The notes below the pieces were generated by a model that worked only from the letters and a program-made list of their open reading frames with translations, ran no database searches and was not told where the DNA came from. The position numbers were made by a program, and so were the translations under genes. From a virus (taxonomy: Duplodnaviria; Caudoviricetes): a DNA stretch of 64,000 bases. Position 1 is the first letter of the stretch. Each line of letters begins with the position of its first letter. The stretch covers positions 448,001 to 512,000 of IMG/VR virus record IMGVR_UViG_3300037484_000435; one strand, written 5' to 3'. Below are positions 1 to 64,000 of this stretch, piece by piece.

Positions 1-64
1 AGGATAAATGCAAAAACCAAACCAACACTAACAACCTTCTTCATTCTTCTTCACCTCTTTCGAT

Positions 65-390
65 TTAACCTCCTACCTTTATAAAAATCTTAGGTGGAGG
101 AGTTGGGAAGTAGGCACGAAGGGCTGAACATAGCCAACCTGTCATACCTGTTTCCTTGTGGAAGTAAGTCCTCTCCCCGATAGCTTCAAGCTCTGCGTCT
201 ACGCCAGGGAAGGGCTTATCAGAAAAAGTTAGAGCAAACGACTGTTGTGGTGGCAACCCCTTGATACCCAAGATGTAGTTGATCATCTTAGGAGTACCTC
301 CTAGAAACAGCTCCCTGTAAATACTCCGAGGGGGGGGTCATCGAATAGCCATCCGAAGCCTTTCTCGTAATAAGGCCTAATGGTGTACAT
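65..390 (-). pseudogene. Conserved phage hypothetical (DUF6717-like) split by a frameshift in a G8 tract
   Basis: ATG at 390 with GGAGAGG RBS gives MYTIRPYYEKGFGWLFDDP; the ORF-track part (65-286) has FSDKPFPG...GWLCSALRAYF; 326 nt total, one nt short of in-frame at G330-337. Confidence 0.65.
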
Positions 391-402
391 GGCGACCTCT
401 CC

Positions 403-603
403 CTAGGCTTGTGCCTGATAATCTACTAGACTCGGTGACACGGCGATCAAGGTTTTATCGAAGAGCTCCCTCTCCACCCTCTCCTGCCTCTGAAGTTGTG
501 CGAGAATGTGCTCCAATACCGTTGTGATTCGATCCAGTCTCTCCGCAATAGGAAATAAAATCCTTTTGCTGTCCTCGCCTTGTTGAGTGGTCTCTGTGGA
601 CAT
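403..603 (-). CDS. Hypothetical protein
   Basis: ORF with GGAGGAAGG RBS; no family recognised. Confidence 0.7.
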   Translation of the reverse strand: MSTETTQQGEDSKRILFPIAERLDRITTVLEHILAQLQRQERVERELFDKTLIAVSPSLVDYQAQA

Positions 604-639
604 CGCCTTCCTCCTGTTATTTTCTAAAAGATTGCTTAA

Positions 640-1085
640 TCCCAGAGTTTGACGTTCTGAAATTCAGCAATACCTCAGAAAAATAAGTCTTGGTAAATAA
701 GTATCTGGTATGTTGCTGATATAGTAAGATGTCTTCCCCAAGACACCGCAACAAGGCTAGATACTCAACCGTTGGTGTGTGCGGGAAGCACCACCAAGGA
801 CCGAAGACTTAGACTACTTTTAACGTAGACCAAAATTAATATGAAAGATTGCGAACTACTGTGTCTACGTTGGGGTCTCGGGACCGCCGACCGATGTTAC
901 CAACCATCAGCAGAGTGGCAAAACCGTTCCCTGCCTAGTTAGTAATACTACCCGCTTAGTGTGGGGCTAACACTTCTTCACAGTTAGTCTTAGTGTTCTG
1001 TCCTGCAAAGATGACATTGAACACATCACCTAATTGATATAGCTCAATTTAGGAAAACTTAGTTTAGAACCAAGAGTCTAAACGT
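640..1085 (-). ncRNA. Candidate structured ncRNA (about 450 nt)
   Basis: No ORF of 60 aa or more; multiple helices by eye (664-674/707-719, 822-830/863-871, 1029-1037/1044-1053, 1062-1068/1077-1083). Strand inferred from context. Confidence 0.4.
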
Positions 1086-1091
1086 TTCTCT

Positions 1092-1526
1092 TTATCGAAC
1101 GGGAACCACGTTCGCTTCGGCTTCACTGTCCATCCAAGAGGCAAACCAAGAAACCGCCCCAAGGATAAGAGCAAGACCGATAACGATCGTGATGGCCCAG
1201 AACACTACTTTAACCGCTACGAACAAAGCTCCTGCAACCACCAAGATCGCTCCTACGAGGAAAGCACTGAGGGCAGAAACTGCAGCGGTAATGTTTCCTA
1301 CCAACCCTGCCAAGCTCAGCTTTCCAAGCCAAGCAACGGCGGCGGGGAAGATGTGAAACAGAGTGAAGAAGCCGATAGCAAACGCGAAGCCTGCTGCGAT
1401 GTGGTCACCCATAGCAACCACAACCGAACTAACCCAACGGCCACCCGCCTTGGCGGTTTCCCACACTCTGGCGATAAGGCCTTTGGTGGCGTCTTTCACA
1501 CCACCGAGATCGATTTTGTCCAACAT
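1092..1526 (-). CDS. Multi-pass membrane protein
   Basis: GGAGG RBS; long hydrophobic Ala/Val/Gly-rich segments. Confidence 0.8.
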   Translation of the reverse strand: MLDKIDLGGVKDATKGLIARVWETAKAGGRWVSSVVVAMGDHIAAGFAFAIGFFTLFHIFPAAVAWLGKLSLAGLVGNITAAVSALSAFLVGAILVVAGALFVAVKVVFWAITIVIGLALILGAVSWFASWMDSEAEANVVPVR

Positions 1527-1769
1527 AGGACACCTCCGAAAACTTTTTTAAAAGAGCGATGCTCTGTTTTGTCTTTGTTGTCATCTCCTTGCTATTGCAC
1601 CAGAGATTTACATTTGTCCTAACACACTCACTGTCTCCGTCGAGATTCAGTTCCTGTGTTGTTTTTAAACCTAGAAGAGTATTGATGGTGGGGCCATCTG
1701 AGATATTTTGGGGTAAACATTTTGTGACGACGTTTCCCTTACGTGACACATGAATAATAGTATTTACCC

Positions 1770-1830
1770 AAATACTCTTCATTAAACTATAAATCCCTTT
1801 ATAGGGTAAGTGGGACTTACTATAAAGGTA
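1770..1830. promoter_or_regulatory. Repeated hairpin element copy A (putative phage promoter)
   Basis: cctttata-gg-gtaagt-GGG-acttac-tataaagg, preceded by tatttaccc...ctataaatcc; upstream of minus-strand genes. Confidence 0.55.
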
Positions 1831-1991
1831 TTGATATTAGAAAGCACGCAGAGGCGATGGGCGGTGGAGAAGTCGGGTTACCTATCCCTAGGTGCCTGCT
1901 TCTCCCCGATCCCCATTTAACAACTTTGCCAAAAGCTGTAAGGCTTATCGCGATAGCCTAGTAGTTTTTTGGCCGAGGTAACTACCAGACC

Positions 1992-2177
1992 TCATTTGGG
2001 GCCAAGAACATCCAAAAATTTTTTAAACACAGGGGCCATAATACCAAGGACTTGTACCCCCGACTCAATCTTTTGTGTGATTGAAGTATTTGAGTCAGAG
2101 CAATCCATATCTGCAGCACTAAGTATTATCCTGTTTGTATCTGATAATAAATTACGTTCAATTTTGTTTTTGTCCAT
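1992..2177 (-). CDS. Hypothetical protein
   Basis: AGGAG RBS; co-directional ORF. Confidence 0.65.
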   Translation of the reverse strand: MDKNKIERNLLSDTNRIILSAADMDCSDSNTSITQKIESGVQVLGIMAPVFKKFLDVLGPK

Positions 2178-2204
2178 GTTTGTTTATTTAACTCCTGATT
2201 TTTT

Positions 2205-2760
2205 GGGGAGGTGGAGTTAGTGGTCCTCGTCTTATCTACCTCCCCTACGCGCGGTGGAATGTTGCTGTGACTTGCTTTCCTCCCATCACAGGGTTCTTAG
2301 CCCACAGCAGAGCACCCTAAAAATGCGTGGCTTATTGCTAACACCCCAAACGATTTAACTGCTTCCATCGTTGGGTGCCACCACCAAGAAAAGTTGGAGC
2401 AGCGGGAATCGAACCCACTAGTTACGGTGTTCCACCATTAACACCGAGAATTTGCTCCGCTTCAAAGTCCAATCCAATCGAGACGCCCAGTGGTCGACTT
2501 CACTAGGCGTGGTGGGACTCCTCTAAGTGCTCCTCCCATGCACGACGGCGATGCTGGGTGTGGCTATCTGCCAGACCTCTAGAGCCGTTTCAAGGGAGGG
2601 GGTCGAGAGGAGTCCCGAGTTCTCAGTAACTATACTATCCCGACTATCCGGTGGGATCCAGAGAGGTAAGGGTCTGAGAAAACCTAACCTCAATGGTCCT
2701 CCGCCGATTAGGGGAGGATTTAGCATAGCCTTTAGAACCGGCGCTGTTAAAGTTTGTTGT
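2205..2760 (-). ncRNA. Candidate structured ncRNA containing a tRNA-like module
   Basis: Consecutive helices (2205-2212/2238-2245, 2263-2269/2303-2309, ~2342-2377, ~2482-2510); only weak overlapping ORFs; lies downstream of hairpin element B. Confidence 0.4.
2394..2459 (-). ncRNA. tRNA-like element lacking an anticodon arm
   Basis: Minus strand: CGGAGCA acceptor strand, CGGTGTT-AATGGTGG-AACACCG D-like arm, GTGGG-TTCGATT-CCCGC T arm, TGCTCCA-A; 66 nt, no encoded CCA. Confidence 0.6.
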
Positions 2761-2869
2761 TTTTTCATTAGAGTATTTACTTAGGGCCAGTCCATTTTAT
2801 AACTCCTTTCGTTTATGCGTAAACGGTGGGACTACCCACCTACCAAATCAAAAGGTAAAGATCCTAATA

Positions 2870-2925
2870 CTTATCATTTGTACTATAAATCCATTGGGTT
2901 AGAGGGTACTAACCAAAGGATTGTA
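2870..2925. promoter_or_regulatory. Repeated hairpin element copy B
   Basis: tactataaatcc-att-g-ggttag-AGGGTA-ctaacc-aaa-ggatt. Confidence 0.55.
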
Positions 2926-3054
2926 TAGACTGCACATGGCACGCACGTAAAAAAAATAAACGCGCGTATTAAACCATTATTCCTTAAATATAACGGGTGA
3001 CACGTGCGTGCGTCACCCGTTATAGTAACACAAGCTGGGGGAGGGAGGGACCAA

Positions 3055-3213
3055 TTAGAGATACCTCAACTCAGCAAGAGATTCGATCCTGTCCGGATGA
3101 AAATCTTCCAAGTCACTACGTTCCTGAGAACCAAAGAAATCGTAATCCTCGCTGGAGATTGTGCGACACTTCTCTTCGTTCTCTGCCAACTCTAATTGGT
3201 CTCGATAGTACAT
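3055..3213 (-). CDS. Small acidic protein (52 aa, below the ORF-track cutoff)
   Basis: AGGAG RBS plus ATG; MYYRDQLELAENEEKCRTISSEDYDFFGSQERSDLEDFHPDRIESLAELRYL. Confidence 0.6.
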   Translation of the reverse strand: MYYRDQLELAENEEKCRTISSEDYDFFGSQERSDLEDFHPDRIESLAELRYL

Positions 3214-3253
3214 GTTTTGTCTCCTATGCTTTAAACGTTAACATATGGGAACC

Positions 3254-3511
3254 CTATACCGAACTACTCTCACCTTTCTGAAAATGGTCCCGATAAGCCG
3301 GCACAAAGTCCCGCACGAAATCCAATCCAAGCCTACGGCAGATAGACTTCACAAATTTGCGAGACAGGGTGGGGTCGTTATTGTGAATACGTAACTTTGC
3401 CACTCTCGTCCCGATGCTTAGTTTCTCGTGCCCAGACTTGGATGGACCATTATTACAACCCAAACCTTTGAAAATACTAATCGCAAGATTAGTTGGGATC
3501 TCCTTAGGCAT
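3254..3511 (-). CDS. HicA-like (dsRBD-fold) mRNA interferase
   Basis: 85 aa; helix-LG-x6-S-G-H-x2-L pattern and C-terminal I..RLGL helix typical of HicA. Confidence 0.6.
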   Translation of the reverse strand: MPKEIPTNLAISIFKGLGCNNGPSKSGHEKLSIGTRVAKLRIHNNDPTLSRKFVKSICRRLGLDFVRDFVPAYRDHFQKGESSSV

Positions 3512-3561
3512 AGGTTTAATGATAACCCTTTTGCAAACTCCACAAAGCGGAGTCGCAGGAC

Positions 3562-4299
3562 TTATTCGAAAGGGGAGTCCAGAGACTCACTAACCTCCTT
3601 CTCAGCCGACGGCTGCTCGTTGTGGGCTTCCTCCTCAGTGGAAGATTCACTGGGTTGAGGTAGTAGAATGTCGAGACCCTCCAAAGCCTTTCTTAGACTC
3701 TGGCGACCTTCACACAAGGAAAGCACTATTTCATCCATCTTGCCGAACTCCTCTTCTCGGCGCTCGTAGTGCTCCACCTTAGCGTTTAGTTTTTCAACTT
3801 GGACACTTCGGTCAGCCAGTAGGCTCTCCGCCTGCTCCATTCTGGTTTTGTAAAGGAGAGCTTCCGCTTGGAATCTATCCGCAGATTTCTCAAGCCGGGA
3901 AATGATTTGGATCACTTCTTGGGTGGCCCTCCCCGGGAACTCCTCAGGTTTTTCTTCTTGAACAGGAAGTCTCATTCCTTGCAAGATACTGTTCTGCTTT
4001 GCCGTGTAGAGACCCTTTTCAACACGCTGAATCAACCCAGCGTGGTACATTTTTGGGAGAAGGGTGGCCAACGATGTTAGCCCACCAAATCCTTCATCCT
4101 TCCCCAAAGCTAGCCACAAATCTGCTGTTCTGAATTGGGTTTCGGGGTGTTGATCAATAAATCGCTTGATCTTGGTTTTCTGATCAATAGAAACGTTTTC
4201 CATAACCTCTTCTCCTTTCCTCATACGTGCGGGTTGATAAACAACCTTTCTTATCTTATATTTACCGCGGGTACACACGAAACTTTCTTTTGTATTCAT
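3562..4299 (-). CDS. Putative winged-helix DNA-binding protein with coiled-coil C-terminus
   Basis: LATLLPKMYHAGLIQRVEKGLY wHTH-like segment; heptad-rich C-terminal half. Confidence 0.55.
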   Translation of the reverse strand: MNTKESFVCTRGKYKIRKVVYQPARMRKGEEVMENVSIDQKTKIKRFIDQHPETQFRTADLWLALGKDEGFGGLTSLATLLPKMYHAGLIQRVEKGLYTAKQNSILQGMRLPVQEEKPEEFPGRATQEVIQIISRLEKSADRFQAEALLYKTRMEQAESLLADRSVQVEKLNAKVEHYERREEEFGKMDEIVLSLCEGRQSLRKALEGLDILLPQPSESSTEEEAHNEQPSAEKEVSESLDSPFE

Positions 4300-4465
4300 A
4301 TTTTCTTTGTACCCGATTGTACTTCAATCGCCTAGATTCTATATTACCCTCTATTGAAGGGATAGAGGGATATATAACTAGGCTCCTTGCCGCATTGGCG
4401 CGGACGCCTACTCGACGCTGCCAGTGGTTACTCTTAACTGAAAATTTCAAATAATACATCACCAC
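4262..4465 (-). CDS. Small basic hypothetical protein
   Basis: Co-directional ORF; weak support. Confidence 0.35.
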   Translation of the reverse strand: MVMYYLKFSVKSNHWQRRVGVRANAARSLVIYPSIPSIEGNIESRRLKYNRVQRKYEYKRKFRVYPR

Positions 4466-5180
4466 CTTTGGAACACCAAAGGGGAAGTGTCCAGTTCAAG
4501 CATCGAGAGAAGCTGTAATCTTCTCAAAATACATATCGGGTGAACTAGAAAATACCCGTCCTGTTTCACAGGCTTAGAGCTTTTGTTATGGCCAAGCCCA
4601 AGACCTTTTTCGCTAACTGTAATAATTAAGCGATGGTTAAGGGTTTTCTCCAGTTGAATTCTTCCTGTCTTATGATCACTCAAAAACCAAGGTTTCCAAT
4701 TCAGGGCTACCCTAGGTAGAGTAGCCCCTCCCATAATCACGACATCTGCTCCTCTTGTCATTGAGTCTGTCTCCCTTTCAGAGTGTGACTCAACCTTCTT
4801 GGGGAGGGAGGGGTAGCAGATCGCTGTCACTGATTGAACCTGACTCGGTTTGCTCGGATTTCTCTCCGAACAATTTAACGTCTGACCGAACCCTTTTACT
4901 TCTACTGTCATGGCCCTTCCTTTTCTCTGATGCTTCGGGTAGGCACCAAAGCAATGTTGAGATGTTTTGTGATGAAACTTCAACCTAGGCAACAACGAGA
5001 CAACCATACTACAATTGTCAAGTCTTACCACCTCTTTAGCTCTAAACAAATTAAACACGACAGTCAAACCAACCTCCTTCTTAGTCTACTCGAAGAAGCG
5101 ACCCAACGGGTCATTAAGAAAAAAGAAATATTAAACACCAATAACCTATATATACAACGGGACTCACACCCGTTTTGATT
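4460..5180 (-). ncRNA. Candidate large structured ncRNA (about 700 nt), overlapping a 202-codon ORF
   Basis: Dense hairpins, several capped by GNRA loops on the minus strand (cctgt-GAAA-cagg, ctct-GAAA-gggag, cgggt-GTGA-gtcccg); nested helix 4744-4750/4815-4821. Confidence 0.45.
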
Positions 5181-5194
5181 TGGTCTTATTAGAA

Positions 5195-5275
5195 TATTAC
5201 CCGAATATTCTTATGAGACCTATAAACCTTAATATTTAATTAGGGTAAGTGGGACTTACAATTAAATAAAGGCTT
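5195..5275. promoter_or_regulatory. Repeated hairpin element copy C
   Basis: tattaccc...ctataaacc-tt-aa-tatttaatt-agg-gtaagt-GGG-acttac-aattaaata-aagg; same core as copy A. Confidence 0.55.
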
Positions 5276-5332
5276 ATAGTTCTTTGAAAGCGTGAACACG
5301 TAACCCTCGCGTGTCAAAACATTAGTCTTTTT

Positions 5333-5402
5333 TTCTATAAACCCAATTAGTCTTTAAATATATAAACCTAAAATGGGTAACGAGGGTTACCATTTAAGGA
5401 TT
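5333..5402. promoter_or_regulatory. Repeated hairpin element copy D
   Basis: ctataaaccc...tttaaatatataaacct-aaaatgg-gtaac-GAGG-gttac-cattt-aagg. Confidence 0.55.
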
Positions 5403-5507
5403 GATATACAAAGAGGGGAGCTGGAACGTAAGAAAGTGGGAAGCAAATGGAAAATTTACCTAAACAGACGGATTTTACACCGTCTGTAGGTAAATTTGTA
5501 GCTGGAT

Positions 5508-5747
5508 TTACTTAGGAAGCAAATAAGGGTTGTGTTTGAAAGCCAACGATAGGATTCCCTTTACAACCATGCCTGTAATTTGCACTCCTGCTCCGCACAT
5601 CCTTGCTACTGACCTCTCATCTGCTCTAAAATAAGTTCTTTGGTAACTATTCTTGATTGATCCGTCTCTACGATAAGTCCTCCTTTGCGTGTTGTAGTAC
5701 TCTACCATTCTTGGTAAGTACCTCCTAGTATTTTTGCCAACAAACAC
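5508..5747 (-). CDS. Hypothetical protein
   Basis: Co-directional ORF; start uncertain. Confidence 0.45.
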   Translation of the reverse strand: MFVGKNTRRYLPRMVEYYNTQRRTYRRDGSIKNSYQRTYFRADERSVARMCGAGVQITGMVVKGILSLAFKHNPYLLPK

Positions 5748-5892
5748 AATTGAATCTTAGGATTAACCTAATCACATTTTGAACAATCATTGTTGGCTTC
5801 AACTATAAATCACAAACAATCTGCCAAAAGATTCCTTGTTGGTCAACAACCATTATCAATCAACTTTCATTACGAAAGAACGATGAGAGTTC

Positions 5893-6366
5893 CTATGAAC
5901 TGGACCGTTGTGTTTTGAGACGTCTATCCTCTTCCATCCGCCTACGTCTTTCTCTCTCAGCCTTCAGCTCCTGCCGTTTAGCATACTTCTTAACGGCCCG
6001 CTCCCTAGCTTTTCTCAACAACTCTGAACCAGCAACGTTCTTACCGTCTACGTAAGTGATACCTTCCGACAGTTTGTTGAGCGAGAAGATCAGCCCGTTA
6101 CGATGCTTTCGAGCATGCAGTTTCTTGGCATGTTCGGCCAACAATTTGGCATGCTCCGCGTTTTCACACTGAAACGTAGCGGTTGTCTTGTCTGCTGGGA
6201 GATCCAACGTGGTAGGAGTTCCACCTACCATCTTCCGAGCATTGAATTTACACTCCACTACATCGCCCCGCACAGTAGCCTCAATCACTTTCACCCCTTT
6301 ATAAGGGGCACTGAAGCGACCACTCTTACCTGAACCACCCTCAGAACTTTTCTTTCCCATTGTCAA
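5893..6366 (-). CDS. Hypothetical basic protein
   Basis: AAAGGAGG RBS; charged helical C-terminus. Confidence 0.75.
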   Translation of the reverse strand: MTMGKKSSEGGSGKSGRFSAPYKGVKVIEATVRGDVVECKFNARKMVGGTPTTLDLPADKTTATFQCENAEHAKLLAEHAKKLHARKHRNGLIFSLNKLSEGITYVDGKNVAGSELLRKARERAVKKYAKRQELKAERERRRRMEEDRRLKTQRSSS

Positions 6367-6583
6367 ACCTCCTTTTGGTTTACCTTTCGGATATGGGATT
6401 TGTAGCCCCAGAACGTAAGCCTATGGAACAAAATAACATTCGGGGCTATATTAAACGTTATTTTTGTGCGAAATCAAGCCATCTGAGCGAATTTCGCATT
6501 TGCGGCCCGCAAAGACCCCCATAAGCATATCAGGCAGTTACATATGGCATCCTTAGTGTTACCAAGGAGCCGAAAATAAACGC

Positions 6584-6850
6584 CTAACTAGAGAAATAGC
6601 AACCTACGAAACCATCGGTGGTTTCTGTGGCCTCCTCGGGTTCGTGGCCCAGATGGTCACACAATAGAGCACCACAGTCACTATGTAGCCCGTGAAAGTA
6701 AACGTCTACGTCTTCATTGTAGGGCAGACAGACATCAATGAACTGCATCTCTATTATATTGGACCAATACACCTCTTGGTCAGGGTGCCCCAAAGGCTCA
6801 AATAAAGACCTTTGTAGGTCTTGTAATTCCAGTAACTCCGTATCTGTCAT
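6584..6850 (-). CDS. Hypothetical acidic protein
   Basis: ATGA overlap with the upstream gene. Confidence 0.65.
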   Translation of the reverse strand: MTDTELLELQDLQRSLFEPLGHPDQEVYWSNIIEMQFIDVCLPYNEDVDVYFHGLHSDCGALLCDHLGHEPEEATETTDGFVGCYFSS

Positions 6851-7107
6851 TCTTTAACCTCTATGGTATCGCACCTTTCGGGGATTACAAATGCCACAAA
6901 TTCACTCCCCGCACCGTCTTTTGGTCGCGCTCTCAACGCATTTATGAGGGAAGAATTCGTAAATCCCAAAGGGATAGCACTGCTACTTATTTGGGCGTTA
7001 AGACCATCTTCCAAATAACGGCCCCAGCACTTACCACAACCACAATAACGGATGTGATAGGTAAGTTTGATTACGTCTTGGCATTCTTGGCAGAAAATGA
7101 GCTTCAT
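6847..7107 (-). CDS. Conserved phage hypothetical with CxxC/CxCG motifs
   Basis: MKLIFCQECQD...YCGCGKCWGRY; RBS present. Confidence 0.75.
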   Translation of the reverse strand: MKLIFCQECQDVIKLTYHIRYCGCGKCWGRYLEDGLNAQISSSAIPLGFTNSSLINALRARPKDGAGSEFVAFVIPERCDTIEVKE

Positions 7108-7172
7108 ATTCTTCCACTCCTAAAACGTAAAACCCCTAGATTTATCTAGGGGCTTCACGGCCTTGTGGGTTA

Positions 7173-7358
7173 TCAACAAGCCAGAGACCTCAAAACCCGG
7201 TTGAGCGTCTCAGGATCGAGAATCTTGTAAGGTTCTCTCTCGTTCTTGTTGGGCTCGATGACACACCGCCCCTCAACGATGAGGGACACCCTTGGGGGAC
7301 GACCCGTAATTGTATCAACGCGGTCGACGATCGGATTGAGCCTCTGGTCCTGTTCCAT
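7173..7358 (-). CDS. Hypothetical protein
   Basis: Co-directional ORF with RBS. Confidence 0.6.
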   Translation of the reverse strand: MEQDQRLNPIVDRVDTITGRPPRVSLIVEGRCVIEPNKNEREPYKILDPETLNRVLRSLAC

Positions 7359-7384
7359 TTAATGCTTCCTTTCTGTCTGGATAT

Positions 7385-8197
7385 TCACACACTGGTTATA
7401 CAGTTTGCTCTGAATCTACATTTTTTGTTATTGATAGCTTTTTTACTTCGTCGGGGTAAAAGTCGCTGAAGATCCTCAGAAGATAGATTAAAGTTTGTTA
7501 GAAGAATAAATTCCTCTGATATGCCCCAATGGGTTTCGTGTTTGACTTGGTCTGGGTTTAATAAAAACTTTTCAACAAGATCATATTTACGTTTCATGAA
7601 GAGTTCAGCATCTGTGTAAATCCACCTACAAAAGTCAATTGCCACAGAACCTCCATAATGCAGACGATAACAATTGTAACCTTTGTCTTTAAAGACACTC
7701 ACCTCGTTGTTATTTATTTCTCGGAAATGAGCTGCGACCCACTCCAACACCCATCTCGTGCTGGTAATACAAAGATGAAGGTCTCTTTGTCGGCAGGAAT
7801 CATCCACATTGCTTAATCCCCCATCACCATCAAAATAACCACGAATAAAATGTTTTATCATATCTGGTGGTAAATTTTTTGGTGGCTTAAGAGAAAGACT
7901 TTTGTTATTGTGTATACCAAAAGCGTTCAGTTGCTCGCACAGCTTCCTACTGTTAAAGGATACATGAGCAAAATCAAACGATTTTATCCCCGCATTGCCC
8001 CAAGTTTTGCGTTGTGTGTATTTAGTAATAGGTCGAGATGGTTGAATCTGATCCCTAATTACCCTAACTGTGTTTCTGTCCTTCGCTGATAGGTAAACTG
8101 AAACAGAACGATTATACTTATCTATAGACCCATCCGCGGCCAAAAAACCAAGTAGGTAGGCTTTATTTTGATGATCAATCTTACTGAAATCTAACAT
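7385..8197 (-). CDS. Free-standing LAGLIDADG homing endonuclease
   Basis: Two motifs, YLLGFLAADGSI and FIRGYFDGDGGL; own AAGGAGG RBS. Confidence 0.9.
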   Translation of the reverse strand: MLDFSKIDHQNKAYLLGFLAADGSIDKYNRSVSVYLSAKDRNTVRVIRDQIQPSRPITKYTQRKTWGNAGIKSFDFAHVSFNSRKLCEQLNAFGIHNNKSLSLKPPKNLPPDMIKHFIRGYFDGDGGLSNVDDSCRQRDLHLCITSTRWVLEWVAAHFREINNNEVSVFKDKGYNCYRLHYGGSVAIDFCRWIYTDAELFMKRKYDLVEKFLLNPDQVKHETHWGISEEFILLTNFNLSSEDLQRLLPRRSKKAINNKKCRFRANCITSV

Positions 8198-8306
8198 TTT
8201 CTAGTCCCCTCCTTTTATAACAGGCAGGAGACTAGTTAAATTGTAGTTGTATGGGTACCCCAGTTTTTCGAAAGCCTACTAGTATACGTTCCGAGCAGTT
8301 TTTCAC

Positions 8307-8906
8307 CTATGTACACGCAAATACATGCTCTCTGGGAGGCCACAAACAAGAGCGTAGATACTCTGACGCACTCATATGTTCGTGTTTAGGTGCCACCTTA
8401 AGGTTCTCTTCGGCTTCTCTGGCTTTCTCTCTTATCCTATGTCCATTTTCTTGGCAGAATTCTTGTTCAGATAAACGCAGGGAATACACACGGAGAGATT
8501 CGTCATTACCGAGACTCATCAAGTAATGCAGATCATCGCGCCGAGATAATTGGTCTGCTACCCGATTACGGCGTCTTTTCACCCATTCCAGTTTCCATTG
8601 TCCATTCTTTGGAAATGATTTTCTTAGGGTTGTCAGCATCTGGTAACGATAAGAACCAGCAGAAGCCTTTAAACTCGCGCCTTGCTTAACCCCCGCCAAA
8701 ATACTTTTGCAGTCAGTATAAAAGGTAGTAGGCAAGTCCTGTTCTGAGTTCAACAGGCTGGTCGCTAATACCAAAACCTGTAGCTCCCTGTCAATAGAGT
8801 CATCACTAATATCCTTTCGATGACTAAATGCCAGACAATCCGGCCTCATTACTATGCCCAGACCCTTCCCAGAGGCATCCACCCACACTTTCCTTTGAAC
8901 CAACAT
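8307..8906 (-). CDS. RNase HI-like protein
   Basis: Acidic tetrad VDAS / REL / YTDC / N-x-VADQLS; LEWVKR motif. Confidence 0.75.
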   Translation of the reverse strand: MLVQRKVWVDASGKGLGIVMRPDCLAFSHRKDISDDSIDRELQVLVLATSLLNSEQDLPTTFYTDCKSILAGVKQGASLKASAGSYRYQMLTTLRKSFPKNGQWKLEWVKRRRNRVADQLSRRDDLHYLMSLGNDESLRVYSLRLSEQEFCQENGHRIREKAREAEENLKVAPKHEHMSASEYLRSCLWPPREHVFACT

Positions 8907-8965
8907 TGTTCTACTTCTTTCTTAGGAGGAGCCCCCACCATCGGATGAGGGCTCCCGCGGGCGGA

Positions 8966-9187
8966 TTAGTTATGGAAAAAGGGACATGAGTTCTTTCTCT
9001 GAACGAACTGTCCCTCGAATGGGCTGTTCTTCTCGTTACACTTCAACCCATGACGAATCGGGCTCGGAGCCCCCTTGCAATTCTGGCAAAAGCCGTATTC
9101 GGTTTCAGGATGCTTATCAGTGTATTTGCGGGCCTTCGCGTTGTCCTGACGAGTTTCTTTGGACCTCTTGAAATTTGCTCTTTTCAT
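8966..9187 (-). CDS. Hypothetical protein (CxxC)
   Basis: Co-directional ORF. Confidence 0.6.
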   Translation of the reverse strand: MKRANFKRSKETRQDNAKARKYTDKHPETEYGFCQNCKGAPSPIRHGLKCNEKNSPFEGQFVQRKNSCPFFHN

Positions 9188-9305
9188 TGTAAATTCCTCC
9201 GCTTTCTTTTTATAGGAAGTTTCTTAGGAAAGGACAAAGAGGGAAACCTTCTTCCCGCTAATTATTTTTAGAGTTCTCTAGGGAGCACCCTCTCTGTCTT
9301 AATTA

Positions 9306-10106
9306 TCAGTCTGCACCAACTCGCTCATTCTCGTTGGCCATCTGGAATTGTTGAACAGCCCGCCACGCGTAACCTTTATCATCTACGGCGGATAACTTAA
9401 CTTCGGGATGCTGGGGATGCGAAACAGTACCTGCACTACTGTAGCCACCACTCCAAACATGGCGACTACCCCGCAGGGCGTTCATGTTATGGTTCCACAA
9501 CCTTTGCTGGATGAAATACATATCACCCTGTCGATGTACCGTCTTCCCCGCTCGCTGTGCTTTCTTTACCACAGCAGGCACCAACCAGTCCAGAGCTTTT
9601 GCCACGGTCTGGATAGTTCCGGGTATGCGAACCGCCCAGTCTTGTCCATCGGACCTACCACACAGAAATGAGGCGTAGGTTCTTCGTGTGCGTGATCGTG
9701 CGGACCAAAAGTCCTGATATGGCCCAGTTTTCCACTTGTAGTTTACTACCCACATGTGTGGATTTACAGCACGATCCACAAGCATCTTCACCATTTCGGT
9801 GTGTCCCTCAAAAAAGTCGCGAGGAACTTGGATACGTCTTGCTTGGATCTGTGCTTCAGCACGCTTGAAGAGGATTTCTTTCACATGGTCATTCAAATCC
9901 TGTTCTTCGCACTCCAAGTTTTCAATGTCCTGTTGCAGAACCACTGAATCCTCTTTCATAGCGTTTAAGGCACTTTGCAGATTGGTGAAGCCACGAGTGT
10001 CAAAGCCAAATTGGGACTTCCATTCTTTTTCGATGCTCTCCAAAACCCGTTGTGTGGCATCCACAAATGATTTCTGTGCCATCAGGGTAACTTGCTCCGC
10101 GTTCAT
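9306..10106 (-). CDS. Hypothetical protein, coiled-coil N-terminus and RQGD/HPQH C-terminal domain
   Basis: 266 aa with GGAGG RBS. Confidence 0.8.
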   Translation of the reverse strand: MNAEQVTLMAQKSFVDATQRVLESIEKEWKSQFGFDTRGFTNLQSALNAMKEDSVVLQQDIENLECEEQDLNDHVKEILFKRAEAQIQARRIQVPRDFFEGHTEMVKMLVDRAVNPHMWVVNYKWKTGPYQDFWSARSRTRRTYASFLCGRSDGQDWAVRIPGTIQTVAKALDWLVPAVVKKAQRAGKTVHRQGDMYFIQQRLWNHNMNALRGSRHVWSGGYSSAGTVSHPQHPEVKLSAVDDKGYAWRAVQQFQMANENERVGAD

Positions 10107-10145
10107 CTTTCTTTCCTCCGCTTTTGAAAAGTTTCTTTGGAATGC

Positions 10146-10523
10146 CTATTCAACAGTCCAAGTTGCCTTTGCTCGGCCAATAGGTTCAATATCCGTTATC
10201 ATGGCCGTGAAACAACCACTTTGATAAAAGTTCACTCTTGTGTGGTCATGCCCCACTTTGTGGCAAAAGACATGATGACCACTGGGATAGACGTCATGAG
10301 GACCATGACCTGTTCCCCCGCCATCAGTGGTAGTTTTGTCTACGATGTATTTTCCAGTCAGGAAAAGAGTTGAAAGACCACCACATACATCTCCAATGGT
10401 AATATCTGTCTCATCAGATTCTTTGAAGTTTCCCTCATTGTTCTCATAGATGCAATGATGGGGCAACGTTGTGTAGACTCGGTGCCCCTTAACCAACTCA
10501 ATCACATCACCTTCTTTTAGCAT
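10146..10523 (-). CDS. Conserved phage hypothetical protein
   Basis: GGGTGHGPHDVYPSGHHVFC His-rich motif; RBS. Confidence 0.8.
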   Translation of the reverse strand: MLKEGDVIELVKGHRVYTTLPHHCIYENNEGNFKESDETDITIGDVCGGLSTLFLTGKYIVDKTTTDGGGTGHGPHDVYPSGHHVFCHKVGHDHTRVNFYQSGCFTAMITDIEPIGRAKATWTVE

Positions 10524-10532
10524 TTTACTCTC

Positions 10533-10919
10533 CTAACTGCTGATGAAAACAGAATCCTCACGACCACGTATTTTCAACCGCAGACCTACTGACCTAATAG
10601 TTGCTGGCAAACCAACGACTTCTATCTCTTCGAGGTCACCACAATTTAGGTCACCAAGACGGAAGTCTTCGTGCTCTGAAGACAAGTTAAAATCTACAAG
10701 TTCTTGCGCTTGGCGACTAATCTGTCCCTCAGGAACAAGCGGGCACCACACTTTGTGAAATACCCGCAAACTCTGTTTAGGGTCTGTGATTTCCTCAAAG
10801 AAGTCCAAGGAATTGAGTGCCCCCGCACCGTATCCAAGATGTGTAAAGGCATCTTCGGGACTGGTCCCCTCACCTTCACAAGTTTCCCCTGTAAGCCAGT
10901 GAAACCTAAAGCGTTTCAT
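10533..10919 (-). CDS. Hypothetical protein
   Basis: Packed operon ORF with RBS. Confidence 0.7.
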   Translation of the reverse strand: MKRFRFHWLTGETCEGEGTSPEDAFTHLGYGAGALNSLDFFEEITDPKQSLRVFHKVWCPLVPEGQISRQAQELVDFNLSSEHEDFRLGDLNCGDLEEIEVVGLPATIRSVGLRLKIRGREDSVFISS

Positions 10920-11205
10920 GCTTTTCCTCCCTCAACACCCTTGTGGTGTAATCGTAGAACGGGCGTCCCCGATCATCCACTCGGTGGCACTCCGGAAGAG
11001 CAGGTCTCTTACCATCTGGTGTTTTGACCCAAATGTCCGCCCTGTGGGCCCTCTCATCGGCGGGGGGAATCTCCTCAAACGCGTCCAGAATGAGATCCGC
11101 GAGTGAAACTGTCGGATCTTTCTCCTTTTTCCATGCACGGATCCTATCCTGGATGCCAGGATCCGCATCACCAATTATCCTTGCGGGAGGCAAGTCTTTT
11201 GGCAT
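10906..11205 (-). CDS. Hypothetical protein
   Basis: Packed operon ORF with RBS. Confidence 0.7.
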   Translation of the reverse strand: MPKDLPPARIIGDADPGIQDRIRAWKKEKDPTVSLADLILDAFEEIPPADERAHRADIWVKTPDGKRPALPECHRVDDRGRPFYDYTTRVLREEKHETL

Positions 11206-11228
11206 TTGCTTCTTCTCCTTTTGTTTTG

Positions 11229-11444
11229 TTAGGTCAGTTCAACTGGTTTACCACAACCGTAGCAATATGTGGCAACCCACTCTAATCCTGGTCCATCCCA
11301 ACCCAACACTGGTCGGGCTGAAGTGTGTTCGAGTTTGGTTTTTGCATAACGGGAGATGTGACCACATCCGCCCTTCTCCTTGTCACAGTGAAAGAAATGG
11401 TCGCCTTTTGCCTTCATATCCACAGGCCCAGCTAACAGAGACAT
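11229..11444 (-). CDS. Zinc-ribbon-like hypothetical protein
   Basis: C-x6-C and CxxC pairs. Confidence 0.65.
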   Translation of the reverse strand: MSLLAGPVDMKAKGDHFFHCDKEKGGCGHISRYAKTKLEHTSARPVLGWDGPGLEWVATYCYGCGKPVELT

Positions 11445-11620
11445 TACTTATCCTCTCTTTCTTCACAAAGAATCTTTCGGAGTTCTTCAGTAAACTTACG
11501 ATCGGCTGTGGGAAGATACGCACCACGGAATATCCGATCAATCTCTTTGGCCCGTTCAATTTCCTCAGGTGTTGGAGGTTTTTCGTAGAATTTTCCATTC
11601 AACAGAAAAGTTGGTGGCAT
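11444..11620 (-). CDS. Hypothetical protein
   Basis: Start moved to ATG 11620 (overlaps the upstream stop). Confidence 0.6.
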   Translation of the reverse strand: MPPTFLLNGKFYEKPPTPEEIERAKEIDRIFRGAYLPTADRKFTEELRKILCEEREDK

Positions 11621-12129
11621 TAACTTTCTCCCTTGATTGCCGATATACTTTTGCCTTCTACTGCGTTGGCCACAACAATCTCGTCCCAACCCTCTGAGAA
11701 CATTGGTTCCTCGTCGTTCAAGAACATGCGGGCCACTACTTCAGGAGGAACACTTGCGTCTCTTTTCGCGTTGCGTTCCAATAGAGTCTGCAGACCCTCA
11801 ACACAGTAAATGCAAACCACTGTATAGCCAAAGGCCTTCGCAATGTTGATGATGGGACCTCGCACTACTCGATTGGGCAATGTCGCTTCAAAGACGAAGT
11901 CTGTACCTTTCTGCAAACGAATAGCGAATTGTTTCCAAGCCCAAGACCAAGCCAACCCTATACGTTCCGCGTAGGTTTCTCCAGATCCCCCAGCCCACCA
12001 ACGGTCTCCGAGTTTTAAACTACCATAGAGGTCAGGGGAAACGACAGGAAGTTCTGGGAAATGTTTTTCTCGATGACTCGTCTTACCACTGGCTGGCGGG
12101 CCAACCATCACATAAAGTGTTGGCATCAA
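11620..12129 (-). CDS. AAA_33-type P-loop kinase (polynucleotide kinase-like)
   Basis: LYVMVGPPASGKT Walker A, VSPD, FVFEAT, and lid motif LLERNAKR as in the T4 Pnk kinase domain family. Confidence 0.85.
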   Translation of the reverse strand: MMPTLYVMVGPPASGKTSHREKHFPELPVVSPDLYGSLKLGDRWWAGGSGETYAERIGLAWSWAWKQFAIRLQKGTDFVFEATLPNRVVRGPIINIAKAFGYTVVCIYCVEGLQTLLERNAKRDASVPPEVVARMFLNDEEPMFSEGWDEIVVANAVEGKSISAIKGES

Positions 12130-12476
12130 GCACCTCCTGCCCCTTCAAAGTATTTCTCCGGATGAGCACAGATATCATCCACCAGATTATGACGCCTGTC
12201 TGCCTCGATAAAGGCTTCCCATTCACGGGTTTCTACGAGGAAAGTCCTCAGAATGGTCCACAACTCTCTGGACTCCTTTGTTGCTGGGACTCTCTCTCGG
12301 ATTACGAGTTGGGCAATGAACCCGTCGCGAGTTTCTGGCAGATACTTGAATTTTATATTACCTATTTGAGCAACATAAATGTTCTCGTCCTTTACCCACT
12401 TCCCCACAGTGATTCCCTTGATCATTTCAATCGCCCACTGTTCCATGGTCATTCCTTTCCGAGTGGATCCGTCCAT
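12126..12476 (-). CDS. Hypothetical protein
   Basis: Packed operon ORF. Confidence 0.65.
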   Translation of the reverse strand: MDGSTRKGMTMEQWAIEMIKGITVGKWVKDENIYVAQIGNIKFKYLPETRDGFIAQLVIRERVPATKESRELWTILRTFLVETREWEAFIEADRRHNLVDDICAHPEKYFEGAGGA

Positions 12477-12655
12477 TCAGGCTGTTTTCGTATTTCCAAA
12501 ACTTGGTCAAATGTTAGATTTGCCATGTCCCAACCCTTTTCTGCACAGTAGTTCTTAGAGAACTCTCCACGCATTTCAAGGACCTTCCTTGTGTCTTCGT
12601 CGATGGAATTGTTCACATCAACCAAAACGTTGTCACCCATTTTGAGATGCCACAT
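12449..12655 (-). CDS. Hypothetical protein
   Basis: Packed operon ORF. Confidence 0.6.
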   Translation of the reverse strand: MWHLKMGDNVLVDVNNSIDEDTRKVLEMRGEFSKNYCAEKGWDMANLTFDQVLEIRKQPEWTDPLGKE

Positions 12656-12693
12656 ATTGTCTTCCTTCCCGCCGTTTTACCTACGTTAACCCT

Positions 12694-12990
12694 TCACACA
12701 AAGAAATGAACTACCCACCCGATGCAAAGAAGTAGAATTAGGATGAGGAATTGGAAAAGCATCCTAGTCAAGGCGATCTTATAAGTGTCGTCACTAACAG
12801 CGTTGTCTATGTCTTCGTTTCGTACACGGTGTGTTAGTAGTGACGCTATTACCGAAATGCCTATAGCTACGGGGATAGATATCACAGGGAGTCCAAAGGT
12901 TGTAACTATAAACCAAGCCCAGAGAAGTGAGAATATAATTCCCTCAGCCACCAGATTTATAATCATGATTGCCGTTAACAAGAGAGCCAT
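12694..12990 (-). CDS. Membrane protein (about 3 TM)
   Basis: Hydrophobic segments. Confidence 0.75.
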   Translation of the reverse strand: MALLLTAIMIINLVAEGIIFSLLWAWFIVTTFGLPVISIPVAIGISVIASLLTHRVRNEDIDNAVSDDTYKIALTRMLFQFLILILLLCIGWVVHFFV

Positions 12991-13107
12991 TTACGTTTTT
13001 CCTTTCTTTGTCATTACTGCTAACTCGACCGATTTTCTCCTTAAAACGTTTGTCCTACTGCCACGACAAACCAAATGGACACAGTAGGACAAACTCGGGG
13101 CAACTGA

Positions 13108-13443
13108 CTAGTCAGCCGCCATTACGAATTCCAAAGGACCCTCGTCCTCGGCAGGGGCCACATAGCCAGGAAGGAACTTGTCCAACCCATCGTGACCCGC
13201 CTTGATTGCGGCCCGCACACCACGAATGAATCCGCGATGGGTGAGCTTCCCACCCGACAACGCGATTATCACTCGCTCGATCTGGGCGGGGTCAGTCAAG
13301 GTTGTGCCCTTACCGTCCTTGGCCTTCTTGCCCTTCATCCACTCCAGATTGGGTGTGATTGCCGACTCGGTCCTGTTCCACACCCCGCCTTTTACGGAGC
13401 ACTGCCTTACCTTACCATCGTTGCGTTTCATAGTTTCCTCCAC
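13108..13443 (-). CDS. Hypothetical protein
   Basis: Co-directional ORF. Confidence 0.7.
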   Translation of the reverse strand: MEETMKRNDGKVRQCSVKGGVWNRTESAITPNLEWMKGKKAKDGKGTTLTDPAQIERVIIALSGGKLTHRGFIRGVRAAIKAGHDGLDKFLPGYVAPAEDEGPLEFVMAAD

Positions 13444-13461
13444 GCTTTTTGGTTGTGACCA

Positions 13462-14025
13462 TTAAATGGTCTGAATCCACCTTCCGAACGCCTCTCCGAG
13501 CATCTGAGTAAACTCAGACTTTGAGATGTCCAACGGAACGAAATCATTGTTGTGGTCATAAATGCAGATGGTATCGAAACCCTGCACTGTAGAGATTCTC
13601 TGTTCCAGAGCCCCGAAGACCAAACGATCTACGAACTTCTGGATGCTTCGTTTCGTTGCCCGTTGCTCGAAATCATCATAGAGTTCGTCCATCTGGTCAA
13701 CAACTTCCTCTGACACTTCAGCACGGAAGGTGTTCCACAAGGCCTCAAAGTCAATCCTCACATCTTCCGCTGGAAGCGGGAACCTTTCAGGGTCTGCTTG
13801 ATGAAGTGCCCGAAGGACTATTTCCTCATTGGATGTTGAGTCATCGAGAGTTTCCGCAACTTCCTCTATGGCATCTTTGGCCTCTTTAAGACCAATATTG
13901 CCCCTCATGCGAATCTTCTTTATCAGTTGGATTTTTCCGTCTTCTCCAGAACGGTCCTGCCATCTTATAGGCATTTTATCCTCCACTTTTTGTAAGTTTC
14001 TTTGGAAATAAGGATGGGGCGACAT
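13462..14025 (-). CDS. Protein with ribosomal L7/L12 C-terminal-like domain
   Basis: KIQLIKKIR...GLKEAKDAIE matches the L12 CTD KI.VIK.VR..TGLGLKEAK.LVE signature. Confidence 0.7.
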   Translation of the reverse strand: MSPHPYFQRNLQKVEDKMPIRWQDRSGEDGKIQLIKKIRMRGNIGLKEAKDAIEEVAETLDDSTSNEEIVLRALHQADPERFPLPAEDVRIDFEALWNTFRAEVSEEVVDQMDELYDDFEQRATKRSIQKFVDRLVFGALEQRISTVQGFDTICIYDHNNDFVPLDISKSEFTQMLGEAFGRWIQTI

Positions 14026-14050
14026 GTGGTTGCATATCGCCCGTTAGGGA

Positions 14051-14293
14051 TTAGCTGAAATTGTAGTGACTCGAATCACAATCCAGACAATCCCTAGCCC
14101 CCGACGAACAACGAATACAGGGTTTAGCACCCGTGTTATATCCGTAGCCGAGGTCATCCAAGACGTTTACGGACCTTTCTGCGAGGAACTCTTCGTCCTC
14201 GCGAATTGTCCGCTTCTCTGTCCGACGATCCACCTTTCGGCCCATCCTCAACTCCTTTCGAAAGAAAAAAGGCACACAGGTAATTACCTGCAT
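14051..14293 (-). CDS. Hypothetical protein (CxxC)
   Basis: Co-directional ORF; start uncertain. Confidence 0.5.
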   Translation of the reverse strand: MQVITCVPFFFRKELRMGRKVDRRTEKRTIREDEEFLAERSVNVLDDLGYGYNTGAKPCIRCSSGARDCLDCDSSHYNFS

Positions 14294-14311
14294 GCCTGTT
14301 GGGTTCGGGGA

Positions 14312-14875
14312 TTACCGTTTTCCAAAAGAGGTTCCAAGGTTTTCCTTCAGGAGGGCACCGAGGCTGGAAGCGGGTTGCTCCTCTTCTTCGGTGTACGGAA
14401 CAGGATTATCTGGGCACTGACAACAATGGTCGTCATACCCAAAATTGTCCTTATACTTCCTGCACACCGTCTGGCAATACTCCTCCTGTTCCTCTTTGGT
14501 CACCTCGTGGCGATTGAAGACCACTTTAGAGCCTGAGATATTGATGTCGTTACTTGTCAGACGACGCCCATCAATAGACCAAGCCTCTATCTCGATCTTC
14601 ACCCTGCAACACGAACTGTGAATCAGTGCTCGAAAGTCTGGATGGTCCACGATCTTTCTCCACAAATAATCGATGTCTGTAGCAGACATAGGTATTGTGA
14701 GTCGATCGTTGGTTATGATGGTAACCAAATAGACCTTCCACGCTTCCGACTCCCAGCGGGCGGGCCTGATGAAGGTCCAAACCGCAATGGCCATTGCTGT
14801 GGTGTAATCGATCCAATTCCGGATCTGACCATCAACCACAAAAAGAGTTTCCTTGGTTTCTCGGTTGTTTGACAT
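14312..14875 (-). CDS. Hypothetical protein
   Basis: GGAGG RBS; first gene downstream of hairpin elements E-G. Confidence 0.75.
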   Translation of the reverse strand: MSNNRETKETLFVVDGQIRNWIDYTTAMAIAVWTFIRPARWESEAWKVYLVTIITNDRLTIPMSATDIDYLWRKIVDHPDFRALIHSSCCRVKIEIEAWSIDGRRLTSNDINISGSKVVFNRHEVTKEEQEEYCQTVCRKYKDNFGYDDHCCQCPDNPVPYTEEEEQPASSLGALLKENLGTSFGKR

Positions 14876-14922
14876 GATCGACCTCCGCTCTTTTGGTTGG
14901 CGTGCGATGCACGCAGGCTATC

Positions 14923-14985
14923 TTTTATAACCCATTTATCATTTAATATACCTTGGGAAAGAGGGTACTTTCCTTTAAGGTAAAT
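14923..14985. promoter_or_regulatory. Repeated hairpin element copy E
   Basis: ttttataaccc...tttaatatacctt-g-ggaaag-AGGGTA-ctttcc-ttt-aaggta. Confidence 0.6.
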
Positions 14986-15023
14986 TAGAAAAACATGTGA
15001 GTAGGTGTATGTAAAATTTTTTA

Positions 15024-16204
15024 ACTAACTTAGTTTTTAGAGTAAGAAGTTAAAAATTTTAATGATGAGGTGATCTCAATTTGTTAACCTACAAATTCAG
15101 AATGTATCCAACAAAAATACAACAGGCAAAGCTCTGGAAACATGCAAATTTGTTGAATCGGCTTTACAATTACTTCCTAAAACAACGTTTAGAAGCATTT
15201 GAAAAGAATGAGCCAAGAATTTATCGCTATCAGCAACAGGCTGAATTGGTTCAATTAAAAAAGGATATCCCAGAGATTAAAGAGATCCATGCTCAAGTTT
15301 TACAACAAGTTCCGTTAAGATTGGATAATGCTTATACCGCGTTTCTTAAGAGAATCAAATTAAAACAAGGAAAGCCTTGCTATAGGAGTTGCCACAATTT
15401 CTTTGGAATTACTTATCCTCAGAGCGGGTACAAAATAACTAAAACAAGTCTCTGCACAAAAGCATATGGAAAAATAAAACTTTTCCAGCACCGAGGAGTT
15501 ATTGGAGAAATAAAACAAATCAAAATAATTTGCAAAAATGAGAAGTGGTTCGTATGTGTAACAACTGACCACAGGTTACCAACTTCTACCTCTGGGTCTA
15601 GAATGATTGGTTTAGATTTAGGTATTGCTAACTTGGTAGCAACCTCCGAAGGGGAAATTATACCCAATAGAAGTCACGCACGTTACTTTAATAAACAAAT
15701 CAACAAACTGAGATCACATCAGGATAAAAAATGCAAAAAAAACTCAAGGAGGCATAAATTTCTTTCTAGGTCTATTAGTAAGTTGTATGGTGCAAAAGTT
15801 AGAAAAACAAATGATTTTTTGCACAAGGTGTCTAGACGCCTAACCCTAAAATATGATACAATTGTTATTGAAGACCTTACACTGAAGAAGATGTCGGAAT
15901 CTAATATTAGAGGGTTAAACCGCGAATTGCGGAACAGTTGCTTAGCACGATTTATATATTACTTAAGTTACAAAGCCGAACGTTTAATAAAGGTTAATCC
16001 TATGAATACTTCCAAGATGTGTAATCGTTGTGGCCGTATTCATGATATGCCTTTATCAAAACGTACATTGGTTTGTGAGTGTGGAAATGTTGTAGATCGA
16101 GATGTTAATGCAGCTCAAAACATACTTTGCTTGGGACGAGCCTATTTATTAAATTTAATAGATAGTACTGCGATACTAACGCAGGAAGTGCTTGCACAGT
16201 TCAC
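15024..16204 (+). mobile_element. Non-autonomous IS200/IS605-family element (TnpB only)
   Basis: Right end ...CAGTTCAC at 16204; excision re-forms TTTTA^TAACCC, the 5' box of the hairpin repeat family, which fixes the left junction at 15023/15024. Confidence 0.7.
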
Positions 16205-16244
16205 TAACCCTTCTTTCATGAAATATAACCTTAAAGTAGGGTAA
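15081..16244 (+). CDS. tnpB: TnpB RNA-guided endonuclease
   Basis: N-terminal HTH (YKFRMYPT..Q), RuvC GLDLG / IEDL / DRDVNAA, C-terminal CxxC-CxC zinc ribbon. Confidence 0.95.
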   Translation: MLTYKFRMYPTKIQQAKLWKHANLLNRLYNYFLKQRLEAFEKNEPRIYRYQQQAELVQLKKDIPEIKEIHAQVLQQVPLRLDNAYTAFLKRIKLKQGKPCYRSCHNFFGITYPQSGYKITKTSLCTKAYGKIKLFQHRGVIGEIKQIKIICKNEKWFVCVTTDHRLPTSTSGSRMIGLDLGIANLVATSEGEIIPNRSHARYFNKQINKLRSHQDKKCKKNSRRHKFLSRSISKLYGAKVRKTNDFLHKVSRRLTLKYDTIVIEDLTLKKMSESNIRGLNRELRNSCLARFIYYLSYKAERLIKVNPMNTSKMCNRCGRIHDMPLSKRTLVCECGNVVDRDVNAAQNILCLGRAYLLNLIDSTAILTQEVLAQFTNPSFMKYNLKVG

Positions 16245-16266
16245 GAGGGTACCCTAATTGAAGGAT
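16205..16266. promoter_or_regulatory. Repeated hairpin element copy F (split by the TnpB element)
   Basis: taaccc...aaatataacctt-aaag-tagggta-AGAGGG-tacccta-attg-aagg. Confidence 0.6.
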
Positions 16267-16305
16267 ATATAGAAGAGGTAGGTAAGCATACACGTACATG
16301 CCCAT

Positions 16306-16366
16306 TTTTATAACCCTTCAGTCTTTGAATATACTTCTGGGTTAGAGGGTCTAACTTGAAGGTACA
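16306..16366. promoter_or_regulatory. Repeated hairpin element copy G
   Basis: ttttataaccc...tttgaatatacttc-tgg-gttag-AGGGT-ctaac-tt-gaaggta. Confidence 0.6.
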
Positions 16367-16452
16367 TTGACTTTTGTATTGTCTTAGTCTTTGTTTGATT
16401 GATTAGGCATATAAGCCCCTACATGAGGGACTTATACACCTTTAGCTGGATT

Positions 16453-16623
16453 CTATGTCCGAATTGTCTTTTCGGGATAGAGGGAAATCTCCCATTGAAT
16501 AGCAAGAATTTGATTGGAGCGACTACCGATGTTGTGGCGACTCACAACTTCAAGACCCAGATCGCCATAATCACCACCAGTCTGCATCAACGAGGTGTGA
16601 ACAAAAAGCCAGAGATAAGTCAT
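16453..16623 (-). CDS. Small hypothetical protein (56 aa, not in track)
   Basis: ATGA overlap with the upstream stop; fills the gap. Confidence 0.45.
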   Translation of the reverse strand: MTYLWLFVHTSLMQTGGDYGDLGLEVVSRHNIGSRSNQILAIQWEISLYPEKTIRT

Positions 16624-16802
16624 TTGGATTCCTCCTGTTTACGAGCATGGAGCAGACATGCAAGAGTTTGTTCTGCATTTGAATAAGCCATTTGTAACCA
16701 AACCTTGGTTTTCTCGTTACTATATTCTCCCTGAGCCTTTTCTACATCTCGTCGAAGCATTTCCGCATCTTCAATAAGGTCAAGTAGGGGAGTTACACTC
16801 AT
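16620..16802 (-). CDS. Hypothetical protein
   Basis: Packed operon ORF. Confidence 0.65.
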   Translation of the reverse strand: MSVTPLLDLIEDAEMLRRDVEKAQGEYSNEKTKVWLQMAYSNAEQTLACLLHARKQEESK

Positions 16803-17296
16803 GGAGCTTTCCTTTCTCGTTTTTGTAGATTACTTCTAATTTTTGTCAACCGAGAACAAAACTCTTGAGTAGTGAGTATTGTTTGTCGAGGGTCGTTTTT
16901 GCCGATGGTGTGAGTAAGAACTGCATCTCGTGATGCTAAGAGGGCACGTCGGGCGGAATCATTCTGAATGAACATTGCATTGTAAGCACGATCCAACAGC
17001 TCTTGGTATTCTTTTGAGAACCTATCGATTTCTTTCCCACGCCACCATATCTTTCCGTCTCTTTGCCACTTCTTGCCCTTACCCTTGAACTTAGCCTTTC
17101 TCCCCACCAGACGGCAAACTTCTATCTGCATATCAGGATTGGAGAACTTCAAACTTTGTAAGAAGCCTTCCATCGATGCTATGTTTATGCCGTCCAGAAC
17201 GAAAGGATGTGGGGAAAAGTTTGATAAGGCATCCGCTGGGCAGGCTTTTCCGCTTCCTATATCCATAACTATCACCTCGAAAGTTTTCTCCTCCAC
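16799..17296 (-). CDS. T4 gp30.3-like NADAR-family protein
   Basis: LSNFSPHPFVLDG...SMEGFLQSLK...W..G..I.R.S..YQ.LL..AY...QN...LL.S pattern of the phage 30.3/NADAR fold. Confidence 0.8.
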   Translation of the reverse strand: MEEKTFEVIVMDIGSGKACPADALSNFSPHPFVLDGINIASMEGFLQSLKFSNPDMQIEVCRLVGRKAKFKGKGKKWQRDGKIWWRGKEIDRFSKEYQELLDRAYNAMFIQNDSARRALLASRDAVLTHTIGKNDPRQTILTTQEFCSRLTKIRSNLQKRERKAP

Positions 17297-17481
17297 AATG
17301 ATGACTGAAGGCTGTTGTCGCTCCTTTCATGCTGGCGCATCCCCTCTACCAAGATTTCATATTGACCCTCACTAGGCCAAGAAGGTTTCCAAGATAAAGG
17401 TGGAATAAAATTAGTCACGAATTCCCACCCAGCATTTTCCAAAGTTTGTATTTCTTTTGATGATAGAATCATTCCTCTCAT
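17272..17481 (-). CDS. Hypothetical protein
   Basis: Packed operon ORF. Confidence 0.55.
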   Translation of the reverse strand: MRGMILSSKEIQTLENAGWEFVTNFIPPLSWKPSWPSEGQYEILVEGMRQHERSDNSLQSSLWRRKLSR

Positions 17482-17520
17482 CCTTACCTCCCCTTTAAGA
17501 TTTTTTTATTCCCCGCCCGC

Positions 17521-17760
17521 TTAATCACAGGGTATGTGTGTTATTGAGACAGCATATGGAGTTGTCAGCATCGCATAACATTTACCATCCTTCTTCACGT
17601 AACGAATTCTATTGGTGAGTTGTTCTGTTGGTGATCGTGTCTCTACAGGAACTTGATGAGTAACAGCAAAGTAAACGACTGAAGAGTAGAATACAAACGC
17701 CATCAGAACGACAATCACAATATCTTTTGTAGTCCCACGGACTAACATCCGTTGCCTCAC
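17521..17760 (-). CDS. Single-pass membrane protein
   Basis: N-terminal TM helix. Confidence 0.65.
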   Translation of the reverse strand: MRQRMLVRGTTKDIVIVVLMAFVFYSSVVYFAVTHQVPVETRSPTEQLTNRIRYVKKDGKCYAMLTTPYAVSITHIPCD

Positions 17761-17975
17761 GTACTTCCTCCTGTTACTGGTGTGGGTTTAGGGTCTTTCT
17801 TGGCGGGATTATACCACCCCTCGGGATTTCCCTTCAACAGGAACGTACACCCGCTAATTATTCTGTATGCGGTATTCCCGCATTTACATGGAATTTTCTC
17901 TTCAGCGTCTTTCATCGAAATAAACACTTCTGTTTTTTCGTTGCATACTGAACAATAATACTCGTAAATTGGCAC
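17757..17975 (-). CDS. FmdB-family zinc-ribbon protein
   Basis: MPIYEYYCxxC...CxCG...F.LKG...GWY signature. Confidence 0.85.
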   Translation of the reverse strand: MPIYEYYCSVCNEKTEVFISMKDAEEKIPCKCGNTAYRIISGCTFLLKGNPEGWYNPAKKDPKPTPVTGGST

Positions 17976-18003
17976 ACTTATCCTCCTATTCTCATTTAAT
18001 ACT

Positions 18004-18294
18004 TTATGTTTTGTCCCCGCGGTCCTTCTTCATGGGTCCACTGGCCTCCCCCGAAAAGGGTGAGGGGTATTCCTCGCCATCCAGTATTAGACTATCATCT
18101 TTAAGCCACTGTTGCAAACGAGGAATGAGCTGTTCAACTTGGTCCTGTGTTAACTGGAAGTAAGCTCCCTTACAGAATATCGTGAGCCTATTAAAGTCAT
18201 CGCCCAACAATGAACACTCATTACCGTTGGCATCCACAAACTCATAGTGGGTGTATCCATTACCATCAGCCCACCCGTAATTTGTTTTCTTCAT
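18004..18294 (-). CDS. Hypothetical protein
   Basis: Packed operon ORF. Confidence 0.65.
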   Translation of the reverse strand: MKKTNYGWADGNGYTHYEFVDANGNECSLLGDDFNRLTIFCKGAYFQLTQDQVEQLIPRLQQWLKDDSLILDGEEYPSPFSGEASGPMKKDRGDKT

Positions 18295-18920
18295 GCTACC
18301 CTCGTATCAAAAACTTTTTCATCTGGTTTAGGGCATATACCCTTACCATGATTAACGGGTTCTTCACAAGCATAGGGGTTAAATTTTTTTCCGCGTGCGT
18401 CCTCGGTATATTGGGATATTCCTACCCCAAACCCGCTTCCTCTACCTGCTTGAGATATGCGGTCAATTAGTTCTATCTGCCTCTCCCCCGGGGGCTTGCT
18501 ACTCCAGCCACGAATAAGGGCCCTAGAAAGGTCATCAGCAGGATTTGCACGTGACCCTATCCATTCAACCTTCCACCAGCGAAAACGCGACAGTTCGGCC
18601 CATATGGCTCTCTGGTAGAATTTGTATTTTCTCTTCTTAGACGGTGGCTGGTCTATAGATTTAGTTACGCTATCGTTGTCTCCCATTGCTTTTATCATAG
18701 GCACACCCCTGTTAGCGGTATGCTTGAGGAGCCACAAAAGAGCCATGTATTCTCCCTCTTGTGTATCCCCAATCTCGGGAACCACGATAGAATCCACATG
18801 TACCACCTGTTGGTATGGGTTTACCACTACTATTCCTAATCCTGTGATGTGTTCCTCAACACAAGTCACAGCATCAAAATAGCCTTGGTAAAACCAATCT
18901 TTTATTCCACTCTCTTTCAC
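18291..18920 (-). CDS. RNase HI-like protein (second paralogue)
   Basis: YFDA / GLGIVV / GEYMAL / GD / VEWI..RANPADDLS. Confidence 0.8.
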   Translation of the reverse strand: MKESGIKDWFYQGYFDAVTCVEEHITGLGIVVVNPYQQVVHVDSIVVPEIGDTQEGEYMALLWLLKHTANRGVPMIKAMGDNDSVTKSIDQPPSKKRKYKFYQRAIWAELSRFRWWKVEWIGSRANPADDLSRALIRGWSSKPPGERQIELIDRISQAGRGSGFGVGISQYTEDARGKKFNPYACEEPVNHGKGICPKPDEKVFDTRVA

Positions 18921-18981
18921 TTCACTTTTTTAACCTCCGTAATTTATGGGTAGGTGACGAAGCACCTACCCGTGAATACAT

Positions 18982-19275
18982 TTAAACCTCTAGTCTATCC
19001 AGAGCATTAGCCACAAGTTGGCTGAGAGATTCCAGCTCAGCACATATAACATTAATCCGCTCGGCATACTCAGGAGTCTCATTTACTGCTCTCAGCATTG
19101 CCTTCACATTCTCAGCCACAGGCAGGACTGGTCTTGATACAGGGTCCAACCTTTTAATTAGTTTTTCTATGTTCTCTCTGAGGACGACTGATTCAGACTC
19201 TAAGTGTCCAATACCAGTAGGAATTTGTTTTGACTCTGTTATAATACTACCTGTTTGTGTTTGTGTTCTTTCCAT
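18982..19275 (-). CDS. Coiled-coil hypothetical protein
   Basis: AAGGA RBS; heptad pattern. Confidence 0.7.
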   Translation of the reverse strand: MERTQTQTGSIITESKQIPTGIGHLESESVVLRENIEKLIKRLDPVSRPVLPVAENVKAMLRAVNETPEYAERINVICAELESLSQLVANALDRLEV

Positions 19276-19284
19276 TTCTTTTCC

Positions 19285-20235
19285 TTATTTCTTTGACTTT
19301 ACTGTCGCTACACCCTCATACTTAGGAAACTGAAAGTCATCGGGGTCGTCCATGTCATTCCACGATGGGTGTGAACCATTAGCTTCCTTTATATCGAGTA
19401 GGTTAGAGAGAAGACACTCTTTGAATTCCATAATCTGTTTAACCTTAGCTGGGCTAGTATAGTTCCACACCGCAATAACATTCCTAGGTGCGGCGGTCGT
19501 TACGCCCATGGCCATGAGCTTTGGATAGTTGAGCTTAACCATCTTATAGGGTTCACCCAATTTCTTTACGTAAGCGTCATCTAGGCTTGCTAAGGTAAAC
19601 ACGGAAGGGTCTAGATTATCAACCCATTCAATGGGCCAACCCGCCGTAGCAAAGACTGCAACTGCTTCACCACTTTTTAACATGTTGGTGGCTTCTGCAG
19701 GAGTCTTAGTTCGGACCAAGACCAAACCCGCTTGGAGTCTCTCATTCAGAAACTCACCAGTAACGATGGCACTACCAAAACAAGCAATCTTCTTACCTTT
19801 GAGGTCCCGCAAGTCTTGTATAACCATCTTCTCTTCTTTGCCCATGCCCAATTTACTTAACCAACCCCCGCTACTCTTAGACGCACTGCCGTCTTTCAGT
19901 ACAATTATGTGCAGGGAGTTAAAATGCATACCAACTAAACCACGCACATTCTTTAATACATTCGGGTCTGTGCGTTTAGCCATTTCGAGGACGTCTTCAG
20001 GAACCACACCCATATTAACTTTCCTAGTTAAGATGAGGTCTAGGTTATCAAACCCACCTGTGGTTTCTGTGTATTCCTTAACCATGGTGCACGCGGGCAC
20101 TATATTCTTGAACATCATAGAATAAGTCGATTTAGCATTTCCTGTAGCCAATGTCAATTCCTGTGCATATGATGGGGCAATTATAACCATCATTAATAAA
20201 ATTGTCAATACGAACATTTTCAATTTTGTAAGCAT
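19285..20235 (-). CDS. TAXI/NMT1-type periplasmic solute-binding-like protein
   Basis: Signal peptide; T.GGFDNL, NMGVV..DV, LHIIV, I.DLRDLKGKKI motifs of TAXI family receptors. Confidence 0.75.
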   Translation of the reverse strand: MLTKLKMFVLTILLMMVIIAPSYAQELTLATGNAKSTYSMMFKNIVPACTMVKEYTETTGGFDNLDLILTRKVNMGVVPEDVLEMAKRTDPNVLKNVRGLVGMHFNSLHIIVLKDGSASKSSGGWLSKLGMGKEEKMVIQDLRDLKGKKIACFGSAIVTGEFLNERLQAGLVLVRTKTPAEATNMLKSGEAVAVFATAGWPIEWVDNLDPSVFTLASLDDAYVKKLGEPYKMVKLNYPKLMAMGVTTAAPRNVIAVWNYTSPAKVKQIMEFKECLLSNLLDIKEANGSHPSWNDMDDPDDFQFPKYEGVATVKSKK

Positions 20236-20256
20236 AACTTTCGAATCTACCTTTTA

Positions 20257-20391
20257 CTATTTCCTAAACATTGAAGGTGGATTATCCACCGGGGTTGTAG
20301 TAGTTGTGGTTGTTGATGTATTCATCGCGAGTAACACCAGAATAATCAACAACACGAAAACACATATCCGCCTGAACCATGTCCAAAACAT
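20257..20391 (-). CDS. Small membrane-anchored protein with poly-Thr linker (44 aa, not in track)
   Basis: MFWTWFRRICVFVLLIILVLLAMNTSTTTTTTTPVDNPPSMFRK; GGGGA RBS. Confidence 0.65.
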   Translation of the reverse strand: MFWTWFRRICVFVLLIILVLLAMNTSTTTTTTTPVDNPPSMFRK

Positions 20392-20393
20392 TT

Positions 20394-21164
20394 TTATTCC
20401 CCTAGTTGACGTACGCTGGGGGCAGTTGCGGGGGTGTACTCCGGTATACTTTCCAGATGTGCCGCTTGGTCAAGAACAGTCTGTACTTCCAGCTCGCCAA
20501 AGACTTGGTCAAACTGAGCTTCAACTTCCTTGAATGCCTCATCAGTAAGAAGTTTATTGACTATATCCTTTTCTCCGTCTGCTGCATTCATAGACTGCAT
20601 TGCTGCCTTTCCAGTTTTGGCAAACTCCCATTCGAATGATTTACGTTTGATTTCTTTTTCGTATTCTTGCACAGCCTTCTTAGCCAACTTTAATTTGTCC
20701 AAGTGCTTATTATAGAAAGCAACCATGGCTGACAAGGATTTGTTGGGGCCAGAGAGGTCGTGGTCAGGGTCGAGTTTAGCTTCTTCTTCAATCATACGTC
20801 GCATGTTACTCACATGCCCCGATATTGTAGCCAAAGCTTTTTCGAACTGAGTTAATTGAGTAACCCTCTCTATTAATCTATTTTGCATCTGTTCGATAGG
20901 GTTTTGCCTAGCTTCTGCCTTTCTCCAAGAAAGTATTCTGTTCTCCAACTTCTGACCTACGAGAGGCAAGGCATAAATCATGCCCGCCCCCGCAGCACCT
21001 ACAATACCTAGGCCTAAGAGACCGAGACCGGCCAAAAAAGCACTGTAGATAATCGGTAAAGCTAGTGCTAAGCCGACAGCGGATGCCACAATAACACCAC
21101 CACGGATAACCCAGACTTGTTGATTTTGTTTTATCCCTGGTATTAGGGACGCCGCATCTCCCAT
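20394..21164 (-). CDS. Membrane-anchored coiled-coil protein (PspA-like architecture)
   Basis: Two N-terminal TM segments followed by a long helical region. Confidence 0.75.
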   Translation of the reverse strand: MGDAASLIPGIKQNQQVWVIRGGVIVASAVGLALALPIIYSAFLAGLGLLGLGIVGAAGAGMIYALPLVGQKLENRILSWRKAEARQNPIEQMQNRLIERVTQLTQFEKALATISGHVSNMRRMIEEEAKLDPDHDLSGPNKSLSAMVAFYNKHLDKLKLAKKAVQEYEKEIKRKSFEWEFAKTGKAAMQSMNAADGEKDIVNKLLTDEAFKEVEAQFDQVFGELEVQTVLDQAAHLESIPEYTPATAPSVRQLGE

Positions 21165-21185
21165 CCACTTTTCTCCTTTTTACTT

Positions 21186-22238
21186 TTAAGCAAACTCTGT
21201 TCCTTTCCCCTTCGCGTGTCGGTCCTCATACGCATCGGATTTGTATTTCAAAATGACACGCCCAAATGCTGGGTCGTATCTTTCTTCCTGGGGTCTTATA
21301 ATTACACCCTCACTCATATGAGCGGATTCGGGTGGCATTAGTTGGGTGTTCTGGTTTGCACACTCCTTCATCCCTTCTTCGCTATAAGGTCCCACATAAA
21401 CGATTGGAACAAACTCTACATTGTGTTTGCGACACCAATCTTCAGCTTCTTGCCAGTTTAGGAATTTCCCATCCACACTAATATCGAACGCTCGATAGGC
21501 TAGTTCATTGTTGCGTCCGTATTTAAGGTCCTGCACACGACCAAATATTTCACCATAAACTATGACCGCATGTGCATGATAGGTAATCCTAATTTCCTCT
21601 AACATAGGCTCGACCAACTTAAGCGGGTATTGATAGAGGCTCAACTTCTTTGGGTCACCTTCTACAGGGTCCACATATTTCTTTCGTGTGTTGTGGGAAC
21701 CAATCATGTATATTAGGTCATCCCCGTCTTGAATCAAACCTACCTTTGAATTCGTGCCATGAATTTTTTCTTCGTAGCATACTAGTTCACCCCGTGTGAA
21801 TAAGTCAGGATAATTCCTCCAGTTCTCAACATGAGAGTAGTTAGTAAACAAAGGGTGGTCTTGTTCTTGGTCCCCAGAGTTTGGGACTAGTGGTTGTACA
21901 TATTTTGTTATGCCCAACTGTTCGGAAACTTCTTGTCCTACTTCAAAGTCCCAAACATTTGAGGCCGCTATCCCAAAGCTGAACTCTTGACGAAGTTTCA
22001 CCTGCCCAACACGGTTCCCCTTCTTCAAGTATTTTACAACATCGAGTTGCTCAGCCAATTCTTGCGGGAGAACAGCGTCAGGTGGAATAAAAACCCTTAA
22101 TTCACCTACCTGTGGATTCGTATCTTTATGTGTGCATACCTGCCAGCCCATAATTTCAATTAACAATAAGTTATCTGCATTTGGGTGCGGTTTTACTTCC
22201 TTTATAGGCACACAACGAACAATTAGACTACTTGGCAT
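21186..22238 (-). CDS. ATP-dependent RNA ligase, DRB0094 family (N-terminal OB/tRNA-binding domain)
   Basis: HPNAD.L N-terminus; nucleotidyltransferase motif I EEKIHGTN, YGEIFG, EGVIIR, ILK. Start set at ATG 22238 (GGAG RBS). Confidence 0.9.
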   Translation of the reverse strand: MPSSLIVRCVPIKEVKPHPNADNLLLIEIMGWQVCTHKDTNPQVGELRVFIPPDAVLPQELAEQLDVVKYLKKGNRVGQVKLRQEFSFGIAASNVWDFEVGQEVSEQLGITKYVQPLVPNSGDQEQDHPLFTNYSHVENWRNYPDLFTRGELVCYEEKIHGTNSKVGLIQDGDDLIYMIGSHNTRKKYVDPVEGDPKKLSLYQYPLKLVEPMLEEIRITYHAHAVIVYGEIFGRVQDLKYGRNNELAYRAFDISVDGKFLNWQEAEDWCRKHNVEFVPIVYVGPYSEEGMKECANQNTQLMPPESAHMSEGVIIRPQEERYDPAFGRVILKYKSDAYEDRHAKGKGTEFA

Positions 22239-22295
22239 ATATACTCCTTGAGAGGTAGGTCCCCCATAACGAGGGACCACACCTGTAAATCCGAC

Positions 22296-22622
22296 TTAGG
22301 CCTTTTTGGCTTTCTTAGCCGCCTTAGCAGGCTTCAGTGAGGCCTTCACTGTGTCCTTCACAGTAGAAGCGAACTTGAATGTGGGGGCCACGGTAGCGGG
22401 AATCTTAATCTTTTCGCCCGTCTTGGGGTTCACACCATTTCTAGCTGCACGCTGGGCAACCTTGAATGTACCCAAGCCAGCGATTCGTACTTGGCCGCCA
22501 CTTGCCAACACTGCGTTAATCTGGTCAACCAACAAATTGATTGTAGCCGCCGCACCCTTCTTGGTGCCACCTGTAAGTTCGGCCAACCTAGAGGCCAATT
22601 CCGTCTTGTTTACTGCTTCCAT
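22296..22622 (-). CDS. hup: HU DNA-binding protein with Lys/Ala tail
   Basis: NKTEL...GLGTF....RAARNGVNPKTGEKIKIPA HU signature. Confidence 0.95.
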   Translation of the reverse strand: MEAVNKTELASRLAELTGGTKKGAAATINLLVDQINAVLASGGQVRIAGLGTFKVAQRAARNGVNPKTGEKIKIPATVAPTFKFASTVKDTVKASLKPAKAAKKAKKA

Positions 22623-22751
22623 AATATCTTCCTTTTCCTTTTTCTAATCCTCTCCATGTTTTTTCTTTGTATTTGGAGAGAACGCTTTGTTTGGGGTCTC
22701 CGGGACCCATGTTCCGTTGGTAATCTACCTATCCTTTAAAGACAGGTGCTT

Positions 22752-22979
22752 TCATTCCTCATCATCGTCTTCATTAAATTTTCCGTCCAGCACATCCTGC
22801 AACGTGCCTTCCATCTCCCACGTGTGGTGACAGCATGTGCACCAGAACTCGACCAAGGGCATTATGACCTTGGGCCTGTGCTCAAGCCATACACCCTGTA
22901 CTTGAAAATAAGTGGGGGATGCGACATCCACGTTATGAACACCCAACAAGTTGGAGCCACATTGTCCGCAATGAATCAT
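22752..22979 (-). CDS. Zinc-finger hypothetical protein
   Basis: CxxC...CxCC; start at ATG 22979 overlapping the IsrB stop. Confidence 0.6.
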   Translation of the reverse strand: MIHCGQCGSNLLGVHNVDVASPTYFQVQGVWLEHRPKVIMPLVEFWCTCCHHTWEMEGTLQDVLDGKFNEDDDEE

Positions 22980-23995
22980 GACGGTACCCCGATCCACGAC
23001 CAGCGCCAACTTGAGTATGTTTTGAAATTACAGTCATTTGGTTTAATCTTTTGACTCAGGCGCTTGCCTGTTTTTAAATCGTGTAAACTCAATCGATCCC
23101 CCTTATACCCCCCAATATAAGTTAATTGATATGTAGGGTGTTTAATTATACTACCACGCTTAAATCCCAAACTCATCGTGCTCCCGTAACGTTCGGGATT
23201 GCCTCCCTTCTTTAAATGAAATCGATGAAGTTGCCTGCGGTGAAATCGTAAAAATTCAACTCTTAGAATTCTTGTCATTGGGTTTAAATTCTTACTAAAG
23301 AAAAGTTCTGTTAAACAATGAGAGTCGACATTATGGGCTTCCCAAGACTCTTCTAACTTGTTTGTGGCCTTTCTAAATTCTCTTTTTTCGCGATGTTTCT
23401 TTGTGGCAGATCCAAGTATTTTATAAAAACCAAACCTTTCTGTAAAAAATTCATATAACCAAGTTTTACCAACCTCCAAGTTACTAAAAGCATCATTCCA
23501 TTTCGAATGTCCTTTCTTAGTGAAAGCTTTAATATCTTCAATGATAATATCCGTGATTGGTAAAATCTTGTTAAGCCAACTCACTAAACGAATCTTTGTT
23601 TGCCATCTGGCTTTTATTGAGGGTGGCAAAAAAGCCTTGTTTTTTCCCTTGTAGGGATTAGGTTTTCTACAAGGTGTTTTACGTGAACGTCTGGCTTTAC
23701 GCATGTCTCGTCGTGTAGACATAGACTCACTCACCCAATCAGGGGTATTAGTGAGAATGTTTAGCACTACTTGTTTTTCTGTTGCAACCGTATAGGCCTC
23801 CCGCTTGGATCCTGTATCTATCCCAACTACAACTTTCTGTTTTTTATCGTCAGATGGTTCAGTATTGAGCCTTACACAGAATATTCCTCTCTTCCAAAAC
23901 GGAGTTGCTTTACCTAATTTAATCCATCGTCTGGCCCTAGAAGGAGTTGTAGGCATTAAAGGGTTTTGCTCTTTGTCAATTACTGGAACTAACAT
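22976..23995 (-). CDS. isrB: IsrB (HNH-less IscB relative; RRXRR/PLMP plus RuvC)
   Basis: PLMPT..RAR N-terminus, GIDTG, Arg-rich bridge helix, IIIED, H.VD; no HNH; 339 aa. Confidence 0.9.
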   Translation of the reverse strand: MLVPVIDKEQNPLMPTTPSRARRWIKLGKATPFWKRGIFCVRLNTEPSDDKKQKVVVGIDTGSKREAYTVATEKQVVLNILTNTPDWVSESMSTRRDMRKARRSRKTPCRKPNPYKGKNKAFLPPSIKARWQTKIRLVSWLNKILPITDIIIEDIKAFTKKGHSKWNDAFSNLEVGKTWLYEFFTERFGFYKILGSATKKHREKREFRKATNKLEESWEAHNVDSHCLTELFFSKNLNPMTRILRVEFLRFHRRQLHRFHLKKGGNPERYGSTMSLGFKRGSIIKHPTYQLTYIGGYKGDRLSLHDLKTGKRLSQKIKPNDCNFKTYSSWRWSWIGVPS

Positions 23996-23999
23996 ATTT

Positions 24000-24182
24000 T
24001 ATTTGTTTTAAACCTCTTTCGAGTATATACTTCCCTTCGAGACTGACCTCAGTGTTAGTAGGCTAGGGAGGCACCAGTAACACCCTTTAATGAAATTCAG
24101 TTGTCTTCAAACGTCCTTTTCAGAACTAGACCACTCTAATCTCCTCTTACGTTGCCTGAGCAAACCCCAAAGGGCAGTTAAC
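24000..24182 (-). ncRNA. omegaRNA scaffold of IsrB
   Basis: Non-coding stretch directly upstream: GTTAACTGCCC...GGTCTAG...GCCTCCCTAGCC...CTCGAAGGGAAG, HEARO-like landmarks. Confidence 0.75.
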
Positions 24183-24627
24183 CGCCTGCATCTTGTTTTG
24201 ATGATGCAAATGCTTGCAGGAGCTGTTTCACTTTATCACCTGTTGCTCGTCCTGCGAATTGAAGCATTATTGGCTTCATTGCTTGCATAACATTTTTATA
24301 TAGTGATAAATCTATATTTGTTTGTATCCACGCTAACACTTCAGCATCGGATACACTCGGGACGTCATCTGTTGCGGGCAGATAGGATTCCAAGAGTTCA
24401 ACTGTGCGGGCGTCAGGACTTGCTAAACTTTGCTCCTTTTTAAGAGTTTTCCTGATAATTGAGACAACTCTCTCGTCTGGAAGTTTCTTGTCGGGATACT
24501 TTAACAGTTCCTCGTCACTGAGGCGGGAGAACTCACCTACAATAAAACGTAGGATACCCAGTTTCTCCTTATCTGTCCCCCCGATTCCTTCACGCATGTC
24601 TTGTGTTATTTTTTCTTGTAAGCTCAT
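24178..24627 (-). CDS. YqeY/GatB-domain protein
   Basis: MSLQEKI..DM...LR...E...D..V..II.K...LESYLP...M..IM....GR. Confidence 0.8.
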   Translation of the reverse strand: MSLQEKITQDMREGIGGTDKEKLGILRFIVGEFSRLSDEELLKYPDKKLPDERVVSIIRKTLKKEQSLASPDARTVELLESYLPATDDVPSVSDAEVLAWIQTNIDLSLYKNVMQAMKPIMLQFAGRATGDKVKQLLQAFASSKQDAGG

Positions 24628-24636
24628 TCTGTTTCC

Positions 24637-24819
24637 TTAAAAATCACTGGAATCCAAAACCAATATTTGCTCACCGCCCCTTACATCTTCGAACTTAAGG
24701 GCGTCAATTTCTCCCCACCCAAATTCTGAATCCATGATATAAGGACGAATGTCTGGGTGCAAGTCATGAACCTTTTGTAGCCTCTCGATCAGTTCTGGGA
24801 TTGTCATAGTTTCATCCAT
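24637..24819 (-). CDS. Hypothetical protein
   Basis: Packed operon ORF. Confidence 0.6.
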   Translation of the reverse strand: MDETMTIPELIERLQKVHDLHPDIRPYIMDSEFGWGEIDALKFEDVRGGEQILVLDSSDF

Positions 24820-25019
24820 CCTTGCGGTGTAAGTTTCTCAATTTTGGCTCCCCACTTAAGATAGCGGGAAATCACATTGATGATGTTATTATTTTCTTCA
24901 TGAACGATTTTTCTGGCGATGGGAGCACAGTCTACTACACGCATATCTGACGGATCCGTCTCAATGCCAAAGCAGGCTATGCCCCCATTCCTAAATGTTA
25001 TGTCTATACTATATAGCAC
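24804..25019 (-). CDS. Hypothetical protein
   Basis: Packed operon ORF. Confidence 0.65.
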   Translation of the reverse strand: MLYSIDITFRNGGIACFGIETDPSDMRVVDCAPIARKIVHEENNNIINVISRYLKWGAKIEKLTPQGWMKL

Positions 25020-25028
25020 GTTTAATCC

Positions 25029-25409
25029 TCAGGCACTCCACTTTATTACAATAGGATCGGCATCTGGGGTGCATAGATTCATTTGGTAGGCTCTCACCAC
25101 AAAGTTTGCAATGACGGCGATGTTTCGATGAAGTTCCTCATCCCCTATCATATCTCTATGCACGAGGAGATCAATAATGTTGTCTAGTGCTTCGTCCCAG
25201 TTGATCTTAACGATGCCCTCGGGTTGTGAGCAGGCTTCCAAGCCCAGTAATGCGGGAAGATCTTTTGCACTCCCACGTATATTGTAAGTAAGATTGAGCA
25301 ATTCCTTATTCAAATGACGATATTCAGGGTGTAGGTAACGCAAATAGCCCCAACAGCTGGCCAATATACCCCCTTTCGTAATCTGATAAGCCTCTATGTC
25401 AACGCCCAT
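25029..25409 (-). CDS. Hypothetical protein
   Basis: Packed operon ORF. Confidence 0.7.
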   Translation of the reverse strand: MGVDIEAYQITKGGILASCWGYLRYLHPEYRHLNKELLNLTYNIRGSAKDLPALLGLEACSQPEGIVKINWDEALDNIIDLLVHRDMIGDEELHRNIAVIANFVVRAYQMNLCTPDADPIVIKWSA

Positions 25410-25413
25410 GTTA

Positions 25414-25791
25414 TTATCTCCATTCTTGTATTTGGAAAGTGTTGAACTTTGGGTCTGACCTACACATCAGACGGGCTTGGCCCACACCCATATGTCCCTT
25501 ACGCATCTTGATTTCAATCGGGTGTATGAACGCACGAACTGTTTTTGTTCTATGCATTTCCCGATGTTCTTCCATTTTCATCTTCACTAGGTTAAGTGGA
25601 TTATTGTTACCACTTCTACGGTCCCAATGATGAAGGTCCTCGTCAGGAGCAATAGGGTCGTCGGGATACATCAAAGTCCATATGAGAGTATGGTAACGCA
25701 TCCAACAACCCTTGTACTCGATAGATACTCTTCCATCTCGTTGGTGGTGGATTGTGCCATATCGGAAGAGCTTTTCAAGAGGAATAGCCAT
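25414..25791 (-). CDS. HNH endonuclease (HNH_3 type)
   Basis: H.LIW...LHHWDRRSGNNNPLNL....EEH.EMH. Confidence 0.8.
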   Translation of the reverse strand: MAIPLEKLFRYGTIHHQRDGRVSIEYKGCWMRYHTLIWTLMYPDDPIAPDEDLHHWDRRSGNNNPLNLVKMKMEEHREMHRTKTVRAFIHPIEIKMRKGHMGVGQARLMCRSDPKFNTFQIQEWR

Positions 25792-25812
25792 CTCGAAATC
25801 CTTTCGTCCTGA

Positions 25813-25977
25813 TTAGGTAGGTGGCCAAAGCCACGCCACAATATCAACGGAGAACCACCCCACCAATAGGCTTATCACAACGACTAGCCACACGGGTGTT
25901 GCGACATATCCAATAAACGTACCCCAAATAACAGCAAGTAAGGTAGCTACAAGAAGCTCTTTATAAATCTGTTTCAT
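25813..25977 (-). CDS. Small 2-TM membrane protein (54 aa, not in track)
   Basis: ATGA overlap with the rtcB stop; MKQIYKELLVATLLAVIWG... Confidence 0.65.
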   Translation of the reverse strand: MKQIYKELLVATLLAVIWGTFIGYVATPVWLVVVISLLVGWFSVDIVAWLWPPT

Positions 25978-27131
25978 CCTTTAACTACTCCTATCGGTGT
26001 TAACTTGGTCACAATCTTAACAAGGTCCTTTTGGTTTTCCATCACAGACTCAATATCCTTGTAAGCACCAGCAGCCTCGTCTAAGTCTTTCTCGTGGCGA
26101 ATCCCATGAACAACACCCAGATCATCCAGACGTTTAATTTCGTCCGCAAGATTTAAATTCTTTTTAGCCTGATTACGTCCCATCTTGCGTCCCGCACCGT
26201 GGCTACAACTATAAAAACTGTCGGGATTACCTAATCCCTCTACAATGTAGCTCGATGTCCCTTGGGAGCCTGGGATGATGCCAGCCTGTTTCTCTCGGGC
26301 AGAGGTCGCCCCCTTGCGATGTATATAAAGTTCCTTTCCGCCTATCTTTTCCAGCGATGCATAGTTATGTGCTATGTTGATGGGTTCTTGGAACTTCACC
26401 GGAGCGATTACTTCGAGAATGGCTGCCTCTACTTGATCTGCCATGACCTGTCGGTTCTGAAGGGCAAAGTCCACAGCATACTGCATTTCCAGAAGATACA
26501 GGTCGAAGTTAGGGTCTCCTTGCTCGAAGAATGCAAGGTCCCAACTTGGAGGTATGGGGTAGCCAGCCTTTTGGTTCTGGTCTTTAGCAATCTTATTATA
26601 GTGATCTGCGATCTGTTTTCCAAGATTTCGAGAACCTGAGTGGATCATATACCAGACATAACCATCTGAATCTACTTGTAATTCGAGGAAGTGGTTTCCA
26701 CCGCCTAAAGTACCTAATTGCACAGTAGCCTTTGGAAGCTCATGCTTGATAACAGGTAACTTATCAGGTGGTTTGTTTAACGGAGCAACACTGCTTTTGT
26801 GCCAATTGAATCCTACGGGCACACGCTGGCGAATGTTACCCATGACCGCTTTTACCTGATCACGTGTTATCTCTGTTATGCCTGTCTTGCACGCAAGCAT
26901 TCCACATCCAATATCAACCCCCACGGCATTCGGAATTACGACATTATCTAAAGCAATAACTCCACCTATTGGCATCCCAAAACCTTGGTGGGCATCGCTC
27001 ATGACCGCCACATGGTCAAATGCGAAGGGCAATTGGGCGAGGTTATCCACTTGAGTTCTGGCTCCTAGTTCTAGGTCAGGGCACCAACTGAAAACGGGAA
27101 CCCGATAAGTTTCTTTCTTGAATATATCCAC
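25974..27131 (-). CDS. rtcB: RNA-splicing ligase RtcB
   Basis: DAHQGFGMPIG, VGVDIGCG, GTLGGGNHF, HSGSR, HRKGA, SCSHGAGR, DEAAGAYK motifs; no intein. Confidence 0.97.
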   Translation of the reverse strand: MDIFKKETYRVPVFSWCPDLELGARTQVDNLAQLPFAFDHVAVMSDAHQGFGMPIGGVIALDNVVIPNAVGVDIGCGMLACKTGITEITRDQVKAVMGNIRQRVPVGFNWHKSSVAPLNKPPDKLPVIKHELPKATVQLGTLGGGNHFLELQVDSDGYVWYMIHSGSRNLGKQIADHYNKIAKDQNQKAGYPIPPSWDLAFFEQGDPNFDLYLLEMQYAVDFALQNRQVMADQVEAAILEVIAPVKFQEPINIAHNYASLEKIGGKELYIHRKGATSAREKQAGIIPGSQGTSSYIVEGLGNPDSFYSCSHGAGRKMGRNQAKKNLNLADEIKRLDDLGVVHGIRHEKDLDEAAGAYKDIESVMENQKDLVKIVTKLTPIGVVKG

Positions 27132-27141
27132 TATAACTCCT

Positions 27142-27894
27142 TTATAGACAGCAAGTTTCCCAATTAAGCATACGATCTAGTTTACAGAGTATCTCATCTG
27201 GAGAATTCTTATACTCTTCCTCCCAAACAATATACACACTATGCCCTAGCTCGTAAAGTTTATGCAACCTCTTTTCATCTCTTTGCCATATATCCTTAGC
27301 AAGGGTATTGTGGCCAGCGATATCGTTGGGCCCGTACATTCGTGGGTTCGCATGCCAAAAGTTTCCATAGAACTCTACGACAACGAGGTCATCCACAGTG
27401 ATAATATCAGGGAACAGCCACGCGTTTTTGTATCTGAGCGTTTTTTGCGTGATGTCTGGGTATAGGGCCGAGAGCTCGTCAAAGAACTTTTGTTCTATTT
27501 TGCTCCGATTACAAGAATAACTGTTTTTTGTTATTACCCCATCTTTCCAGTTTTTTGCCATACTTATACTACGAATGTCACGTTGTTCTGGATTCTGAGC
27601 ATACCATTCCTTAATCCTTTCTGACTGCTCTTCTTTAAACTTTTGCGGTCGCGGTTTAGAAACTGCATTTATCGTATAGGCACGATAGTCTGGATCCTGC
27701 CATCGCTGAGCTGTAGCTTTTCGCCTCCCCTCGTTTCCCTTCTCTATGTTTTCTTTAATGTGATGTTTCCCGTAAAAGGGATTATTTGCACCAGTACGGT
27801 CACGGTGGAGGTTACAATAACCTGATTTATTTTTATCTGACACACGTGCACCACATACTGGGCACGCCCTTCCTAATTTAAATGTTAATGTCAT
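27142..27894 (-). CDS. NUMOD3 + Vsr/DUF559-type homing endonuclease
   Basis: GANNPFYGKHH (NUMOD3-like) and C-terminal FPD...VVEFYGNFWH...D......LG..V..VWE. Confidence 0.8.
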   Translation of the reverse strand: MTLTFKLGRACPVCGARVSDKNKSGYCNLHRDRTGANNPFYGKHHIKENIEKGNEGRRKATAQRWQDPDYRAYTINAVSKPRPQKFKEEQSERIKEWYAQNPEQRDIRSISMAKNWKDGVITKNSYSCNRSKIEQKFFDELSALYPDITQKTLRYKNAWLFPDIITVDDLVVVEFYGNFWHANPRMYGPNDIAGHNTLAKDIWQRDEKRLHKLYELGHSVYIVWEEEYKNSPDEILCKLDRMLNWETCCL

Positions 27895-28005
27895 TGTCTT
27901 TACTTATAAATTACCTCATACCTGACTCTCCTTTCTTTGAGTCTGAATTTTTATACATATGCAACCACTACATTATGTAGATGGCTACCCAATTTTTGTT
28001 TGAAA

Positions 28006-28422
28006 TCACTCAAACACAGGGGTCTTCCTGACCTCATCCCGTGTTTTGTTGGTGTGTTCTCGCTTGCCACATAATTTGCATTTCCGATACCACCCACCAA
28101 AGGCACTGTCGGTATCACGGGAGGGGTCTAACCAACGGTGATTACACCTATTATGCATTTCCTCTTTGTCATACACAACCTCAGCCCAACCGTGTTCTGG
28201 GTCCCACGTGTGCCACGTAACATCTAGACGCATTTGCAAGAGATACTCAGGCATGTCTTCTTTCTTTTCATATACACTCTCAACATTCCACCCATCTAGC
28301 TCTCGAATAAAATCTTCGAAGCCTTCTTTGGTATAGTTGCGGAATGTTGTTGTATCGTAGACTTCCCAAGACTCGTCGCGGTGGTAGTAGTCGTCATAAG
28401 GATTGTAGATGACTATATACAT
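28006..28422 (-). CDS. Hypothetical protein
   Basis: Packed operon ORF; C-terminal CxxC. Confidence 0.7.
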   Translation of the reverse strand: MYIVIYNPYDDYYHRDESWEVYDTTTFRNYTKEGFEDFIRELDGWNVESVYEKKEDMPEYLLQMRLDVTWHTWDPEHGWAEVVYDKEEMHNRCNHRWLDPSRDTDSAFGGWYRKCKLCGKREHTNKTRDEVRKTPVFE

Positions 28423-28425
28423 GAC

Positions 28426-28674
28426 CTACGTTCCCTCACTGAATGCTTCCTCGTGTTGTTTGAACCAAGCAATATCCGCCGCAAGTACACGGACGGTTTC
28501 TTCATGTAGCCAAACGATGGCAGAGTACTCGGTGGTAAATTGCTCGTTTATGTTAAAGTGTGGAGTATGTATTAGGATGGTGTTGTCTTTCTCAACCACC
28601 CTAAGAGGGATACTGGTCAAGAGTGTGTAGGCAGAAGCGAGTCTGCCTATGCGTGCATGGTCTGTAATTAACAT
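28426..28674 (-). CDS. Hypothetical protein
   Basis: Packed operon ORF. Confidence 0.6.
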   Translation of the reverse strand: MLITDHARIGRLASAYTLLTSIPLRVVEKDNTILIHTPHFNINEQFTTEYSAIVWLHEETVRVLAADIAWFKQHEEAFSEGT

Positions 28675-28719
28675 GTGATAGGGCGGGCAGGCATCCGTAG
28701 ACGCCCACCCTTTCCTTTC

Positions 28720-29187
28720 TTAAGACTTGTATTTCTTGAGTTCGGTCTTCAGCCACTCATACAGTTCTTTGAACTCATCTGTGGCACAAGACATTGTTGT
28801 TCTGACACGAACCTCTTCTCGTAGCTCTTCAAGTTGTTCTAGTTCTGGATAGAGCAGTTTCTTCGCTTCTATCCTCGCTTTCTCCAAAGCGGTTCCGTGT
28901 CGACTTTCATAGTAATAGTGATCACGTGAGCACTTATTACCGTTGTAAGGGGCCATCTTGGCGTCAATATCTTCCAATTCTTTTTCGAGACGCACTTTCT
29001 TATCATAGAGGTCAACGGCCCCTAAAAGTTTCCAAGCTTCTCGCTCTTGTGCAACTCGGTCTACATTGGATTGGGCCTCATCAATGTGCTTGCCCACCAT
29101 ACGGACCAACATCTCTCGTTGCTCCTCCATGTACTTTACGCCAAACGATCTCTTCGACACTGTAACATTAGTTGTGCTATCCGCCAT
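28720..29187 (-). CDS. Coiled-coil hypothetical protein
   Basis: Start moved to ATG 29187 (AGGGA RBS). Confidence 0.7.
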   Translation of the reverse strand: MADSTTNVTVSKRSFGVKYMEEQREMLVRMVGKHIDEAQSNVDRVAQEREAWKLLGAVDLYDKKVRLEKELEDIDAKMAPYNGNKCSRDHYYYESRHGTALEKARIEAKKLLYPELEQLEELREEVRVRTTMSCATDEFKELYEWLKTELKKYKS

Positions 29188-29377
29188 AATTCCCTTGCTT
29201 TGATGCGTAACGCATCTCCCTGTAGTAATCAAAGAACGCTTCTGCGTCCTCATGTTTCGCTGGGGCGGCATCGCCCCGATAAAGGGCTCCTGCCCCTTGG
29301 CACACTTCACATACTCCACCTTTAGGGTCCCACCCACTGCCGCGACATACTGTGCATACTCTAATCTTGTCGTACAT
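29177..29377 (-). CDS. Small protein with DnaJ-type CxxCxGxG repeats
   Basis: CTVCRGSG...CEVCQGAG; GGAG RBS. Confidence 0.7.
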   Translation of the reverse strand: MYDKIRVCTVCRGSGWDPKGGVCEVCQGAGALYRGDAAPAKHEDAEAFFDYYREMRYASKQGNYGG

Positions 29378-29415
29378 TGGTTTTTCTCCTTTTTCTTTCG
29401 GTTGAGTAGGTTAAA

Positions 29416-29772
29416 TTAACACCATAACGAGGCCAGCCACCAATTGGCTTCCTCCTTCTCCAGTCCCATATAAACTTTTGCTTTTTGTAGTTTTTCAGCC
29501 CACGCGGGCGTTACTTCCAGTGAGGTAATAATCTCGGGGCCACCTCTGTATGCAGTTGTTACTGAATCCTTTATTGCCAGTATATACATTGCGTAATCAC
29601 ACGAGCAATGAATTTCTAAGGTGCACCCAAATTTTTCTTCCAGCATATCTATGAGTGCATACTTATCAAAGTAACCATCTCCATCAATATGTTCTGGGAA
29701 CCTACTTTTGTAGTCAAAGTCTTCGTCCATGGATATGCCATAACAAAGTATAGCGTCTGTTGATTGGCCCAT
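29416..29772 (-). CDS. Conserved phage hypothetical protein
   Basis: MGQSTDAILCYG N-terminus; RBS. Confidence 0.75.
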   Translation of the reverse strand: MGQSTDAILCYGISMDEDFDYKSRFPEHIDGDGYFDKYALIDMLEEKFGCTLEIHCSCDYAMYILAIKDSVTTAYRGGPEIITSLEVTPAWAEKLQKAKVYMGLEKEEANWWLASLWC

Positions 29773-29773
29773 T

Positions 29774-30094
29774 TTACTCCTGTGTTGCGTAATTAACTAC
29801 AATACCCATAGGACCATCCTCAAATTTGCAGAACCAGAACCCCTTTATCTCGTGGTCTGGGGGACACCCGAATTCGGTATTAAGGAGTTGTGCTCCCAAC
29901 CAAGACTCGAACGTGATAATGCTTCTCTCGGTCTGTAATTTGCTGTAATCATCAACCCACGGTTTAAAGCAATCAGAGCAAATACGTTTACCCTTCTTTA
30001 CTTCATTGTCTAAACGAATGACTACTGGATGGCCCCCCACTATTTGTTTCTTGCACAGAGGACACCTCGTGTTATAATCACCTATATATTTCAC
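29774..30094 (-). CDS. Hypothetical protein (CxxC x2)
   Basis: Packed operon ORF. Confidence 0.7.
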   Translation of the reverse strand: MKYIGDYNTRCPLCKKQIVGGHPVVIRLDNEVKKGKRICSDCFKPWVDDYSKLQTERSIITFESWLGAQLLNTEFGCPPDHEIKGFWFCKFEDGPMGIVVNYATQE

Positions 30095-30345
30095 TTACCA
30101 TCCTCGTAGTCGTCGTCTTCAAAATCCTCAGAGTCGATGTTCTCCATGTTTTCCTGTAGCTCTTCAAGTCTTTCAATTAAGCGACTACCAGCTTCTTGCA
30201 ATTCCACGCCCGCATCCTCAATCTCATCCAGTTTACGGACGTAGTCTTCCAGACTGTCTAGGTCGTCGCCTCCTATGTGGTATGCATCCAATTCACCACT
30301 TAATTCAATTATTCGTTCCTGCAGTTTATCCAATTGTTTTAACAT
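30091..30345 (-). CDS. Acidic coiled-coil hypothetical protein
   Basis: Very D/E-rich. Confidence 0.7.
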   Translation of the reverse strand: MLKQLDKLQERIIELSGELDAYHIGGDDLDSLEDYVRKLDEIEDAGVELQEAGSRLIERLEELQENMENIDSEDFEDDDYEDGK

Positions 30346-30524
30346 ATATCATATTGCTCCTTCAATACACGCCTCGCTTTCCTACAAGCTTTACGGCTGA
30401 TTTCTTTGCGTGCATCACCGTGGCTACCAGGTTTGCAATGCAATATCATCTGCTCCACTACATAGGCACGCGTTTTAACTTTTTTCCTTTTCTTGGCTCT
30501 CATTACGTCCTCCCGCATGCCCAC
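30339..30524 (-). CDS. Small basic protein
   Basis: Packed operon ORF. Confidence 0.55.
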   Translation of the reverse strand: MGMREDVMRAKKRKKVKTRAYVVEQMILHCKPGSHGDARKEISRKACRKARRVLKEQYDIC

Positions 30525-30537
30525 ATTAGTAGGGCAG

Positions 30538-30795
30538 TTAAATTGAAATTTTCATACTACTGAGGCAGGGTCTAAGTTCGTCTGCCTTTACTCTGACCGC
30601 ACACACAAAAGCAACAACATCATCTTGGTAGTCCATGTCTGGGTCATAGTGGTTAAAGTCAACATTTGTCTCATAGATAGCTTGGCTTATTTCAGGAGAA
30701 AAAATCATTTCATACTTTGTTTTCCATGAGGCGTCTGACTCGAAAATTATAACAGCCTTGTCCACAAGGCTAACAAACTTTTGAAACCTTTCCAC
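30538..30795 (-). CDS. Hypothetical protein
   Basis: Packed operon ORF. Confidence 0.7.
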   Translation of the reverse strand: MERFQKFVSLVDKAVIIFESDASWKTKYEMIFSPEISQAIYETNVDFNHYDPDMDYQDDVVAFVCAVRVKADELRPCLSSMKISI

Positions 30796-30830
30796 AGCTC
30801 TGTTCCTTTCGTGAATTTCTTAGTGTTTCA

Positions 30831-31832
30831 TCAATCCAATACTCGGTCTGCCATTTCCAAAACACTTTCTTTAGTCTTCGCTCGTGCTTGAAAGCGGGCA
30901 CGATGACAAAAAACAGCGTCAGGTAGACCAGTAATCCTTGCAAACTCTGGACCTTCTTTGCCCGCCCAATCAACGGGGAGCAATTTCTTTGATGCAAACC
31001 TATCCCCTGACTCAGGAACAGATTGAATAACCCAGTTGTTTGCGGATTCATCAAAGAATACTACAAACAGAATTTCTGGGTATCTAGCAACAGTTTCCCC
31101 CCACATAGCATGTCGCTTAAGTATAAGTAATCTTGGGTCATTTTGCCTAGATGTCTCAATAGCACGCATTACTAGGTCTTGGTCAGTAACCCAGTAACGG
31201 GCCTTCTCAATCTCCCGAGTTAATATGCCTTGAGCTTGTTCTACTGTTTCCATAAATTGTTTATAGAGTATAGCGTCTATCTCGTTTTGAGATTTTCCTA
31301 CAAATGAAGCAGAGGGTGAGATGAACCCTGCGATAAAAGATTGCAGGTCGTATACTCGGTAAGGGGTGTGCGGTGTGTAAGTATCGGTTCCACAGTCAAC
31401 CGCGTCGATACTAGATAGAAGCTTATCATCTATCCTATTGAAAATTTTTTCATCCCCCACAAATTCTGGCCAGAAATGCTTCCCGACCAAGCCTACAGAG
31501 GCGTAAGGCCTACCGTCAGGGCGGGCCAAAGTAAAGTCGGGCATGTGATGATCGAAATCGGTTGGTGGGGCATATTTCATCCCTACATCTACTCGTATAT
31601 CGGCTGTCTGTAATAATTCTTTATCCCGAGTACGAATAACATCAGATTGCGGGTGCACTAGCAAAATTATAGCAACCGCAAAAATATCATCGGCGTGTGG
31701 TGTGCCGTTATGTGTAGCAATTAAAGTCAAAGGTGTATCCATCTGTTTAAATTTGGCTAAAGCTAGTCCTAATACAAGACCGATCCCGATTAGGACTAGC
31801 ACCGACGTAATCTTCTCAATTGTTTGTTTCAT
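30831..31832 (-). CDS. MYG1 family (DHH) 3'-5' RNA exonuclease
   Basis: THNG..HADD, RTRD, VDVG..Y, DHH, G..DAVFCH...F motifs; hydrophobic N-terminus. Confidence 0.9.
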   Translation of the reverse strand: MKQTIEKITSVLVLIGIGLVLGLALAKFKQMDTPLTLIATHNGTPHADDIFAVAIILLVHPQSDVIRTRDKELLQTADIRVDVGMKYAPPTDFDHHMPDFTLARPDGRPYASVGLVGKHFWPEFVGDEKIFNRIDDKLLSSIDAVDCGTDTYTPHTPYRVYDLQSFIAGFISPSASFVGKSQNEIDAILYKQFMETVEQAQGILTREIEKARYWVTDQDLVMRAIETSRQNDPRLLILKRHAMWGETVARYPEILFVVFFDESANNWVIQSVPESGDRFASKKLLPVDWAGKEGPEFARITGLPDAVFCHRARFQARAKTKESVLEMADRVLD

Positions 31833-33367
31833 TACTCCTCTGGGAGGTTTAGAAGGGTTTCTTGGTTGTCCATCACGTAACGTTCTAGCACTTCAGGGTC
31901 ATTCTCAATAACCTCGCCGGTCACTAGATCGAATAAGTGGTTCAAAACCTTTCCAACCGTTCGGCTAGGCTTGACACTTAACAGTCGCATAACGTCATGC
32001 CCATTGAGCAATACGTCTTTAACTGTACGTGCGGACCTTTCTTGTTCTAAATAGGACAACACTTTTGTACGGATGTTGGCCCCTCGTTCTACCACTTCCC
32101 ACATAGGTTCAGCATCTTCTCTACCCAGTGGATAATCTAACCATAGTTCTCGGCCTAGAGTATCTGCCAAGAAAAGCATCATGGACCTATCAACCATATC
32201 CATGTCAAAATTACTTACGCCTATGTGCCTCAACCTGCGAGACATACGCATTTTGTCAGCAGAAAAAGTATGCATGTGTCCACCAATCAGATGTTTAACC
32301 TGATCCATGTCCACATCATATTTATCTGTGGGGCCATAAAGTTTTAGACGAGGGCAGATATGATCATCCAGTATTCGTACCCCTTCAGCATCGTGGCCGT
32401 GAAAAGAATAGCCATATTCTCTGAGTTGGCGGTCGCGATCATTGTCATTGTCCAGTCCCAAAGTTTTGACATCTTGTGTTACTCCTTTTCCTACATCATG
32501 AAATACAGCGGTTACTCGGTCAGTCAGATCGCCACCCATACGGACGACGTTATCTAACACCATAAGGGTATGCCCTCCCACACATTCAGAGTGCCATACG
32601 TTTTGAGGCATATCAAAGAGACATGCCAATTCGGGAATCCACATATCCAAAATACCGAGTTCTTGGAGAAATGTCATTCCCAGAGGTGCACGTTCCGTGG
32701 ATAAAGTACCTAGAAATGCATCTCGAAAACGCTCTCCACTGAGATTTCTGACTCTCCGAACTACTTGTGGATTGTTAAGAACATCGAAAACCGCCGTTTC
32801 TGGAACTAAACCATAACGACAGACAAACATAATCCACCGAAGAATGCGGAGAGCATCTTCAAGGATGCGGTCTTCTGCATTCCCAATGAAACGGGCAACC
32901 CCGTCCTCGATGTCTTGGATTCCTCCAACATAATCAATAACTTCTCCTGTCAACGGATCACAAAGTAACCCATTGATGGTTAGGTCACGTCGTTGGACAT
33001 CCCACATGGGACCCATTTCGTTGTCAAATGTAAAGATGGGTTTTACGTCACGGCGATTTTCGCCATGGCCGTGGTCTAGACGTGTAGTGGTCAGTTCAAT
33101 CTTGCAGTTACTCTCATCGTCGATAAGAGTGATTGTGCCATACTGTTCGCCCGTTGGAATAGCTTTGAACCCGAGGTTCTTAGCCTCCTCTGGGCTTCTT
33201 GTATGACACATATCCATATCATTAAAGGATCGACCCATAAGTAGGTCGCGAACTGGGCCACCTACAATATAACCTCGGCCACCCCTTTGTAGGAGGGCAC
33301 GGGCTATTCTCTTAGAGAACCGCACTTCTTCAGTATCAGGTAAAGCTAGTCGAGTAGTCCGTGCCAT
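31832..33367 (-). CDS. cca: Class II tRNA nucleotidyltransferase (CCA-adding) with HD domain
   Basis: GG.VRDLL.G...DMD, RRDLTIN, EDALRILR, ER; HD domain HT...HDVGK. Confidence 0.92.
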   Translation of the reverse strand: MARTTRLALPDTEEVRFSKRIARALLQRGGRGYIVGGPVRDLLMGRSFNDMDMCHTRSPEEAKNLGFKAIPTGEQYGTITLIDDESNCKIELTTTRLDHGHGENRRDVKPIFTFDNEMGPMWDVQRRDLTINGLLCDPLTGEVIDYVGGIQDIEDGVARFIGNAEDRILEDALRILRWIMFVCRYGLVPETAVFDVLNNPQVVRRVRNLSGERFRDAFLGTLSTERAPLGMTFLQELGILDMWIPELACLFDMPQNVWHSECVGGHTLMVLDNVVRMGGDLTDRVTAVFHDVGKGVTQDVKTLGLDNDNDRDRQLREYGYSFHGHDAEGVRILDDHICPRLKLYGPTDKYDVDMDQVKHLIGGHMHTFSADKMRMSRRLRHIGVSNFDMDMVDRSMMLFLADTLGRELWLDYPLGREDAEPMWEVVERGANIRTKVLSYLEQERSARTVKDVLLNGHDVMRLLSVKPSRTVGKVLNHLFDLVTGEVIENDPEVLERYVMDNQETLLNLPEE

Positions 33368-33383
33368 TTTGTCCTCCGTTAGT

Positions 33384-33731
33384 TTAGGCTGATGTATTAC
33401 TCTTGGGCTTGGACCAGTAATACTTAATCAGCTCGATTGCTGTTTCAACATTCAAGAACGCATAATATCGCCACTTAACCCACAGGGGAGTGTTCTCAAA
33501 TTTGAATAAAGCTCTGCGTTTCTCAGGGCCCACCACACGATACACCTCGTAAGATGAAAGTATAGTGTCCCAACTTTGGAAATCTACAAAAAGATTAATT
33601 TTAATATCTCGTGAGTCGTAATTATTGAGAGATTCCTTTGATACTAATTCAAATCCATTTTTCATCAAAATATCTGCTACCCTAACCTTCTCCAATTTAT
33701 AAGGAGATAAGATTGCAGCATACATTGCCAA
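33384..33731 (-). CDS. Hypothetical protein
   Basis: AAGGAGG RBS. Confidence 0.7.
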   Translation of the reverse strand: MAMYAAILSPYKLEKVRVADILMKNGFELVSKESLNNYDSRDIKINLFVDFQSWDTILSSYEVYRVVGPEKRRALFKFENTPLWVKWRYYAFLNVETAIELIKYYWSKPKSNTSA

Positions 33732-33995
33732 ATTAAGTCGCCTCCTTGAATCACATTTTTAATTGTGATTCCAAATTATTGTCCTGCCTTTTAAAAGTAA
33801 TTTACATTTTTCTGGTTTTACATTGCACGGTTCTCCTTTCACGTGGCGAAACGCGATACGAACCTTTATCTAACCTACTCACATATCAATGCGTTGATAT
33901 TATTATCAACACTAACTCGGGTCACCGATTAATTACTAACCTATTATACACATTAGAGTGATGCTTTGAACTAATTCTTAAAAGGAGATTTTTTT

Positions 33996-35105
33996 ATGAA
34001 ATTAACCGTCCCTCTAAAGCTACTAACCGATGGAACTCAATCTAAAATCCTTCACGATACTATTCTGGAGGCTAATAGGGTAAGTAATTTAATCGCGTCT
34101 ATTGCTTGGGAACGGCATACAGTAGGTAAGATTGCTCTACAAAAATTAGTTTACCATGATCTACGTAACAAAACTACTCTGTCATCACAAATGTTAATTC
34201 ATGCGATTCATAAAGTTGCTGATGCTTATCGGATTAACAAAAAGGTTGTTCCCCAGTTTAACCCCAAAGGTTCTATTGCTTATGATGCACGGATACTTAC
34301 CGTTCGGAATGAAAAACAATACATCACAATATGGACAACATTGGGACGCATCAAAGTTGCTTACACGTCAGGCACTAAACAGCTTAAGTTATTAAATCAA
34401 ACTATCAAGATTGGGGAATGTGACCTCATCTTGAGAAATAACCGATGGTACCTACATTGCTCTCTAGAAGTTCCTGAGAAGCACCATCAAAAACCCCAAG
34501 GCATGTTGGGAGTCGATCTCGGAATTAAGAATATTGCGGTAACTTCCGACAATAAGGTTTATTGTGGTGCCCAACTTAACAGTTTACGTAAACGCCACTG
34601 CCGTTTGCGTGCTAAATTGCAATCGAAGGGAACCCGTTCCGCAAAACGGTTGCTACGTAAACGTAGTAAACGTGAATCTCGGATGGCGCGCAACGCTAAT
34701 CACATAATCTCCAAACGTATTGTTGCCACGGCTAAATGCACGAAGCGTAGTATTGCCCTTGAAAATCTTAAAGGCATTACTAAGCGGACTAAGGTTTCTA
34801 AAGCCCAGCGTAATCAGCAACATAGTTGGAGTTTTTACCAACTTAAATCTTTCATTGAATATAAGGCCCGCCTCGTGGGTGTAGAAGTAGTTCTAGTTAA
34901 TCCTAAAAATACTAGCATCACTTGCCCTAAATGTGGCTTAATTCGAAAATCCAATCGTCGTGACCGAGATCACTTCGTTTGTAGACGTAAAGAGTGTGGT
35001 TACGCTGACCATGCTGATTACGTGGCCGCTTTAAACATCGCGTCTAAAGCGGCGGTTGTGGGGCATAGCCCTAACGTCAACCAACCCAACGTTTCGGTGG
35101 CATAA
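33996..35105 (+). CDS. tnpB: TnpB RNA-guided endonuclease
   Basis: RuvC GVDLG / ALENL / ADYVAALN, CPKC...C zinc finger. Confidence 0.95.
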   Translation: MKLTVPLKLLTDGTQSKILHDTILEANRVSNLIASIAWERHTVGKIALQKLVYHDLRNKTTLSSQMLIHAIHKVADAYRINKKVVPQFNPKGSIAYDARILTVRNEKQYITIWTTLGRIKVAYTSGTKQLKLLNQTIKIGECDLILRNNRWYLHCSLEVPEKHHQKPQGMLGVDLGIKNIAVTSDNKVYCGAQLNSLRKRHCRLRAKLQSKGTRSAKRLLRKRSKRESRMARNANHIISKRIVATAKCTKRSIALENLKGITKRTKVSKAQRNQQHSWSFYQLKSFIEYKARLVGVEVVLVNPKNTSITCPKCGLIRKSNRRDRDHFVCRRKECGYADHADYVAALNIASKAAVVGHSPNVNQPNVSVA

Positions 35106-35148
35106 ACCACTAGAGATAAGTTCTGGGCTTTAATCCAGAATAGTTGAC
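35040..35148 (+). ncRNA. TnpB reRNA scaffold / element right end
   Basis: Terminal hairpin TTCTGG-GCTTTAAT-CCAGAA then TAGTTGAC; the guide would start at 35149. Confidence 0.6.
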
Positions 35149-35160
35149 AAATCATTTTAA

Positions 35161-35325
35161 TTAAGATTGATTCTGAGATTTTTCTTTGGGCTTTATATTG
35201 GGCCGTTGACGCACGGACAATTCGCGTCCACAGGATTCACACTTGTAGATGTTTCTTCTACGTGTTCTCCTGTCTAAAACAAACTGACCGCCACAACTTA
35301 AGCACTTCAGTCGATCTATTTCCAT
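35161..35325 (-). CDS. Small zinc-ribbon protein (54 aa, not in track)
   Basis: AGGAGAGG RBS; MEIDRLKCLSCGG...YKCESCGREL. Confidence 0.7.
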   Translation of the reverse strand: MEIDRLKCLSCGGQFVLDRRTRRRNIYKCESCGRELSVRQRPNIKPKEKSQNQS

Positions 35326-35404
35326 CCTCTCCTAATGAGCACATTTATTGTTATTAGGTAATTTTTACATACAATAGATTTACATTGCACCGAGAATTAC
35401 CAAA

Positions 35405-35617
35405 CTCGTTAGGGCCTCTTCGCCAATGTTATAAAGGCTTTTTAGGTAATACACACTACCCCTTACTCTCAGGATTGTTTAATGTATTACAACAGAGCCC
35501 ACCACTAGAGGAGTATGTTGGGGGTGTTATGACCTAAATAACGTAGCTTCGTATGAAGCTGAGGCTAGTCAACCAAGGCAGTTTAGTGCCTCCACCATTG
35601 AGTGGGAGTTAATTGAC
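35405..35617 (-). ncRNA. Orphan IscB-type omegaRNA (HEARO-like), no linked ORF
   Basis: GTCAA...TTGACTAGCC...CGTTATTTAGGTCAT...ACC...CTCC..AGT...AAACA...AAGCCTTTATAAC.TTGGCGA.GAGG..CTAAC, collinear with the omegaRNA at 42898. Confidence 0.85.
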
Positions 35618-35680
35618 TCTACTCCTTTGCTTACCATAGAAATGTGCTACCCAATATAAAAGGCCAGTTAAACTAGCAGA

Positions 35681-36223
35681 CTATTCTTCGTCGTAGTCCG
35701 CTGGGTCAAAATACTCTTCGTCATCATCAGTAGGCTCTTCCTCAGCTACTGGAGGTGTAACAGCGGCTGCGGCTGCTGCTGCCAGTGCTCGTGCCTTAGC
35801 ACGCTCAGCTTTTTCCTCGTCGGACATCTTGGGCCTGCCCCTTCGCTTGGCTGTTTCCTCAGACGTTTCCTCTTTCGCGGGCGTAACTACCTTGGGAGCG
35901 GAAGGTTTAGAAGCAACGGGTTTAACAGGTTCAGTAACCGCGTCTTGCTTCTCGTATTTTGTTATCAACTCCATGATGCTGGCTTCATCATAGTTGACGT
36001 TCATTACTTCAGCCAGTTGCTGAGCAATAGCAGGGCGGCTAGATTTAGGAACTCCCCCAGCAGCTAACGTTCTGAGAGCAACTGCTTCTCGTTGCAAGCT
36101 CAATCTAGTGCTGTCAGCCTTATCTAAAGCTTCAAGAGCCTCCTTTCTGGTTGTTTCGTTCGCAACAACCTTCTTCTCCAACCGAATCAATTCCTTTTTG
36201 ATGTATTCTGGTGTTACTGACAT
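35681..36223 (-). CDS. Coiled-coil protein with AT-hook-like motif and acidic tail
   Basis: KRRGRPK motif; GAGGAG RBS before ATG 36223; first gene of the left arm. Confidence 0.75.
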   Translation of the reverse strand: MSVTPEYIKKELIRLEKKVVANETTRKEALEALDKADSTRLSLQREAVALRTLAAGGVPKSSRPAIAQQLAEVMNVNYDEASIMELITKYEKQDAVTEPVKPVASKPSAPKVVTPAKEETSEETAKRRGRPKMSDEEKAERAKARALAAAAAAAVTPPVAEEEPTDDDEEYFDPADYDEE

Positions 36224-36274
36224 TAGTCTCCTCAGACTGTTTTGTGTTCCTCTAAAAATGAGGCAACACTTCAT

Positions 36275-36539
36275 TTAGCAGTAGGGATTTTTAAATGAAC
36301 GGCTCCTTTCATTTTTGGTTAAAAAAATAACCTAATCCCTAACCTTGGTTAAGAAACTCCTTTCTTTCTTTATATAAATTTCTTTCTTTCCCTCCTATAC
36401 TGACTATCGTCAGATAGGCTGTATTAAGGAGGGTAAACCCACCTAAATACTACTGTACCCTGATAAATATATTTATTGATATTGAGGAGGGTTAATAAAA
36501 AAACGGACGCCCGCACGCACGGAAAGAGGAAATTACGAA
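36275..36539. promoter_or_regulatory. Divergence region between the two gene arms
   Basis: AT-rich, non-coding; coding strand switches here. Confidence 0.6.
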
Positions 36540-36731
36540 ATGTCGAGCGAAAAACCATTGAATGAAAAAGAACTTTATATTTGCTGTCGTTGTGGCTGGA
36601 TAGGAACGAGGTGGGGAGACTGTCAACAATGTCCTAATGATGATTTAACGCCAAGGTCTGAGGTTGAACAAACATATCTCAACTGTTTGCAACTACTACA
36701 AAAATTTTGGGAATATGACTGGAATAAGTAA
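36540..36731 (+). CDS. Small zinc-finger hypothetical protein
   Basis: CxxC...CxxC; GAGG RBS. Confidence 0.65.
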   Translation: MSSEKPLNEKELYICCRCGWIGTRWGDCQQCPNDDLTPRSEVEQTYLNCLQLLQKFWEYDWNK

Positions 36732-36733
36732 TT

Positions 36734-37525
36734 TTGGAGAGACGGGGAATAACAATGGGATGTTGGAATGGTACTTGTTTGATAAGTAATCTCCCAATCT
36801 ATGCGGGAGATAAAGTAGTATTTTTTGTATTAAAGAGAAAACGCTATGCTAAATTAGATGCCGTAGAAGGAGGTCATCATTATGTGGATGACCTGTATGA
36901 GCCCTTACTTTACCCTATCGTGGGGGAGTATGATGACTACGGCTGTATTGAGAATGTGTCCGAAGACTTCTCTTTGATAGAAAAGTATTTTGAAAGCGTT
37001 GAATTAACTGAAAACGACTGGGACAAAGACAACGATGTTTTCAGAAATATAGAAAGAGGAAATTACAAAGGATACGGCCATGCACTAATTCACAAAGACA
37101 TCTATGACGCCTTGATCGAGAAAACCTATGACAGAGGTGAATGGTGGACCAAAGGTAAAAGCCTCAGGGACCATGTAGTAGAAAACATCGAGAAAAAAAC
37201 AGAGGAATACTTTAGGCATAAACAAATTTGGGACAAGGATAACGGGGGCATCCCCTTTAATCTCGTAGGTGGGACGTATGACCTCGTCTGCGGAAGAGAT
37301 AGTCGCGACTTCTTCATTGCTAGATACCTCAAGACACAGGATGAAACGCTTCGTAACAAATTGATAGAAACGCACTTAATAAATGTCGTGCTAAGTCAAT
37401 GTAGGAAATTTTGGTTTACTCAAACTGGGTCGGGTAGCCAAAGTAGTGAAGTAGAACTGTATGAGATTTTGGCTAATAAGATGATAGAGAAGTGTCAGCG
37501 ATGGAGTGAAGAGAACGGATATTGA
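36734..37525 (+). CDS. Conserved phage hypothetical protein
   Basis: MGCWNGTC.ISNLPI..G and G.YDDYG motifs; real start probably about 36755. Confidence 0.8.
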   Translation: MERRGITMGCWNGTCLISNLPIYAGDKVVFFVLKRKRYAKLDAVEGGHHYVDDLYEPLLYPIVGEYDDYGCIENVSEDFSLIEKYFESVELTENDWDKDNDVFRNIERGNYKGYGHALIHKDIYDALIEKTYDRGEWWTKGKSLRDHVVENIEKKTEEYFRHKQIWDKDNGGIPFNLVGGTYDLVCGRDSRDFFIARYLKTQDETLRNKLIETHLINVVLSQCRKFWFTQTGSGSQSSEVELYEILANKMIEKCQRWSEENGY

Positions 37526-37592
37526 TGTGAGCAATCCAATTAGACTAACCAACTAACACCAACATAACTAAATACTTAGGAGGACTTTTAGA

Positions 37593-38246
37593 TTGAAATT
37601 AAAACTACCAATTCTATTTTTGTTGACCGTAGTGCTGGTAAGTAACGCCAGTGCTTTTCTGTCTTTCGAAGACCACATCATCACGTCTTATCGTGATTCC
37701 ATAAGGTACGTAGAAAAGGCGGGAATAAAGGGACCGATAGCCAATGAGATAACCAAATGGGCTATCGTGAGACAACTGCATGAAAATGGGCTTGATCGCC
37801 CCGCCACATACTGCATACCTGGAATAGGGTGCGGTGGTTGGAATGAGGAAAATTTAAAATGGTGCCTTAAACGCATACCTAACAACATACAACTAAGCCA
37901 AATCAGAGACTCTGAGGGGGCATTAATGTATGTGTTGAAAGGCGAGAAGGCCAACCTTATTTCTACTGCCACTGTGGCACTGTTATTTGATTACTATGTT
38001 GAAAAGATGCCGTGGTTCTCAGCCAAAGAAAAAGAGGCATGGTCCGAATCAAAGAAATATTCCTATCTGATATCCCAAGGTTTTGTATTACCCGATTACG
38101 TAGAGGCGTTTGAAAATCTTCGTGAAGAACGCGAGAAGATTCTCAGGAAGTGCAACGGAGCTTACGGACCAGGAAGAGATAGGATAATAGGAGAGGTTAA
38201 GAAACTTGCCCAACTCTTCAATCACATATTGGAGACCGGTCGTTAG
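37593..38246 (+). CDS. Secreted hypothetical protein
   Basis: Signal peptide; AGGAGG RBS. Confidence 0.75.
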   Translation: MKLKLPILFLLTVVLVSNASAFLSFEDHIITSYRDSIRYVEKAGIKGPIANEITKWAIVRQLHENGLDRPATYCIPGIGCGGWNEENLKWCLKRIPNNIQLSQIRDSEGALMYVLKGEKANLISTATVALLFDYYVEKMPWFSAKEKEAWSESKKYSYLISQGFVLPDYVEAFENLREEREKILRKCNGAYGPGRDRIIGEVKKLAQLFNHILETGR

Positions 38247-38490
38247 AGACTGGCAAGAAATTGAGGGAAGAGTAGTCCAACTAACGGGCCCGTGGGAATG
38301 TCCTAAATGCAACGGCCATGTTATGTTGGACTACGCTTTCTACGAGCATACTGGTGGCTGTGTTGAAAGCAACTCAGACCCAGAAGTTGAACTACAATAT
38401 GAAGGGCAGGAATATTGCTTCTGCCCTTACTGCCATGCCAAACTACATTATCCAAAGGATTGGCCAGAACAAAAGGAATCTGTAAAATGA
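38206..38490 (+). CDS. Zinc-finger hypothetical protein
   Basis: CPKC...CPYC; start uncertain. Confidence 0.6.
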   Translation: MPNSSITYWRPVVRDWQEIEGRVVQLTGPWECPKCNGHVMLDYAFYEHTGGCVESNSDPEVELQYEGQEYCFCPYCHAKLHYPKDWPEQKESVK

Positions 38491-38753
38491 TAGTAGGCGA
38501 TGACATAAAAACAATGGAAGAGAGTTTGTGTTTCTGCGGCCCATCGTGGGCTGACCGTAGAGCAAAGAGACAATTCTTTATTACAGCGTGGAACCTAGGA
38601 CCTTACCAAGAGTACCGTTGTAGCTATTGTGGAAACATGGCTTTGCTTGACACGCGTAACAACGTCTTTATGGTACAAGTGTTAGAGCGGCCCATGTATG
38701 ACATGAAAGAACAAACAGAGTGGTATTCTAAACATTGTAGGAGCGTCAAATGA
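38487..38753 (+). CDS. Hypothetical protein (CxxC)
   Basis: ATGA-type overlap. Confidence 0.6.
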   Translation: MIVGDDIKTMEESLCFCGPSWADRRAKRQFFITAWNLGPYQEYRCSYCGNMALLDTRNNVFMVQVLERPMYDMKEQTEWYSKHCRSVK

Positions 38754-38968
38754 AATTCAAATACTTTGACCCTATTGTCTGTCTCATAACTCTGATGGTC
38801 CTAGCCTCCACCTATTACATGTTCCAAACTTGGATAGCTGTAGTAATTGCCTTTCTACTCATGGTTATTGGACACGATTGGGATTATATCATTCAGCTGA
38901 AAAAAGAAATAACCTCTCTGCGGTATGACTTGGGTAAGGAAAGGCAGACAGGGCCGTGGGATGATTAA
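38750..38968 (+). CDS. Membrane protein
   Basis: Two hydrophobic segments. Confidence 0.7.
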   Translation: MKFKYFDPIVCLITLMVLASTYYMFQTWIAVVIAFLLMVIGHDWDYIIQLKKEITSLRYDLGKERQTGPWDD

Positions 38969-38979
38969 GGGGCACTCAA

Positions 38980-39441
38980 ATGAGTAGAGTATCATATTTG
39001 AATACCCAGTTTAGTGAAGATGCTTTTGACACAATCTATTTCACAGACGAGGAGAAAGAGTTCCAAATGCTCCGCCTCAAACAGTTCAGGCGTGAAGGTC
39101 TCGTTGACGAGGAGATAATGCCGTATGTGGATAGGATCAATTTGCTCCCTTGGGCGTTAACTGTCTCTAGTTGCACGGGTCACGGAAAATATGCTTATCA
39201 TCCTCATTTGGTGATTAGGATACGAATGCCCTTTGAAAAGTTTTTTGAAGCAATAGTGAGGCCAGCATCACGTGTTCACCAGAACAACGCACATCTAGGA
39301 AGAGTTATTACCGCTGTAACCATGCATGGGATTCAAAGAGGGTGGCCAGCTTTTAAGTTTCATTTTCATGAGAGTGCTTGGGAGAGCGAGGTAGAAGATC
39401 TAGTAACTACTCTTGAGCAAGTAGAGTGGAGAAAAGTATGA
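38980..39441 (+). CDS. TYW3-like protein
   Basis: VDEEIMPYVDRIN.....TVSSCTGH resembles the D..I..L...IN....T.SSC.G motif of TYW3/Taw3. Confidence 0.55.
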   Translation: MSRVSYLNTQFSEDAFDTIYFTDEEKEFQMLRLKQFRREGLVDEEIMPYVDRINLLPWALTVSSCTGHGKYAYHPHLVIRIRMPFEKFFEAIVRPASRVHQNNAHLGRVITAVTMHGIQRGWPAFKFHFHESAWESEVEDLVTTLEQVEWRKV

Positions 39442-39947
39442 GAGTATTCACAGAACTGTTTATTGACGAACTCCGTATCTTGGTAGCTGACAGAGATTAC
39501 GACATCGATATCTATACCTACGAAGCAGGAGACCCAGAAGGCTCCAACGAACACCCTTATGTATTTGCCTCTACTACTTTGAGTAAGCATAACTGGGTTT
39601 ACGGTATAGGTGGCACAGCAGAAGAAGCTCTGCAGGATTTACAAGAAGTTGTAATAATGTTATATGAAGTCGCGATGGAAGACCTAGAAAACAACCTTGA
39701 ACACTGCCACCAATCCTACATAGAGCAAATCAAATGGTGGGCAAACCACTGGAGACTTACAACGATTTATGTTCCTGATGAGGTGGCAGATTTAGAACCT
39801 AGTAGCCATGAACGTTGGGAAGAGTGGTACAGAAAATATGACCCAGAACATATCAAGTATATGGTAACGGGCGAATACGAACCAGAGGAAGAGAATGTTA
39901 CCTACACGTCAGCAGGTGGACGAAAAACTAAGTTGTCTTGGATATAA
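39438..39947 (+). CDS. HicB-like antitoxin-fold protein
   Basis: YGIGGTAEEALQDLQEVV matches the HicB G.T.EEA...L.E motif. Confidence 0.6.
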   Translation: MRVFTELFIDELRILVADRDYDIDIYTYEAGDPEGSNEHPYVFASTTLSKHNWVYGIGGTAEEALQDLQEVVIMLYEVAMEDLENNLEHCHQSYIEQIKWWANHWRLTTIYVPDEVADLEPSSHERWEEWYRKYDPEHIKYMVTGEYEPEEENVTYTSAGGRKTKLSWI

Positions 39948-40371
39948 GCCGTGGCCTAACTTTTATGGCCAACCACATGGCTGGTTCATGATTTATAACA
40001 ACAAGAAACTACACTCAGACATACGACTCCATTACCTTGAATTACCAGAGATAGGAATGGGTCCTTATTATGTCGTTAGTTTCCCGCTCGGTAAAAACCT
40101 GTTTGGGATGAATCATCAAGGAATCGAAACCCTTCATATTGAAACGGAAGGGGACCTAGACAAAATCATAAGCTTTGTGGACGAATACCACTCCCTCTTC
40201 GCTTACCGAGAACCTTGGCATTATCAGGGAACTGAGTATGAACCCAAGGATGGTGGGCGCGGGTGGGCCCGAATAATGAAAAGTTGGGCGGATACTGTAG
40301 CTCAAAGTTCGTTGGAGTCAGAAGAGGAGTGGCGTGCATGGAGAAATAAACTGAGCGGAACAACACCATGA
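39895..40371 (+). CDS. Hypothetical protein
   Basis: Packed operon ORF. Confidence 0.65.
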   Translation: MLPTRQQVDEKLSCLGYKPWPNFYGQPHGWFMIYNNKKLHSDIRLHYLELPEIGMGPYYVVSFPLGKNLFGMNHQGIETLHIETEGDLDKIISFVDEYHSLFAYREPWHYQGTEYEPKDGGRGWARIMKSWADTVAQSSLESEEEWRAWRNKLSGTTP

Positions 40372-40544
40372 TTTCAATAAATCAATTCTACAGTTGTTGG
40401 GAAATAACTTCATGGAACGGGCGGGCAAGTTTAATTATTCACCGCCCGATTAACTGTTGGAAACGTAGTTTTTCTAACTTTAATACGCCTTGGTATCGCC
40501 GTATACCTTGGAAACTTATCAAAATAGAGAGGCACTGGTAATAA

Positions 40545-40886
40545 ATGAGATGGACATTTCCTACCTTTGTTGAGAACAGCGATGACTATGATTTGAAAAC
40601 CATCGACGTTATAAGCCAAATTACAGGAATCTCTAAATCGGAAACTCGACGATTAATGAAAGCAGGAGCTATCAAGTTTGATGGTTACACAACAACTCAA
40701 CCTGTAGAAGAAAGCCTCCTCTTCTATGAAGCACCACACGACAAGGGTTTGTTAAAAGTTGGAAAAAGAAAGATGTTTGTTTATAACACGCACGTGGAAC
40801 AAACCCCACTCATGATTGAAGATTATGACCCAACAAACCCAGAACATCAAAATTTGCCTACAGATTATTTGCAGAACTGGGTATAG
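40545..40886 (+). CDS. Stand-alone S4-like RNA-binding domain (TyrRS C-terminal type)
   Basis: G..KSETRRLMKAGAIK.DG...LLKVGKRK. Confidence 0.8.
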   Translation: MRWTFPTFVENSDDYDLKTIDVISQITGISKSETRRLMKAGAIKFDGYTTTQPVEESLLFYEAPHDKGLLKVGKRKMFVYNTHVEQTPLMIEDYDPTNPEHQNLPTDYLQNWV

Positions 40887-40898
40887 TAAGGACAAAAA

Positions 40899-41144
40899 AT
40901 GGCTAAAGCAGAAACATTCAAACCTATTATACACGCTGGGTATATGATTGAAGAAATACTTATGCGTAAAGAAAGTTTTAAAAGTTGGTGGGTTGTTTGG
41001 TACAATCACGAAACCATGGAAAGTGCTGGAATGGAGCACTTCGATTCCTTTGATGAAGCATCTAAGTGGAATGAGGAAAACCCCCCCAAGAAAATAAAGG
41101 AAGGGAACTTTACCAGAGCTACAATCATATTTGCGGGTTACTAA
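40899..41144 (+). CDS. Hypothetical protein
   Basis: AAGGA RBS. Confidence 0.65.
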   Translation: MAKAETFKPIIHAGYMIEEILMRKESFKSWWVVWYNHETMESAGMEHFDSFDEASKWNEENPPKKIKEGNFTRATIIFAGY

Positions 41145-41156
41145 AAGGAGTTGTAG

Positions 41157-41426
41157 ATGTTCAAAAGCACTTGGTATGAAGGTGAAGGCGATGACATGCA
41201 ACGCGTTTCGGCCAAAGAGGCCAACGATGTAGCGTTCTGCACAGAATTCAATAACGAGCAGTTTCTTCGGGTGGCAGTCTGTGATGTGACTGACCAAGGT
41301 CTACCCCTGCCAGCCCCCCATGTCGTTATAGAAGTGGAAGGGAATTTGTACTGGGAAGGATATATAGACGACCTAAAGGATTTACTCAAAAGAAACACAC
41401 AGCAAGCCAAGAGCTTGTCAGATTAA
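41157..41426 (+). CDS. Hypothetical protein
   Basis: AAGGAG RBS. Confidence 0.7.
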   Translation: MFKSTWYEGEGDDMQRVSAKEANDVAFCTEFNNEQFLRVAVCDVTDQGLPLPAPHVVIEVEGNLYWEGYIDDLKDLLKRNTQQAKSLSD

Positions 41427-41439
41427 ACGGAGCAATTGT

Positions 41440-41853
41440 ATGACAGTTTTAGATAAGGATACAAACGAAACAACCAAACAGGCTGTTATCAGCACGATCC
41501 GTAATACCGTAACGGGTATCCGCGAGGAATGGGGACGCCTGTTTGGAAAGACTGATGACGTTCATTGGGCCCTCTCAAAGGTGCTAGATGAATTAGAGAA
41601 ATACAACACCGAGTATCATTCATGGGATTGGGCTATCCAAAAACTTCAAGAAGGGAAATATGTAACGTGGATAAACTGGTCCCGCGACAGTTTTCTTGCA
41701 CTGTCGAATGGACTTTTCACCAGATATAGTATATTCGATGGTAAGCCCAGATGCATGGGAGACTACCGGTTTGACGTGAGCAAGTTTACCCAAGACGGAT
41801 GGACTTTATGGGAACCAAGAGATGAAATTAATAACGAAAGAACTAATTGCTAA
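41440..41853 (+). CDS. Protein with C-terminal DUF2829/Tad2-like domain
   Basis: WDWAIQKLQEGKYVTWINW...FL...QDGWTLWE. Confidence 0.5.
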   Translation: MTVLDKDTNETTKQAVISTIRNTVTGIREEWGRLFGKTDDVHWALSKVLDELEKYNTEYHSWDWAIQKLQEGKYVTWINWSRDSFLALSNGLFTRYSIFDGKPRCMGDYRFDVSKFTQDGWTLWEPRDEINNERTNC

Positions 41854-42145
41854 ATTCAAAAAACAAGGTGATACCTCTACGAGGAAAGCAGAAAACATAA
41901 CTGTAATTGCTAAATTCTTTTGCCCGTGGGGCTCAGCCACATGGTTTGCTACAGACTATTTCCCAAACGACAATACTTGTTTTGGCTATGCCAACGTCTT
42001 GGGAGACGACTGTGCTGAACTGGGTTATTTCAGTATTGATGAGTTGGAAGAACTAACAGGTCCAATGGGACTTAAAATTGAACGTGACCTTTATTGGAAA
42101 GAACGAACACTCCAAGAGGTTATGGACTGTAAAGGACATTGCTAA
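41822..42145 (+). CDS. DUF2958 family protein
   Basis: KFFCPWGSATWF.T....FGY....ELGYFS..EL......IERDLYW. Confidence 0.85.
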   Translation: MKLITKELIAKFKKQGDTSTRKAENITVIAKFFCPWGSATWFATDYFPNDNTCFGYANVLGDDCAELGYFSIDELEELTGPMGLKIERDLYWKERTLQEVMDCKGHC

Positions 42146-42480
42146 TGAACGGAGAAGACATAACTAAAGAATTTGAATGGCAAGACTCACCAGAACCAAA
42201 TTACTGTGACAAAAAGTGTGACCCACGTAACTGTAGTGCCTTGACTCTAATGCTTGAGGTGTTACACGAATACTTTGTTACGTGCGACGGACAAAAGGAG
42301 AGGCTCGTCGGAGCTAAACTGTGGTCCATTATAAGTGTGTACGTGATTCGACCCGAGATTACCGAAGAGCAGAAAGCGTGGGCCACTAAAGCATTTAGAG
42401 AATTAGCTAATAAAACGTTTGATGACGTAGCTGATCGACACAATTACGGCCCCGACCCTAACTCGGAGAAGAAATGGTAA
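42139..42480 (+). CDS. Hypothetical protein
   Basis: Packed operon ORF. Confidence 0.65.
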   Translation: MLMNGEDITKEFEWQDSPEPNYCDKKCDPRNCSALTLMLEVLHEYFVTCDGQKERLVGAKLWSIISVYVIRPEITEEQKAWATKAFRELANKTFDDVADRHNYGPDPNSEKKW

Positions 42481-42492
42481 GAGGAAAAGGCT

Positions 42493-42855
42493 ATGGGACG
42501 AATTACTAAATTGCTTAAAGATATACTGTATTCCGTAGAAAAAACAACATATGACCCACTGATGGTTTGTCTACTTGAAAAAACGGAAAAGAATATGTTA
42601 CAGTGGTATAGAACCACTAAAGCTGACGGGAGCTACACCACCAAAGACGGAGACCTTACCTTTGAGATCAGACACTATAACGGTTATGAAGACGCATGGA
42701 GTGAGATCACCGTGAAGGACCACGACAACGTTACAATTAAAACAATGTCCCATGGGGCTGAGCGTCTATACCAAATCCTATACAGACGAGAGATGGCCCC
42801 AATGTGGAAATACCAAACAGAATGTGTAGATACTTACCTAAAAGAAAACTGTTGA
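42493..42855 (+). CDS. Hypothetical protein
   Basis: Packed operon ORF. Confidence 0.7.
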   Translation: MGRITKLLKDILYSVEKTTYDPLMVCLLEKTEKNMLQWYRTTKADGSYTTKDGDLTFEIRHYNGYEDAWSEITVKDHDNVTIKTMSHGAERLYQILYRREMAPMWKYQTECVDTYLKENC

Positions 42856-42897
42856 TAGTTTAACCTTCCTCATTCCTAATTTATATGGAGGTAACGT

Positions 42898-43110
42898 GTC
42901 AATTCCTTGTCTTTATGAGATAGACTTGAAAAAATTAAGTCTAATTGACTAGCCCCCACCCAATGAGTGGAAACGTTATTTAGGTCATGCTACCTGAAAA
43001 TGCTCCTCAAGTTTTCAGCCCTAGCGTTTAGGATTAAACAGTTCTGAGAGGTAGGAACAGTGTTCTAAACTTAACAAGCCTTTATAACTGGGCGATGAGG
43101 CTCTAACCCT
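42898..43110 (+). ncRNA. omegaRNA (HEARO-like) of IscB
   Basis: GTCAA...TTGACTAGCC...CGTTA...TACC...TGCTCC..AAGT...AAACAG...CAGTG...GGCGA.GAGG landmarks directly upstream of iscB. Confidence 0.88.
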
Positions 43111-43144
43111 AAGTTGCATCAGCAACAAGGAGTAAAAACTTATT

Positions 43145-44383
43145 GTGTTAGTTTATGTATTAAACAAATGTGGAAAGCCTTTAATGCCCACTACACCACC
43201 TAAGGCTAGAATTTTGCTTAAGGGAGGCAACGCTAAAGTTACCCGAAGAACTCCCTTCACCATACAATTACTCTATGGAAGTTCGGGCTATAAACAACCT
43301 ATAATGTTGGGTGTAGATTCGGGTTACGAGCATGTTGGATTGAGTGCTATCACAGAGAAACAAGAATTATTTTCAGCAGAAGTTTTGCTTAGAAAAGACG
43401 TTTCTAAATTGTTAACAGAACGTCGTGCTTATCGTCGTAATAGGCGTGATAGGAAAGTTCGTTATCGTCAACCTCGGTTTCTGAACCGCGTTAGAACAAA
43501 ACGTAAGGGCTGGCTCGCCCCCCCTATTCAGCACAAACTGGATAGCCATATTAAGGTAGTAAATAAAGTTTCTGAAATATTACCAATTACAAACATCATA
43601 GTAGAAGTAGCCAATTTTGATGTTCAGCGTATCAAGAATCCTGAGATTAAGGGTAAAGAGTATCAGGAAGGTGACCAGTTTGGTTTTGAGAACGTAAGGG
43701 CGTATGTATTGCACCGAGATGAGCACAAATGCCAGCATTGTAAAGGTAAATCTGGTAACAAACATCTTAATACCCATCACATTGTTTTCAGAAGCAAAGG
43801 AGGGAGTGATAGGCCCGATAACCTTATTACATTGTGTAAAACATGCCACGACAAACAGCACAAGGGTTTAATCAAACTCAAGGTTAGCCATAGCCGTAGT
43901 TTTAAGACTGAAACTTTTATGTCTATTGTTAGGTATAAAATTGTTGAGCGATTACGTGAGTTGTATAATAACGCGGATACAACATACGGCTATATTACAA
44001 AGGCGTTACGTAAGCAGTTATTTTTAACTAAATCACATATTAACGATGCTTTCATAATTGCTGGGGCTAACATACAAATCCGCAATACCAAAAATTATCT
44101 AATTAAACAGGTTCGTAAACAAAATCGTAAACTATTCAAGGGTGCCCGTAGTCACACTAAGAACACTGCTCAAAGATTTCTCTTCGGTTTTCAACGTTAT
44201 GATAAAGTAAAGTTTAATAACAAAGATTATCACATATTCGGAAGAAGGCAGAGAGGGTGTTTTAAACTAAGTAATCTAGAGTCAGGACTCTTAAAAACTG
44301 AACCCACCTATAAGAAACTAAAACTTCTGGAAAGCTTCAAAACATTTTTATGGGAGGTAAAGATGGTCCCTAACAATGTTTAG
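43145..44383 (+). CDS. iscB: IscB RNA-guided endonuclease
   Basis: PLMPT N-terminus, GVDSG, Arg-rich bridge helix, IVE, HNH (CQHC...HH...SD..DNL..LC..CH), H.NDA. Confidence 0.96.
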   Translation: MLVYVLNKCGKPLMPTTPPKARILLKGGNAKVTRRTPFTIQLLYGSSGYKQPIMLGVDSGYEHVGLSAITEKQELFSAEVLLRKDVSKLLTERRAYRRNRRDRKVRYRQPRFLNRVRTKRKGWLAPPIQHKLDSHIKVVNKVSEILPITNIIVEVANFDVQRIKNPEIKGKEYQEGDQFGFENVRAYVLHRDEHKCQHCKGKSGNKHLNTHHIVFRSKGGSDRPDNLITLCKTCHDKQHKGLIKLKVSHSRSFKTETFMSIVRYKIVERLRELYNNADTTYGYITKALRKQLFLTKSHINDAFIIAGANIQIRNTKNYLIKQVRKQNRKLFKGARSHTKNTAQRFLFGFQRYDKVKFNNKDYHIFGRRQRGCFKLSNLESGLLKTEPTYKKLKLLESFKTFLWEVKMVPNNV

Positions 44384-44403
44384 GTAGACCATTACACAAA
44401 GGT

Positions 44404-44604
44404 ATGGATTGGCAGATTGGAGACATAGCAGTTATTGACCAAGATTATGATCGCTCAGCAAGCGACAGTCTATTCTATTTACTGGAGTTCTCGAACGATA
44501 CAGCAAGTGGTTACCTAGAAAAAGATAATCAGAAAATCGATTATTCCTGCCCCATATCAAAAATCAGAAGAGTTGCAAAAGTAATAAAGTTCCACACACA
44601 ATAA
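44404..44604 (+). CDS. Hypothetical protein
   Basis: Packed operon ORF. Confidence 0.6.
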   Translation: MDWQIGDIAVIDQDYDRSASDSLFYLLEFSNDTASGYLEKDNQKIDYSCPISKIRRVAKVIKFHTQ

Positions 44605-44624
44605 CAAACAGAAAGGATGGGTCT

Positions 44625-45293
44625 ATGGCTCTTAAAGTTGGCGTAATCGGAGGCACATTCAATCCTATTCATAACGGACATTTACGGCTGGCGGAAGTCA
44701 TGCTGGAGGCAGAGAAATTTGATAATATTATTTTTGTTCCCTCTTTTAACCCGCCCTTAAAAGACCAAGACATCGTTTCCTTTGACCAGAGAGTGAGCAT
44801 GCTTCAACTTGCCATAGAGGACAATCCCTCCTTTGTAATCTCTACAATTGAACAAGACCTCTTAGGAAAATCCTATACCTTCAACATGCTACAAAAACTA
44901 ATAGAAGAGTCCCCCAGTGTAGAGTTTACTTTTATCCTCGGGGCCGAGTGTTGGAATCAGATGAAGTCTTGGTATAAACCCATTGAAACTCTCGGTCTCT
45001 GTGATTTCCTGTTTGTGTGTGATTCTGAACGAAGGTGTGCTGGGGATATTGCTTGGTCTGAGGGCGACCCGATGGTAAGACAGGCTCTTGGGGTAGTGCA
45101 TAATAACAAGAAAGAATTTGTGCATCCCTCAGGAACTCGGGTAAGGTTCGAGGTTCACCCAACCCCTAAGATACGATCGACAGAGATAAGGTGGATATGT
45201 GCAAAGGGAAAAAGTTGTAGATACCTTCTACCAGAGAGTGTCTACAAATATATTCTACAACACAGGCTTTATAATTTATCCCAAAAGTTTTAA
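44625..45293 (+). CDS. nadD: Nicotinate-mononucleotide adenylyltransferase
   Basis: GGTFNPIHNGH, P...PP.K, RV.ML.LA, SYT...L, FILGA, W, STEIR, YI..H.LY. Confidence 0.93.
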   Translation: MALKVGVIGGTFNPIHNGHLRLAEVMLEAEKFDNIIFVPSFNPPLKDQDIVSFDQRVSMLQLAIEDNPSFVISTIEQDLLGKSYTFNMLQKLIEESPSVEFTFILGAECWNQMKSWYKPIETLGLCDFLFVCDSERRCAGDIAWSEGDPMVRQALGVVHNNKKEFVHPSGTRVRFEVHPTPKIRSTEIRWICAKGKSCRYLLPESVYKYILQHRLYNLSQKF

Positions 45294-45349
45294 TTAACTT
45301 TCTAACTAAAATAGCTACTAAAGTTATCTTACACGGAGTTATTTTGTAG

Positions 45350-46435
45350 ATGATTGTGAAACATGCCTATAAATATCACATATACCCTAATACTGACCAA
45401 AAGAAACAACTTGAATCTTACTTTGGATGTTCTAGGTATGTCTATAATCATTATTTAAAACAAAGAATTGATTGCTATATGTTGCACAAAGTCGGTCTCG
45501 GGTATGTGGACAACTGTAGTGACCTAGTATTTCTAAAGAGACAAAAGCCTTGGTTGTCTGAAGCCATCGCTCAGTCATTACAGGCATCACTCAAGGATCT
45601 TGAATCAGCTTACACTAATTTTTTTAGAGGGACCACAAAATTTCCGAGTTTCAAGAAAAAACACAACAAACAAAGTTTTCGTGTTCCCCAAAAATTCAAG
45701 GTCAATTCCACTTCAATTACTATCCCTAAGGTGGGCAAGATCAAAGCCAAAATACATCGTCCAATAGGAGACAAGATCTGCAATGTTACTATTAGTAAAA
45801 CTCCTGCAGGAAAGTATTATGCTTCTGTGTTATGTGAAGTTTATATTGAGGATCCAAAATTTGAAGGCAATATAATCGGGATCGATTTGGGGATTAGAGA
45901 TTATTTGGTTGACAGTAATGGGAATCGCGTCCCTAACCCGAAATATCTTCAAAAGTCCTTAGTGAAGCTTAAACGACTCCAACAAATACTAAGTAGCAAA
46001 GTTCAAGGTTCTAGTGATTACCATAAATTACGGCGTAAGCTTGCGAAACTACACGAAAAGATTCAGAACCAACGTTCAGATTTTCAGCATAAACTTGCTT
46101 TACAACTGGTGCGTGAAAACCAAACCATCTGTTGTGAAACTTTAGCTGTAAAGAGGATGTTGACTGAGTCTGATCCAGTGCTAGCCAGATACATTTTAGA
46201 TGCAGGATGGTACCAGTTCATTTCTTTTTTGAATTACAAAGGACCTTGGTATGGTTGCCACATAAATCAAATAGAGCAGTTTTATCCTAGCAGTAAACGG
46301 CATTTCGAATGTGGTTATATTAATGAACATCTAAACCTTTCTGATAGAGAGTGGTTATGCCCACAATGTAACTCGATGGTTGATAGAGACCTTAATGCTG
46401 CTAAAAATATTCTCGCCGCGGGGACCGCGGTTTAA
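45350..46435 (+). CDS. tnpB: TnpB RNA-guided endonuclease
   Basis: HTH AYKY.IYP...Q, RuvC GIDLG / CETL / DRDLNAAKNI, zinc finger; probable right end TAGTCCAC at 46482. Confidence 0.95.
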   Translation: MIVKHAYKYHIYPNTDQKKQLESYFGCSRYVYNHYLKQRIDCYMLHKVGLGYVDNCSDLVFLKRQKPWLSEAIAQSLQASLKDLESAYTNFFRGTTKFPSFKKKHNKQSFRVPQKFKVNSTSITIPKVGKIKAKIHRPIGDKICNVTISKTPAGKYYASVLCEVYIEDPKFEGNIIGIDLGIRDYLVDSNGNRVPNPKYLQKSLVKLKRLQQILSSKVQGSSDYHKLRRKLAKLHEKIQNQRSDFQHKLALQLVRENQTICCETLAVKRMLTESDPVLARYILDAGWYQFISFLNYKGPWYGCHINQIEQFYPSSKRHFECGYINEHLNLSDREWLCPQCNSMVDRDLNAAKNILAAGTAV

Positions 46436-46561
46436 AGCCAGTTAATACTGGAAATTATTATCCTTGGATGATAATAGTCCACCTCGTGCCTGAGCCCGTG
46501 TATATATTTATAAAAGAAAAGAAATTATATGCGGGCATGTACACATAAGAAAGGAATCACA

Positions 46562-48187
46562 ATGCTACCCACAAAAATCCTAGCAGACGGGATTGAAAGA
46601 GCTTTTGAACACCGAAAGTTTCCATGGGATTTCTATTTTATCGCGATGGCAGAAGCTGATTGGCGGGCTGGTCGAGCAGATTTACCAGCAACCAAGAGTT
46701 TTTATATACGAAACGCTCCCTTTGGCGGAAGTTACTGTCTCCTTGGTGGTATCACTGAGGCTCTAGTAACTATTAAGAATCTGGATTTCCTCAGCAAAGA
46801 TTTCTTTCACGGTGCTGTTCATATGGGCTCTTCTCCAGATTTTGTGAATTGGCTGGCTGTTCGAGAAAGGTTGCGTATTCGTGTTATTGGTGGGAGAGAG
46901 GGAACTGTGTTCTTCCCCAACGAACCTATCGTAACAGTACAGGGGCCATTAGCAGATATTCGTTTGGTTGAGGGTATTCTGACTTATGCCCTGAACTTTT
47001 CTTCTTTGTCGTTAACTAAGTGGTATCGAGTCGTAAAAGCGGCCCGCCCAGGACAAGTTTTGGATTTCTCTTTGAGAAGGGCACAGAACAGTAGACGTGC
47101 ATCCCTGAACGCAATGCTGGCAGGATGCTCTGCCACATCTAACTGCGACATAGCAGAATTCTTTGACGTTCCCGTCCGAGGCACAATGGGACATGAATAC
47201 CCAATGGGTCATGGAGACGTTAAGATAGCTTTTGAGCAGTGGTTGGAATATCAACCTAATCGACCTATCGGTTTGATTGACACCCTGCAATGCTTGGAGA
47301 ACGACTTTCCTCTTTGGCTCGACGCTGTATACAAATATCGGGAAAAGATTAAGAATGCAGGGTCTCCTATTTGGGGATGGCGAAATGATTCGGGTGACCT
47401 CGGTTACCTAACAGTTGAGCAATACAGACGCTTCCTCAACCATGAGTTGGCAAAGGACGAATGGTTCCGAGAGCGGATGAGGGTTATTTTAACGAATGAG
47501 CTGGACGAGTATACAATCACAGCGATTATAAACCAAATAAGAGATGATGCTGAGCCCGCAGGTTTAGATGTCCATGATATCAAAAGTCGGATTATATGGG
47601 CGGCGGGCACGCGACCTGGAGTTTGCGAAGACCAGCCCTCTCTGGGCGGTGTAGCCAAACTTATGGAAGTAGACGGTTGTCCTACTCTTAAACCAGCATT
47701 GGATTCGGATGGACATCCTGGTCCCAAGACGTCGATACCAGGATTTAATCTATCGTGCTTGGTGCCCAATGGAGACAGCAGTATCGCATGTTGTCTAATA
47801 TATCCTGCACATCATTATAATCTTGTGTCCGATGGAGCAGGTGGGTGGTCTTTACACAATAAAAAGACAAGCAAGACACCCAAAACAATAGTCACCATGC
47901 ACAAGGATTCCAGCTCGTCTTTTATGGAGTTGAAAAATCAAGGTTTGATTGCACAGCAAGATTGCCTCTACGATTCTACCCAAGGTGCTTCCGTGCTAGG
48001 TGACGCGTGGCTGGAAACACTAGATGGAGTTACAAAGCGGATAGAAGATGGTATTGGTAGACTCCACTTCACAATGACATCGAGGCTGGTGAAGCCCCAC
48101 AGTATGAAAGTATCGGTAACACCCGACCTCTTTGAGCTGCGGGATTCTATGTTGAAAAATAAGACCTTGATGGGAGAGAAATCTTAA
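46562..48187 (+). CDS. pncB: Nicotinate phosphoribosyltransferase (Gram-positive/archaeal-type PncB)
   Basis: DFY...M, R..PF.G.Y, DF.LRRAQ, TSN......P..GTMGH, LIDT, R.DSGDL, NELDE, LGGV.KL. Confidence 0.85.
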   Translation: MLPTKILADGIERAFEHRKFPWDFYFIAMAEADWRAGRADLPATKSFYIRNAPFGGSYCLLGGITEALVTIKNLDFLSKDFFHGAVHMGSSPDFVNWLAVRERLRIRVIGGREGTVFFPNEPIVTVQGPLADIRLVEGILTYALNFSSLSLTKWYRVVKAARPGQVLDFSLRRAQNSRRASLNAMLAGCSATSNCDIAEFFDVPVRGTMGHEYPMGHGDVKIAFEQWLEYQPNRPIGLIDTLQCLENDFPLWLDAVYKYREKIKNAGSPIWGWRNDSGDLGYLTVEQYRRFLNHELAKDEWFRERMRVILTNELDEYTITAIINQIRDDAEPAGLDVHDIKSRIIWAAGTRPGVCEDQPSLGGVAKLMEVDGCPTLKPALDSDGHPGPKTSIPGFNLSCLVPNGDSSIACCLIYPAHHYNLVSDGAGGWSLHNKKTSKTPKTIVTMHKDSSSSFMELKNQGLIAQQDCLYDSTQGASVLGDAWLETLDGVTKRIEDGIGRLHFTMTSRLVKPHSMKVSVTPDLFELRDSMLKNKTLMGEKS

Positions 48188-48248
48188 ACGCACGAATAGG
48201 TAAGGGCATTTTTTAATGTCCTTACCTTAACACACGAAAGGATTAGAC

Positions 48249-50105
48249 ATGACTACTACGAGGGTAGCGTTAGCACAAATAAACCCTACCGTTGGGGACT
48301 TTGACCTGAACAAAAGTCTCATTCTAAACTCTTTGACCTTGGCCCAGCGCGCAGGATGCGACATAATCGTATTTCCTGAGCTTGTTGTTTGTGGCTATCC
48401 TCCAGAGGACCTGCTGTTGAAGCAATCCTTTTTGACAAAATGCCACGAAGCTGTGGAATCTATAGCAGAGGAAGCTACAGATATAGTTGCATTAGTGGGG
48501 TCCCCTTGGAAGTTCAATTGGGGTAAACACAGACACGAATTCAATAGAAATGGGGAAGAACTCTACAACGCGGCAGTAATCTTGGCTGATGGTAAAGTGC
48601 AAGATGTCTACTTCAAAACTGAACTCCCCAACTACGGTGTGTTTGATGAGAAGAGATATTTCTCTCGACTCGAAACACCCGAGTGTTTAGTGTTTGTCAT
48701 GAATGGTGTCCGTTTTTGTATTACCATTTGTGAGGATATCTGGGTCGAGCAGTCTCCTGTGAGAACACTCGCAGCAATGAATAACGTGGATGTCACGTTA
48801 AACTTGTCCGCTTCTCCTTTCTTCGCAGGCAAATTAACTACGTCCCGTTACGAAGCATTGTCCCAGTATTGCCTGAAAACTGGCACTTCCCTGATATATA
48901 CAAATTTAATCGGGGGACAAGATAGCCTAATCTTTGATGGTACTAGTCTAGTGATGGACCATCGTGGTAAGATTCGTTACGTAGCAAAAAGATTCGAGGA
49001 AGATTTTTTGGTAGTGGACCTAGATGAAAGCTTTATGAAGAACAAGACTGAGGGGTATATGTTCCGTGACTACTACTCTACCACGTCTTCCATTGAAAGG
49101 GACTTTGCTCAGAAGTTTGAGACCATTGGCAACGCGAAATCCACAATTCAACCTGATACTCCACAACAACATGGACCATTTGATGATTTTACGGATGTTC
49201 TGCGTGGGCAAACTGAGGTAGAAGAAGTCTACTTGGCTTTAAAGAGGGGCCTTATAGATTATGTTGACAAGAATGGATTCCCTAAAGTTGTTGTTGCTGT
49301 GAGTGGTGGTATTGACTCAGCGGTCACTCTTGCACTCGCTGTAGAAACCTTGGGGATCAACCGAGTAGTTGGTATAACGATGCCTTCCAGAATTACATCT
49401 GACGATACGCAGGACGATGCAGTAACGCTGATGGAAAACTTTGGAATTCAGCAAGACACAATCCATATTGAACATCTTGTTAATATGTATATTGAGTCTA
49501 TTGCACATAGTAAAATCTGGGCTAATGCACTAGAAGAAAATCCTGTGGTGTGGGAAAACATTCAAGCACGTATCAGGGGTAACGTCTTGATGGCACTCTC
49601 CAATCAGTTCGGTTGGTTGGTCCTCTCCACAGGCAACAAGAGCGAGACCGCAGTTGGATATTGCACCCTATATGGGGATATGGTAGGAGGATTCTCTATC
49701 CTAAAAGACGTTTACAAGACGTTGGTTTACAAAATTGGCCATTACATCAATATGAAGCGCCATGAGAGGGGTCTTCTTGGGATCCCCATAAGTACTTTTG
49801 AAAGGCCACCTAGTGCGGAGTTGGCCGAGGGACAAACTGACGAGGAAGTGTTGGGTCCCTACAGTGTTCTGGATAAAGTTCTCGAAGCTTACATTGAGAA
49901 AGAGATGTCCGTAACGGAAGTAAAGGAATTCTTTGGGGCATTGGCCTTTCCTCCCTTAAAAGACATGAAAGCATATGTTGAAAAGATTGTAAGGATGGTA
50001 GACCGAAACGAATACAAACGTCGACAAAGTTGTCCTGGTGTGAAAATAACTCCGAAAGACTTTGGGAAGGATAGGCGTCTACCAATAACAAACGCCTATA
50101 TTTAA
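48249..50105 (+). CDS. nadE: Glutamine-dependent NAD+ synthetase
   Basis: Nitrilase domain with E-K-C triad (FPEL, K..LPNYGVFDEKRYF, ICEDIW) plus synthetase domain SGGIDSA, ENIQARIRG, TGNKSE, PSAEL, EYKRRQ. Confidence 0.97.
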   Translation: MTTTRVALAQINPTVGDFDLNKSLILNSLTLAQRAGCDIIVFPELVVCGYPPEDLLLKQSFLTKCHEAVESIAEEATDIVALVGSPWKFNWGKHRHEFNRNGEELYNAAVILADGKVQDVYFKTELPNYGVFDEKRYFSRLETPECLVFVMNGVRFCITICEDIWVEQSPVRTLAAMNNVDVTLNLSASPFFAGKLTTSRYEALSQYCLKTGTSLIYTNLIGGQDSLIFDGTSLVMDHRGKIRYVAKRFEEDFLVVDLDESFMKNKTEGYMFRDYYSTTSSIERDFAQKFETIGNAKSTIQPDTPQQHGPFDDFTDVLRGQTEVEEVYLALKRGLIDYVDKNGFPKVVVAVSGGIDSAVTLALAVETLGINRVVGITMPSRITSDDTQDDAVTLMENFGIQQDTIHIEHLVNMYIESIAHSKIWANALEENPVVWENIQARIRGNVLMALSNQFGWLVLSTGNKSETAVGYCTLYGDMVGGFSILKDVYKTLVYKIGHYINMKRHERGLLGIPISTFERPPSAELAEGQTDEEVLGPYSVLDKVLEAYIEKEMSVTEVKEFFGALAFPPLKDMKAYVEKIVRMVDRNEYKRRQSCPGVKITPKDFGKDRRLPITNAYI

Positions 50106-50231
50106 CAAGCATCCAATATAGTAAATGTGGGGAAACGTCGTATTCAATTCAGGAATAGACCCCCCCACTTACTTTTAACAAACCAAGAACGTATATTGAT
50201 AAGGAAATAAGGAGGATGAATGTAATAAAAA

Positions 50232-51251
50232 GTGAAGAGCACAGAAGTTAAGGAGTGTCTTGAATGTGGTATAATTAAGACACGGGAAGAATTTAGTAAA
50301 AATGTTGCATCTACAGATGGCCTAAATTTAAGATGCAAAGAGTGTGACTCCGCTCTCAAAAGAAAACGTTACGCTGATAGGAAGATGGGCCCAGTTAGGG
50401 CGTGGAGTCAACCAAAGATAAAAGAGGGAGCTAAAGAATGCATTAAGTGCCATATATCAAAATTCTTACATGAGTTTGACCGAGGTTCCAATATGCGTGG
50501 TGGGAGACTAAACGAATGTAAAACCTGTAGAAGTGCTTACAGGAAAATGTATAGAGATACAAATCCTGATAAGCTACTGGAGCAAGAACGGCGTTCTAAG
50601 AAATTACATATTCAAGCAATAAGAGACAGCGCAAAAGATTACTGCACCAGAAACAAAAACAAAATTAAGTTTTACAACAAGAAAGTACAGGAGGAATTTA
50701 GTAAAAAAGTGGCTCTGTTTCTTGGTGGCAAATGTGAAATGTGTGGGTTGGAAACAGATTGGTATGAGGTCTATGATTGTCACCATAAAAACTCTGAGGA
50801 AAAAATGTATAACGTGGCTAGTTTACGCCACAAGAATTGGACAACGATAGTTATTCCAGAATTACTGAAATGTTCCCTCGTTTGCCGTAACTGTCATAGA
50901 GTGTTAACACAACAGATCGCCAGATCAAAGCCCAACAGAGAAAAATATTGTGATTATATGGATAACAGACGGGACAATCATAAACAAAAATGTGTCGACT
51001 ACGCGGGTGGTGAATGCCAAATATGTAACTTGAGAACAACAAACTACGCTGTGTATGATTTCCACCATGTGAACCCAGCAACTAAAATATATAATATTGG
51101 GCCTCTTAATTCCAAAGATTGGGAGGAGGTCGTTCAACCTGAGCTTAACAAGTGTGCCTTGTTATGTGCTAATTGTCATGTATCCCTACACACAGGACGC
51201 CATAACAGTCTAACTTTAATTGCTGGACCAATAAAAATCATAACTGACTGA
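50232..51251 (+). CDS. Multi-zinc-finger protein with two tandem HNH domains (homing endonuclease-like)
   Basis: Two KECxxC...CKxC fingers and two GG.C..C...D.HH...EL.KC.L.C.NCH units. Confidence 0.8.
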   Translation: MKSTEVKECLECGIIKTREEFSKNVASTDGLNLRCKECDSALKRKRYADRKMGPVRAWSQPKIKEGAKECIKCHISKFLHEFDRGSNMRGGRLNECKTCRSAYRKMYRDTNPDKLLEQERRSKKLHIQAIRDSAKDYCTRNKNKIKFYNKKVQEEFSKKVALFLGGKCEMCGLETDWYEVYDCHHKNSEEKMYNVASLRHKNWTTIVIPELLKCSLVCRNCHRVLTQQIARSKPNREKYCDYMDNRRDNHKQKCVDYAGGECQICNLRTTNYAVYDFHHVNPATKIYNIGPLNSKDWEEVVQPELNKCALLCANCHVSLHTGRHNSLTLIAGPIKIITD

Positions 51252-51278
51252 TTTCACAAAGAAGAGAAAGGGTATCTG

Positions 51279-52160
51279 ATGGAATTAGATATCAGAAATG
51301 TTGGATTGATTGTCAAACGAAATGACCCACAAGCTATGGGACTTGCACAAAGGGTAATAAACTATATCCTAGACAATAAGCCTTGGGGTATAAACATTCC
51401 CCTATCGGACTGCGTGGATATACCCAATTACACAAGAGTGAACACACATTTGGAAGAAGATATGTGCCGTTACTCAGACATCCTCATCGTTTTGGGTGGT
51501 GACGGAACCATGTTGCAGGCCGCGTCCTACACCCTACCCAATAAAAGCGTGCCTGTTCTGGGTATTAATCTGGGGAGAGTAGGGTATCTATCAACGATTC
51601 CTCCTGAAAGTGTTTTTGATGAACTAGATAAACTCTCCAGCGGGTTTGTCAACGTCTACGCACAAAGGAAAATGCTTTGCGTTAACAACCCCGAAAAGGA
51701 AGGAGTTTTCTACCCTGTTCTCAATGAGGTGGTGCTACACTGGTCACAAAAGGCTAGGTTGATTAACCTTTTTCTTTCGATACAAGGTGATGGACAGTTT
51801 GAGGTTAGAGCAGACGGAATCATCATTTCGACTCCTACTGGTTCCACTGCCTACAATTACGCGGCGGGCGGGCCACTAGTGCACCATGACGTGGGAGCCT
51901 TGATAGTAACGCCTATTTGTCCGTTTTCTGGCCTAAAAGGGTCGTTAATGCTACCTATGTCCTCAACCCTGAAGATTAATTCCGACGAGAGGAACAGTCA
52001 AGTTAGTGTAACGATCGATGGTTATAGGGATTTTCCGTTGAAGTCAACCGATACCCTCTACATTGAGGAATACCCCACACCATTTGTTCTTCTCAATCCT
52101 AGGATTTCTAGCTATCTGGAAGTCCTACAAACAAAACTAAACGTTGTTGGAAAGGCATAG
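51279..52160 (+). CDS. nadK: NAD kinase
   Basis: GGDGT, GINLGRVGYL, LNE, DG.IISTPTGSTAY..AAGGP, IDG. Confidence 0.96.
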   Translation: MELDIRNVGLIVKRNDPQAMGLAQRVINYILDNKPWGINIPLSDCVDIPNYTRVNTHLEEDMCRYSDILIVLGGDGTMLQAASYTLPNKSVPVLGINLGRVGYLSTIPPESVFDELDKLSSGFVNVYAQRKMLCVNNPEKEGVFYPVLNEVVLHWSQKARLINLFLSIQGDGQFEVRADGIIISTPTGSTAYNYAAGGPLVHHDVGALIVTPICPFSGLKGSLMLPMSSTLKINSDERNSQVSVTIDGYRDFPLKSTDTLYIEEYPTPFVLLNPRISSYLEVLQTKLNVVGKA

Positions 52161-52164
52161 TGTT

Positions 52165-52341
52165 ATGACTGAGCAATTAGTTTGTTTACGCGCTGACTCA
52201 TGTGATCGGGGATGTTTCCACAAGCATCCACATGCACAGAACGAATGGTGTGGTAGGCAATGTCCAGACCATGATGAGGCAGAGTGTATACCGCTCCCCC
52301 TCACTCTACTACATGATGACGTGGAGGAAACAGATGAGTGA
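52165..52341 (+). CDS. Cys/His-rich mini-protein, array member 1
   Basis: C-x4-C-x3-C-x-H-x3-H-x4-C-x3-C-x7-C plus acidic tail. Confidence 0.75.
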   Translation: MTEQLVCLRADSCDRGCFHKHPHAQNEWCGRQCPDHDEAECIPLPLTLLHDDVEETDE

Positions 52342-52693
52342 AGTTAGAATAATATGCTCACAAGTAGACAAATGTGGTAGACATTGCTCCCACAGGCATT
52401 TACATCTCGAAGTAATTAACTGCACACAAGAAGCATGTCCTAATTTTGACGGACAGGCTCTCTGTATCGTAGCTGAACCTACATTCTTGGGCGACCTTGT
52501 GGGGAGGAAGAGGATTAACATGCAAGTGATATGCCCTAAAGCTAATAGATGTAAAATTGGATTCTGTATACACAAAGTTCCCCATTTAGAGACGCCCGAC
52601 TGTTTTAGGGGGTGTGCTAGCGAGGGAGCAGGCGCGTGTGTAGAACCAAAAACTACTTTTCTAGATGACTACACAGAGGAAGAGGATGGGTAA
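52334..52693 (+). CDS. Cys/His-rich protein with two array domains (members 2-3)
   Basis: ICSQVDKC..HCSHRHLH and ICPKANRC...CIHKVPH. Confidence 0.8.
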   Translation: MSEVRIICSQVDKCGRHCSHRHLHLEVINCTQEACPNFDGQALCIVAEPTFLGDLVGRKRINMQVICPKANRCKIGFCIHKVPHLETPDCFRGCASEGAGACVEPKTTFLDDYTEEEDG

Positions 52694-52877
52694 TATGAAA
52701 GTAATTTGTGCGGAGGCAAGTTCGTGCAGATTCACATGTGTTCATAAACTTGCACACTACAAGCTATTCGATTGTAATGATAACTGTGACAATCATCCTA
52801 ATGGCGTTGGTGCATGTATAATAGTGGAGGGGTTTCCAACCATACTTTATGATGAAATAGAGGAGGAAGATGAGTAA
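52686..52877 (+). CDS. Cys/His-rich mini-protein, array member 4
   Basis: ICAEASSCRFTCVHKLAH...DEIEEEDE. Confidence 0.75.
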   Translation: MGNMKVICAEASSCRFTCVHKLAHYKLFDCNDNCDNHPNGVGACIIVEGFPTILYDEIEEEDE

Positions 52878-53070
52878 CGTACCCATAAAAACGGTAACCT
52901 GTCCCCGTGGTCACTCTTGTTATGTAGTAAGGTGTAAGCACCAAGGACCACATTATGAAATAACAGCCGTGTGCTCCCAGAAGCGTAATGTTTGTACTGG
53001 TGCCATAGCAACAGGTATAGAATGTAAACTTGCCCTGTTGGGCGACGAAATAGAGGAGGAAGATGGATAG
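52870..53070 (+). CDS. Cys/His-rich mini-protein, array member 5
   Basis: TCPRGHSCYVVRCKHQGPH...DEIEEEDG. Confidence 0.75.
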   Translation: MSNVPIKTVTCPRGHSCYVVRCKHQGPHYEITAVCSQKRNVCTGAIATGIECKLALLGDEIEEEDG

Positions 53071-53713
53071 AATTAAATATCCGAGAACTCCCCACCTTCC
53101 TTGGTCTAGGGGGGCAACCAATGATGATAGGGTGTTGTCCTCAGTAGACCACTTTGAAGGGAAGGAAATTGTTATAACAGAAAAGTGTGACGGGGAAAAT
53201 TTTTCTCTCTACCGAGATTATTGTCATCCTCGTTCTACTACCTACTCCCCACACCCATCGCGGGATTGGATTAAGAAATTTCATGCACAAATACGACACG
53301 AAATACCAGAGGGATGGAGGGTCTGTGGAGAGAATTTGTTTGCAAAGCACTCAATTCATTATCGAAATCTTCATTCTTATTTTTATGCATACTCTATCTG
53401 GGATGACCAAAATATGGCACTCAGTTGGGACGAGACTACAGAATACTGTGAACTCATCGGAATCAGAACGGTCCCTCTTATACATAGAGGACTATTCCGA
53501 GAGGATAAGACAAGACATCTTCTATCAAGAGCAGTGGATTTTGAGGCTGTTGAAGGATACGTCATCAGATTGGCTTCATCTTTTGCTTTCAAAGATTTTT
53601 CTACGTCGGTAGCAAAATATGTACGTGCCCGTCATGTACAGACGGATGACCACTGGATGTATCAGCCAGTAATCCCCAATTTATTAATGGAGAATAATGA
53701 GACCACCCAATGA
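53063..53713 (+). CDS. RNA ligase (minimal nucleotidyltransferase, Rnl2-like family)
   Basis: KYPRTPHLPWS, TEKCDGEN, CGEN, EGYVIR, AKYVR..HVQT. Confidence 0.88.
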   Translation: MDRIKYPRTPHLPWSRGATNDDRVLSSVDHFEGKEIVITEKCDGENFSLYRDYCHPRSTTYSPHPSRDWIKKFHAQIRHEIPEGWRVCGENLFAKHSIHYRNLHSYFYAYSIWDDQNMALSWDETTEYCELIGIRTVPLIHRGLFREDKTRHLLSRAVDFEAVEGYVIRLASSFAFKDFSTSVAKYVRARHVQTDDHWMYQPVIPNLLMENNETTQ

Positions 53714-53933
53714 AACACTACAGATAATTGAAAAAGAAATCACACACTGTGAGGAGTTTTGTAACCAATTCGACCGTTGTGCAAAGAGGGGAGAGCCCTT
53801 TAATCCCGATGTATTTAAGTATTGGATTAACAAGCTTGCAATGCTAGAAGCATTTAAAGAAGTCATTTTAGGTAATAGAGATGACCTAGGAGGACTTAAC
53901 CAAAATTTATTTGAAAGGAATCGAAATGCCTGA
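53697..53933 (+). CDS. Hypothetical protein
   Basis: Packed operon ORF. Confidence 0.6.
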   Translation: MRPPNETLQIIEKEITHCEEFCNQFDRCAKRGEPFNPDVFKYWINKLAMLEAFKEVILGNRDDLGGLNQNLFERNRNA

Positions 53934-54129
53934 ACTAACTAAAGAAGAATGGTTGGCATTGGCAAACTGCGTTTCTTCTGGGGAGATAGCTTTCAAAAAG
54001 CCCCTCAATGAATTAGTAAAAGAAATGCAGGTGTTGGATAAAGAAAATGAAATGCCTAGGCTACAGTGTTGTTTTACCACTGCAGGTAAATTCTTAATGG
54101 ACAATTTCAAACCCGAGTGGACTGAATAA
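53926..54129 (+). CDS. Hypothetical protein
   Basis: AAAGGA RBS before ATG 53926. Confidence 0.6.
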   Translation: MPELTKEEWLALANCVSSGEIAFKKPLNELVKEMQVLDKENEMPRLQCCFTTAGKFLMDNFKPEWTE

Positions 54130-54159
54130 TAAAATTAGCTATAATAGAAGGAAAACAAA

Positions 54160-54513
54160 ATGGAGACATCACCCTATGATTATTTGTTGTCGAATGCTAT
54201 GTCCGTTTTGTCTGGAGACCACGGGGCAGAGATACTCGCTGGTTTTTCTACCCAAGTTGGTTTCCTTAAAGAAGTGTGCAAAAATTGTTTAATTGATTGT
54301 TACGGATGTATTGAAGATTGCCCCCACCCAGAGTGCTGGCCTGACGAAACAATTATGTTTAGCCCCACCCAAGAGCGTGTGGCTCTAGAGGGGTTCGTTT
54401 TTGGTACAGGAGAGGACAGGGGAAAAATGGCAGGCTATTTAATTGTCCGAGACAAAAAAGAAAATAAAATTTATTCCCGACCGTGCGTAATTACTTTACC
54501 GCGTGATAATTAA
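54160..54513 (+). CDS. Hypothetical protein
   Basis: RBS present. Confidence 0.65.
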   Translation: METSPYDYLLSNAMSVLSGDHGAEILAGFSTQVGFLKEVCKNCLIDCYGCIEDCPHPECWPDETIMFSPTQERVALEGFVFGTGEDRGKMAGYLIVRDKKENKIYSRPCVITLPRDN

Positions 54514-54715
54514 TTTCTTAGTAAAGACATCTAGTTATTAACTTTATTTTTTAGAGATGGATTTGTGTACTATATTAGTACTAGACGTCCAACAGGAAAA
54601 CCTAGTTATTATCTAACAAGGGAAATTTTATTTTTTAATTAATAAAATTCCCTGAGAGGTTCGAGGGTAATACATAACAGAGTGCCGAGGAGCTCTCGCA
54701 GGTTTACTATTACAA

Positions 54716-54889
54716 ATGACATTTCTTGAAGTAATGACACAATTTATTATCCCTGAACGTAACACAGAAATTAAACGTGAAAAGTGGGATGAAAAGGAAT
54801 GGTGGCATCTAAGTTCATATAAAATATACCACTTAACAAAAGAAGACATGGAAGCCACTGATTGGGAAATAAGGGAACGTAGACAGTGA
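54716..54889 (+). CDS. Small DUF2829/Tad2-like protein (57 aa, not in track)
   Basis: MTFLEVM...IKREKW...EDMEATDWEI; the MxF.E...R..W and D..A.DW.I ends are characteristic of DUF2829. Confidence 0.65.
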   Translation: MTFLEVMTQFIIPERNTEIKREKWDEKEWWHLSSYKIYHLTKEDMEATDWEIRERRQ

Positions 54890-55143
54890 AATTAAATATT
54901 GCTGTTAAAGAAAGAAAAGACCAGAGTCGCTGGGATTGTTTAGGTAAGGTGACCAAAGAATTACAGCGAGAAATAAAATCCAGAAATTTCAAAAATGAGG
55001 ACTCTCTAGAAATGTCATTCGACTCTTTGTGTATTGATGTGAGTATGCGTTTAGGAATAAACTTTGACATTATTGATGGGGAGTATATTTTTGATTTCAC
55101 AAATTTGTGGAGTAACCGAAATGAAACACAGGTTAACCATTGA
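54886..55143 (+). CDS. Hypothetical protein
   Basis: GTGA overlap with the upstream stop. Confidence 0.6.
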   Translation: MKLNIAVKERKDQSRWDCLGKVTKELQREIKSRNFKNEDSLEMSFDSLCIDVSMRLGINFDIIDGEYIFDFTNLWSNRNETQVNH

Positions 55144-55303
55144 TGTTGGTTTGAGTATAGAGGATGACGACCTATCACAACGTGCTTTTACAGATTTGGT
55201 CTTGGTCGAAAGTGAATTTGAGGATAGACTACGAGAGGCTATAATGGGGTCTCTGTTACAATTGTTCAAATCAGTAAAAGTGGAGGACCTACAAATTTAT
55301 TAA
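55121..55303 (+). CDS. Hypothetical protein
   Basis: GGAG RBS before ATG 55121. Confidence 0.6.
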   Translation: MKHRLTIDVGLSIEDDDLSQRAFTDLVLVESEFEDRLREAIMGSLLQLFKSVKVEDLQIY

Positions 55304-55659
55304 TGTCTAAAGAAATCGAAATAGTTGATAGGCATGCTTATCAAGAATTTATTTATTGTCCTTATTGCGGACATTGGCACGGGCAAGTCTCTGGGTGGGA
55401 AAACTGGGGAATGGTTTTTCACGTAATATGCGAGAGATGCTCCTATGCTTTTGTGGTCAGCATTATACAGCTGGTGGTGCTGGATGAGGGAGACCGAGCG
55501 TGGTTAGGTATAGGGTTTGACTCAGAGCGGGATGACACACACTTTTTTAATCGAGACCAGTCGTTCAGTCCCACGGGAAGATTAGTAAAACACAACCCCC
55601 CTATACAAAATATTGCTAGGTCTCTCGCGGACGAACTCGATAAATTACTTTGGAGGTAA
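55303..55659 (+). CDS. Zinc-ribbon hypothetical protein
   Basis: CPYCG...CERC. Confidence 0.7.
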   Translation: MSKEIEIVDRHAYQEFIYCPYCGHWHGQVSGWENWGMVFHVICERCSYAFVVSIIQLVVLDEGDRAWLGIGFDSERDDTHFFNRDQSFSPTGRLVKHNPPIQNIARSLADELDKLLWR

Positions 55660-55663
55660 ACAT

Positions 55664-55837
55664 ATGGTAGCACGTTGTAAGAAATGTGGCGAGCTGATTT
55701 GGGTGACTGCGGAAGAGGTAGTTGCCAGAAAGATTCTTAAGTGCGGACATTGTAATTTTCTAAACGAAAACCCCAGTTTCGATTCGATCCATGATTTTAT
55801 CGAAGCCAATTCCCATCTGGACGAGGAAGACCGCTAA
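55664..55837 (+). CDS. Zinc-ribbon hypothetical protein
   Basis: CKKCG...CGHC; GGAGG RBS. Confidence 0.7.
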   Translation: MVARCKKCGELIWVTAEEVVARKILKCGHCNFLNENPSFDSIHDFIEANSHLDEEDR

Positions 55838-55847
55838 GAGGAAACAT

Positions 55848-56108
55848 ATGAAAATCCCTAAATCACCAAAAGATGCGTTGAAAAAGAAATGGGCCACCAA
55901 AGCTAGTAAACTATTGGTGGGCAAGAAAATAGTAAGTGTAGAATATATGAACACAGCCGATCTAGAGGAGCTGGATTGGTACCGTGCCTCGCTGGTTATT
56001 ACTCTGGATGACGGGACCAGTATCTACCCATCCCAAGATGATGAGGGTAATGGTCCTGGGTCACTTTTCACCACAGATGAGAAGCTCCCAATAATCCCTG
56101 TGGTATGA
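55848..56108 (+). CDS. Conserved phage hypothetical protein
   Basis: YPSQDDEGNGPGSLFT motif. Confidence 0.75.
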   Translation: MKIPKSPKDALKKKWATKASKLLVGKKIVSVEYMNTADLEELDWYRASLVITLDDGTSIYPSQDDEGNGPGSLFTTDEKLPIIPVV

Positions 56109-56124
56109 ACAGGAGCTACCACGT

Positions 56125-56310
56125 ATGAGTAAAATATACAGCATAGAAATAGAAACTCACCCAAGCATTGGCATGCGGGATGTTTCTGAGATTGTGGACG
56201 AGTGTATGTCGACCCTATACCCAACAATAGCAACCCATGTCAGGTTACTAGATATTACTGAGCGTGAAATTCCTGACGAGTTCGTCCTACGAGATATAGA
56301 GGAAGAATAA
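56125..56310 (+). CDS. Hypothetical protein
   Basis: AGGAG RBS. Confidence 0.6.
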   Translation: MSKIYSIEIETHPSIGMRDVSEIVDECMSTLYPTIATHVRLLDITEREIPDEFVLRDIEEE

Positions 56311-56513
56311 TGGACAACATCTTTAGGACTTTCAAGAATGACCCTATGTGGTTTTGGTCTACGGACTTGTGCGACGTGGAGATGACATGCTCGGCGTGTC
56401 AAAAGAAAATTAAATTGGAGAGCAGATTCATTAAACCCCTGCTTCCTAAGAAAATCACATGTCCTTATTGTGACACAGTGCACGAAATACAGGGAATAGA
56501 AGACCCTAAATGA
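56310..56513 (+). CDS. Zinc-ribbon hypothetical protein
   Basis: CSAC...CPYC. Confidence 0.65.
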   Translation: MDNIFRTFKNDPMWFWSTDLCDVEMTCSACQKKIKLESRFIKPLLPKKITCPYCDTVHEIQGIEDPK

Positions 56514-56533
56514 CCCACCATCAATGAGGAGGA

Positions 56534-56728
56534 TTGATGTTATCAGAACAAGACAAGAAAGTGTTGACAAAAGCTTTCAATCAAATACACAAGGAACTCG
56601 AAGTTATAAGGACTTTAACGGATTCCCTTGATGATGAAGTCGCCACCGAAATAACAAAAGAGCTAGAGTTTAACTTGTTAGCCCCCATCAGGCGGTTACG
56701 GGCCCACCTAGATATCCCCTTCGATTAG
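56534..56728 (+). CDS. Hypothetical protein
   Basis: GAGGAGG RBS. Confidence 0.65.
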   Translation: MMLSEQDKKVLTKAFNQIHKELEVIRTLTDSLDDEVATEITKELEFNLLAPIRRLRAHLDIPFD

Positions 56729-56737
56729 GAATGGTAA

Positions 56738-57124
56738 ATGCCGAAATTGCTAAGAAGAATGGGGCTCGCTGAACTAATTCTTAACAGAAGCCCCGTCACA
56801 ATAAAACAAATTAAGGATAATGATTCTTACTCGTTCGATAACACTATCATCGAGAATTTAGAGATTACCCAAGACAGAGCGTGCGGCTGCTACCACTTAA
56901 GGGGTCAAGAACATCTACACAAATTTGTGTGGGGAGACCTACATAACTCTGAAGTAACGGATTTAGAAATCATAAAAACCGTGGATGAAGAATTTGTAAA
57001 AGAGTATAATGGGAAAGGTTGGTTCTCCCCCGCTAACTACAAATACGTGAAAGGGTGGGTTCGCCTAAAGCAACGTAAACTTTTCAGTGCCACACTCTGT
57101 GGTGAGCTTTTAATTATTGATTAG
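56738..57124 (+). CDS. Hypothetical protein
   Basis: Packed operon ORF. Confidence 0.7.
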   Translation: MPKLLRRMGLAELILNRSPVTIKQIKDNDSYSFDNTIIENLEITQDRACGCYHLRGQEHLHKFVWGDLHNSEVTDLEIIKTVDEEFVKEYNGKGWFSPANYKYVKGWVRLKQRKLFSATLCGELLIID

Positions 57125-57137
57125 AAAGGAAAACAGG

Positions 57138-57470
57138 ATGTGTATACCACCGGTTTCAGACATCATAAAGGAAAACCCCAACCAAGTACAGAAATTGGTT
57201 AACGCGGGGCGAAGAAGGTTAATGGAGGAGCACCTGTTCAAATACGGCAAGTCCCCCAAACCAGGAAACAAGTATGAATTATGCTCTTGGGAATTCACCA
57301 ACAGGGATAAAATGACTAAAGAATTTATTGAAGAGGTCCTACAACAATTGACACAAGAATTACTAGCTCTCGGTTACTTAGTTACAAGGGGAACCTATAA
57401 TCACACAAATATTTACGGGCAAACATATGACAAGAGCCCCACACTTATTATTGAGGTGCCAATAAAATGA
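57138..57470 (+). CDS. Hypothetical protein
   Basis: AAAGGA RBS. Confidence 0.65.
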   Translation: MCIPPVSDIIKENPNQVQKLVNAGRRRLMEEHLFKYGKSPKPGNKYELCSWEFTNRDKMTKEFIEEVLQQLTQELLALGYLVTRGTYNHTNIYGQTYDKSPTLIIEVPIK

Positions 57471-57658
57471 TACTGCGAATTGAAATAGGAGGAATGGCTA
57501 AAGAGAAGTCGGCTATAGACAAAGCGAAACAGGTCTTAGATGGAATCGATTGGCTTGAGCTGATTGGGGAAGAGGTAAGGGAAATTTCTCCCTTCAAGAA
57601 GGCAATTGAGGGTGTGTATGTAAACACAAACGTGGATGGTTACAACGGGACTAGATAG
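57467..57658 (+). CDS. Hypothetical protein
   Basis: ATGA overlap. Confidence 0.6.
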   Translation: MILRIEIGGMAKEKSAIDKAKQVLDGIDWLELIGEEVREISPFKKAIEGVYVNTNVDGYNGTR

Positions 57659-57686
57659 AGACACAACCGCAAATTAAGGTACGAAA

Positions 57687-57953
57687 ATGGATTTATATTG
57701 TCAAAAATGTGGTGAACCGTGGGATATGGATTCCCTATGGGACTTTGAGGAAGATGATTACAAAGGTGCACGTAAGGACTTTATTAAAGGTAAAGGCTGT
57801 CCATCGTGCTCTTGGGGAAGTAAAGCCCCCGCCAAAGCTCCTTCGGAAGCCAGAGCGACAGCAATGCTCGTGGGTGTGCTCGGGGATGATATTGATGGTG
57901 TAGCGTGCGAACTGGAGGACCTAGAATACTTTGGTCGGATGGGAGATTTTTAA
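57687..57953 (+). CDS. Conserved phage hypothetical (CxxC pairs)
   Basis: MDLYCQKCGEPWD...GCPSC. Confidence 0.75.
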   Translation: MDLYCQKCGEPWDMDSLWDFEEDDYKGARKDFIKGKGCPSCSWGSKAPAKAPSEARATAMLVGVLGDDIDGVACELEDLEYFGRMGDF

Positions 57954-57957
57954 CCAT

Positions 57958-58398
57958 ATGAATGTGAAGGACAAAAAAGAGGAACTCCAAGAAAAAATCC
58001 GTGAGTATCAGGCAGAACTCCAAAGTGTGGAATCTATTGAGGACGACATTCCTGACTTAGAAACAGGTTATGATAGGTGGTCTCACGAATACTATACAGC
58101 CAAATCAGTAAATACCCGAGTGACTAACGCTCTCTTTAAACATAGTTGTGGTTGCTGTGATGACGCACCACTTCGAATGTGGCCTTATGTTATTCTTGAG
58201 GGAAAACAAATATACTCTTCCCCAATGTACTTCACAATAGGGGAACAGTGCCCCAACTGTTTTGAGAACGTAGCTTACAGCGGGTGGGAAGAGGAGTTAC
58301 ACAAAGCCGGTATACCTGAATCTGTCATAGACATAGGCCGTAATTATTTCAAAGAGAACGGTTGTGATGGCCATTGTTATGATGACGACGAGGATTAA
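57958..58398 (+). CDS. Hypothetical protein
   Basis: GGGAG RBS; HSCGCC motif. Confidence 0.7.
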   Translation: MNVKDKKEELQEKIREYQAELQSVESIEDDIPDLETGYDRWSHEYYTAKSVNTRVTNALFKHSCGCCDDAPLRMWPYVILEGKQIYSSPMYFTIGEQCPNCFENVAYSGWEEELHKAGIPESVIDIGRNYFKENGCDGHCYDDDED

Positions 58399-58403
58399 TC
58401 AGA

Positions 58404-58562
58404 ATGATAATCTATGAATGCTGGAACTGTGGGCGGAAGTTAGAAGAGGATGACGACAAAGAAGAAGTCACCGAAAGTAGCGAGATGAACTTCTGCCACG
58501 CAAAATGTGCCGAGGATTGGCTGTTCGACGATGAGGACGAAGAGGAATACTATGGTAGATGA
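58404..58562 (+). CDS. TRASH/zf-FCS-like mini-protein (52 aa, not in track)
   Basis: CWNC...FCHAKC. Confidence 0.6.
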   Translation: MIIYECWNCGRKLEEDDDKEEVTESSEMNFCHAKCAEDWLFDDEDEEEYYGR

Positions 58563-58755
58563 GGGAAGTGGAATATTTTGTTGCAATTGTGACAAGGAAG
58601 TTGATGAAAAAGACGTCATCATGATGGACTTCGGGGCTATTTATGAGTTTTGCAGTGAAGATTGTTTTTTCGCCTGGGATGCAGATAGACTCGGGAGCAT
58701 GATAGACGATGCACATGAGAGGGCTAGAGATGGTAGACTATCCGACCCCCGCTGA
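58552..58755 (+). CDS. TRASH/zf-FCS-like mini-protein
   Basis: CCNC...FCSEDC. Confidence 0.65.
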   Translation: MVDEGSGIFCCNCDKEVDEKDVIMMDFGAIYEFCSEDCFFAWDADRLGSMIDDAHERARDGRLSDPR

Positions 58756-59131
58756 TTATAAGCAGGAATGCAACACAAACTACAATGATGAAGAACCTCA
58801 CTTTTGTCGAGGGTGCCACGAAGAAATCGAGGACTGGGATGAGGCGCAAGAGAGGAACTGGAGAGGTGAGTGTTATCTCTTCTGTTGTTATGATTGTGCT
58901 GAGGATACGCCCATAGACTGGATGGACGAGGAACGCTCAATGGACTATGACCCTCAAGACAGCTATAATCTGTGCGACTTCAGGGACCCGGGCGGCCGGT
59001 CTGCCTTAAGGAATGGCCCCCGCATCTATCCGTGTCCTAATTGCGGAGAACCAAACATGTTAACCCCAGCAGACAAAGCACACGGTTATCAGTGCGATGC
59101 CTGCGCCGACCAATTGGAAAGAGGTTGGTAA
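58730..59131 (+). CDS. TRASH-like plus second zinc-finger protein
   Basis: CRGC...FCCYDC and CPNCG...YQCDACAD. Confidence 0.7.
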   Translation: MVDYPTPADYKQECNTNYNDEEPHFCRGCHEEIEDWDEAQERNWRGECYLFCCYDCAEDTPIDWMDEERSMDYDPQDSYNLCDFRDPGGRSALRNGPRIYPCPNCGEPNMLTPADKAHGYQCDACADQLERGW

Positions 59132-59454
59132 TGAAAAAGTTGGGATTTTGTCACACGTGTAAACAGTGGTATGATCTAGGTAAGAGCAGTTGGCTACCGG
59201 ATCACAATAAGCCTGGTGGCGAGAAATGTCCAGACTCTAAGTATAGCCACTGGGGCCTTAAATATCAACTTGAAAACAGGGCTGACGCTATAAAGATGGC
59301 CAAAATAATAGCAAGTGACAAAGGTGGCTGTCTGGAGAGCGGTGGCGGCCTGCATTCCATGGGGTGTGGTGACGGTGATCACTGTGACGCAACAAGGCTC
59401 AGAAGGTCCCAAGCACTGGCTGATTACTTCTTAGCCAACAACAAAAAGGAATAA
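59131..59454 (+). CDS. Hypothetical protein (Cys/His)
   Basis: GAGG RBS before ATG 59131. Confidence 0.65.
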   Translation: MKKLGFCHTCKQWYDLGKSSWLPDHNKPGGEKCPDSKYSHWGLKYQLENRADAIKMAKIIASDKGGCLESGGGLHSMGCGDGDHCDATRLRRSQALADYFLANNKKE

Positions 59455-59457
59455 ACT

Positions 59458-59829
59458 ATGGAATGTCCTGAATGTGGGTCTCCTTATGTAGGAGACAGGT
59501 GGATGTCTGGAAGAAGACTTCAGAGGCACTGCGAGGACTGTAGCTGGAAAGAAGCACCGCGCACGCCAGAAATACAACCAATTGAAAATAAGAGGTTCAT
59601 CGCAGCCAACCAATTCTCTGGTTTTCACTACGAAATCTACGATAGGTATGGACACGCGGTAATATTTTCAAGATCTCACGAAACAGCCGAGAAAGCAAGA
59701 GCTGAACTACTTAAAGATCTCGGCAAACTGAACCGACACCCCAACTATGCTCCCTGTACGGGCATCCTCTGGCCTGCCGTGGTAGAGGTAGTTGGGGAAG
59801 TAGTTCGAGCGAATGAGGAAACAATATGA
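59458..59829 (+). CDS. Zinc-ribbon hypothetical protein
   Basis: MECPECGS...CEDC. Confidence 0.7.
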   Translation: MECPECGSPYVGDRWMSGRRLQRHCEDCSWKEAPRTPEIQPIENKRFIAANQFSGFHYEIYDRYGHAVIFSRSHETAEKARAELLKDLGKLNRHPNYAPCTGILWPAVVEVVGEVVRANEETI

Positions 59830-60164
59830 ATAATAAACAGTTCACACAATTTCTTGCTAGAATAGCGAGATTTCCTAACTCACAGATTTGGATATCCGCT
59901 AACCCACATGAGGAACAGACATTAGCCTCGTGTTATATCTACCCAGTGTATGACGGAACATGGGCAATTTACAATCCCTGTGGAGTAACAAGATTTCCCT
60001 GCATGCAGGGGCCTCCTGGGGTGGAAGGCCTGAGCTTGGAAGAGGTGTTTGAGTGGGTTGTAGATAAGGAAACGTGTAAAGAAGGGCTACACAAAATGCT
60101 TCAATCCAAGTTAATGGAGTTGCAGAAAGCAAAAGAAGCAGAGAGTTATATAGGTGGGTTGTGA
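59826..60164 (+). CDS. Hypothetical protein
   Basis: ATGA overlap. Confidence 0.65.
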   Translation: MNNKQFTQFLARIARFPNSQIWISANPHEEQTLASCYIYPVYDGTWAIYNPCGVTRFPCMQGPPGVEGLSLEEVFEWVVDKETCKEGLHKMLQSKLMELQKAKEAESYIGGL

Positions 60165-60361
60165 TGGAATGCCCTATTTGTGGAAGAAGTGATGTGTTTG
60201 AAGATACAACTGTGTGGTGCGATAATTGTAAGGAATGGGTAGACATAGAAGATTACCACACAACACTGGAGCAAGAGAACCTGAGGTTAAGAGAAGAAAA
60301 CGAAAAACTCCAAAGTGAGATAGACTTCCTGCATGAGCAGGCCGCGGGGGCAAGTATATGA
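60161..60361 (+). CDS. Zinc-ribbon plus coiled-coil hypothetical protein
   Basis: CPICG...CDNC. Confidence 0.65.
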   Translation: MMECPICGRSDVFEDTTVWCDNCKEWVDIEDYHTTLEQENLRLREENEKLQSEIDFLHEQAAGASI

Positions 60362-60379
60362 CTAGGGAAGTGAAATAAA

Positions 60380-60586
60380 ATGCGTGTAATAGAAACTTCA
60401 AACAAACATCCAGAGGATAACTGGCTTGTTCAACCATGTGAGTCTTGCGGGCAACCAGTGTCCACATGTAAAGTGTGGGAGCACGCCCCCATGATACCTC
60501 ATTTGGTTCGTATGTTGCACTGGGTAAAGTGTCCCAGTTGCGGAATACTCAATTGGATGGAGGACCCAGATGTGCCTAGATGCTGA
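60380..60586 (+). CDS. Zinc-ribbon hypothetical protein
   Basis: CESCG...CPSCG. Confidence 0.6.
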   Translation: MRVIETSNKHPEDNWLVQPCESCGQPVSTCKVWEHAPMIPHLVRMLHWVKCPSCGILNWMEDPDVPRC

Positions 60587-60881
60587 CGATTACTGCCCAT
60601 ACGAAAATTTGAGCGAAGAGGAGAAGAGGTTGTGGGAAGAGTCTCAACACTATTGGGAAGGCCAGAAAGCACTTATGCCAGACATATGTGATATGTTTGC
60701 CCGCACCCTGCTCAACGAACTGCCCTTAGACACGGTGGTTTGGAAAACCTCTGGCACCCACATTTGGACAGCTGCAGAGTTAGCACAAGAGGTTCTCAAT
60801 AGAACGGATGTTGGGGTGCAGTATGTCTTTGATGTGCTTAGGGTAGCTAGGGACATAATAAAAAGGAAAGCAGATGCCTAA
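60570..60881 (+). CDS. Hypothetical protein
   Basis: GGAGG RBS. Confidence 0.65.
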   Translation: MCLDADDYCPYENLSEEEKRLWEESQHYWEGQKALMPDICDMFARTLLNELPLDTVVWKTSGTHIWTAAELAQEVLNRTDVGVQYVFDVLRVARDIIKRKADA

Positions 60882-61140
60882 ATGCAACGAATGCGGGCAG
60901 GAAATGCCCAAGAAGCTCAAAAAACCAAAGATAAATAAATTCAAAGGGTCGGAGGAGGATTGGCTAAAAGCTGCGGCTATTCTCGCCTTCAGTTATGTTC
61001 CGACGATTTACCACTGTGAACATTGTGAGTATCCCGTTGTTGATGGATACTGTTGTACAAACTGTGATTCAGAAAACCCAGGAGACTCGGACAGTGATGG
61101 AGAAAGCACACACTATCTATTTTCATGGCCCGAGGAGTAG
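60874..61140 (+). CDS. Zinc-finger protein, paralogue of the 62146-62544 C-terminus
   Basis: KFKGS...W...SY.P.IYHC..C.YPV..GY.C..C.S.NP. Confidence 0.75.
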   Translation: MPKCNECGQEMPKKLKKPKINKFKGSEEDWLKAAAILAFSYVPTIYHCEHCEYPVVDGYCCTNCDSENPGDSDSDGESTHYLFSWPEE

Positions 61141-61143
61141 ACA

Positions 61144-61386
61144 ATGTTACACGCAGAATTGCTGGATAATGCTTGTGCATGGGTTGGTTTCAGTGGAACA
61201 CTCCGCTCCAATGAGTGGACATTAGAAACTTTTGGGGAGAAAGACCCTGTACGTTATCCATGTATAGTCGTAACCAATAAGGAATTCGGTCCAGACCAAA
61301 GGGGAATTATGCATTACATCTTTATTTACTTAACAGATTTTTCTGTGGATTACCCCGTCGCGGGACAGTTGTGGAAACAGGCTTAG
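61144..61386 (+). CDS. Hypothetical protein
   Basis: GAGGAG RBS. Confidence 0.65.
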   Translation: MLHAELLDNACAWVGFSGTLRSNEWTLETFGEKDPVRYPCIVVTNKEFGPDQRGIMHYIFIYLTDFSVDYPVAGQLWKQA

Positions 61387-61388
61387 TT

Positions 61389-61592
61389 ATGAAAATATAT
61401 CAAATAATTAAGAATTGGACAACCTACGCCGACGCTTATTCTCGTGACCAGCGGCCCGAAAGCGGCCATTATGTAGTTAAAACATTTAAGAGCCGAGAAA
61501 AAGCAGAAGCATACAAAGAGAAATGTGAAGAAGAGCCTTACTACGGTGGATATCACACCTTCGAAATTGAAGAAATTAACGTGACAGAATAA
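61389..61592 (+). CDS. Hypothetical protein
   Basis: Packed operon ORF. Confidence 0.6.
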   Translation: MKIYQIIKNWTTYADAYSRDQRPESGHYVVKTFKSREKAEAYKEKCEEEPYYGGYHTFEIEEINVTE

Positions 61593-61603
61593 AGGACCAC
61601 AAA

Positions 61604-61819
61604 ATGAGAAAACTTGTAATGAAACCAGATAATTGGGTATGCACGTTAGAGGAGTGTCCGCCTGGATTCTTTGTCGTGGGAAAAAATTTGTGTTTCAAAA
61701 CAGAATACCGCAAAGAAAACGGACAAGTGAGGGCATTTAATGAGGCTGGAGAGTATTTCTGTAGTGAAGACGACAGAAAAGTAATGGTTCAACCAGTAGT
61801 GCCTGAATGGGAGGAGTAG
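61604..61819 (+). CDS. Hypothetical protein
   Basis: AAGGA RBS. Confidence 0.7.
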   Translation: MRKLVMKPDNWVCTLEECPPGFFVVGKNLCFKTEYRKENGQVRAFNEAGEYFCSEDDRKVMVQPVVPEWEE

Positions 61820-61820
61820 G

Positions 61821-62144
61821 GTGGCCAAGAAATTTTCTGAGCTAGAAAACAAAATGTCTCCTGAATCAAAGGCCCGCTCCGATGCAAAGTTAGAAGAGTT
61901 GAACCAAGAAATGGAAGCACCTTTTGGGCGGGCGGAAGGCAACGACCAAGAGCATTTCCGTGAGGCTACTTGTGAGGATGCCCTCGAAGCAATCTGGTTG
62001 GCGTGGAAGAAAAATGTAAGTGATGACGCTGTTTATGACACAGCAAATGAACAGGTAAATGTGCGTGTTAATCGCTACGTTTCTTTCCGAGCTTACGCAA
62101 AGCATGAGTCTTACAAGACTACAATAATAATCGAGCAATATTGA
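61821..62144 (+). CDS. Hypothetical protein
   Basis: GGAGGAG RBS; GTG start. Confidence 0.65.
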   Translation: MAKKFSELENKMSPESKARSDAKLEELNQEMEAPFGRAEGNDQEHFREATCEDALEAIWLAWKKNVSDDAVYDTANEQVNVRVNRYVSFRAYAKHESYKTTIIIEQY

Positions 62145-62145
62145 A

Positions 62146-62544
62146 ATGCCAAAAAAGAAAAAGAAATACAATATACCCGTGGGGTCTCTCGTAGCTGTTA
62201 AATCGTACGAGGGTATACAACTACGGGTTCTAGAACACTCAACGGATGATTTAGACCAGCCTGTGTATGTGTTGGGAATTCTGGGACTTACAAACCCAGA
62301 TTTTGAGCATATAGGTTACTCTGAGGATAGCCTGATACTATTGGAACTACCTCCAGAAGAACCTAAACCACCTAAAGTAAAGAAATTTAAAGGGAGCAAC
62401 CGAGCTTGGGATAAGGTAGCGTCTGAGCTGGCCCGTTCTTATGCTCCTGAAATTTATCACTGTGGAACCTGTGGTTATCCGGTGGCCAGAGGTTACATCT
62501 GTGTGTTTTGTAACAGTCACAACCCAGAGGTAGGAGGATGGTAA
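62146..62544 (+). CDS. SH3-like N-terminus plus zinc-finger C-terminus
   Basis: IPVGSLVAV..YEG...RV beta-rich start; C-terminal CxxC pairs. Confidence 0.7.
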   Translation: MPKKKKKYNIPVGSLVAVKSYEGIQLRVLEHSTDDLDQPVYVLGILGLTNPDFEHIGYSEDSLILLELPPEEPKPPKVKKFKGSNRAWDKVASELARSYAPEIYHCGTCGYPVARGYICVFCNSHNPEVGGW

Positions 62545-62891
62545 TGAATGCACAAGAAACTTACGGAAAGAAACGTATCCTCGCGATGCAATGTAGTCAA
62601 GAGGATGTAGCTCGTGTTCGTATACTTCTTGAGAAGCTCAGACTCAACACACAAGAGCAACTATTACTTCTACAGGAAAATCAGTTAGATAAATTTGGTT
62701 CCCACATTCTAACGAACGCATGGTTGGACGCGGGAGCTAGTCTAGAATTATATCCCGAGCGTCTACTGAAAAGCCTAGAGTATTCTATTGCGGAGCTCTT
62801 GAGGAGCTTAGAGAAGTTTAAAGAACTGGTAGAGGTGGTGGATGACTTCGCAACTCTTGACGAGGAAACAATTCAAAGCAAAAGTGTTTGA
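62538..62891 (+). CDS. Helical hypothetical protein
   Basis: AGGAGG RBS. Confidence 0.65.
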   Translation: MVMNAQETYGKKRILAMQCSQEDVARVRILLEKLRLNTQEQLLLLQENQLDKFGSHILTNAWLDAGASLELYPERLLKSLEYSIAELLRSLEKFKELVEVVDDFATLDEETIQSKSV

Positions 62892-63153
62892 GAGGGACAA
62901 CCACAAGTGCGTTGTGTGCGGGGCTCCAGCAGTAGACGCCCACCATATAATCGATCGTAAATCATGGCTAGACGGGGGCTATTATCTGGATAATGGTGTG
63001 TCCCTTTGTGGAAAACATCATTGGGACGCCGAACTCAATAAAATCCTGCCTGATGAGTTAAGGCAAATTATCGGAGTAGCTTGCTTACTTCCTCCTGATT
63101 TAGAACCTGGTTTCTCCTATGATAAATGGGGAAACAGAATACCTACGGAGTAA
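62842..63153 (+). CDS. HNH endonuclease
   Basis: VFERDNHKCVVCG...DAHHII......DNGVSLC..HH. Confidence 0.85.
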   Translation: MTSQLLTRKQFKAKVFERDNHKCVVCGAPAVDAHHIIDRKSWLDGGYYLDNGVSLCGKHHWDAELNKILPDELRQIIGVACLLPPDLEPGFSYDKWGNRIPTE

Positions 63154-63157
63154 ATCT

Positions 63158-63727
63158 ATGAATTTCGTTGAGGCTTTAAAAATGTGGGTAGCGTGTGGTC
63201 TTCTTAACAACGCCATCACAAACAGTACAGAAAGCACTCCTAGACATTACTATGTGCACAGTGGGGGCTTTATGCATTCATGTTATTCTAGTGGTGAAAC
63301 CGGTAATGCTTTGGCACTTTACGCAGAAGAGTTGATTGAGGACAACTGGAAAGTCATTCCAGTATGCCCTGTTTGTTATAAACCAGTACGCCCACATGAG
63401 GTTGGTTATCCTTCAGACATGATACATGTTCCTAGGTGTGATGGGCAAAAAGTAAGGGCTTGGTTTTGTTGTGAAGACCATAAAGTTTCATTTATGAATA
63501 CCAAGAACCTAAGTATGGAACAAACTTATCAGAGACTGGTTCGGGAAGGAAAACGGACTAAATGTCCCCCAACAACAGATTTCTCACCTACAGAACATTC
63601 ATCCCAAAATTTTGGGGATACTTTAGGAGAAATCCGAGATATGTTTGTTCAGTTTGCTGCCCAGATGGAACAGATATTGGGTAAGCACCATAAGGTAAGT
63701 GACCACGGGTACACCAAGGAAGTGTGA
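63158..63727 (+). CDS. DUF2829/Tad2-like N-terminus fused to a zinc-finger/helical region
   Basis: MNFVEAL...EELIEDNWKVI; then CPVC...CDG...CC. Confidence 0.55.
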   Translation: MNFVEALKMWVACGLLNNAITNSTESTPRHYYVHSGGFMHSCYSSGETGNALALYAEELIEDNWKVIPVCPVCYKPVRPHEVGYPSDMIHVPRCDGQKVRAWFCCEDHKVSFMNTKNLSMEQTYQRLVREGKRTKCPPTTDFSPTEHSSQNFGDTLGEIRDMFVQFAAQMEQILGKHHKVSDHGYTKEV

Positions 63728-63729
63728 TA

Positions 63730-64000
63730 ATGGAAATTAAAACATTAGAAGTAAGGGACAGAGCAACCTTCATTCCTGTAATCGCAGTGCGGGTTGTCCC
63801 ACGCAGTTCCTCGGAGAAATACTTGTGGAACAGGGCAGGTTTTAATACGGACAGCGGGTCCAGTCTAATCCTGCTAGGAAGGATAAACGACCTACATTTA
63901 GAGTTTTTCCCACCTGTTTGGTCTAACAGAACAATGTCCACAGTACATGAGTATCTACAGAATTCGTGGGACGAGGTGGAGACTGGGCAGGTGCTCGATG
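63730..64000 (+). CDS. Hypothetical protein (truncated by the window end)
   Basis: MEIKTLEVRDRATFIPVIAV..., open to the end. Confidence 0.7.
   Translation, partial: MEIKTLEVRDRATFIPVIAVRVVPRSSSEKYLWNRAGFNTDSGSSLILLGRINDLHLEFFPPVWSNRTMSTVHEYLQNSWDEVETGQVLD

Follow-up and report, generated by a model that had tools for sequence, protein, structure and literature searches.

The window analysed here is a stretch of 64,000 nt that covers positions 448,001-512,000 of a 545,322-bp virus record, assigned to a phage from sediment. Near the start of the window, at 450.4 kb of the record, a tRNA-shaped element of 66 nt lies on the minus strand (2394..2459). Its sequence, RNAfold predictions and descriptor statistics identify it as a three-way junction without an anticodon arm. 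The element is contained in a GC-rich, structured block of approximately 600 nt on the same strand (2185..2790), with a GC content of 53% vs. 43% in its surroundings and a context fold (616 nt) with a z-score of -3.95 relative to shuffled sequences. The neighbouring genes are all on the minus strand, and the element is in the sense orientation with respect to them. These neighbours are orphans that do not belong to any Pfam or PHROG family.

Upstream of the block there is a cassette-type motif, made up of a hairpin and a GGATTTATAG box (2869..2910, minus strand). It belongs to repeat families D3 and D12 and, in an alignment, is common to other minus-strand cassettes. The motif is a putative phage promoter. 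Three further minus-strand features are read from the sequence on the upstream side: a leader hairpin just upstream of the block (GGUGGG-UAGU-CCCACC, 2840-2825), a strong Shine-Dalgarno sequence (SD; AAGGAG, 2808-2803), and the mini-ORF of four codons that this SD precedes, located immediately before the block (ATG GAC TGG CCC TAA, 2795-2781). Directly downstream of the block is a 61-aa orphan ORF with its own SD (1992..2177, minus strand; coding score 0.07). There is no terminator-like site between the block and the 61-aa ORF, and the two are probably part of the same transcription unit.

The only ORF within the block encodes 81 aa (2768..2523). Its coding score is -0.09, compared with 0.157±0.043 for the long ORFs of the phage, and is lower than that of every credible gene. 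It has no homologue among 5.8e9 proteins and no Pfam or PHROG family. Read-through of TAG would open 138 codons across the element. Recoding of TAG is not supported because any other recoded stop lengthens the ORFs similarly and because TAG terminates 41 of the 263 long ORFs. Codon score, the analysis of stop codons and the homology searches all mark the block as non-coding. It has no Rfam family and no paralogue within the 545-kb genome. The original prediction had placed the element within a longer transcript (2205-2760), and its location in sense orientation within a structured, non-coding block is in line with this.

Structure of the 66-nt element

Read along the minus strand from 2459 to 2394, the element begins with the 5' strand of an acceptor-like stem, CGGAGCA (2453..2459), in which C1 is opposite A72 and pairs 2-7 are Watson-Crick. 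This strand is followed by a 5' linker, AAUUCU (2447..2452), which has 6 nt in place of the U8-N9 of tRNA and is unpaired in the folds. The linker leads into a 7-bp hairpin, CGGUGUU/AACACCG, closed by the 8-nt loop AAUGGUGG (2425..2446). A 3' linker, UAACUA (2419..2424), occupies the position of the variable loop. It is followed by a canonical T arm, GUGGG-UUCGAUU-CCCGC (2402..2418), with G53-C61, U54, U55, C56 and A58. The 3' strand of the acceptor-like stem, UGCUCCA (2395..2401), adjoins the T stem with zero spacer, and the two helices form a 12-bp coaxial branch. The element ends with an A in the discriminator position (A73, 2394). The trailer CUUUUC, which was set against the trailers of the phage tRNAs, comes directly after A73, and CCA is not encoded.

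Of the 18 pairs in the element, 17 are Watson-Crick and the other is U-G, so that all are standard. The acceptor-like stem has six Watson-Crick base pairs, or seven positions when the C1xA72 mismatch is counted. The acceptor and the T stem lie 34 nt apart; one 22-nt hairpin and two 6-nt linkers use up this interval and leave no space for an anticodon arm. The C1:A72 mismatch, the discriminator A, the missing CCA and the lack of space for an anticodon arm had each been described in the original prediction and can be read directly from the sequence.

In the D-like hairpin, the inner four base pairs and the loop (UGUU-AAUGGUGG-AACA) fit the tRNA D-arm consensus and include equivalents of A14 and G18-G19. 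This comparison was made against the D loop of the Rfam tRNA consensus, AaUGGU.Aa. The outer three base pairs are surplus over a tRNA D stem. The element lacks U8, has a G at position -1, and carries G3-C70, not G3-U70. RNase P, RNase Z and the enzymes that add CCA measure features that the element has: a spacerless branch of 7+5 = 12 bp, a T loop of canonical sequence and, in the D-like loop, a GG.

In RNAfold, the three-way junction is both the minimum free energy structure and the centroid of the element (-24.9 kcal/mol), as expected from the acceptor, D-like and T parts originally assigned to these 66 nt. The fold energy has a z-score of -3.2, and none of 200 shuffled sequences folds equally well. 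The junction is retained in the centroid of the 616-nt context fold, where the mean pair probability is 0.98 for the T arm, 0.71 for the hairpin and 0.61 for the acceptor. In the context folds there is no robust helix that prolongs the acceptor into the flanks. A truncated fold pairs 2469-2462 at long range with the SD of the 61-aa ORF, but this pairing is missing from the 616-nt fold.

Comparison with known RNA classes

ARAGORN in default mode reports no tRNA and no tmRNA in the 64,000-nt window. In the Rfam search, the best match to the element is tRNA-Sec with 15.7 bits (E = 9.7), compared with a gathering score of 47. It had been expected that no canonical tRNA would be called here, and this is the case. 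In relaxed ARAGORN modes (-ps80, -mt, -mtx, -i, -m -ps70), the locus gives a 79-nt 'tRNA-Leu(taa)' cloverleaf and permuted-tmRNA calls, all of which are riddled with mismatches. The tmRNA calls arise only in the -ps70 mode, where the threshold is low, and neither they nor the cloverleaf is credible.

The element shares the 7/5 acceptor/T branch, canonical T loop and consensus D loop of an ordinary phage tRNA (RF00005). The 7-bp acceptor, with CxA at 1:72, is stacked on a 5-bp T stem. The D arm points both ways: its loop AAUGGUGG matches the consensus, but its 7-bp stem, the 6-nt linker and the lack of U8 depart from a tRNA. The 5-bp stem and 7-nt loop of an anticodon arm are missing. Unlike the ordinary phage tRNAs, the element has two 6-nt linkers, is on the opposite strand, is far from the tRNA genes and has sub-threshold scores. 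Given the default ARAGORN result, the Rfam scores of at most 15.7 bits and the missing anticodon arm, identity as a tRNA is rejected.

The tRNA-like domain of tmRNA, including the mitochondrial tmRNAs that consist of this domain only (CL00001), also combines an acceptor, a D-loop region and a T arm with another helix in place of the anticodon arm. The element differs from these RNAs in that it has no G3-U70 pair, no mRNA-like part with a tag reading frame, and no tmRNA detection by ARAGORN or Rfam. No SmpB gene (PF01668) is present in the 545-kb genome, although the host may still supply SmpB. Identity as a tmRNA is rejected on these grounds.

The YrlA RNAs (RF02553) are anticodon-less acceptor/D/T mimics of bacteria and phages, and two YrlA-like RNAs are found in this phage. 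In YrlA, the T arm comes first, followed by a closed acceptor-like hairpin and then the D arm, and the ends exit through the 'anticodon' position into the Rsr-binding stem. In contrast, the element has the arm order of tRNA and an open-ended acceptor, and it is approximately 383 kb from the rsr gene. The Rsr-binding motif GNCGAAN0-1G is absent from the ~600-nt block, and the YrlA model has no match on the element at E<=10. The element is thus not a Y RNA.

Relatives of the element

A diverged homologue that covers the element was not found in any of the collections searched (phage, viral-contig, metagenome, genome and protein sets). In blastn searches of the block against phages there is no homologue. 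Pattern searches for the element recover seven unrelated matches in viral contigs, no relative in metagenomes, and 30 loci in genomes, none of which is a credible match to the covariance model of the element. Within the phage genome, this model finds the element alone, in single copy. The flanking proteins have no homologue in IMG/VR or in the set of 5.8e9 proteins that leads to a relative of the element. As these sets gave no diverged homologue that spans it, the element has no support from covariation or conservation.

An independent JGI contig of 916 nt from the same phage is identical at 915 of 916 bases and contains the element base for base. The element is therefore not an assembly artefact. 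This contig confirms the sequence but adds no variation, since it comes from the same phage.

A contig of 155 nt from an unrelated metatranscriptome of sediment matches positions 2260-2414 with approximately 95% identity, with five substitutions and three gaps. It spans only the 3' third of the element and, being a contig, gives no RNA ends, strand or level. Contigs of a DNA sequencing run leave gaps, which carry no information. The 3' half of the T arm, the 3' strand of the acceptor and the trailer are unchanged in this relative. The absence of changes over the 34 shared nucleotides of element and trailer is not statistically significant (approximately 1.8 expected). In the 3' flank, the changes gather at a single apical hairpin, where CCC-UGUGAU-GGG is replaced by CCUC-GUGA-GGGG, which still forms a hairpin. 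No break separates the T arm from the 3' flank in this contig. If RNA was its source, it represents unprocessed molecules; it may equally be DNA carry-over. Taken at face value, the contig is a weak hint that a relative exists, that it is possibly transcribed, and that the flank is evolving as a structured RNA.

Chance expectation and ancestry

The descriptor used for the element consists of a canonical T arm, an abutting 6-bp acceptor and an internal hairpin of >=5 bp, with a total length of 55-80 nt. In the 545-kb genome it has 18 matches, which are 17 ARAGORN tRNAs and this element. In 20 Markov-simulated genomes it has a mean of 0.1 matches per genome. From the descriptor rate, the all-standard pairing and the consensus D loop, it is unlikely that the element resembles a tRNA by chance. 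As the phage has 40 tRNA genes, tRNA ancestry is the natural reading.

The element is not explained by simple loss of the anticodon arm, because the acceptor is separated from the 4-bp core of the D stem by 9 nt, compared with 2 nt in tRNA, and because the D stem has three extra base pairs. That it is not an ordinary tRNA with a mere arm deletion is borne out by these features and by the failure to find a parent tRNA. No parent is found among the 40 tRNAs of the phage, including an initiator-like tRNA-Met with C1xU72, or in phage databases, where the matches are to generic T arms only. No formyltransferase is encoded in the phage genome. The 22-nt 3' half, made up of T arm and acceptor, does not occur in representative genomes from 185,579 species of bacteria and archaea. 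A route from a tRNA to the element would require at least one insertion and at least one deletion, and still all 18 pairs are whole. The intact pairs, together with a D stem that is 3 bp longer and longer linkers, look unlike the outcome of random decay.

Four relaxed ARAGORN calls fall in the same 1-kb bin as the element, and no second bin of this kind lies outside the tRNA clusters. The other three calls lack a canonical T loop. Approximately 0.7 such bins are expected by chance, and the cluster is not significant after multiple testing. A decayed tRNA array at this position is not accepted.

tRNA-related genes of the phage

ARAGORN identifies 40 tRNAs in the phage, including a CUA suppressor, and all of them are on the plus strand. 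The nearest is more than ~56 kb from the element, which is on the opposite strand. Approximately 12 of the tRNA genes do not encode a full CCA.

The window contains a gene for a CCA-adding-type nucleotidyltransferase (31832..33367, minus strand) with PolyA_pol head, HD and tRNA_NucTran2_2 domains. This is a candidate 3'-end maturation enzyme, and its presence corresponds to the CCA enzyme of the phage's own that the original prediction had invoked. An RtcB RNA ligase (25974..27131, minus strand), of interest here as context only, and a MYG1-family exonuclease are also encoded in the window. A peptidyl-tRNA hydrolase (Pth) is encoded by the phage as well. Enzymes for the maturation of a CCA-less, tRNA-shaped RNA are thus at hand. 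The Rsr/TROVE gene lies at approximately 67.1-68.7 kb of the genome and is preceded by the two YrlA-like RNAs. Through these RNAs, non-decoding tRNA mimicry is already present in the phage genome. Reverse transcriptases of the phage are located approximately 360 kb from the element.

Discussion

The favoured explanation, to which we give a probability of roughly 0.4, is that the element is a tRNA-derived module recognised by RNase P and by tRNA 3'-end and CCA enzymes, which would punctuate a transcript and release a non-decoding small RNA. The module would correspond to the 'top half' of a tRNA, with a 12-bp acceptor/T branch and an elbow of D loop and T loop, placed within the long non-coding leader of the cassette. 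Transcription would begin at the upstream hairpin and TATA-like motif and continue through the ~600-nt block and the 61-aa ORF, and the module would then fold autonomously. RNase P would cut 5' of C1, between 2460 and 2459, a tRNA 3'-end nuclease would trim after A73, and a CCA tail would be added by the CCA-adding enzyme of the host or of the phage itself. The predicted products are a structured 5' RNA of ~330 nt, a tRNA-shaped RNA of 66-69 nt and a 3' RNA that includes the 61-aa ORF. The 66-69-nt product would be stable and incapable of decoding. Whereas the fold, its likeness to tRNA beyond chance, the sense orientation in a non-coding block and the enzyme genes are observed, we infer the transcription, the cleavage, the addition of CCA and the role of the released RNA.

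This explanation is tentatively preferred for the robust fold of the element alone and in context, its architecture, which is otherwise that of tRNA only, its sense orientation and the cassette motif upstream. The non-coding block without a terminator-like site before the 61-aa ORF, the CCA enzyme alongside tRNA genes that lack a full CCA, the 18 intact pairs and the unchanged 3' part in the metatranscriptome relative count in its favour as well. Processing by RNase P and a CCA enzyme has a bacterial precedent in vivo: YrlA of M. smegmatis, whose anticodon-less tRNA-like module has a 7-bp acceptor, is cut by RNase P and receives a CCA tail (PMC4201824, Chen et al. 2014). Another non-decoding RNA, tmRNA, is also described as processed by RNase P (PMC3985003). 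Several features argue against the favoured explanation. No diverged homologue of the element turned up in the collections searched, and it is present in single copy, in a cassette region of orphan genes that changes fast and could plausibly harbour junk. It also has no U8, a G at -1 and a C at position 74, and the contig from the RNA library is unbroken across its 3' boundary. A C directly after the discriminator is unfavourable for RNase Z.

Nearly as likely as processing is that the element is a functionless relic, transcribed or not, left by a rearranged tRNA gene or a decayed minus-strand tRNA array in a hyperplastic orphan region. Its status as a singleton without homologues, the orphan genes on either side and the presence of further odd tRNA-like loci in the phage are all congruent with a relic, as is the bin of four relaxed ARAGORN calls, although the T loop is not canonical in three of these and chance would yield ~0.7 bins of this kind. 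All 40 phage tRNAs being on the other strand, with none within ~56 kb, is also counted in its favour. A relic would not be expected to keep 18 of 18 pairs, including a perfect 7-bp hairpin. One deletion would be insufficient to produce it; approximately 7 nt would have to be inserted past position 9 and the whole anticodon arm lost. The phage itself, phage databases and the 185,579 species yielded no parent tRNA. It is far less probable that the resemblance arose by chance or that the element is the 3' fragment of a host tRNA retained as an att integration site. By our own calculation, chance would give ~1.3 canonical T arms in 1.09 Mb, both strands counted, but the full descriptor is expected only ~0.1 times per simulated genome, and the stems are Watson-Crick throughout (one U-G pair apart) and accompanied by a consensus D loop. 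An att fragment or host copy is argued against because the 22-nt 3' half is missing from the 185,579 species; the matching 5' acceptor strand, which is present, would also be superfluous for an att site.

The remaining alternatives assign the element a different function. It is unlikely, though more probable than the other functions in this group, that the module is never excised and that its elbow provides tertiary contacts or a docking site for proteins within a single phage ncRNA of ~600 nt. Under this explanation the fold of the whole block (z = -3.95), the retention of a hairpin in the 3' flank of the metatranscriptome relative despite multiple changes, and the unbroken passage of the contig across the 3' acceptor boundary would all be expected, and the phage already places tRNA-like domains in larger RNAs, as in the two YrlA-like RNAs beside Rsr. 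However, the block has no Rfam family, Rsr-binding motif or paralogue, an open-ended 7-bp acceptor on a T stem is the classical geometry of an RNase P substrate, and no robust helix carries the acceptor into the flanks. Somewhat less probable is that the processed, CCA-tailed RNA acts in trans as a decoy that titrates readers of the acceptor and elbow, such as acceptor-modifying toxins, defence nucleases and tRNA-binding enzymes. A decoy, one of the roles put forward in the original prediction, depends on the same structural facts as processing and would suit the heavy investment of the phage in tRNA upkeep (40 tRNAs, CCA enzyme, RtcB, Pth, and Rsr with its Y RNAs). Against it, no partner gene adjoins the element and the neighbours are without families, conservation is absent, a single copy behind an ordinary cassette promoter shows no sign of expression at the level of a sponge, and the identity elements for charging are missing (G3-C70, not G3-U70). 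Similarly improbable is a purpose-built 'mini-tRNA' of three helices, matured by RNase P and the phage CCA enzyme, that serves as a decoy or adaptor in trans; its targets would be proteins that read the acceptor end or elbow, such as host toxins or defence enzymes directed at tRNA, or the RNA-repair proteins of the phage. Such a mini-tRNA would form a separate architectural class among the anticodon-less tRNA mimics of phages. A minimal tmRNA that consists of the tRNA-like domain only, as in jakobid mitochondria, and that rescues ribosomes with SmpB is largely refuted. The topology is the same, with acceptor, D-loop region, a short closed helix that replaces the anticodon arm, and T arm. The element also has AUUCU past the acceptor and the 3' end CCCGC-UGCUCCA, both of which we take to resemble E. 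coli tmRNA. Huge phages are known to carry tmRNA and SmpB (PMC7162821). This phage lacks SmpB, ARAGORN finds no tmRNA, the models of the tmRNA clan score at most 15.7 bits, and both the tag reading frame and the alanine identity pair are missing, the latter being replaced by G3-C70.

Anticodon-less tRNA mimicry is already known from tmRNA, Y RNAs and mascRNA. What is new here is the combination of three helices, a 7-bp D arm without a stub of an anticodon stem, a long leader and a position far from the tRNA clusters. This three-helix layout is known from one phage population only. At present the element is a well-formed singleton, and its value is that of a candidate for RNase P and CCA assays, not of a discovery. 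If it is functional, huge phages would use minimal tRNA shapes that do not decode, at sites away from their tRNA clusters, either as punctuation for RNA processing or as stable small RNAs, beside Y RNAs and Rsr, RtcB, Pth and a CCA enzyme. The element would also be a defined 66-nt substrate for the requirements of enzymes and defence toxins that read the acceptor and elbow.

The functional model favoured for the element, by analogy, is processing of the mascRNA type. In MALAT1, the source of mascRNA, and in MEN-beta, a tRNA-like fold at the 3' end of a long ncRNA is the signal for RNase P and RNase Z and gives rise to a CCA-tailed RNA of ~60 nt that is not aminoacylated. The mascRNA is eukaryotic and nuclear, and it keeps a short equivalent of the anticodon stem and thus has four helices. 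The element differs in having three helices and in belonging to a bacterial virus, and its processing is only proposed. If functional, it would be the bacterial-virus counterpart of these eukaryotic processing signals.

Irregular tRNAs have also been described from metagenomes of soil and sediment and from phages (allo-tRNAs with 8/4 and 9/3 architectures; Mukai et al., PMC5389517), and some of them apparently do not take part in translation. In all of these tRNAs the anticodon arm is retained, and it is the split between acceptor and T stem that deviates (PMC5389517). The element shows the reverse pattern, with the standard 7/5 split and no anticodon arm.

Short and insertion-bearing tRNA-like loci

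A second short tRNA-like element lies elsewhere in the phage genome (positions 34,088-34,152, plus strand; L003:139-203). This 65-nt element has a 7-bp acceptor stem without mismatch (TGGTAAG/CTTACCA) and a canonical T arm, and an anticodon arm would not fit within it. Its middle, a CCTC-GCGG-GAGG hairpin and 21 nt, is unlike that of the main 66-nt element, and the covariance model of the main element (R1) does not match it.

Short hairpins that consist of an acceptor and a T arm, with neither a D arm nor an anticodon arm, are present on three unrelated IMG/VR contigs (L018:2165-2198, minus strand; L019:7663-7709, plus strand; L014:99-158, minus strand). One of these "minihelix" sequences reads GGTGGGA-N9-TTTAGGTTCGATTCCTAAA-TCCCACC.

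In the phage genome, a 111-nt tRNA at 89,135-89,245 (plus strand; L006:136-246; Rfam tRNA, 32.4 bits) has a D loop enlarged by a 45-nt insertion and an anticodon loop with GAA. It is followed directly by two RVT_1 reverse-transcriptase genes (89,676-90,323 and 92,340-92,975). Three unannotated canonical T arms on the plus strand (1,158-1,272, 516,112-516,208 and 516,217-516,388; stretches L002 and L007) have acceptor partners of 6-7 bp located 97-172 nt upstream. These loci may be intron- or insertion-bearing tRNAs missed by ARAGORN.

Flanks of the structured block

Immediately ahead of the structured block, at window 2781-2840 (minus strand), a strong Shine-Dalgarno sequence (AAGGAG) and an ATG open a reading frame of just four codons (MDWP-stop). 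This frame represents a cassette ORF cut short or, alternatively, a mini-ORF of the leader. In the 3' flank, the relative represented in the sediment metatranscriptome X2 differs at window 2281-2291 by three deleted bases and two substitutions. The CCC-UGUGAU-GGG hairpin becomes CCUC-GUGA-GGGG, which has a GNRA-type loop, and the structure of the flank is thereby kept.

Phage tRNA genes and a putative Ro-Y RNA module

In approximately 12 phage tRNA genes, the genome-wide comparison shows a terminal N73-C and then, in place of CCA, a common AAGAAAGG-type trailer; the remaining genes encode CCA. This division points to two classes of tRNA maturation and to an involvement of the phage CCA enzyme. 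One tRNA (47,126-47,202, plus strand) has a CUA anticodon of the amber suppressor type; despite its presence, a genome-wide search for signs of TAG recoding found none.

Two YrlA-like (bacterial Y RNA) candidates are located on the plus strand at 65,654-65,768 (L005:155-269) and 66,204-66,327 (L005:705-828). At 38 bits each (E ~3e-6), both fall short of the Rfam gathering score, which is 69. The pair is directly 5' of a TROVE/Rsr gene of 538 aa (~67,067-68,737), and the three together look like a phage-borne Ro-Y RNA module.

Other genes and RNA matches in the window

The window contains two full-length HEARO RNA matches (35408-35617, minus strand, and 42898-43107, plus strand; 129 and 127 bits), one of which adjoins a gene for a TnpB-type protein (OrfB_IS605 and Cas12f1-like TNB; 33996-35105, plus strand). 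A free-standing LAGLIDADG homing-endonuclease-like gene (7385-8197) and an RNase H-like (RVT_3) gene (8307-8906), both on the minus strand, are surrounded by orphan cassettes.

What the first reader, a model, noticed from the sequence alone, without database searches (positions are those of the whole stretch)
15017..16333. TnpB inserted inside a repeated promoter-like element, so its guide matches the sibling copies
Seen: removing 15024-16204 rejoins TTTTA^TAACCC, the exact 5' box of the hairpin repeat family. The TnpB guide (3' flank from 16205, TAACCCTTCTTTCATGAAAT) therefore is promoter sequence. Copy G, 100 bp away (16306-16330), offers the same TTTTA upstream motif plus a perfect 9-nt seed and 15/20 identity; copy E offers TTTTA plus 6 nt. 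All three RuvC acidic residues are present. Established: TnpB guides come from the right flank and the TAM equals the left-flank motif; short seed pairing can give binding without cutting, and TnpB-derived repressors (TldR) exist. Inference: this TnpB could act as an RNA-guided regulator of the phage's own promoter family, or cut related promoters in co-infecting phages.
Basis: partly seen in the sequence, partly recalled or inferred. Interest (0 to 1): 0.78.

Follow-up and report, generated by a model that had tools for sequence, protein, structure and literature searches.

The report
Transposase-less TnpB in phage repeat array
A 545-kb sediment phage carries an intact RNA-guided nuclease gene (TnpB) without a transposase, wedged exactly between two units of a repeated promoter-like element; its guide RNA therefore reads the repeat, but this looks like an ordinary selfish homing element and not a new gene regulator.

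Summary
The sequence observations hold. A 1.18-kb, low-GC IS200/IS605-type element (window about 15025-16204) encodes a full-length TnpB with the RuvC triad (D179/E264/D341) and a zinc finger.

Nineteen relatives fix the right end at 16204: all end in AGTTCA(C/T/A) and then diverge. The guide therefore starts at 16205 (TAACCCTTCTTTCATG), which is the core of one unit of a real promoter-like/hairpin repeat family. Unit G shares 9 contiguous nt (15/20) and unit E shares 6.

- The left-flank motif in 11 relatives is (T/A/G)TTAA, once TTTAT. This matches the characterised IS605-type SisTnpB7 (TAM TTTAA/NTTAA, reRNA ending UUCAC).
- In SisTnpB7, TTTTA-type TAMs are weak, 13-14 bp of pairing is needed, and weak TAMs tolerate no mismatch. 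The sibling units should therefore not be cut.
- The nuclease is not TldR-like.
- The element has lost both TnpA-binding hairpins, and the phage has no Y1 transposase.

Most likely this is a fixed or homing TnpB aimed at the insert-free allele. One contig from a related phage lacks the TnpB and one repeat unit. This scan has reported similar transposase-less phage TnpBs on other DNA.

The parts
14923..14985 (+). Repeat unit E (unit 1): box TTTTATAACCC, a -10-like AATATAC, a hairpin GGAAAG/CTTTCC with a G-rich loop, then AAGG
   Evidence: it is co-oriented with tnpB and lies about 100 nt upstream of it
14986..15019 (+). Spacer of unit 1, homologous to the spacer at 16269-16305
   Evidence: spacers z 2.2; whole units z 7.6
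15020..15024 (+).
   Evidence: The left flanks of 11 relatives are 8x TTTAA, ATTAA, GTTAA and TTTAT. SisTnpB7 has TAM TTTAA/NTTAA. The documented IS605 target is TTTAA or TTAAC.
15025..15080 (+). Left-end remnant (56 nt). It carries no TnpA-type hairpin. A GAGGTGAT Shine-Dalgarno sequence lies 7 nt before the TTG start.
   Evidence: A left-end profile from relatives has no hit here; sequence read
15081..16244 (+). tnpB ORF (387 aa). D179 is at 15615-15617, E264 at 15870-15872, D341 at 16101-16103. The last 13 codons and the stop lie in flanking repeat DNA.
16129..16204 (+). Conserved 3' part of the omega-RNA (reRNA) scaffold: stem A 16129-16141, stem B 16142-16165, stem C 16168-16184, mini-hairpin GUG-CUUG-CAC 16188-16197, terminal AGUUCAC 16198-16204. 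The 5' limit of the RNA was not determined.
   Evidence: RNAalifold on 18 sequences: 22 pairs, 13 with compensatory changes.
16205..16220 (+). Predicted 16-nt guide / protospacer, TAACCCTTCTTTCATG. This is the core box of repeat unit F.
   Evidence: The right end is fixed by relatives. The guide starts right after UUCAC in SisTnpB7. The guide is about 16 nt in ISDra2.
16205..16268 (+). Repeat unit F (unit 2, the interrupted copy): TAACCC, AATATAAC, a hairpin TAGGGTA/TACCCTA, then GAAGG
16306..16368 (+). Repeat unit G (unit 3): TTTTA + TAACCCTTC (9-nt match to the guide), then a hairpin and GAAGG

Best explanation
This is a tnpB-only (IS1341-like) member of the IS200/IS605 family. It landed at a TTTAA target at the boundary between two units of a tandem promoter-like/hairpin repeat in a 545-kb phage.

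How it most likely works:
- It is probably transcribed from the upstream unit.
- TnpB processes the 3' end of its own transcript into an omega-RNA. The scaffold of that RNA ends in UUCAC at 16204, and its roughly 16-nt guide is the adjoining repeat core (TAACCCTTCTTTCATG).
- The ribonucleoprotein cannot cut its own locus, because TTCAC occupies the TAM position there.
- It can cut the insert-free allele (TTTAA + guide match) in sister or co-infecting phage genomes. Recombinational repair from the occupied copy then restores or spreads the element. This is TnpA-independent, 'non-restorative' homing; it may also simply damage competitors.
- Both TnpA-binding hairpins are gone and the phage has no Y1 transposase, so classical peel-and-paste transposition is no longer possible.
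- The partial matches to sibling units are a by-product of inserting into a repeat and have no function.

Shown here: the element's identity, its right end, the intact motifs, the conserved RNA stems, the loss of both hairpins, and the absence of tnpA.
Inferred: the exact TAM, nuclease activity, homing, and the promoter function of the repeat.
For: - Domains and catalytic triad are present, and all 50 invariant family columns are kept.
- The right end is defined by 19 independent insertions.
- Three omega-RNA stems are conserved with compensatory changes, and the window keeps them.
- The left-flank motif NTTAA occurs in 10 of 11 relatives. It matches the experimentally defined TAM of SisTnpB7, whose reRNA likewise ends in UUCAC and which does not cut TTCAC-flanked targets.
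- The documented IS605 target is TTTAA or TTAAC, and TnpA-independent homing into co-infecting phages or plasmids has been described.
- The genome has no Y1_Tnp, and the left-end hairpin profile has no hit in the window. The right-end hairpin is reduced to 3 bp by a 13-nt deletion.
- The three closest homologues (63-74% identity, P0003 and P0004 in phage-like contigs) lose the family's C-terminal AFRQG motif at the same point. This suggests a persisting lineage without the hairpin and argues against fresh decay.
- The genome has no second site matching 12 nt or more of the guide.
- One contig from a roughly 90%-identical relative joins unit E through a spacer-2-like stretch to the unit-G box, without the TnpB or unit F (tables 5c and 8).
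Against: - There are no activity or RNA data.
- No exact insert-free allele was recovered. The bridging contig lacks a whole repeat unit, is a single contig at 2.5x depth, and has a short right side.
- The shortened terminal hairpin next to the guide might impair the omega-RNA.
- The ORF has lost its own stop codon and reads 13 codons into the flank.
- The TAM assignment rests on relatives' flanks plus analogy with SisTnpB7, whose relatedness to this protein I did not measure. TTAAC and TTTA remain possible.
- The element is single-copy in this genome.
Confidence: 0.6

Rival explanations
1. Passive cargo. The TnpB is an inactive or irrelevant hitch-hiker that is gained and lost together with a repeat unit, through recombination between the repeated promoter/hairpin units. 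This is how PeSL motifs shuffle cassettes in T4-like phages. The guide equals the repeat only because the repeat travels with the element.
For: - A contig from a relative goes from unit E to unit G with one unit and the TnpB missing.
- In a near-identical strain, the unit upstream of spacer 2 has a different hairpin (loose end of X2), which shows rapid unit-level exchange.
- Both transposon hairpins are lost and there is no tnpA.
- PeSL-mediated indels are documented.
Against: - The ORF is full length with every invariant residue.
- The omega-RNA stems are kept through compensatory changes.
- A diverged sub-lineage with the same shortened right end still has intact ORFs, which argues for selection on TnpB itself.
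Confidence: 0.2
2. Competitor-killing nuclease. The TnpB cuts guide-matching repeat units of related, co-infecting phages and so excludes them, without necessarily copying itself.
For: The evidence is the same as for the best explanation. In addition, phage homing endonucleases are known to confer such exclusion.
Against: It needs relatives that carry the cognate TAM plus at least about 13 bp of match, and none was recovered. Sequence alone cannot distinguish it from homing.
Confidence: 0.1
3. The TnpB-omega-RNA complex binds, without cutting, the sibling units G (TTTTA + 9 nt) and E (TTTTA + 6 nt), and so represses or tunes the phage's own repeat-borne promoters in a TldR-like way.
For: - TldRs show a seed of about 6 nt in ChIP, and some use 9-11-nt guides.
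- A -2 A-to-T TAM change keeps about 40% activity in SisTnpB7.
- Unit G lies only 100 bp downstream.
Against: - The RuvC triad and the C-terminal zinc finger are intact, unlike in TldRs.
- The siblings lack the cognate TAM.
- Only one of the six genomic TAACCCTTC sites has a T-rich flank.
- Most other family copies diverge already inside the first 6-9 nt.
- Promoter function of the family is itself untested, and most copies are not followed by ORFs.
- Matching the siblings is an automatic consequence of inserting into a repeat.
Confidence: 0.06

Closest known systems
IS605-type TnpB7 of Sulfolobus islandicus REY15A (SisTnpB7; PMC11043419)
   Same: The transposon end and reRNA scaffold terminate in (U/T)TCAC, with the guide starting immediately after. 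The left-flank/TAM motif is TTTAA, with a free -5 position (NTTAA), as in the relatives of this element.
   Different: SisTnpB7 comes from an archaeal chromosome, not a phage. Its elements are ordinary IS605 copies. I did not measure its sequence relatedness to the window's protein.
ISDra2 TnpB with its omega-RNA/reRNA (Deinococcus radiodurans; PDB 8BF8, 8EXA, 8H1J; PMC8612924)
   Same: Same domain order, the same D-E-D RuvC triad, a zinc finger, an RNA scaffold overlapping the 3' end of the gene, and a roughly 16-nt guide taken from the flank.
   Different: ISDra2 has TAM TTGAT and a tnpA partner, and keeps both end hairpins. Here there is no tnpA and no left hairpin, and the right hairpin is cut down to 3 bp.
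IS1341-type (tnpB-only) IS200/IS605 elements and TnpA-independent 'non-restorative' transposon homing (review PMC13565253)
   Same: TnpB alone, with a guide aimed at the insert-free allele. Spread into homologous DNA of co-infecting phages or plasmids has been proposed or shown to be TnpA-independent.
   Different: Here the target is one unit of a tandem repeat in a huge phage, and homing was not demonstrated.
TldR, TnpB-like nuclease-dead repressors (Wiegand et al.; bioRxiv 10.1101/2023.11.30.569447)
   Same: A TnpB-derived protein carried by phages or prophages, with a guide complementary to promoter DNA and a short seed.
   Different: TldRs have lost RuvC residues and the C-terminal ZnF/RuvC part, and they target a distinct host promoter that has a cognate TAM. 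None of this applies here.
PeSL (promoter-early stem-loop) motifs of T4-like phages (PMC2839356, PMC4122927)
   Same: Short repeated promoter-plus-stem-loop modules in variable regions, at which related phages differ by cassette indels.
   Different: The sequence is unrelated, the element order differs (here the promoter-like box precedes the hairpin), promoter activity is untested, and most copies here do not flank ORFs.

Membership tests
TnpB / IS200-IS605 OMEGA element | HTH/WED-REC-RuvC-zinc-finger domain architecture | tested here: met
   Pfam PF12323, PF01385 and PF07282 all score above their cut-offs. The protein aligns to ISDra2 TnpB over residues 5-348.
TnpB / IS200-IS605 OMEGA element | Intact RuvC D-E-D triad and CxxC...CxC zinc finger | tested here: met
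   D179, E264 and D341 lie opposite D191, E278 and D361. C317, C332 and C334 are invariant and C314 is nearly so.
TnpB / IS200-IS605 OMEGA element | Structured RNA scaffold overlapping the 3' end of the gene and ending at the right transposon end | tested here: met
   The consensus structure has 22 pairs, 13 with compensatory changes, in 18 sequences. The window keeps stems A-C and the terminal AGUUCAC.
TnpB / IS200-IS605 OMEGA element | Conserved target/TAM motif abutting the left end | tested here: met
   TTTAA lies at 15020-15024, and relatives have NTTAA in 10 of 11 cases. Where exactly the TAM ends (TTTA, TTTAA or TTAAC) is not resolved.
TnpB / IS200-IS605 OMEGA element | Subterminal left- and right-end DNA hairpins for the Y1 transposase TnpA | tested here: not met
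   The left-end hairpin profile has no hit in the window. The right-end hairpin's 3' half is deleted (13 nt). This bears on mobility, not on TnpB identity.
TnpB / IS200-IS605 OMEGA element | Y1 transposase in cis or elsewhere in the genome | tested here: not met
   PF01797 has 0 matches in the 545-kb record, and the controls were positive. tnpB-only elements are a recognised subgroup.
TnpB / IS200-IS605 OMEGA element | RNA-guided, TAM-dependent DNA cleavage | not testable with these tools
   Needs a biochemical or plasmid-interference assay.
TldR (nuclease-dead TnpB-derived repressor) | Loss of RuvC catalytic residues | tested here: not met
   All three residues are present.
TldR (nuclease-dead TnpB-derived repressor) | Loss or truncation of the C-terminal ZnF/RuvC segment | tested here: not met
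   The TNB/zinc-finger domain is complete (residues 290-348). The protein is 387 aa against a family norm of 371-374.
TldR (nuclease-dead TnpB-derived repressor) | Guide complementary to a promoter elsewhere that carries the cognate TAM | tested here: not met
   The best other site is unit G, with 9 nt behind TTTTA. No site has 12 nt or more.
PeSL-like recombination modules | Repeated promoter + stem-loop motif at which related phages differ by indels | tested here: inconclusive
   The repeat family and hairpin covariation were seen. One contig from a relative lacks one unit plus the TnpB. Promoter activity and cassette exchange were not shown.

The most novel reading that the evidence does not exclude
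The TnpB-omega-RNA complex docks, without cutting, on the neighbouring repeat unit G (weak TTTTA TAM plus a 9-nt seed, 100 bp downstream) and perhaps on unit E. There it would act as an RNA-guided roadblock on the phage's own repeat-borne promoters. That would be a still-catalytic TnpB caught part-way to a TldR-like regulator, in a lineage that has already shed its transposon hairpins.
Probability: 0.06. Interest if true: 0.8.

Novelty: new member of a known kind. Interest (0 to 1): 0.35.

Why it matters
It adds a well-delimited example to the growing set of transposase-less TnpB cassettes in large phages. Here the right end, guide and probable TAM can all be read from comparative data, and both TnpA hairpins have been lost while the nuclease and guide scaffold stay intact. 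If the small sub-lineage with the shortened right end really persists without TnpA, it would be a natural case of a TnpB living purely as an RNA-guided homing endonuclease. The locus gives no real support for a new regulatory role.

Tried and rejected
- Rfam scan of 14000-17500: only two sub-threshold chance matches and no omega-RNA family.
- INPHARED phage search with 13400-18000: only short matches to the gp30.3-like gene, and no related phage covering the locus.
- Single-protein pattern scans of viral and genome contigs: nothing found. An alignment query was needed.
- The metagenome scan did not recover the three closest homologues, and their contigs have no DNA on file. Their ends could therefore be judged only from the protein tails.
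- Empty-site pattern (left flank, 0-20 nt, right flank) in viral contigs: 0 hits.
- The 20-nt guide in viral contigs: two near-identical hits inside AT-rich coding sequence of an unrelated phage, with no repeat unit and no TTTAA. This is a chance match.
- The left neighbour gene (14312-14875) has no relatives in viral contigs, so no syntenic insert-free locus was obtained.
- Sequencing runs: no RNA holder is listed. Runs X2-X4 have no contig cover over 15084-16235, which is a blank and not evidence of absence. The X1 joint 14925->16276 has a 26-nt side at 80% likeness and is probably cross-alignment of repeat boxes, so I disregarded it.
- I tried to settle the TAM register from pairing between the GAA/AAA triplets before the hairpins and the TTC/TT(T/A) triplets of the cleavage sites. 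This is compatible with both TTTAA and TTAAC, so it is not decisive.
- Reading the repeat on the minus strand as a sigma-70 promoter for gene 14875<-14312 gives a poor -35 (2 of 6). The plus-strand reading is better (9 of 12 for unit G), but the scan as a whole found fewer promoter-like sites than in shuffled sequence.
- No tRNA genes in the window.

Full report
**Context.** The window is bases 448001-512000 of a 545,322-bp IMG/VR virus record rated complete by CheckV. It was probably assembled from a sediment metagenome: run X1 holds 65% of the sampled words.

**The gene.**
- ORF 15081-16244 (+) starts at a TTG, with a GAGGTGAT Shine-Dalgarno sequence 7 nt upstream. Its N-terminus (MLTYKFRMYP) matches the family consensus.
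- Pfam finds HTH_OrfB_IS605, OrfB_IS605 and Cas12f1-like_TNB, all above their cut-offs.
- The protein aligns to ISDra2 TnpB (PDB 8BF8/8EXA/8H1J) over residues 5-348. Counting along the printed alignment puts D179, E264 and D341 opposite the catalytic D191, E278 and D361.
- All 50 invariant columns of a 34-sequence family alignment are kept, including the zinc-finger cysteines.
- GC drops from about 0.46 to about 0.34 across the element.

**Right end.**
- I collected relatives from IMG/VR (19 loci, many on 90-460-kb viral contigs) and from metagenomes.
- In 19 relatives the sequence ...AGGAAG-[covarying hairpin with TTTA loop]-T-AGTTCA(C, rarely T or A) is conserved, and similarity stops abruptly after it.
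- The window has AGTTCAC at 16198-16204, so the flank begins at 16205.
- In the IS605-type SisTnpB7, the reRNA likewise ends in a conserved UUCAC and the guide starts immediately after it (PMC11043419). In ISDra2 about 16 nt of flank serve as guide (PMC8612924).

**Omega-RNA.**
- RNAalifold on 18 sequences predicts 22 pairs, 13 of them with compensatory double changes. They form stem A (GCUUG-GGA-CAAGC), stem B and the terminal hairpin, plus GAA:UUC pairing at the hairpin's base. Stem C appears in the single-sequence folds of the window and L007 (CUGCG/CGCAG against CUGAA/UUCAG).
- The window keeps stem A (16129-16141), stem B (16142-16165) and stem C (16168-16184) with its own compensatory sequences.
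- It lacks 13 nt that form the 3' half of the terminal hairpin in all but one of the 17 aligned relatives (L018 has a smaller deletion there). What remains is GUG-CUUG-CAC (16188-16197).
- The same deletion removed the family's stop codon (the TAG within TAGTTCAC). As a result the ORF reads 13 codons into the flank.

**Left end and TAM.**
- Eleven relatives start with a conserved (T)TTAAC-CTAA, followed about 20 nt later by AGAAAT and a covarying hairpin with a TTTA loop. This is the TnpA-type left-end hairpin. Several relatives also carry a Y1 transposase or its remnant upstream.
- The five bases in the TTTAA register are TTTAA in 8 loci, then ATTAA, GTTAA and TTTAT in one each. This is the NTTAA pattern shown experimentally for SisTnpB7, and it fits the classical IS605 target 'TTTAA or TTAAC' (PMC13565253).
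- The window reads TTTTTTAAC-TAAC at 15017-15029. I therefore place the TAM at 15020-15024 and the element at 15025-16204. My estimates are about 65% for TTTAA, about 20% for TTAAC and about 15% for TTTA.
- The window's left end is only 56 nt long and has no hairpin: the left-end profile gives no hit there.
- The phage has no Y1 transposase at all, and the control genomes were positive. The element is thus a tnpB-only copy that TnpA can no longer move.

**A sub-lineage.**
- The three closest homologues (P0002-P0004) are 63-74% identical to the window's protein. P0003 and P0004 lie on contigs of short, densely packed, phage-like ORFs, and P0003 and P0004 have upstream gaps of only 70-90 nt.
- They deviate from the family's C-terminal ...QEALAFRQG at the same point as the window and then carry unrelated tails.
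- The AFRQG motif is encoded by the 3' half of the right-end hairpin. This suggests, but does not prove, that all four share the shortened right end, that their ORFs read into the flank, and that the lineage has persisted with intact genes after losing the TnpA hairpin. I could not obtain their DNA.

**The repeat.**
- The three local units (14923-, 16205-, 16306-) share four parts: a box (TTTTA)TAACCC; about 14 nt further on, AATATA(A/C)C; a hairpin whose stems differ but still pair around an AGAGGGT-type loop; and AAGG.
- A profile built from them finds further copies at genome positions 59780 (E 1.4e-6) and 514431 (E 1.4e-4), and weaker ones in window 2850-3030, at about 5330 and at about -440.
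- Unit 1 (14928-15023) aligns end to end with unit 2 (16205-16310) at z 7.6, and the spacers alone reach z 2.2. The region is therefore a three-unit tandem array, with the TnpB exactly at the boundary between units 1 and 2.
- Promoter function is untested. The plus-strand reading gives a sigma-70-like TTTATA-17-TATACT for unit G. Most copies, however, are not followed by an ORF on the same strand. The exception is unit E, which lies about 100 nt upstream of tnpB and could drive it.

**Is the 'rejoined box' meaningful?**
- Only partly. The left half (a T-run plus A) is what any insertion of this IS family shows, because it is the target motif itself.
- The informative part is that the right end abuts TAACCC, the start of a unit core, and that the sequence to the left of the element is homologous to the inter-unit spacer.

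**Sibling matches.**
- Unit G matches the guide at positions 1-9 and at 15 of 20 positions. Unit E matches 6 nt. Both have TTTTA in the TAM position.
- In SisTnpB7 a -2 A-to-T change leaves about 40% activity, the minimal duplex is 13-14 bp, and on weak TAMs any mismatch within 15 bp abolishes editing. By that yardstick neither unit would be cut.
- The genome contains no other site matching 12 nt or more of the guide. The 9-mer occurs 6 times against about 4 expected.
- TldR-like binding through a seed of about 6 nt cannot be excluded, but the protein shows none of the TldR hallmarks.

**Population data.**
- Contigs of four runs were laid on 13500-17800. In X3, a soil relative at about 90% identity, one 160-nt contig at 2.5x depth covers 14901-14983. 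It continues with 39 letters that I align by eye at about 82% to the window's spacer 2 (16266-16304), and then joins at 16305. In other words, unit E is followed directly by spacer 2 and the unit-G box, with no unit F and no TnpB. The right side of this contig is short, so the evidence is weak.
- In X2, a 151-nt contig is identical to 16276-16374 but is preceded by the tail of a unit with a different hairpin.
- These contigs show that the array varies at the level of whole units among relatives and that the TnpB is not universal. They do not supply an exact insert-free junction.

**Verdict.**
The regulator interpretation is not supported.
- The default model fits all the data: a transposase-less TnpB aimed at its own insert-free allele and behaving as a homing or retention element.
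- This scan has described comparable transposase-less phage TnpBs on other genomes, and TnpB is known to be frequent in phages.
- The modestly unusual points are the loss of both TnpA hairpins with an otherwise intact system, and insertion into a tandem repeat.

Noticed in passing
window 33996-35105 (+) and 45350-46435 (+): There are two further full-length TnpB genes, both matching Pfam OrfB_IS605 and Cas12f1-like_TNB. They are about 30% identical to the one studied. All three TnpB genes of the 545-kb genome lie in this window, and the genome has no Y1 transposase.
   Followed up: partly
window 14923-16368; genome 59716-59780 (-), 514384-514431 (-); window 2850-3030, about 5330, about -440: The promoter-like/hairpin repeat family has conserved G-rich loops and covarying stems, and one G-T wobble that favours a plus-strand RNA. 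Most copies are not followed by a same-strand ORF, so their product or role is unknown (small RNA, regulatory site, or PeSL-like recombination module).
   Followed up: partly
window 16198-16210: The transposon end plus flank reads TTCACT-AACCC, which puts a TTGACA-like hexamer (4 of 6) where the sibling units have TTTATA. The insertion may therefore not have disabled the promoter-like unit F.
   Followed up: no
window 16799-17296 (-): A T4 gp30.3-like protein (Pfam Phage_30_3, E 6.5e-54) lies just downstream of the repeat array.
   Followed up: no
window 13462-14025 (-): This 187-aa ORF has a weak match to the ribosomal protein L7/L12 C-terminal domain (Pfam PF00542, E 6.5e-7, 30 bits against a cut-off of 25.9).
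   Followed up: no
L015 and L024 (IMGVR_UViG_3300028735_000003, 353 kb): This huge phage carries two copies of a related IS605-type element with identical ends (TTTAAC-CTAAAATCAG ... AGTTCAC) at different sites. One of the two copies, L015, has roughly 500 nt between its left-end hairpin and tnpB whose sequence reads like the 3' end of a tnpA gene; the other, L024, is only a partial tnpB match. Members of this clade were therefore mobile inside phage genomes.
   Followed up: partly
relatives L006-L028, last ~25 nt of tnpB: The conserved C-terminal peptide ...QEALAFRQG of this TnpB clade is encoded by the right-end DNA hairpin / omega-RNA terminal stem. Its conservation probably reflects nucleic-acid constraints more than protein constraints.
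   Followed up: partly

Follow-up and report, generated by a model that had tools for sequence, protein, structure and literature searches.

A protein-less, 292-nt derivative of an IscB element with an intact omegaRNA scaffold at a start codon of a 545-kb phage genome, and its possible dependence on a resident nuclease

The isolated HEARO RNA on the minus strand of the analysed window (the whole stretch of 64,000 nt, representing bases 448001-512000 of a 545,322-bp virus record) is not a free-standing gene but part of a precisely bounded, IscB-less mini-element of 292 nt (35326-35617, minus strand), composed of a 210-nt omegaRNA scaffold (35408-35617) and an 82-nt tail (35326-35407). This element, in the following referred to as the orphan, is a protein-less derivative of an IscB (ISC, IS200/IS605-type) element. 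We lean towards regarding it as a guide-only mini-element, which would home by means of an IscB nuclease supplied in trans by one of the resident elements of the phage.

HEARO (RF02033) is the RNA now called IscB omegaRNA. In an Rfam cmscan of the whole 64,000-nt window, the orphan scaffold (35408-35617, minus strand) scores 129.3 bits, with E 1.7e-26 and a match that covers model positions 1-211 of 211. Apart from it, just the plus-strand RNA at 42898-43107 exceeds the HEARO gathering score of 83 bits. A search of the whole genome returned the same result for the orphan. All HEARO helices are kept in the orphan, the consensus helices being maintained via compensatory changes. Canonical consensus pairs amount to 47 of 51 in one alignment and to 51 of 55 in another, the latter compared to 47-50 in the IscB-linked copies. 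Of the 78 columns invariant among the three IscB-linked copies, 68 (87 %) are retained by the orphan, while leave-one-out retention by each IscB-linked copy ranges from 65 to 82 %. Double changes among the HEARO copies of the phage affect 26 of 51 and 33 of 55 predicted pairs, respectively. Judged by its sequence, the orphan scaffold is not decaying, because its retained invariant columns and canonical pairs equal or exceed those of the IscB-linked copies.

No iscB remnant was detected around the orphan when the four IscB/IsrB-like proteins of the phage were compared by tblastn against 6 kb of sequence (best E 0.18). The 292 nt contain one listed ORF, a TTG frame of 50 aa within and antisense to the scaffold, and the next ORF on the strand of the orphan is a resident 54-aa zinc-ribbon gene (35161-35325, minus strand; Pfam zinc-ribbon matches), which has homologues in eight relatives and is present in relatives without the element. 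A preceding sequence-only reading of the window had claimed a complete HEARO-like scaffold on the minus strand, no iscB ORF behind it, collinearity with an IscB-linked omegaRNA 7.3 kb away and a different guide in the 5' flank. All four points hold: in addition to the full-length model match and the negative tblastn result, the two omegaRNAs share 63.5 % identity including both of the strings quoted at that time, and their similarity begins at the first scaffold base.

The insertion site was defined by means of relatives obtained from the protein database and from contig look-ups of homologues of the 197-aa gene (35681-36274, minus strand), which is located directly upstream; its product has homologues among eleven other metagenome proteins (42-86 % identity). 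The empty site could be read in eight related contigs (L009-L012, L047-L049 and L051) and consists of a Shine-Dalgarno sequence, 4 nt and the ATGGAA of the zinc-ribbon gene. Six further contigs without readable DNA display the same gene spacing and were judged empty by spacing alone; for the closest relative (86 % protein identity), the empty spacing is likewise deduced from gene spacing alone. Homology to the relatives (blastn) stops at 35618-35621 and resumes within the zinc-ribbon ORF, and the insert therefore corresponds to 35326-35617. It is placed, exact to the base, between the Shine-Dalgarno sequence and the ATGGAA start of the zinc-ribbon gene, these first bases of the gene forming the TAM-side flank of the insert and being kept in all eight relatives. 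The guide-side flank, i.e., the 16 nt directly 5' of the scaffold (35618-35633, minus strand), displays homology to the relatives that stops at the scaffold, and is made up of the original zinc-ribbon Shine-Dalgarno (AAGGAG) plus 4 nt. The putative guide is the insertion flank, spelling the empty allele. Further searches for the locus retrieved no match among GenBank phages (megablast, blastn) and no relatives in IMG/VR scans with the neighbouring 197-aa, 54-aa, 120-aa and 222-aa proteins or in a metagenome scan with the 197-aa protein.

The intergenic leader from the 197-aa gene to the zinc-ribbon gene (35634-35680, minus strand) contains a conserved 18-nt block (35640-35657, minus strand) just before the zinc-ribbon Shine-Dalgarno. 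This block is nearly invariant in nine phages (that of the window, L009-L012, L047-L049 and L051), whose neighbouring proteins share no more than 54-71 % identity. A role as promoter or leader signal is probable, and the block does not fit sigma-70 spacing. The leader with this block is a likely source of a transcript carrying guide and scaffold. An upstream string common to both omegaRNAs of the window, TAGTTTAAC, was also considered as promoter motif and rejected, with 5 occurrences in the genome versus 4.2 expected and its other copies being unrelated.

On the other side of the zinc-ribbon gene, between this gene and a 115-aa gene, a TnpB element (~33765-35143; ORF 33996-35105, plus strand) is oriented convergently with the orphan omegaRNA. 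The TnpB insertion is separate from that of the orphan and absent from all relatives read. The zinc-ribbon gene is flanked by two different RNA-guided elements, and both guides would point at its flanks.

The 82-nt tail is predicted to fold into a long nested hairpin with the outer stem GGTAATT/AATTACC, closed by pairing between the scaffold 3' end and the bases that immediately precede a new Shine-Dalgarno (AGGAGAGG). This new Shine-Dalgarno at the end of the tail abuts the ATG of the zinc-ribbon gene. The fold has a z value of -2.3, with 3 of 200 shuffles being equally good. Among the collected IscB-linked relatives such a tail is absent, the scaffold being followed by a short hairpin or ~10-25 nt and then by the iscB Shine-Dalgarno. 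Remnants of iscB codons in the tail were considered and discarded, since, once the conserved scaffold end was set aside, the tail aligned locally to both termini of the three IscB genes with scores in the range of shuffles. A CCTAA...TTAGG hairpin near the distal end occurs in the orphan as well as in two full elements, at varying distance from the end; the distal end of the orphan resembles those of full elements loosely, with alignment scores within those of shuffles. In bacterial genomes, the tail pattern had three Bacteroidota matches in unrelated sequence with no HEARO nearby, which were attributed to chance.

The outer stem of the tail and its flank are common to a second IscB-less element, carried by the related phage contig L046, which encodes a 191-aa homologue (56 % identity) of the 197-aa protein. 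L046 does not possess an empty site and harbours a full HEARO (136 bits), the start of which falls within the final codons of the 191-aa gene and ~60 nt upstream of the insertion point in the window; the stop codon of the 191-aa gene is supplied by the HEARO (L046:1573-1990). No IscB was found behind it by tblastn, the next genes being a 52-aa frame and one for a metallophosphatase. The L046 element has three extra hairpins with TAAA-type loops, and its distal flank may be either ATAAT or ATGGA.

The tails of the L046 element and of the orphan share an exact 13-nt and an exact 10-nt string, which correspond to the outer stem, and differ in the sequence of the inner hairpin. These two are the only protein-less copies with such a tail that were found, and they reside at different sites. 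The L046 scaffold forms 55 of 55 pairs despite ~30 % sequence divergence from the orphan. Comparing the 55 pairs between both elements, 34 are identical, 7 are changed on one side and still paired, 10 are changed on both sides and still paired, and 4 are broken. In the scaffold tree, the two elements pair in FastTree (SH-like 0.28), and a four-member phage clade has an UFboot value of 67; scaffold phylogeny was dismissed as proof of sister IscB-less copies, since this pairing is weakly supported. A common IscB-less ancestor of both elements is suggested by the shared tail, to which the scaffold tree adds weak support. If the shared tail reflects such an ancestor, selection would have preserved the structure although no nuclease gene was present in cis, and the element would since have moved to another site. 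Alternatively, iscB may have been lost independently in both cases, with compensatory changes older than the loss and a full-length ancestor having possessed the same tail.

A degenerate 25-nt core pattern led to 31 metagenome contigs and one viral contig, most of which carry IscB right behind the RNA. Five contigs (L014, L020, L021, L026 and L037) contain IscB-less HEAROs above the gathering score, which are followed by 0.6 kb or more of DNA free of IscB. Four of these HEAROs match the full model, and the one of L037 is cut by the 5' end of the contig; they are spread over several clades. Up to the start codon, the leader of the IscB-linked L024 from the same sample is retained in L014 and L021, which diverge thereafter. 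In L037, an HNH-only ORF is located ~1 kb downstream of the HEARO. IscB-less omegaRNAs are thus recurrent in metagenomes, in agreement with the PATE-like elements described by Meers et al. (2023, bioRxiv 10.1101/2023.03.14.532601).

The repeated origin of orphan HEAROs (L014 and L021 sharing the leader with L024, as well as L020, L026 and L037) agrees with the orphan representing an inert relic, i.e., a full IscB element that lost its nuclease gene by deletion, leaving behind a recent, neutral RNA which nothing loads; the same applies to the finding that no exact-match target occurs in the collections searched or in the eight relatives. However, the structure of the orphan is as intact as that of the IscB-linked copies or more so, the L046 scaffold is fully paired with 10 double compensatory changes at its level of divergence, and the tail represents a specialised hairpin common to both elements rather than coding sequence in decay. 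An inert relic is considered a possible, though rather unlikely, explanation. Since 10 of 55 pairs carry double changes with pairing kept between the IscB-less copies, a non-autonomous homing element is favoured over a dead relic.

In total, the genome of the phage harbours four HEARO RNAs, one of which is that of the orphan, and three full IscB genes (412, 408 and 408 aa; window 43145-44383, genome 27257-28480 and 134815-136038), each of the latter directly behind one of the RNAs, as well as three TnpB genes. The IscB proteins are 54-67 % identical to one another and the four HEARO scaffolds pairwise 50-71 %, with similarity among the four copies starting at the first scaffold base and unrelated 5' flanks; the scaffolds evidently are old copies. 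Nearest to the orphan scaffold is the omegaRNA at ~136 kb of the genome (71 % identity), followed by the 42898 copy (63.5 %) and the third resident copy (58 %). A Y1 transposase (TnpA) was not detected in the 545-kb genome by PF01797, which matches in control genomes; the host could supply a copy. The first 100 bases of the record (1-100) recur at 545178-545277, ~145 bases before its end; the "linear" record is therefore probably either circular or provided with a short terminal repeat.

The complete IscB element located 7.3 kb from the orphan (42898-44403, plus strand; 1506 nt) comprises an omegaRNA (42898-43107; HEARO, 127.5 bits) ending 37 nt before the ORF of the 412-aa IscB (43145-44383), and an omegaRNA-distal end (44384-44403), which abuts the ATGGAT of a 66-aa gene (44404-44604). 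This IscB, a candidate trans partner of the orphan, possesses RRXRR and HNH domains and matches 7xht/8csz at E 1.7e-47, and its GVDSG, EVANF, HH and NDA motifs (RuvC, HNH) align with OgeuIscB. The sole homologue of the 66-aa gene is found on contig L013, where a Shine-Dalgarno plus 5 nt leads straight into ATGGAT with no insert, the complete element being placed exactly between the two. The orphan and the complete element thus occupy the same type of site (Shine-Dalgarno/ATGGA), and in both cases the guide spans the Shine-Dalgarno. Directly in front of the complete element is a 120-aa gene (42493-42855, plus strand), which has no homologue but itself in a collection of 5.8 billion proteins.

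In the nomenclature of Meers et al. (2023, bioRxiv 10.1101/2023.03.14.532601), the right end of the transposon is the omegaRNA end of an IscB element, with the TAM located past the opposite end; ATGGA is then the TAM-side flank. PMC12660989 gives NWRRNA as the TAM of OgeuIscB, from which that of the phage IscBs may differ; its first five positions are fitted by the ATGGAA of the orphan and the ATGGAT of the complete element. The omegaRNA-distal flanks of all four elements (genome 27045-28497 and 134812-136283; window 35326-35617 and 42898-44403) appear to begin with ATGR, namely twice with ATGGA (verified) and twice with ATGA (from sequence reading). Such ATGR flanks would fit NWRR and explain start codons as landing sites.

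Allowing up to 2 mismatches, the 16-nt guide of the orphan has no other match, and hence no self-target, in the phage genome. When the guide was searched against other genomes, as proposed with the sequence-only reading, neither the viral nor the genome collections contained the exact guide followed by ATGGA, and the eight relatives keep ATGGAA and differ from the guide at 4-6 of 16 positions. In four of these eight relatives, just one of the ten TAM-proximal guide positions differs, because this part represents the Shine-Dalgarno. With the guide covering a Shine-Dalgarno plus start codon, and ATGGAA being kept in all eight, many relatives could be hit. This coverage of Shine-Dalgarno and start codon may be taken to indicate a second guide beneficial to the phage, kept to have a resident IscB also cleave competing phages at their zinc-ribbon locus. 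However, the guide is set by the landing place, as for every IscB/TnpB element, and such a cut would chiefly lead to copying of the element itself. Moreover, 9 of 11 homologous loci do not contain such an RNA, which hence is not a conserved phage feature. A role of this kind is therefore regarded as improbable.

The earlier view of one IscB with two guides, forming a minimal multiplexed system, is for its part less apt, considering that the guide is an insertion flank spelling the empty allele and that there are three IscBs, each with its own omegaRNA. The single IscB assumed for the phage has accordingly to be replaced by three IscB genes and one IsrB-like gene, next to four HEARO RNAs. The other earlier view, a non-autonomous IscB-family element, fits well with a bounded 292-nt insert that is absent from eight contigs, occupies an RBS/ATGGA site and has a sister at another site in L046.

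The favoured explanation, a guide-only element relying on a borrowed nuclease, would involve the following steps. The orphan RNA would be transcribed from the region upstream of the zinc-ribbon gene and start with 16-30 nt of flank acting as guide. This guide would spell the uninterrupted site of insert-free phages, followed by ATGGA(A), which is also the flank of the complete element (42898-44403). The orphan RNA may then be loaded in trans by one of the three resident IscBs, which would cut the empty alleles of co-infecting relatives, and recombinational repair would copy the mini-element into the cut allele in a homing-like manner. Because the mini-element is devoid of a nuclease and the phage of TnpA, it would persist and spread as a passenger, i.e., as a selfish guide-only element rather than as a second weapon chosen by the phage.

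The orphan probably borrows its nuclease from one of the three intact IscB elements. Use of its RNA in trans is plausible in view of the intact structure, the compensatory changes and the identical TAM-side flank. Trans loading is made less certain by the identities of the orphan scaffold to the resident omegaRNAs (58-71 %) and of the IscBs to each other (54-67 %); a literature search on cross-use of omegaRNAs between IscB orthologues retrieved nothing relevant.

A different partner could be the IsrB-like protein of 339 aa encoded 11.4 kb away (22976-23995, minus strand), which has an RRXRR N-terminus and is HNH-less. Its gene is open, its N-terminal 156 aa align with the IscBs, and no omegaRNA was found in the 600 nt upstream of it (nothing matched by Rfam at E up to 1, and no unusual fold, z 0.17), so that the protein might use the orphan RNA. 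However, identity to the IscBs is only 31-36 %, and over the N-terminal part only. The HEARO model may simply miss IsrB-type RNAs, and the solved IsrB, according to PMC9581776, uses a larger omegaRNA of its own. Such a partnership is considered very improbable. Least credible is that the 292 nt now serve solely as a 5' untranslated region tuning translation of the zinc-ribbon gene: the element does supply the Shine-Dalgarno of this gene, which in the predicted fold is partly paired with the scaffold 3' end, but relatives express the gene without the insert, and the whole IscB-binding architecture is conserved rather than just the part near the start codon.

Among known systems, the orphan most directly compares with the PATE-like relatives of ISGst elements in Geobacillus stearothermophilus, which encode omegaRNAs and would depend on a nuclease provided in trans (Meers et al. 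2023, bioRxiv 10.1101/2023.03.14.532601). Both are minimal, protein-less and omegaRNA-encoding elements of the IS200/IS605 family that require a nuclease from elsewhere, take their guide from the flank and have the empty site as target. The orphan differs from the PATE-like elements in (i) residing in a 545-kb phage without TnpA, (ii) possessing a scaffold that is 58-71 % identical to the resident ones, so that its partner is not obvious, (iii) sitting between a Shine-Dalgarno and a start codon and supplying a new Shine-Dalgarno, and (iv) having ends that match those of the full elements only loosely, with scores within shuffles.

Compared to HEARO (RF02033), the orphan matches at full length above the curated threshold with all helices kept, but is devoid of the "ORF" half (HNH/IscB gene) and carries the extra 82-nt 3' hairpin outside the model. 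With the complete element at 42898-44403 it shares the scaffold family, the site (Shine-Dalgarno and 4-5 nt before ATGGA) and a guide over the Shine-Dalgarno of the next gene, whereas the former is a 1506-nt element with a 412-aa nuclease and a short hairpin between scaffold and Shine-Dalgarno, and the orphan a 292-nt element with a long hairpin and no nuclease. Altae-Tran et al. are said to have reported in 2021 stand-alone omegaRNAs in bacterial genomes with many copies. Like these, the orphan is an omegaRNA locus away from iscB, with iscB elsewhere in the genome; unlike these, it occurs just once and in a phage genome, its empty site is verified, and a related phage harbours a sister copy. 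The likeness to the free-standing homing endonuclease genes of T4-like phages is functional only, in that spread is predicted to occur by cutting the element-free allele during co-infection and repair from the carrier. In contrast to those genes, recognition would be accomplished by an RNA guide rather than by a protein, and the moving unit does not comprise a nuclease.

PATE-like omegaRNA elements, stand-alone omegaRNAs and ORF-less HEARO copies are thus already known. Particular to the present case are the phage setting without a transposase and the landing site at a start codon with a replacement Shine-Dalgarno, and there is a hint that the IscB-less form itself is a lineage under selection. 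Tentatively, and as a possibility to which we attach rather low confidence, guide-only IscB elements might constitute a propagating lineage of their own among giant phages. These elements would have shed the nuclease gene while selection maintained their perfect scaffold, they would have acquired a special 3' hairpin as well as a Shine-Dalgarno that renders insertion at start codons harmless, and they would spread between co-infecting phages by borrowing the IscBs of unrelated resident elements, as a parasite of a parasite that needs no transposase.

If the RNA is not loaded, the orphan would be one more transposon remnant, of a kind common in the present metagenome survey. An experiment would be easy to design, given three candidate nucleases in a single genome, verified empty sites and a conserved ATGGA flank. 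If the RNA is loaded in trans, the orphan would provide a compact natural test case for the modularity of IscB and omegaRNA, namely for whether nucleases of only 54-67 % identity to one another accept a foreign scaffold, and would allow testing whether RNA-guided homing carries nuclease-free cargo between phages without TnpA.
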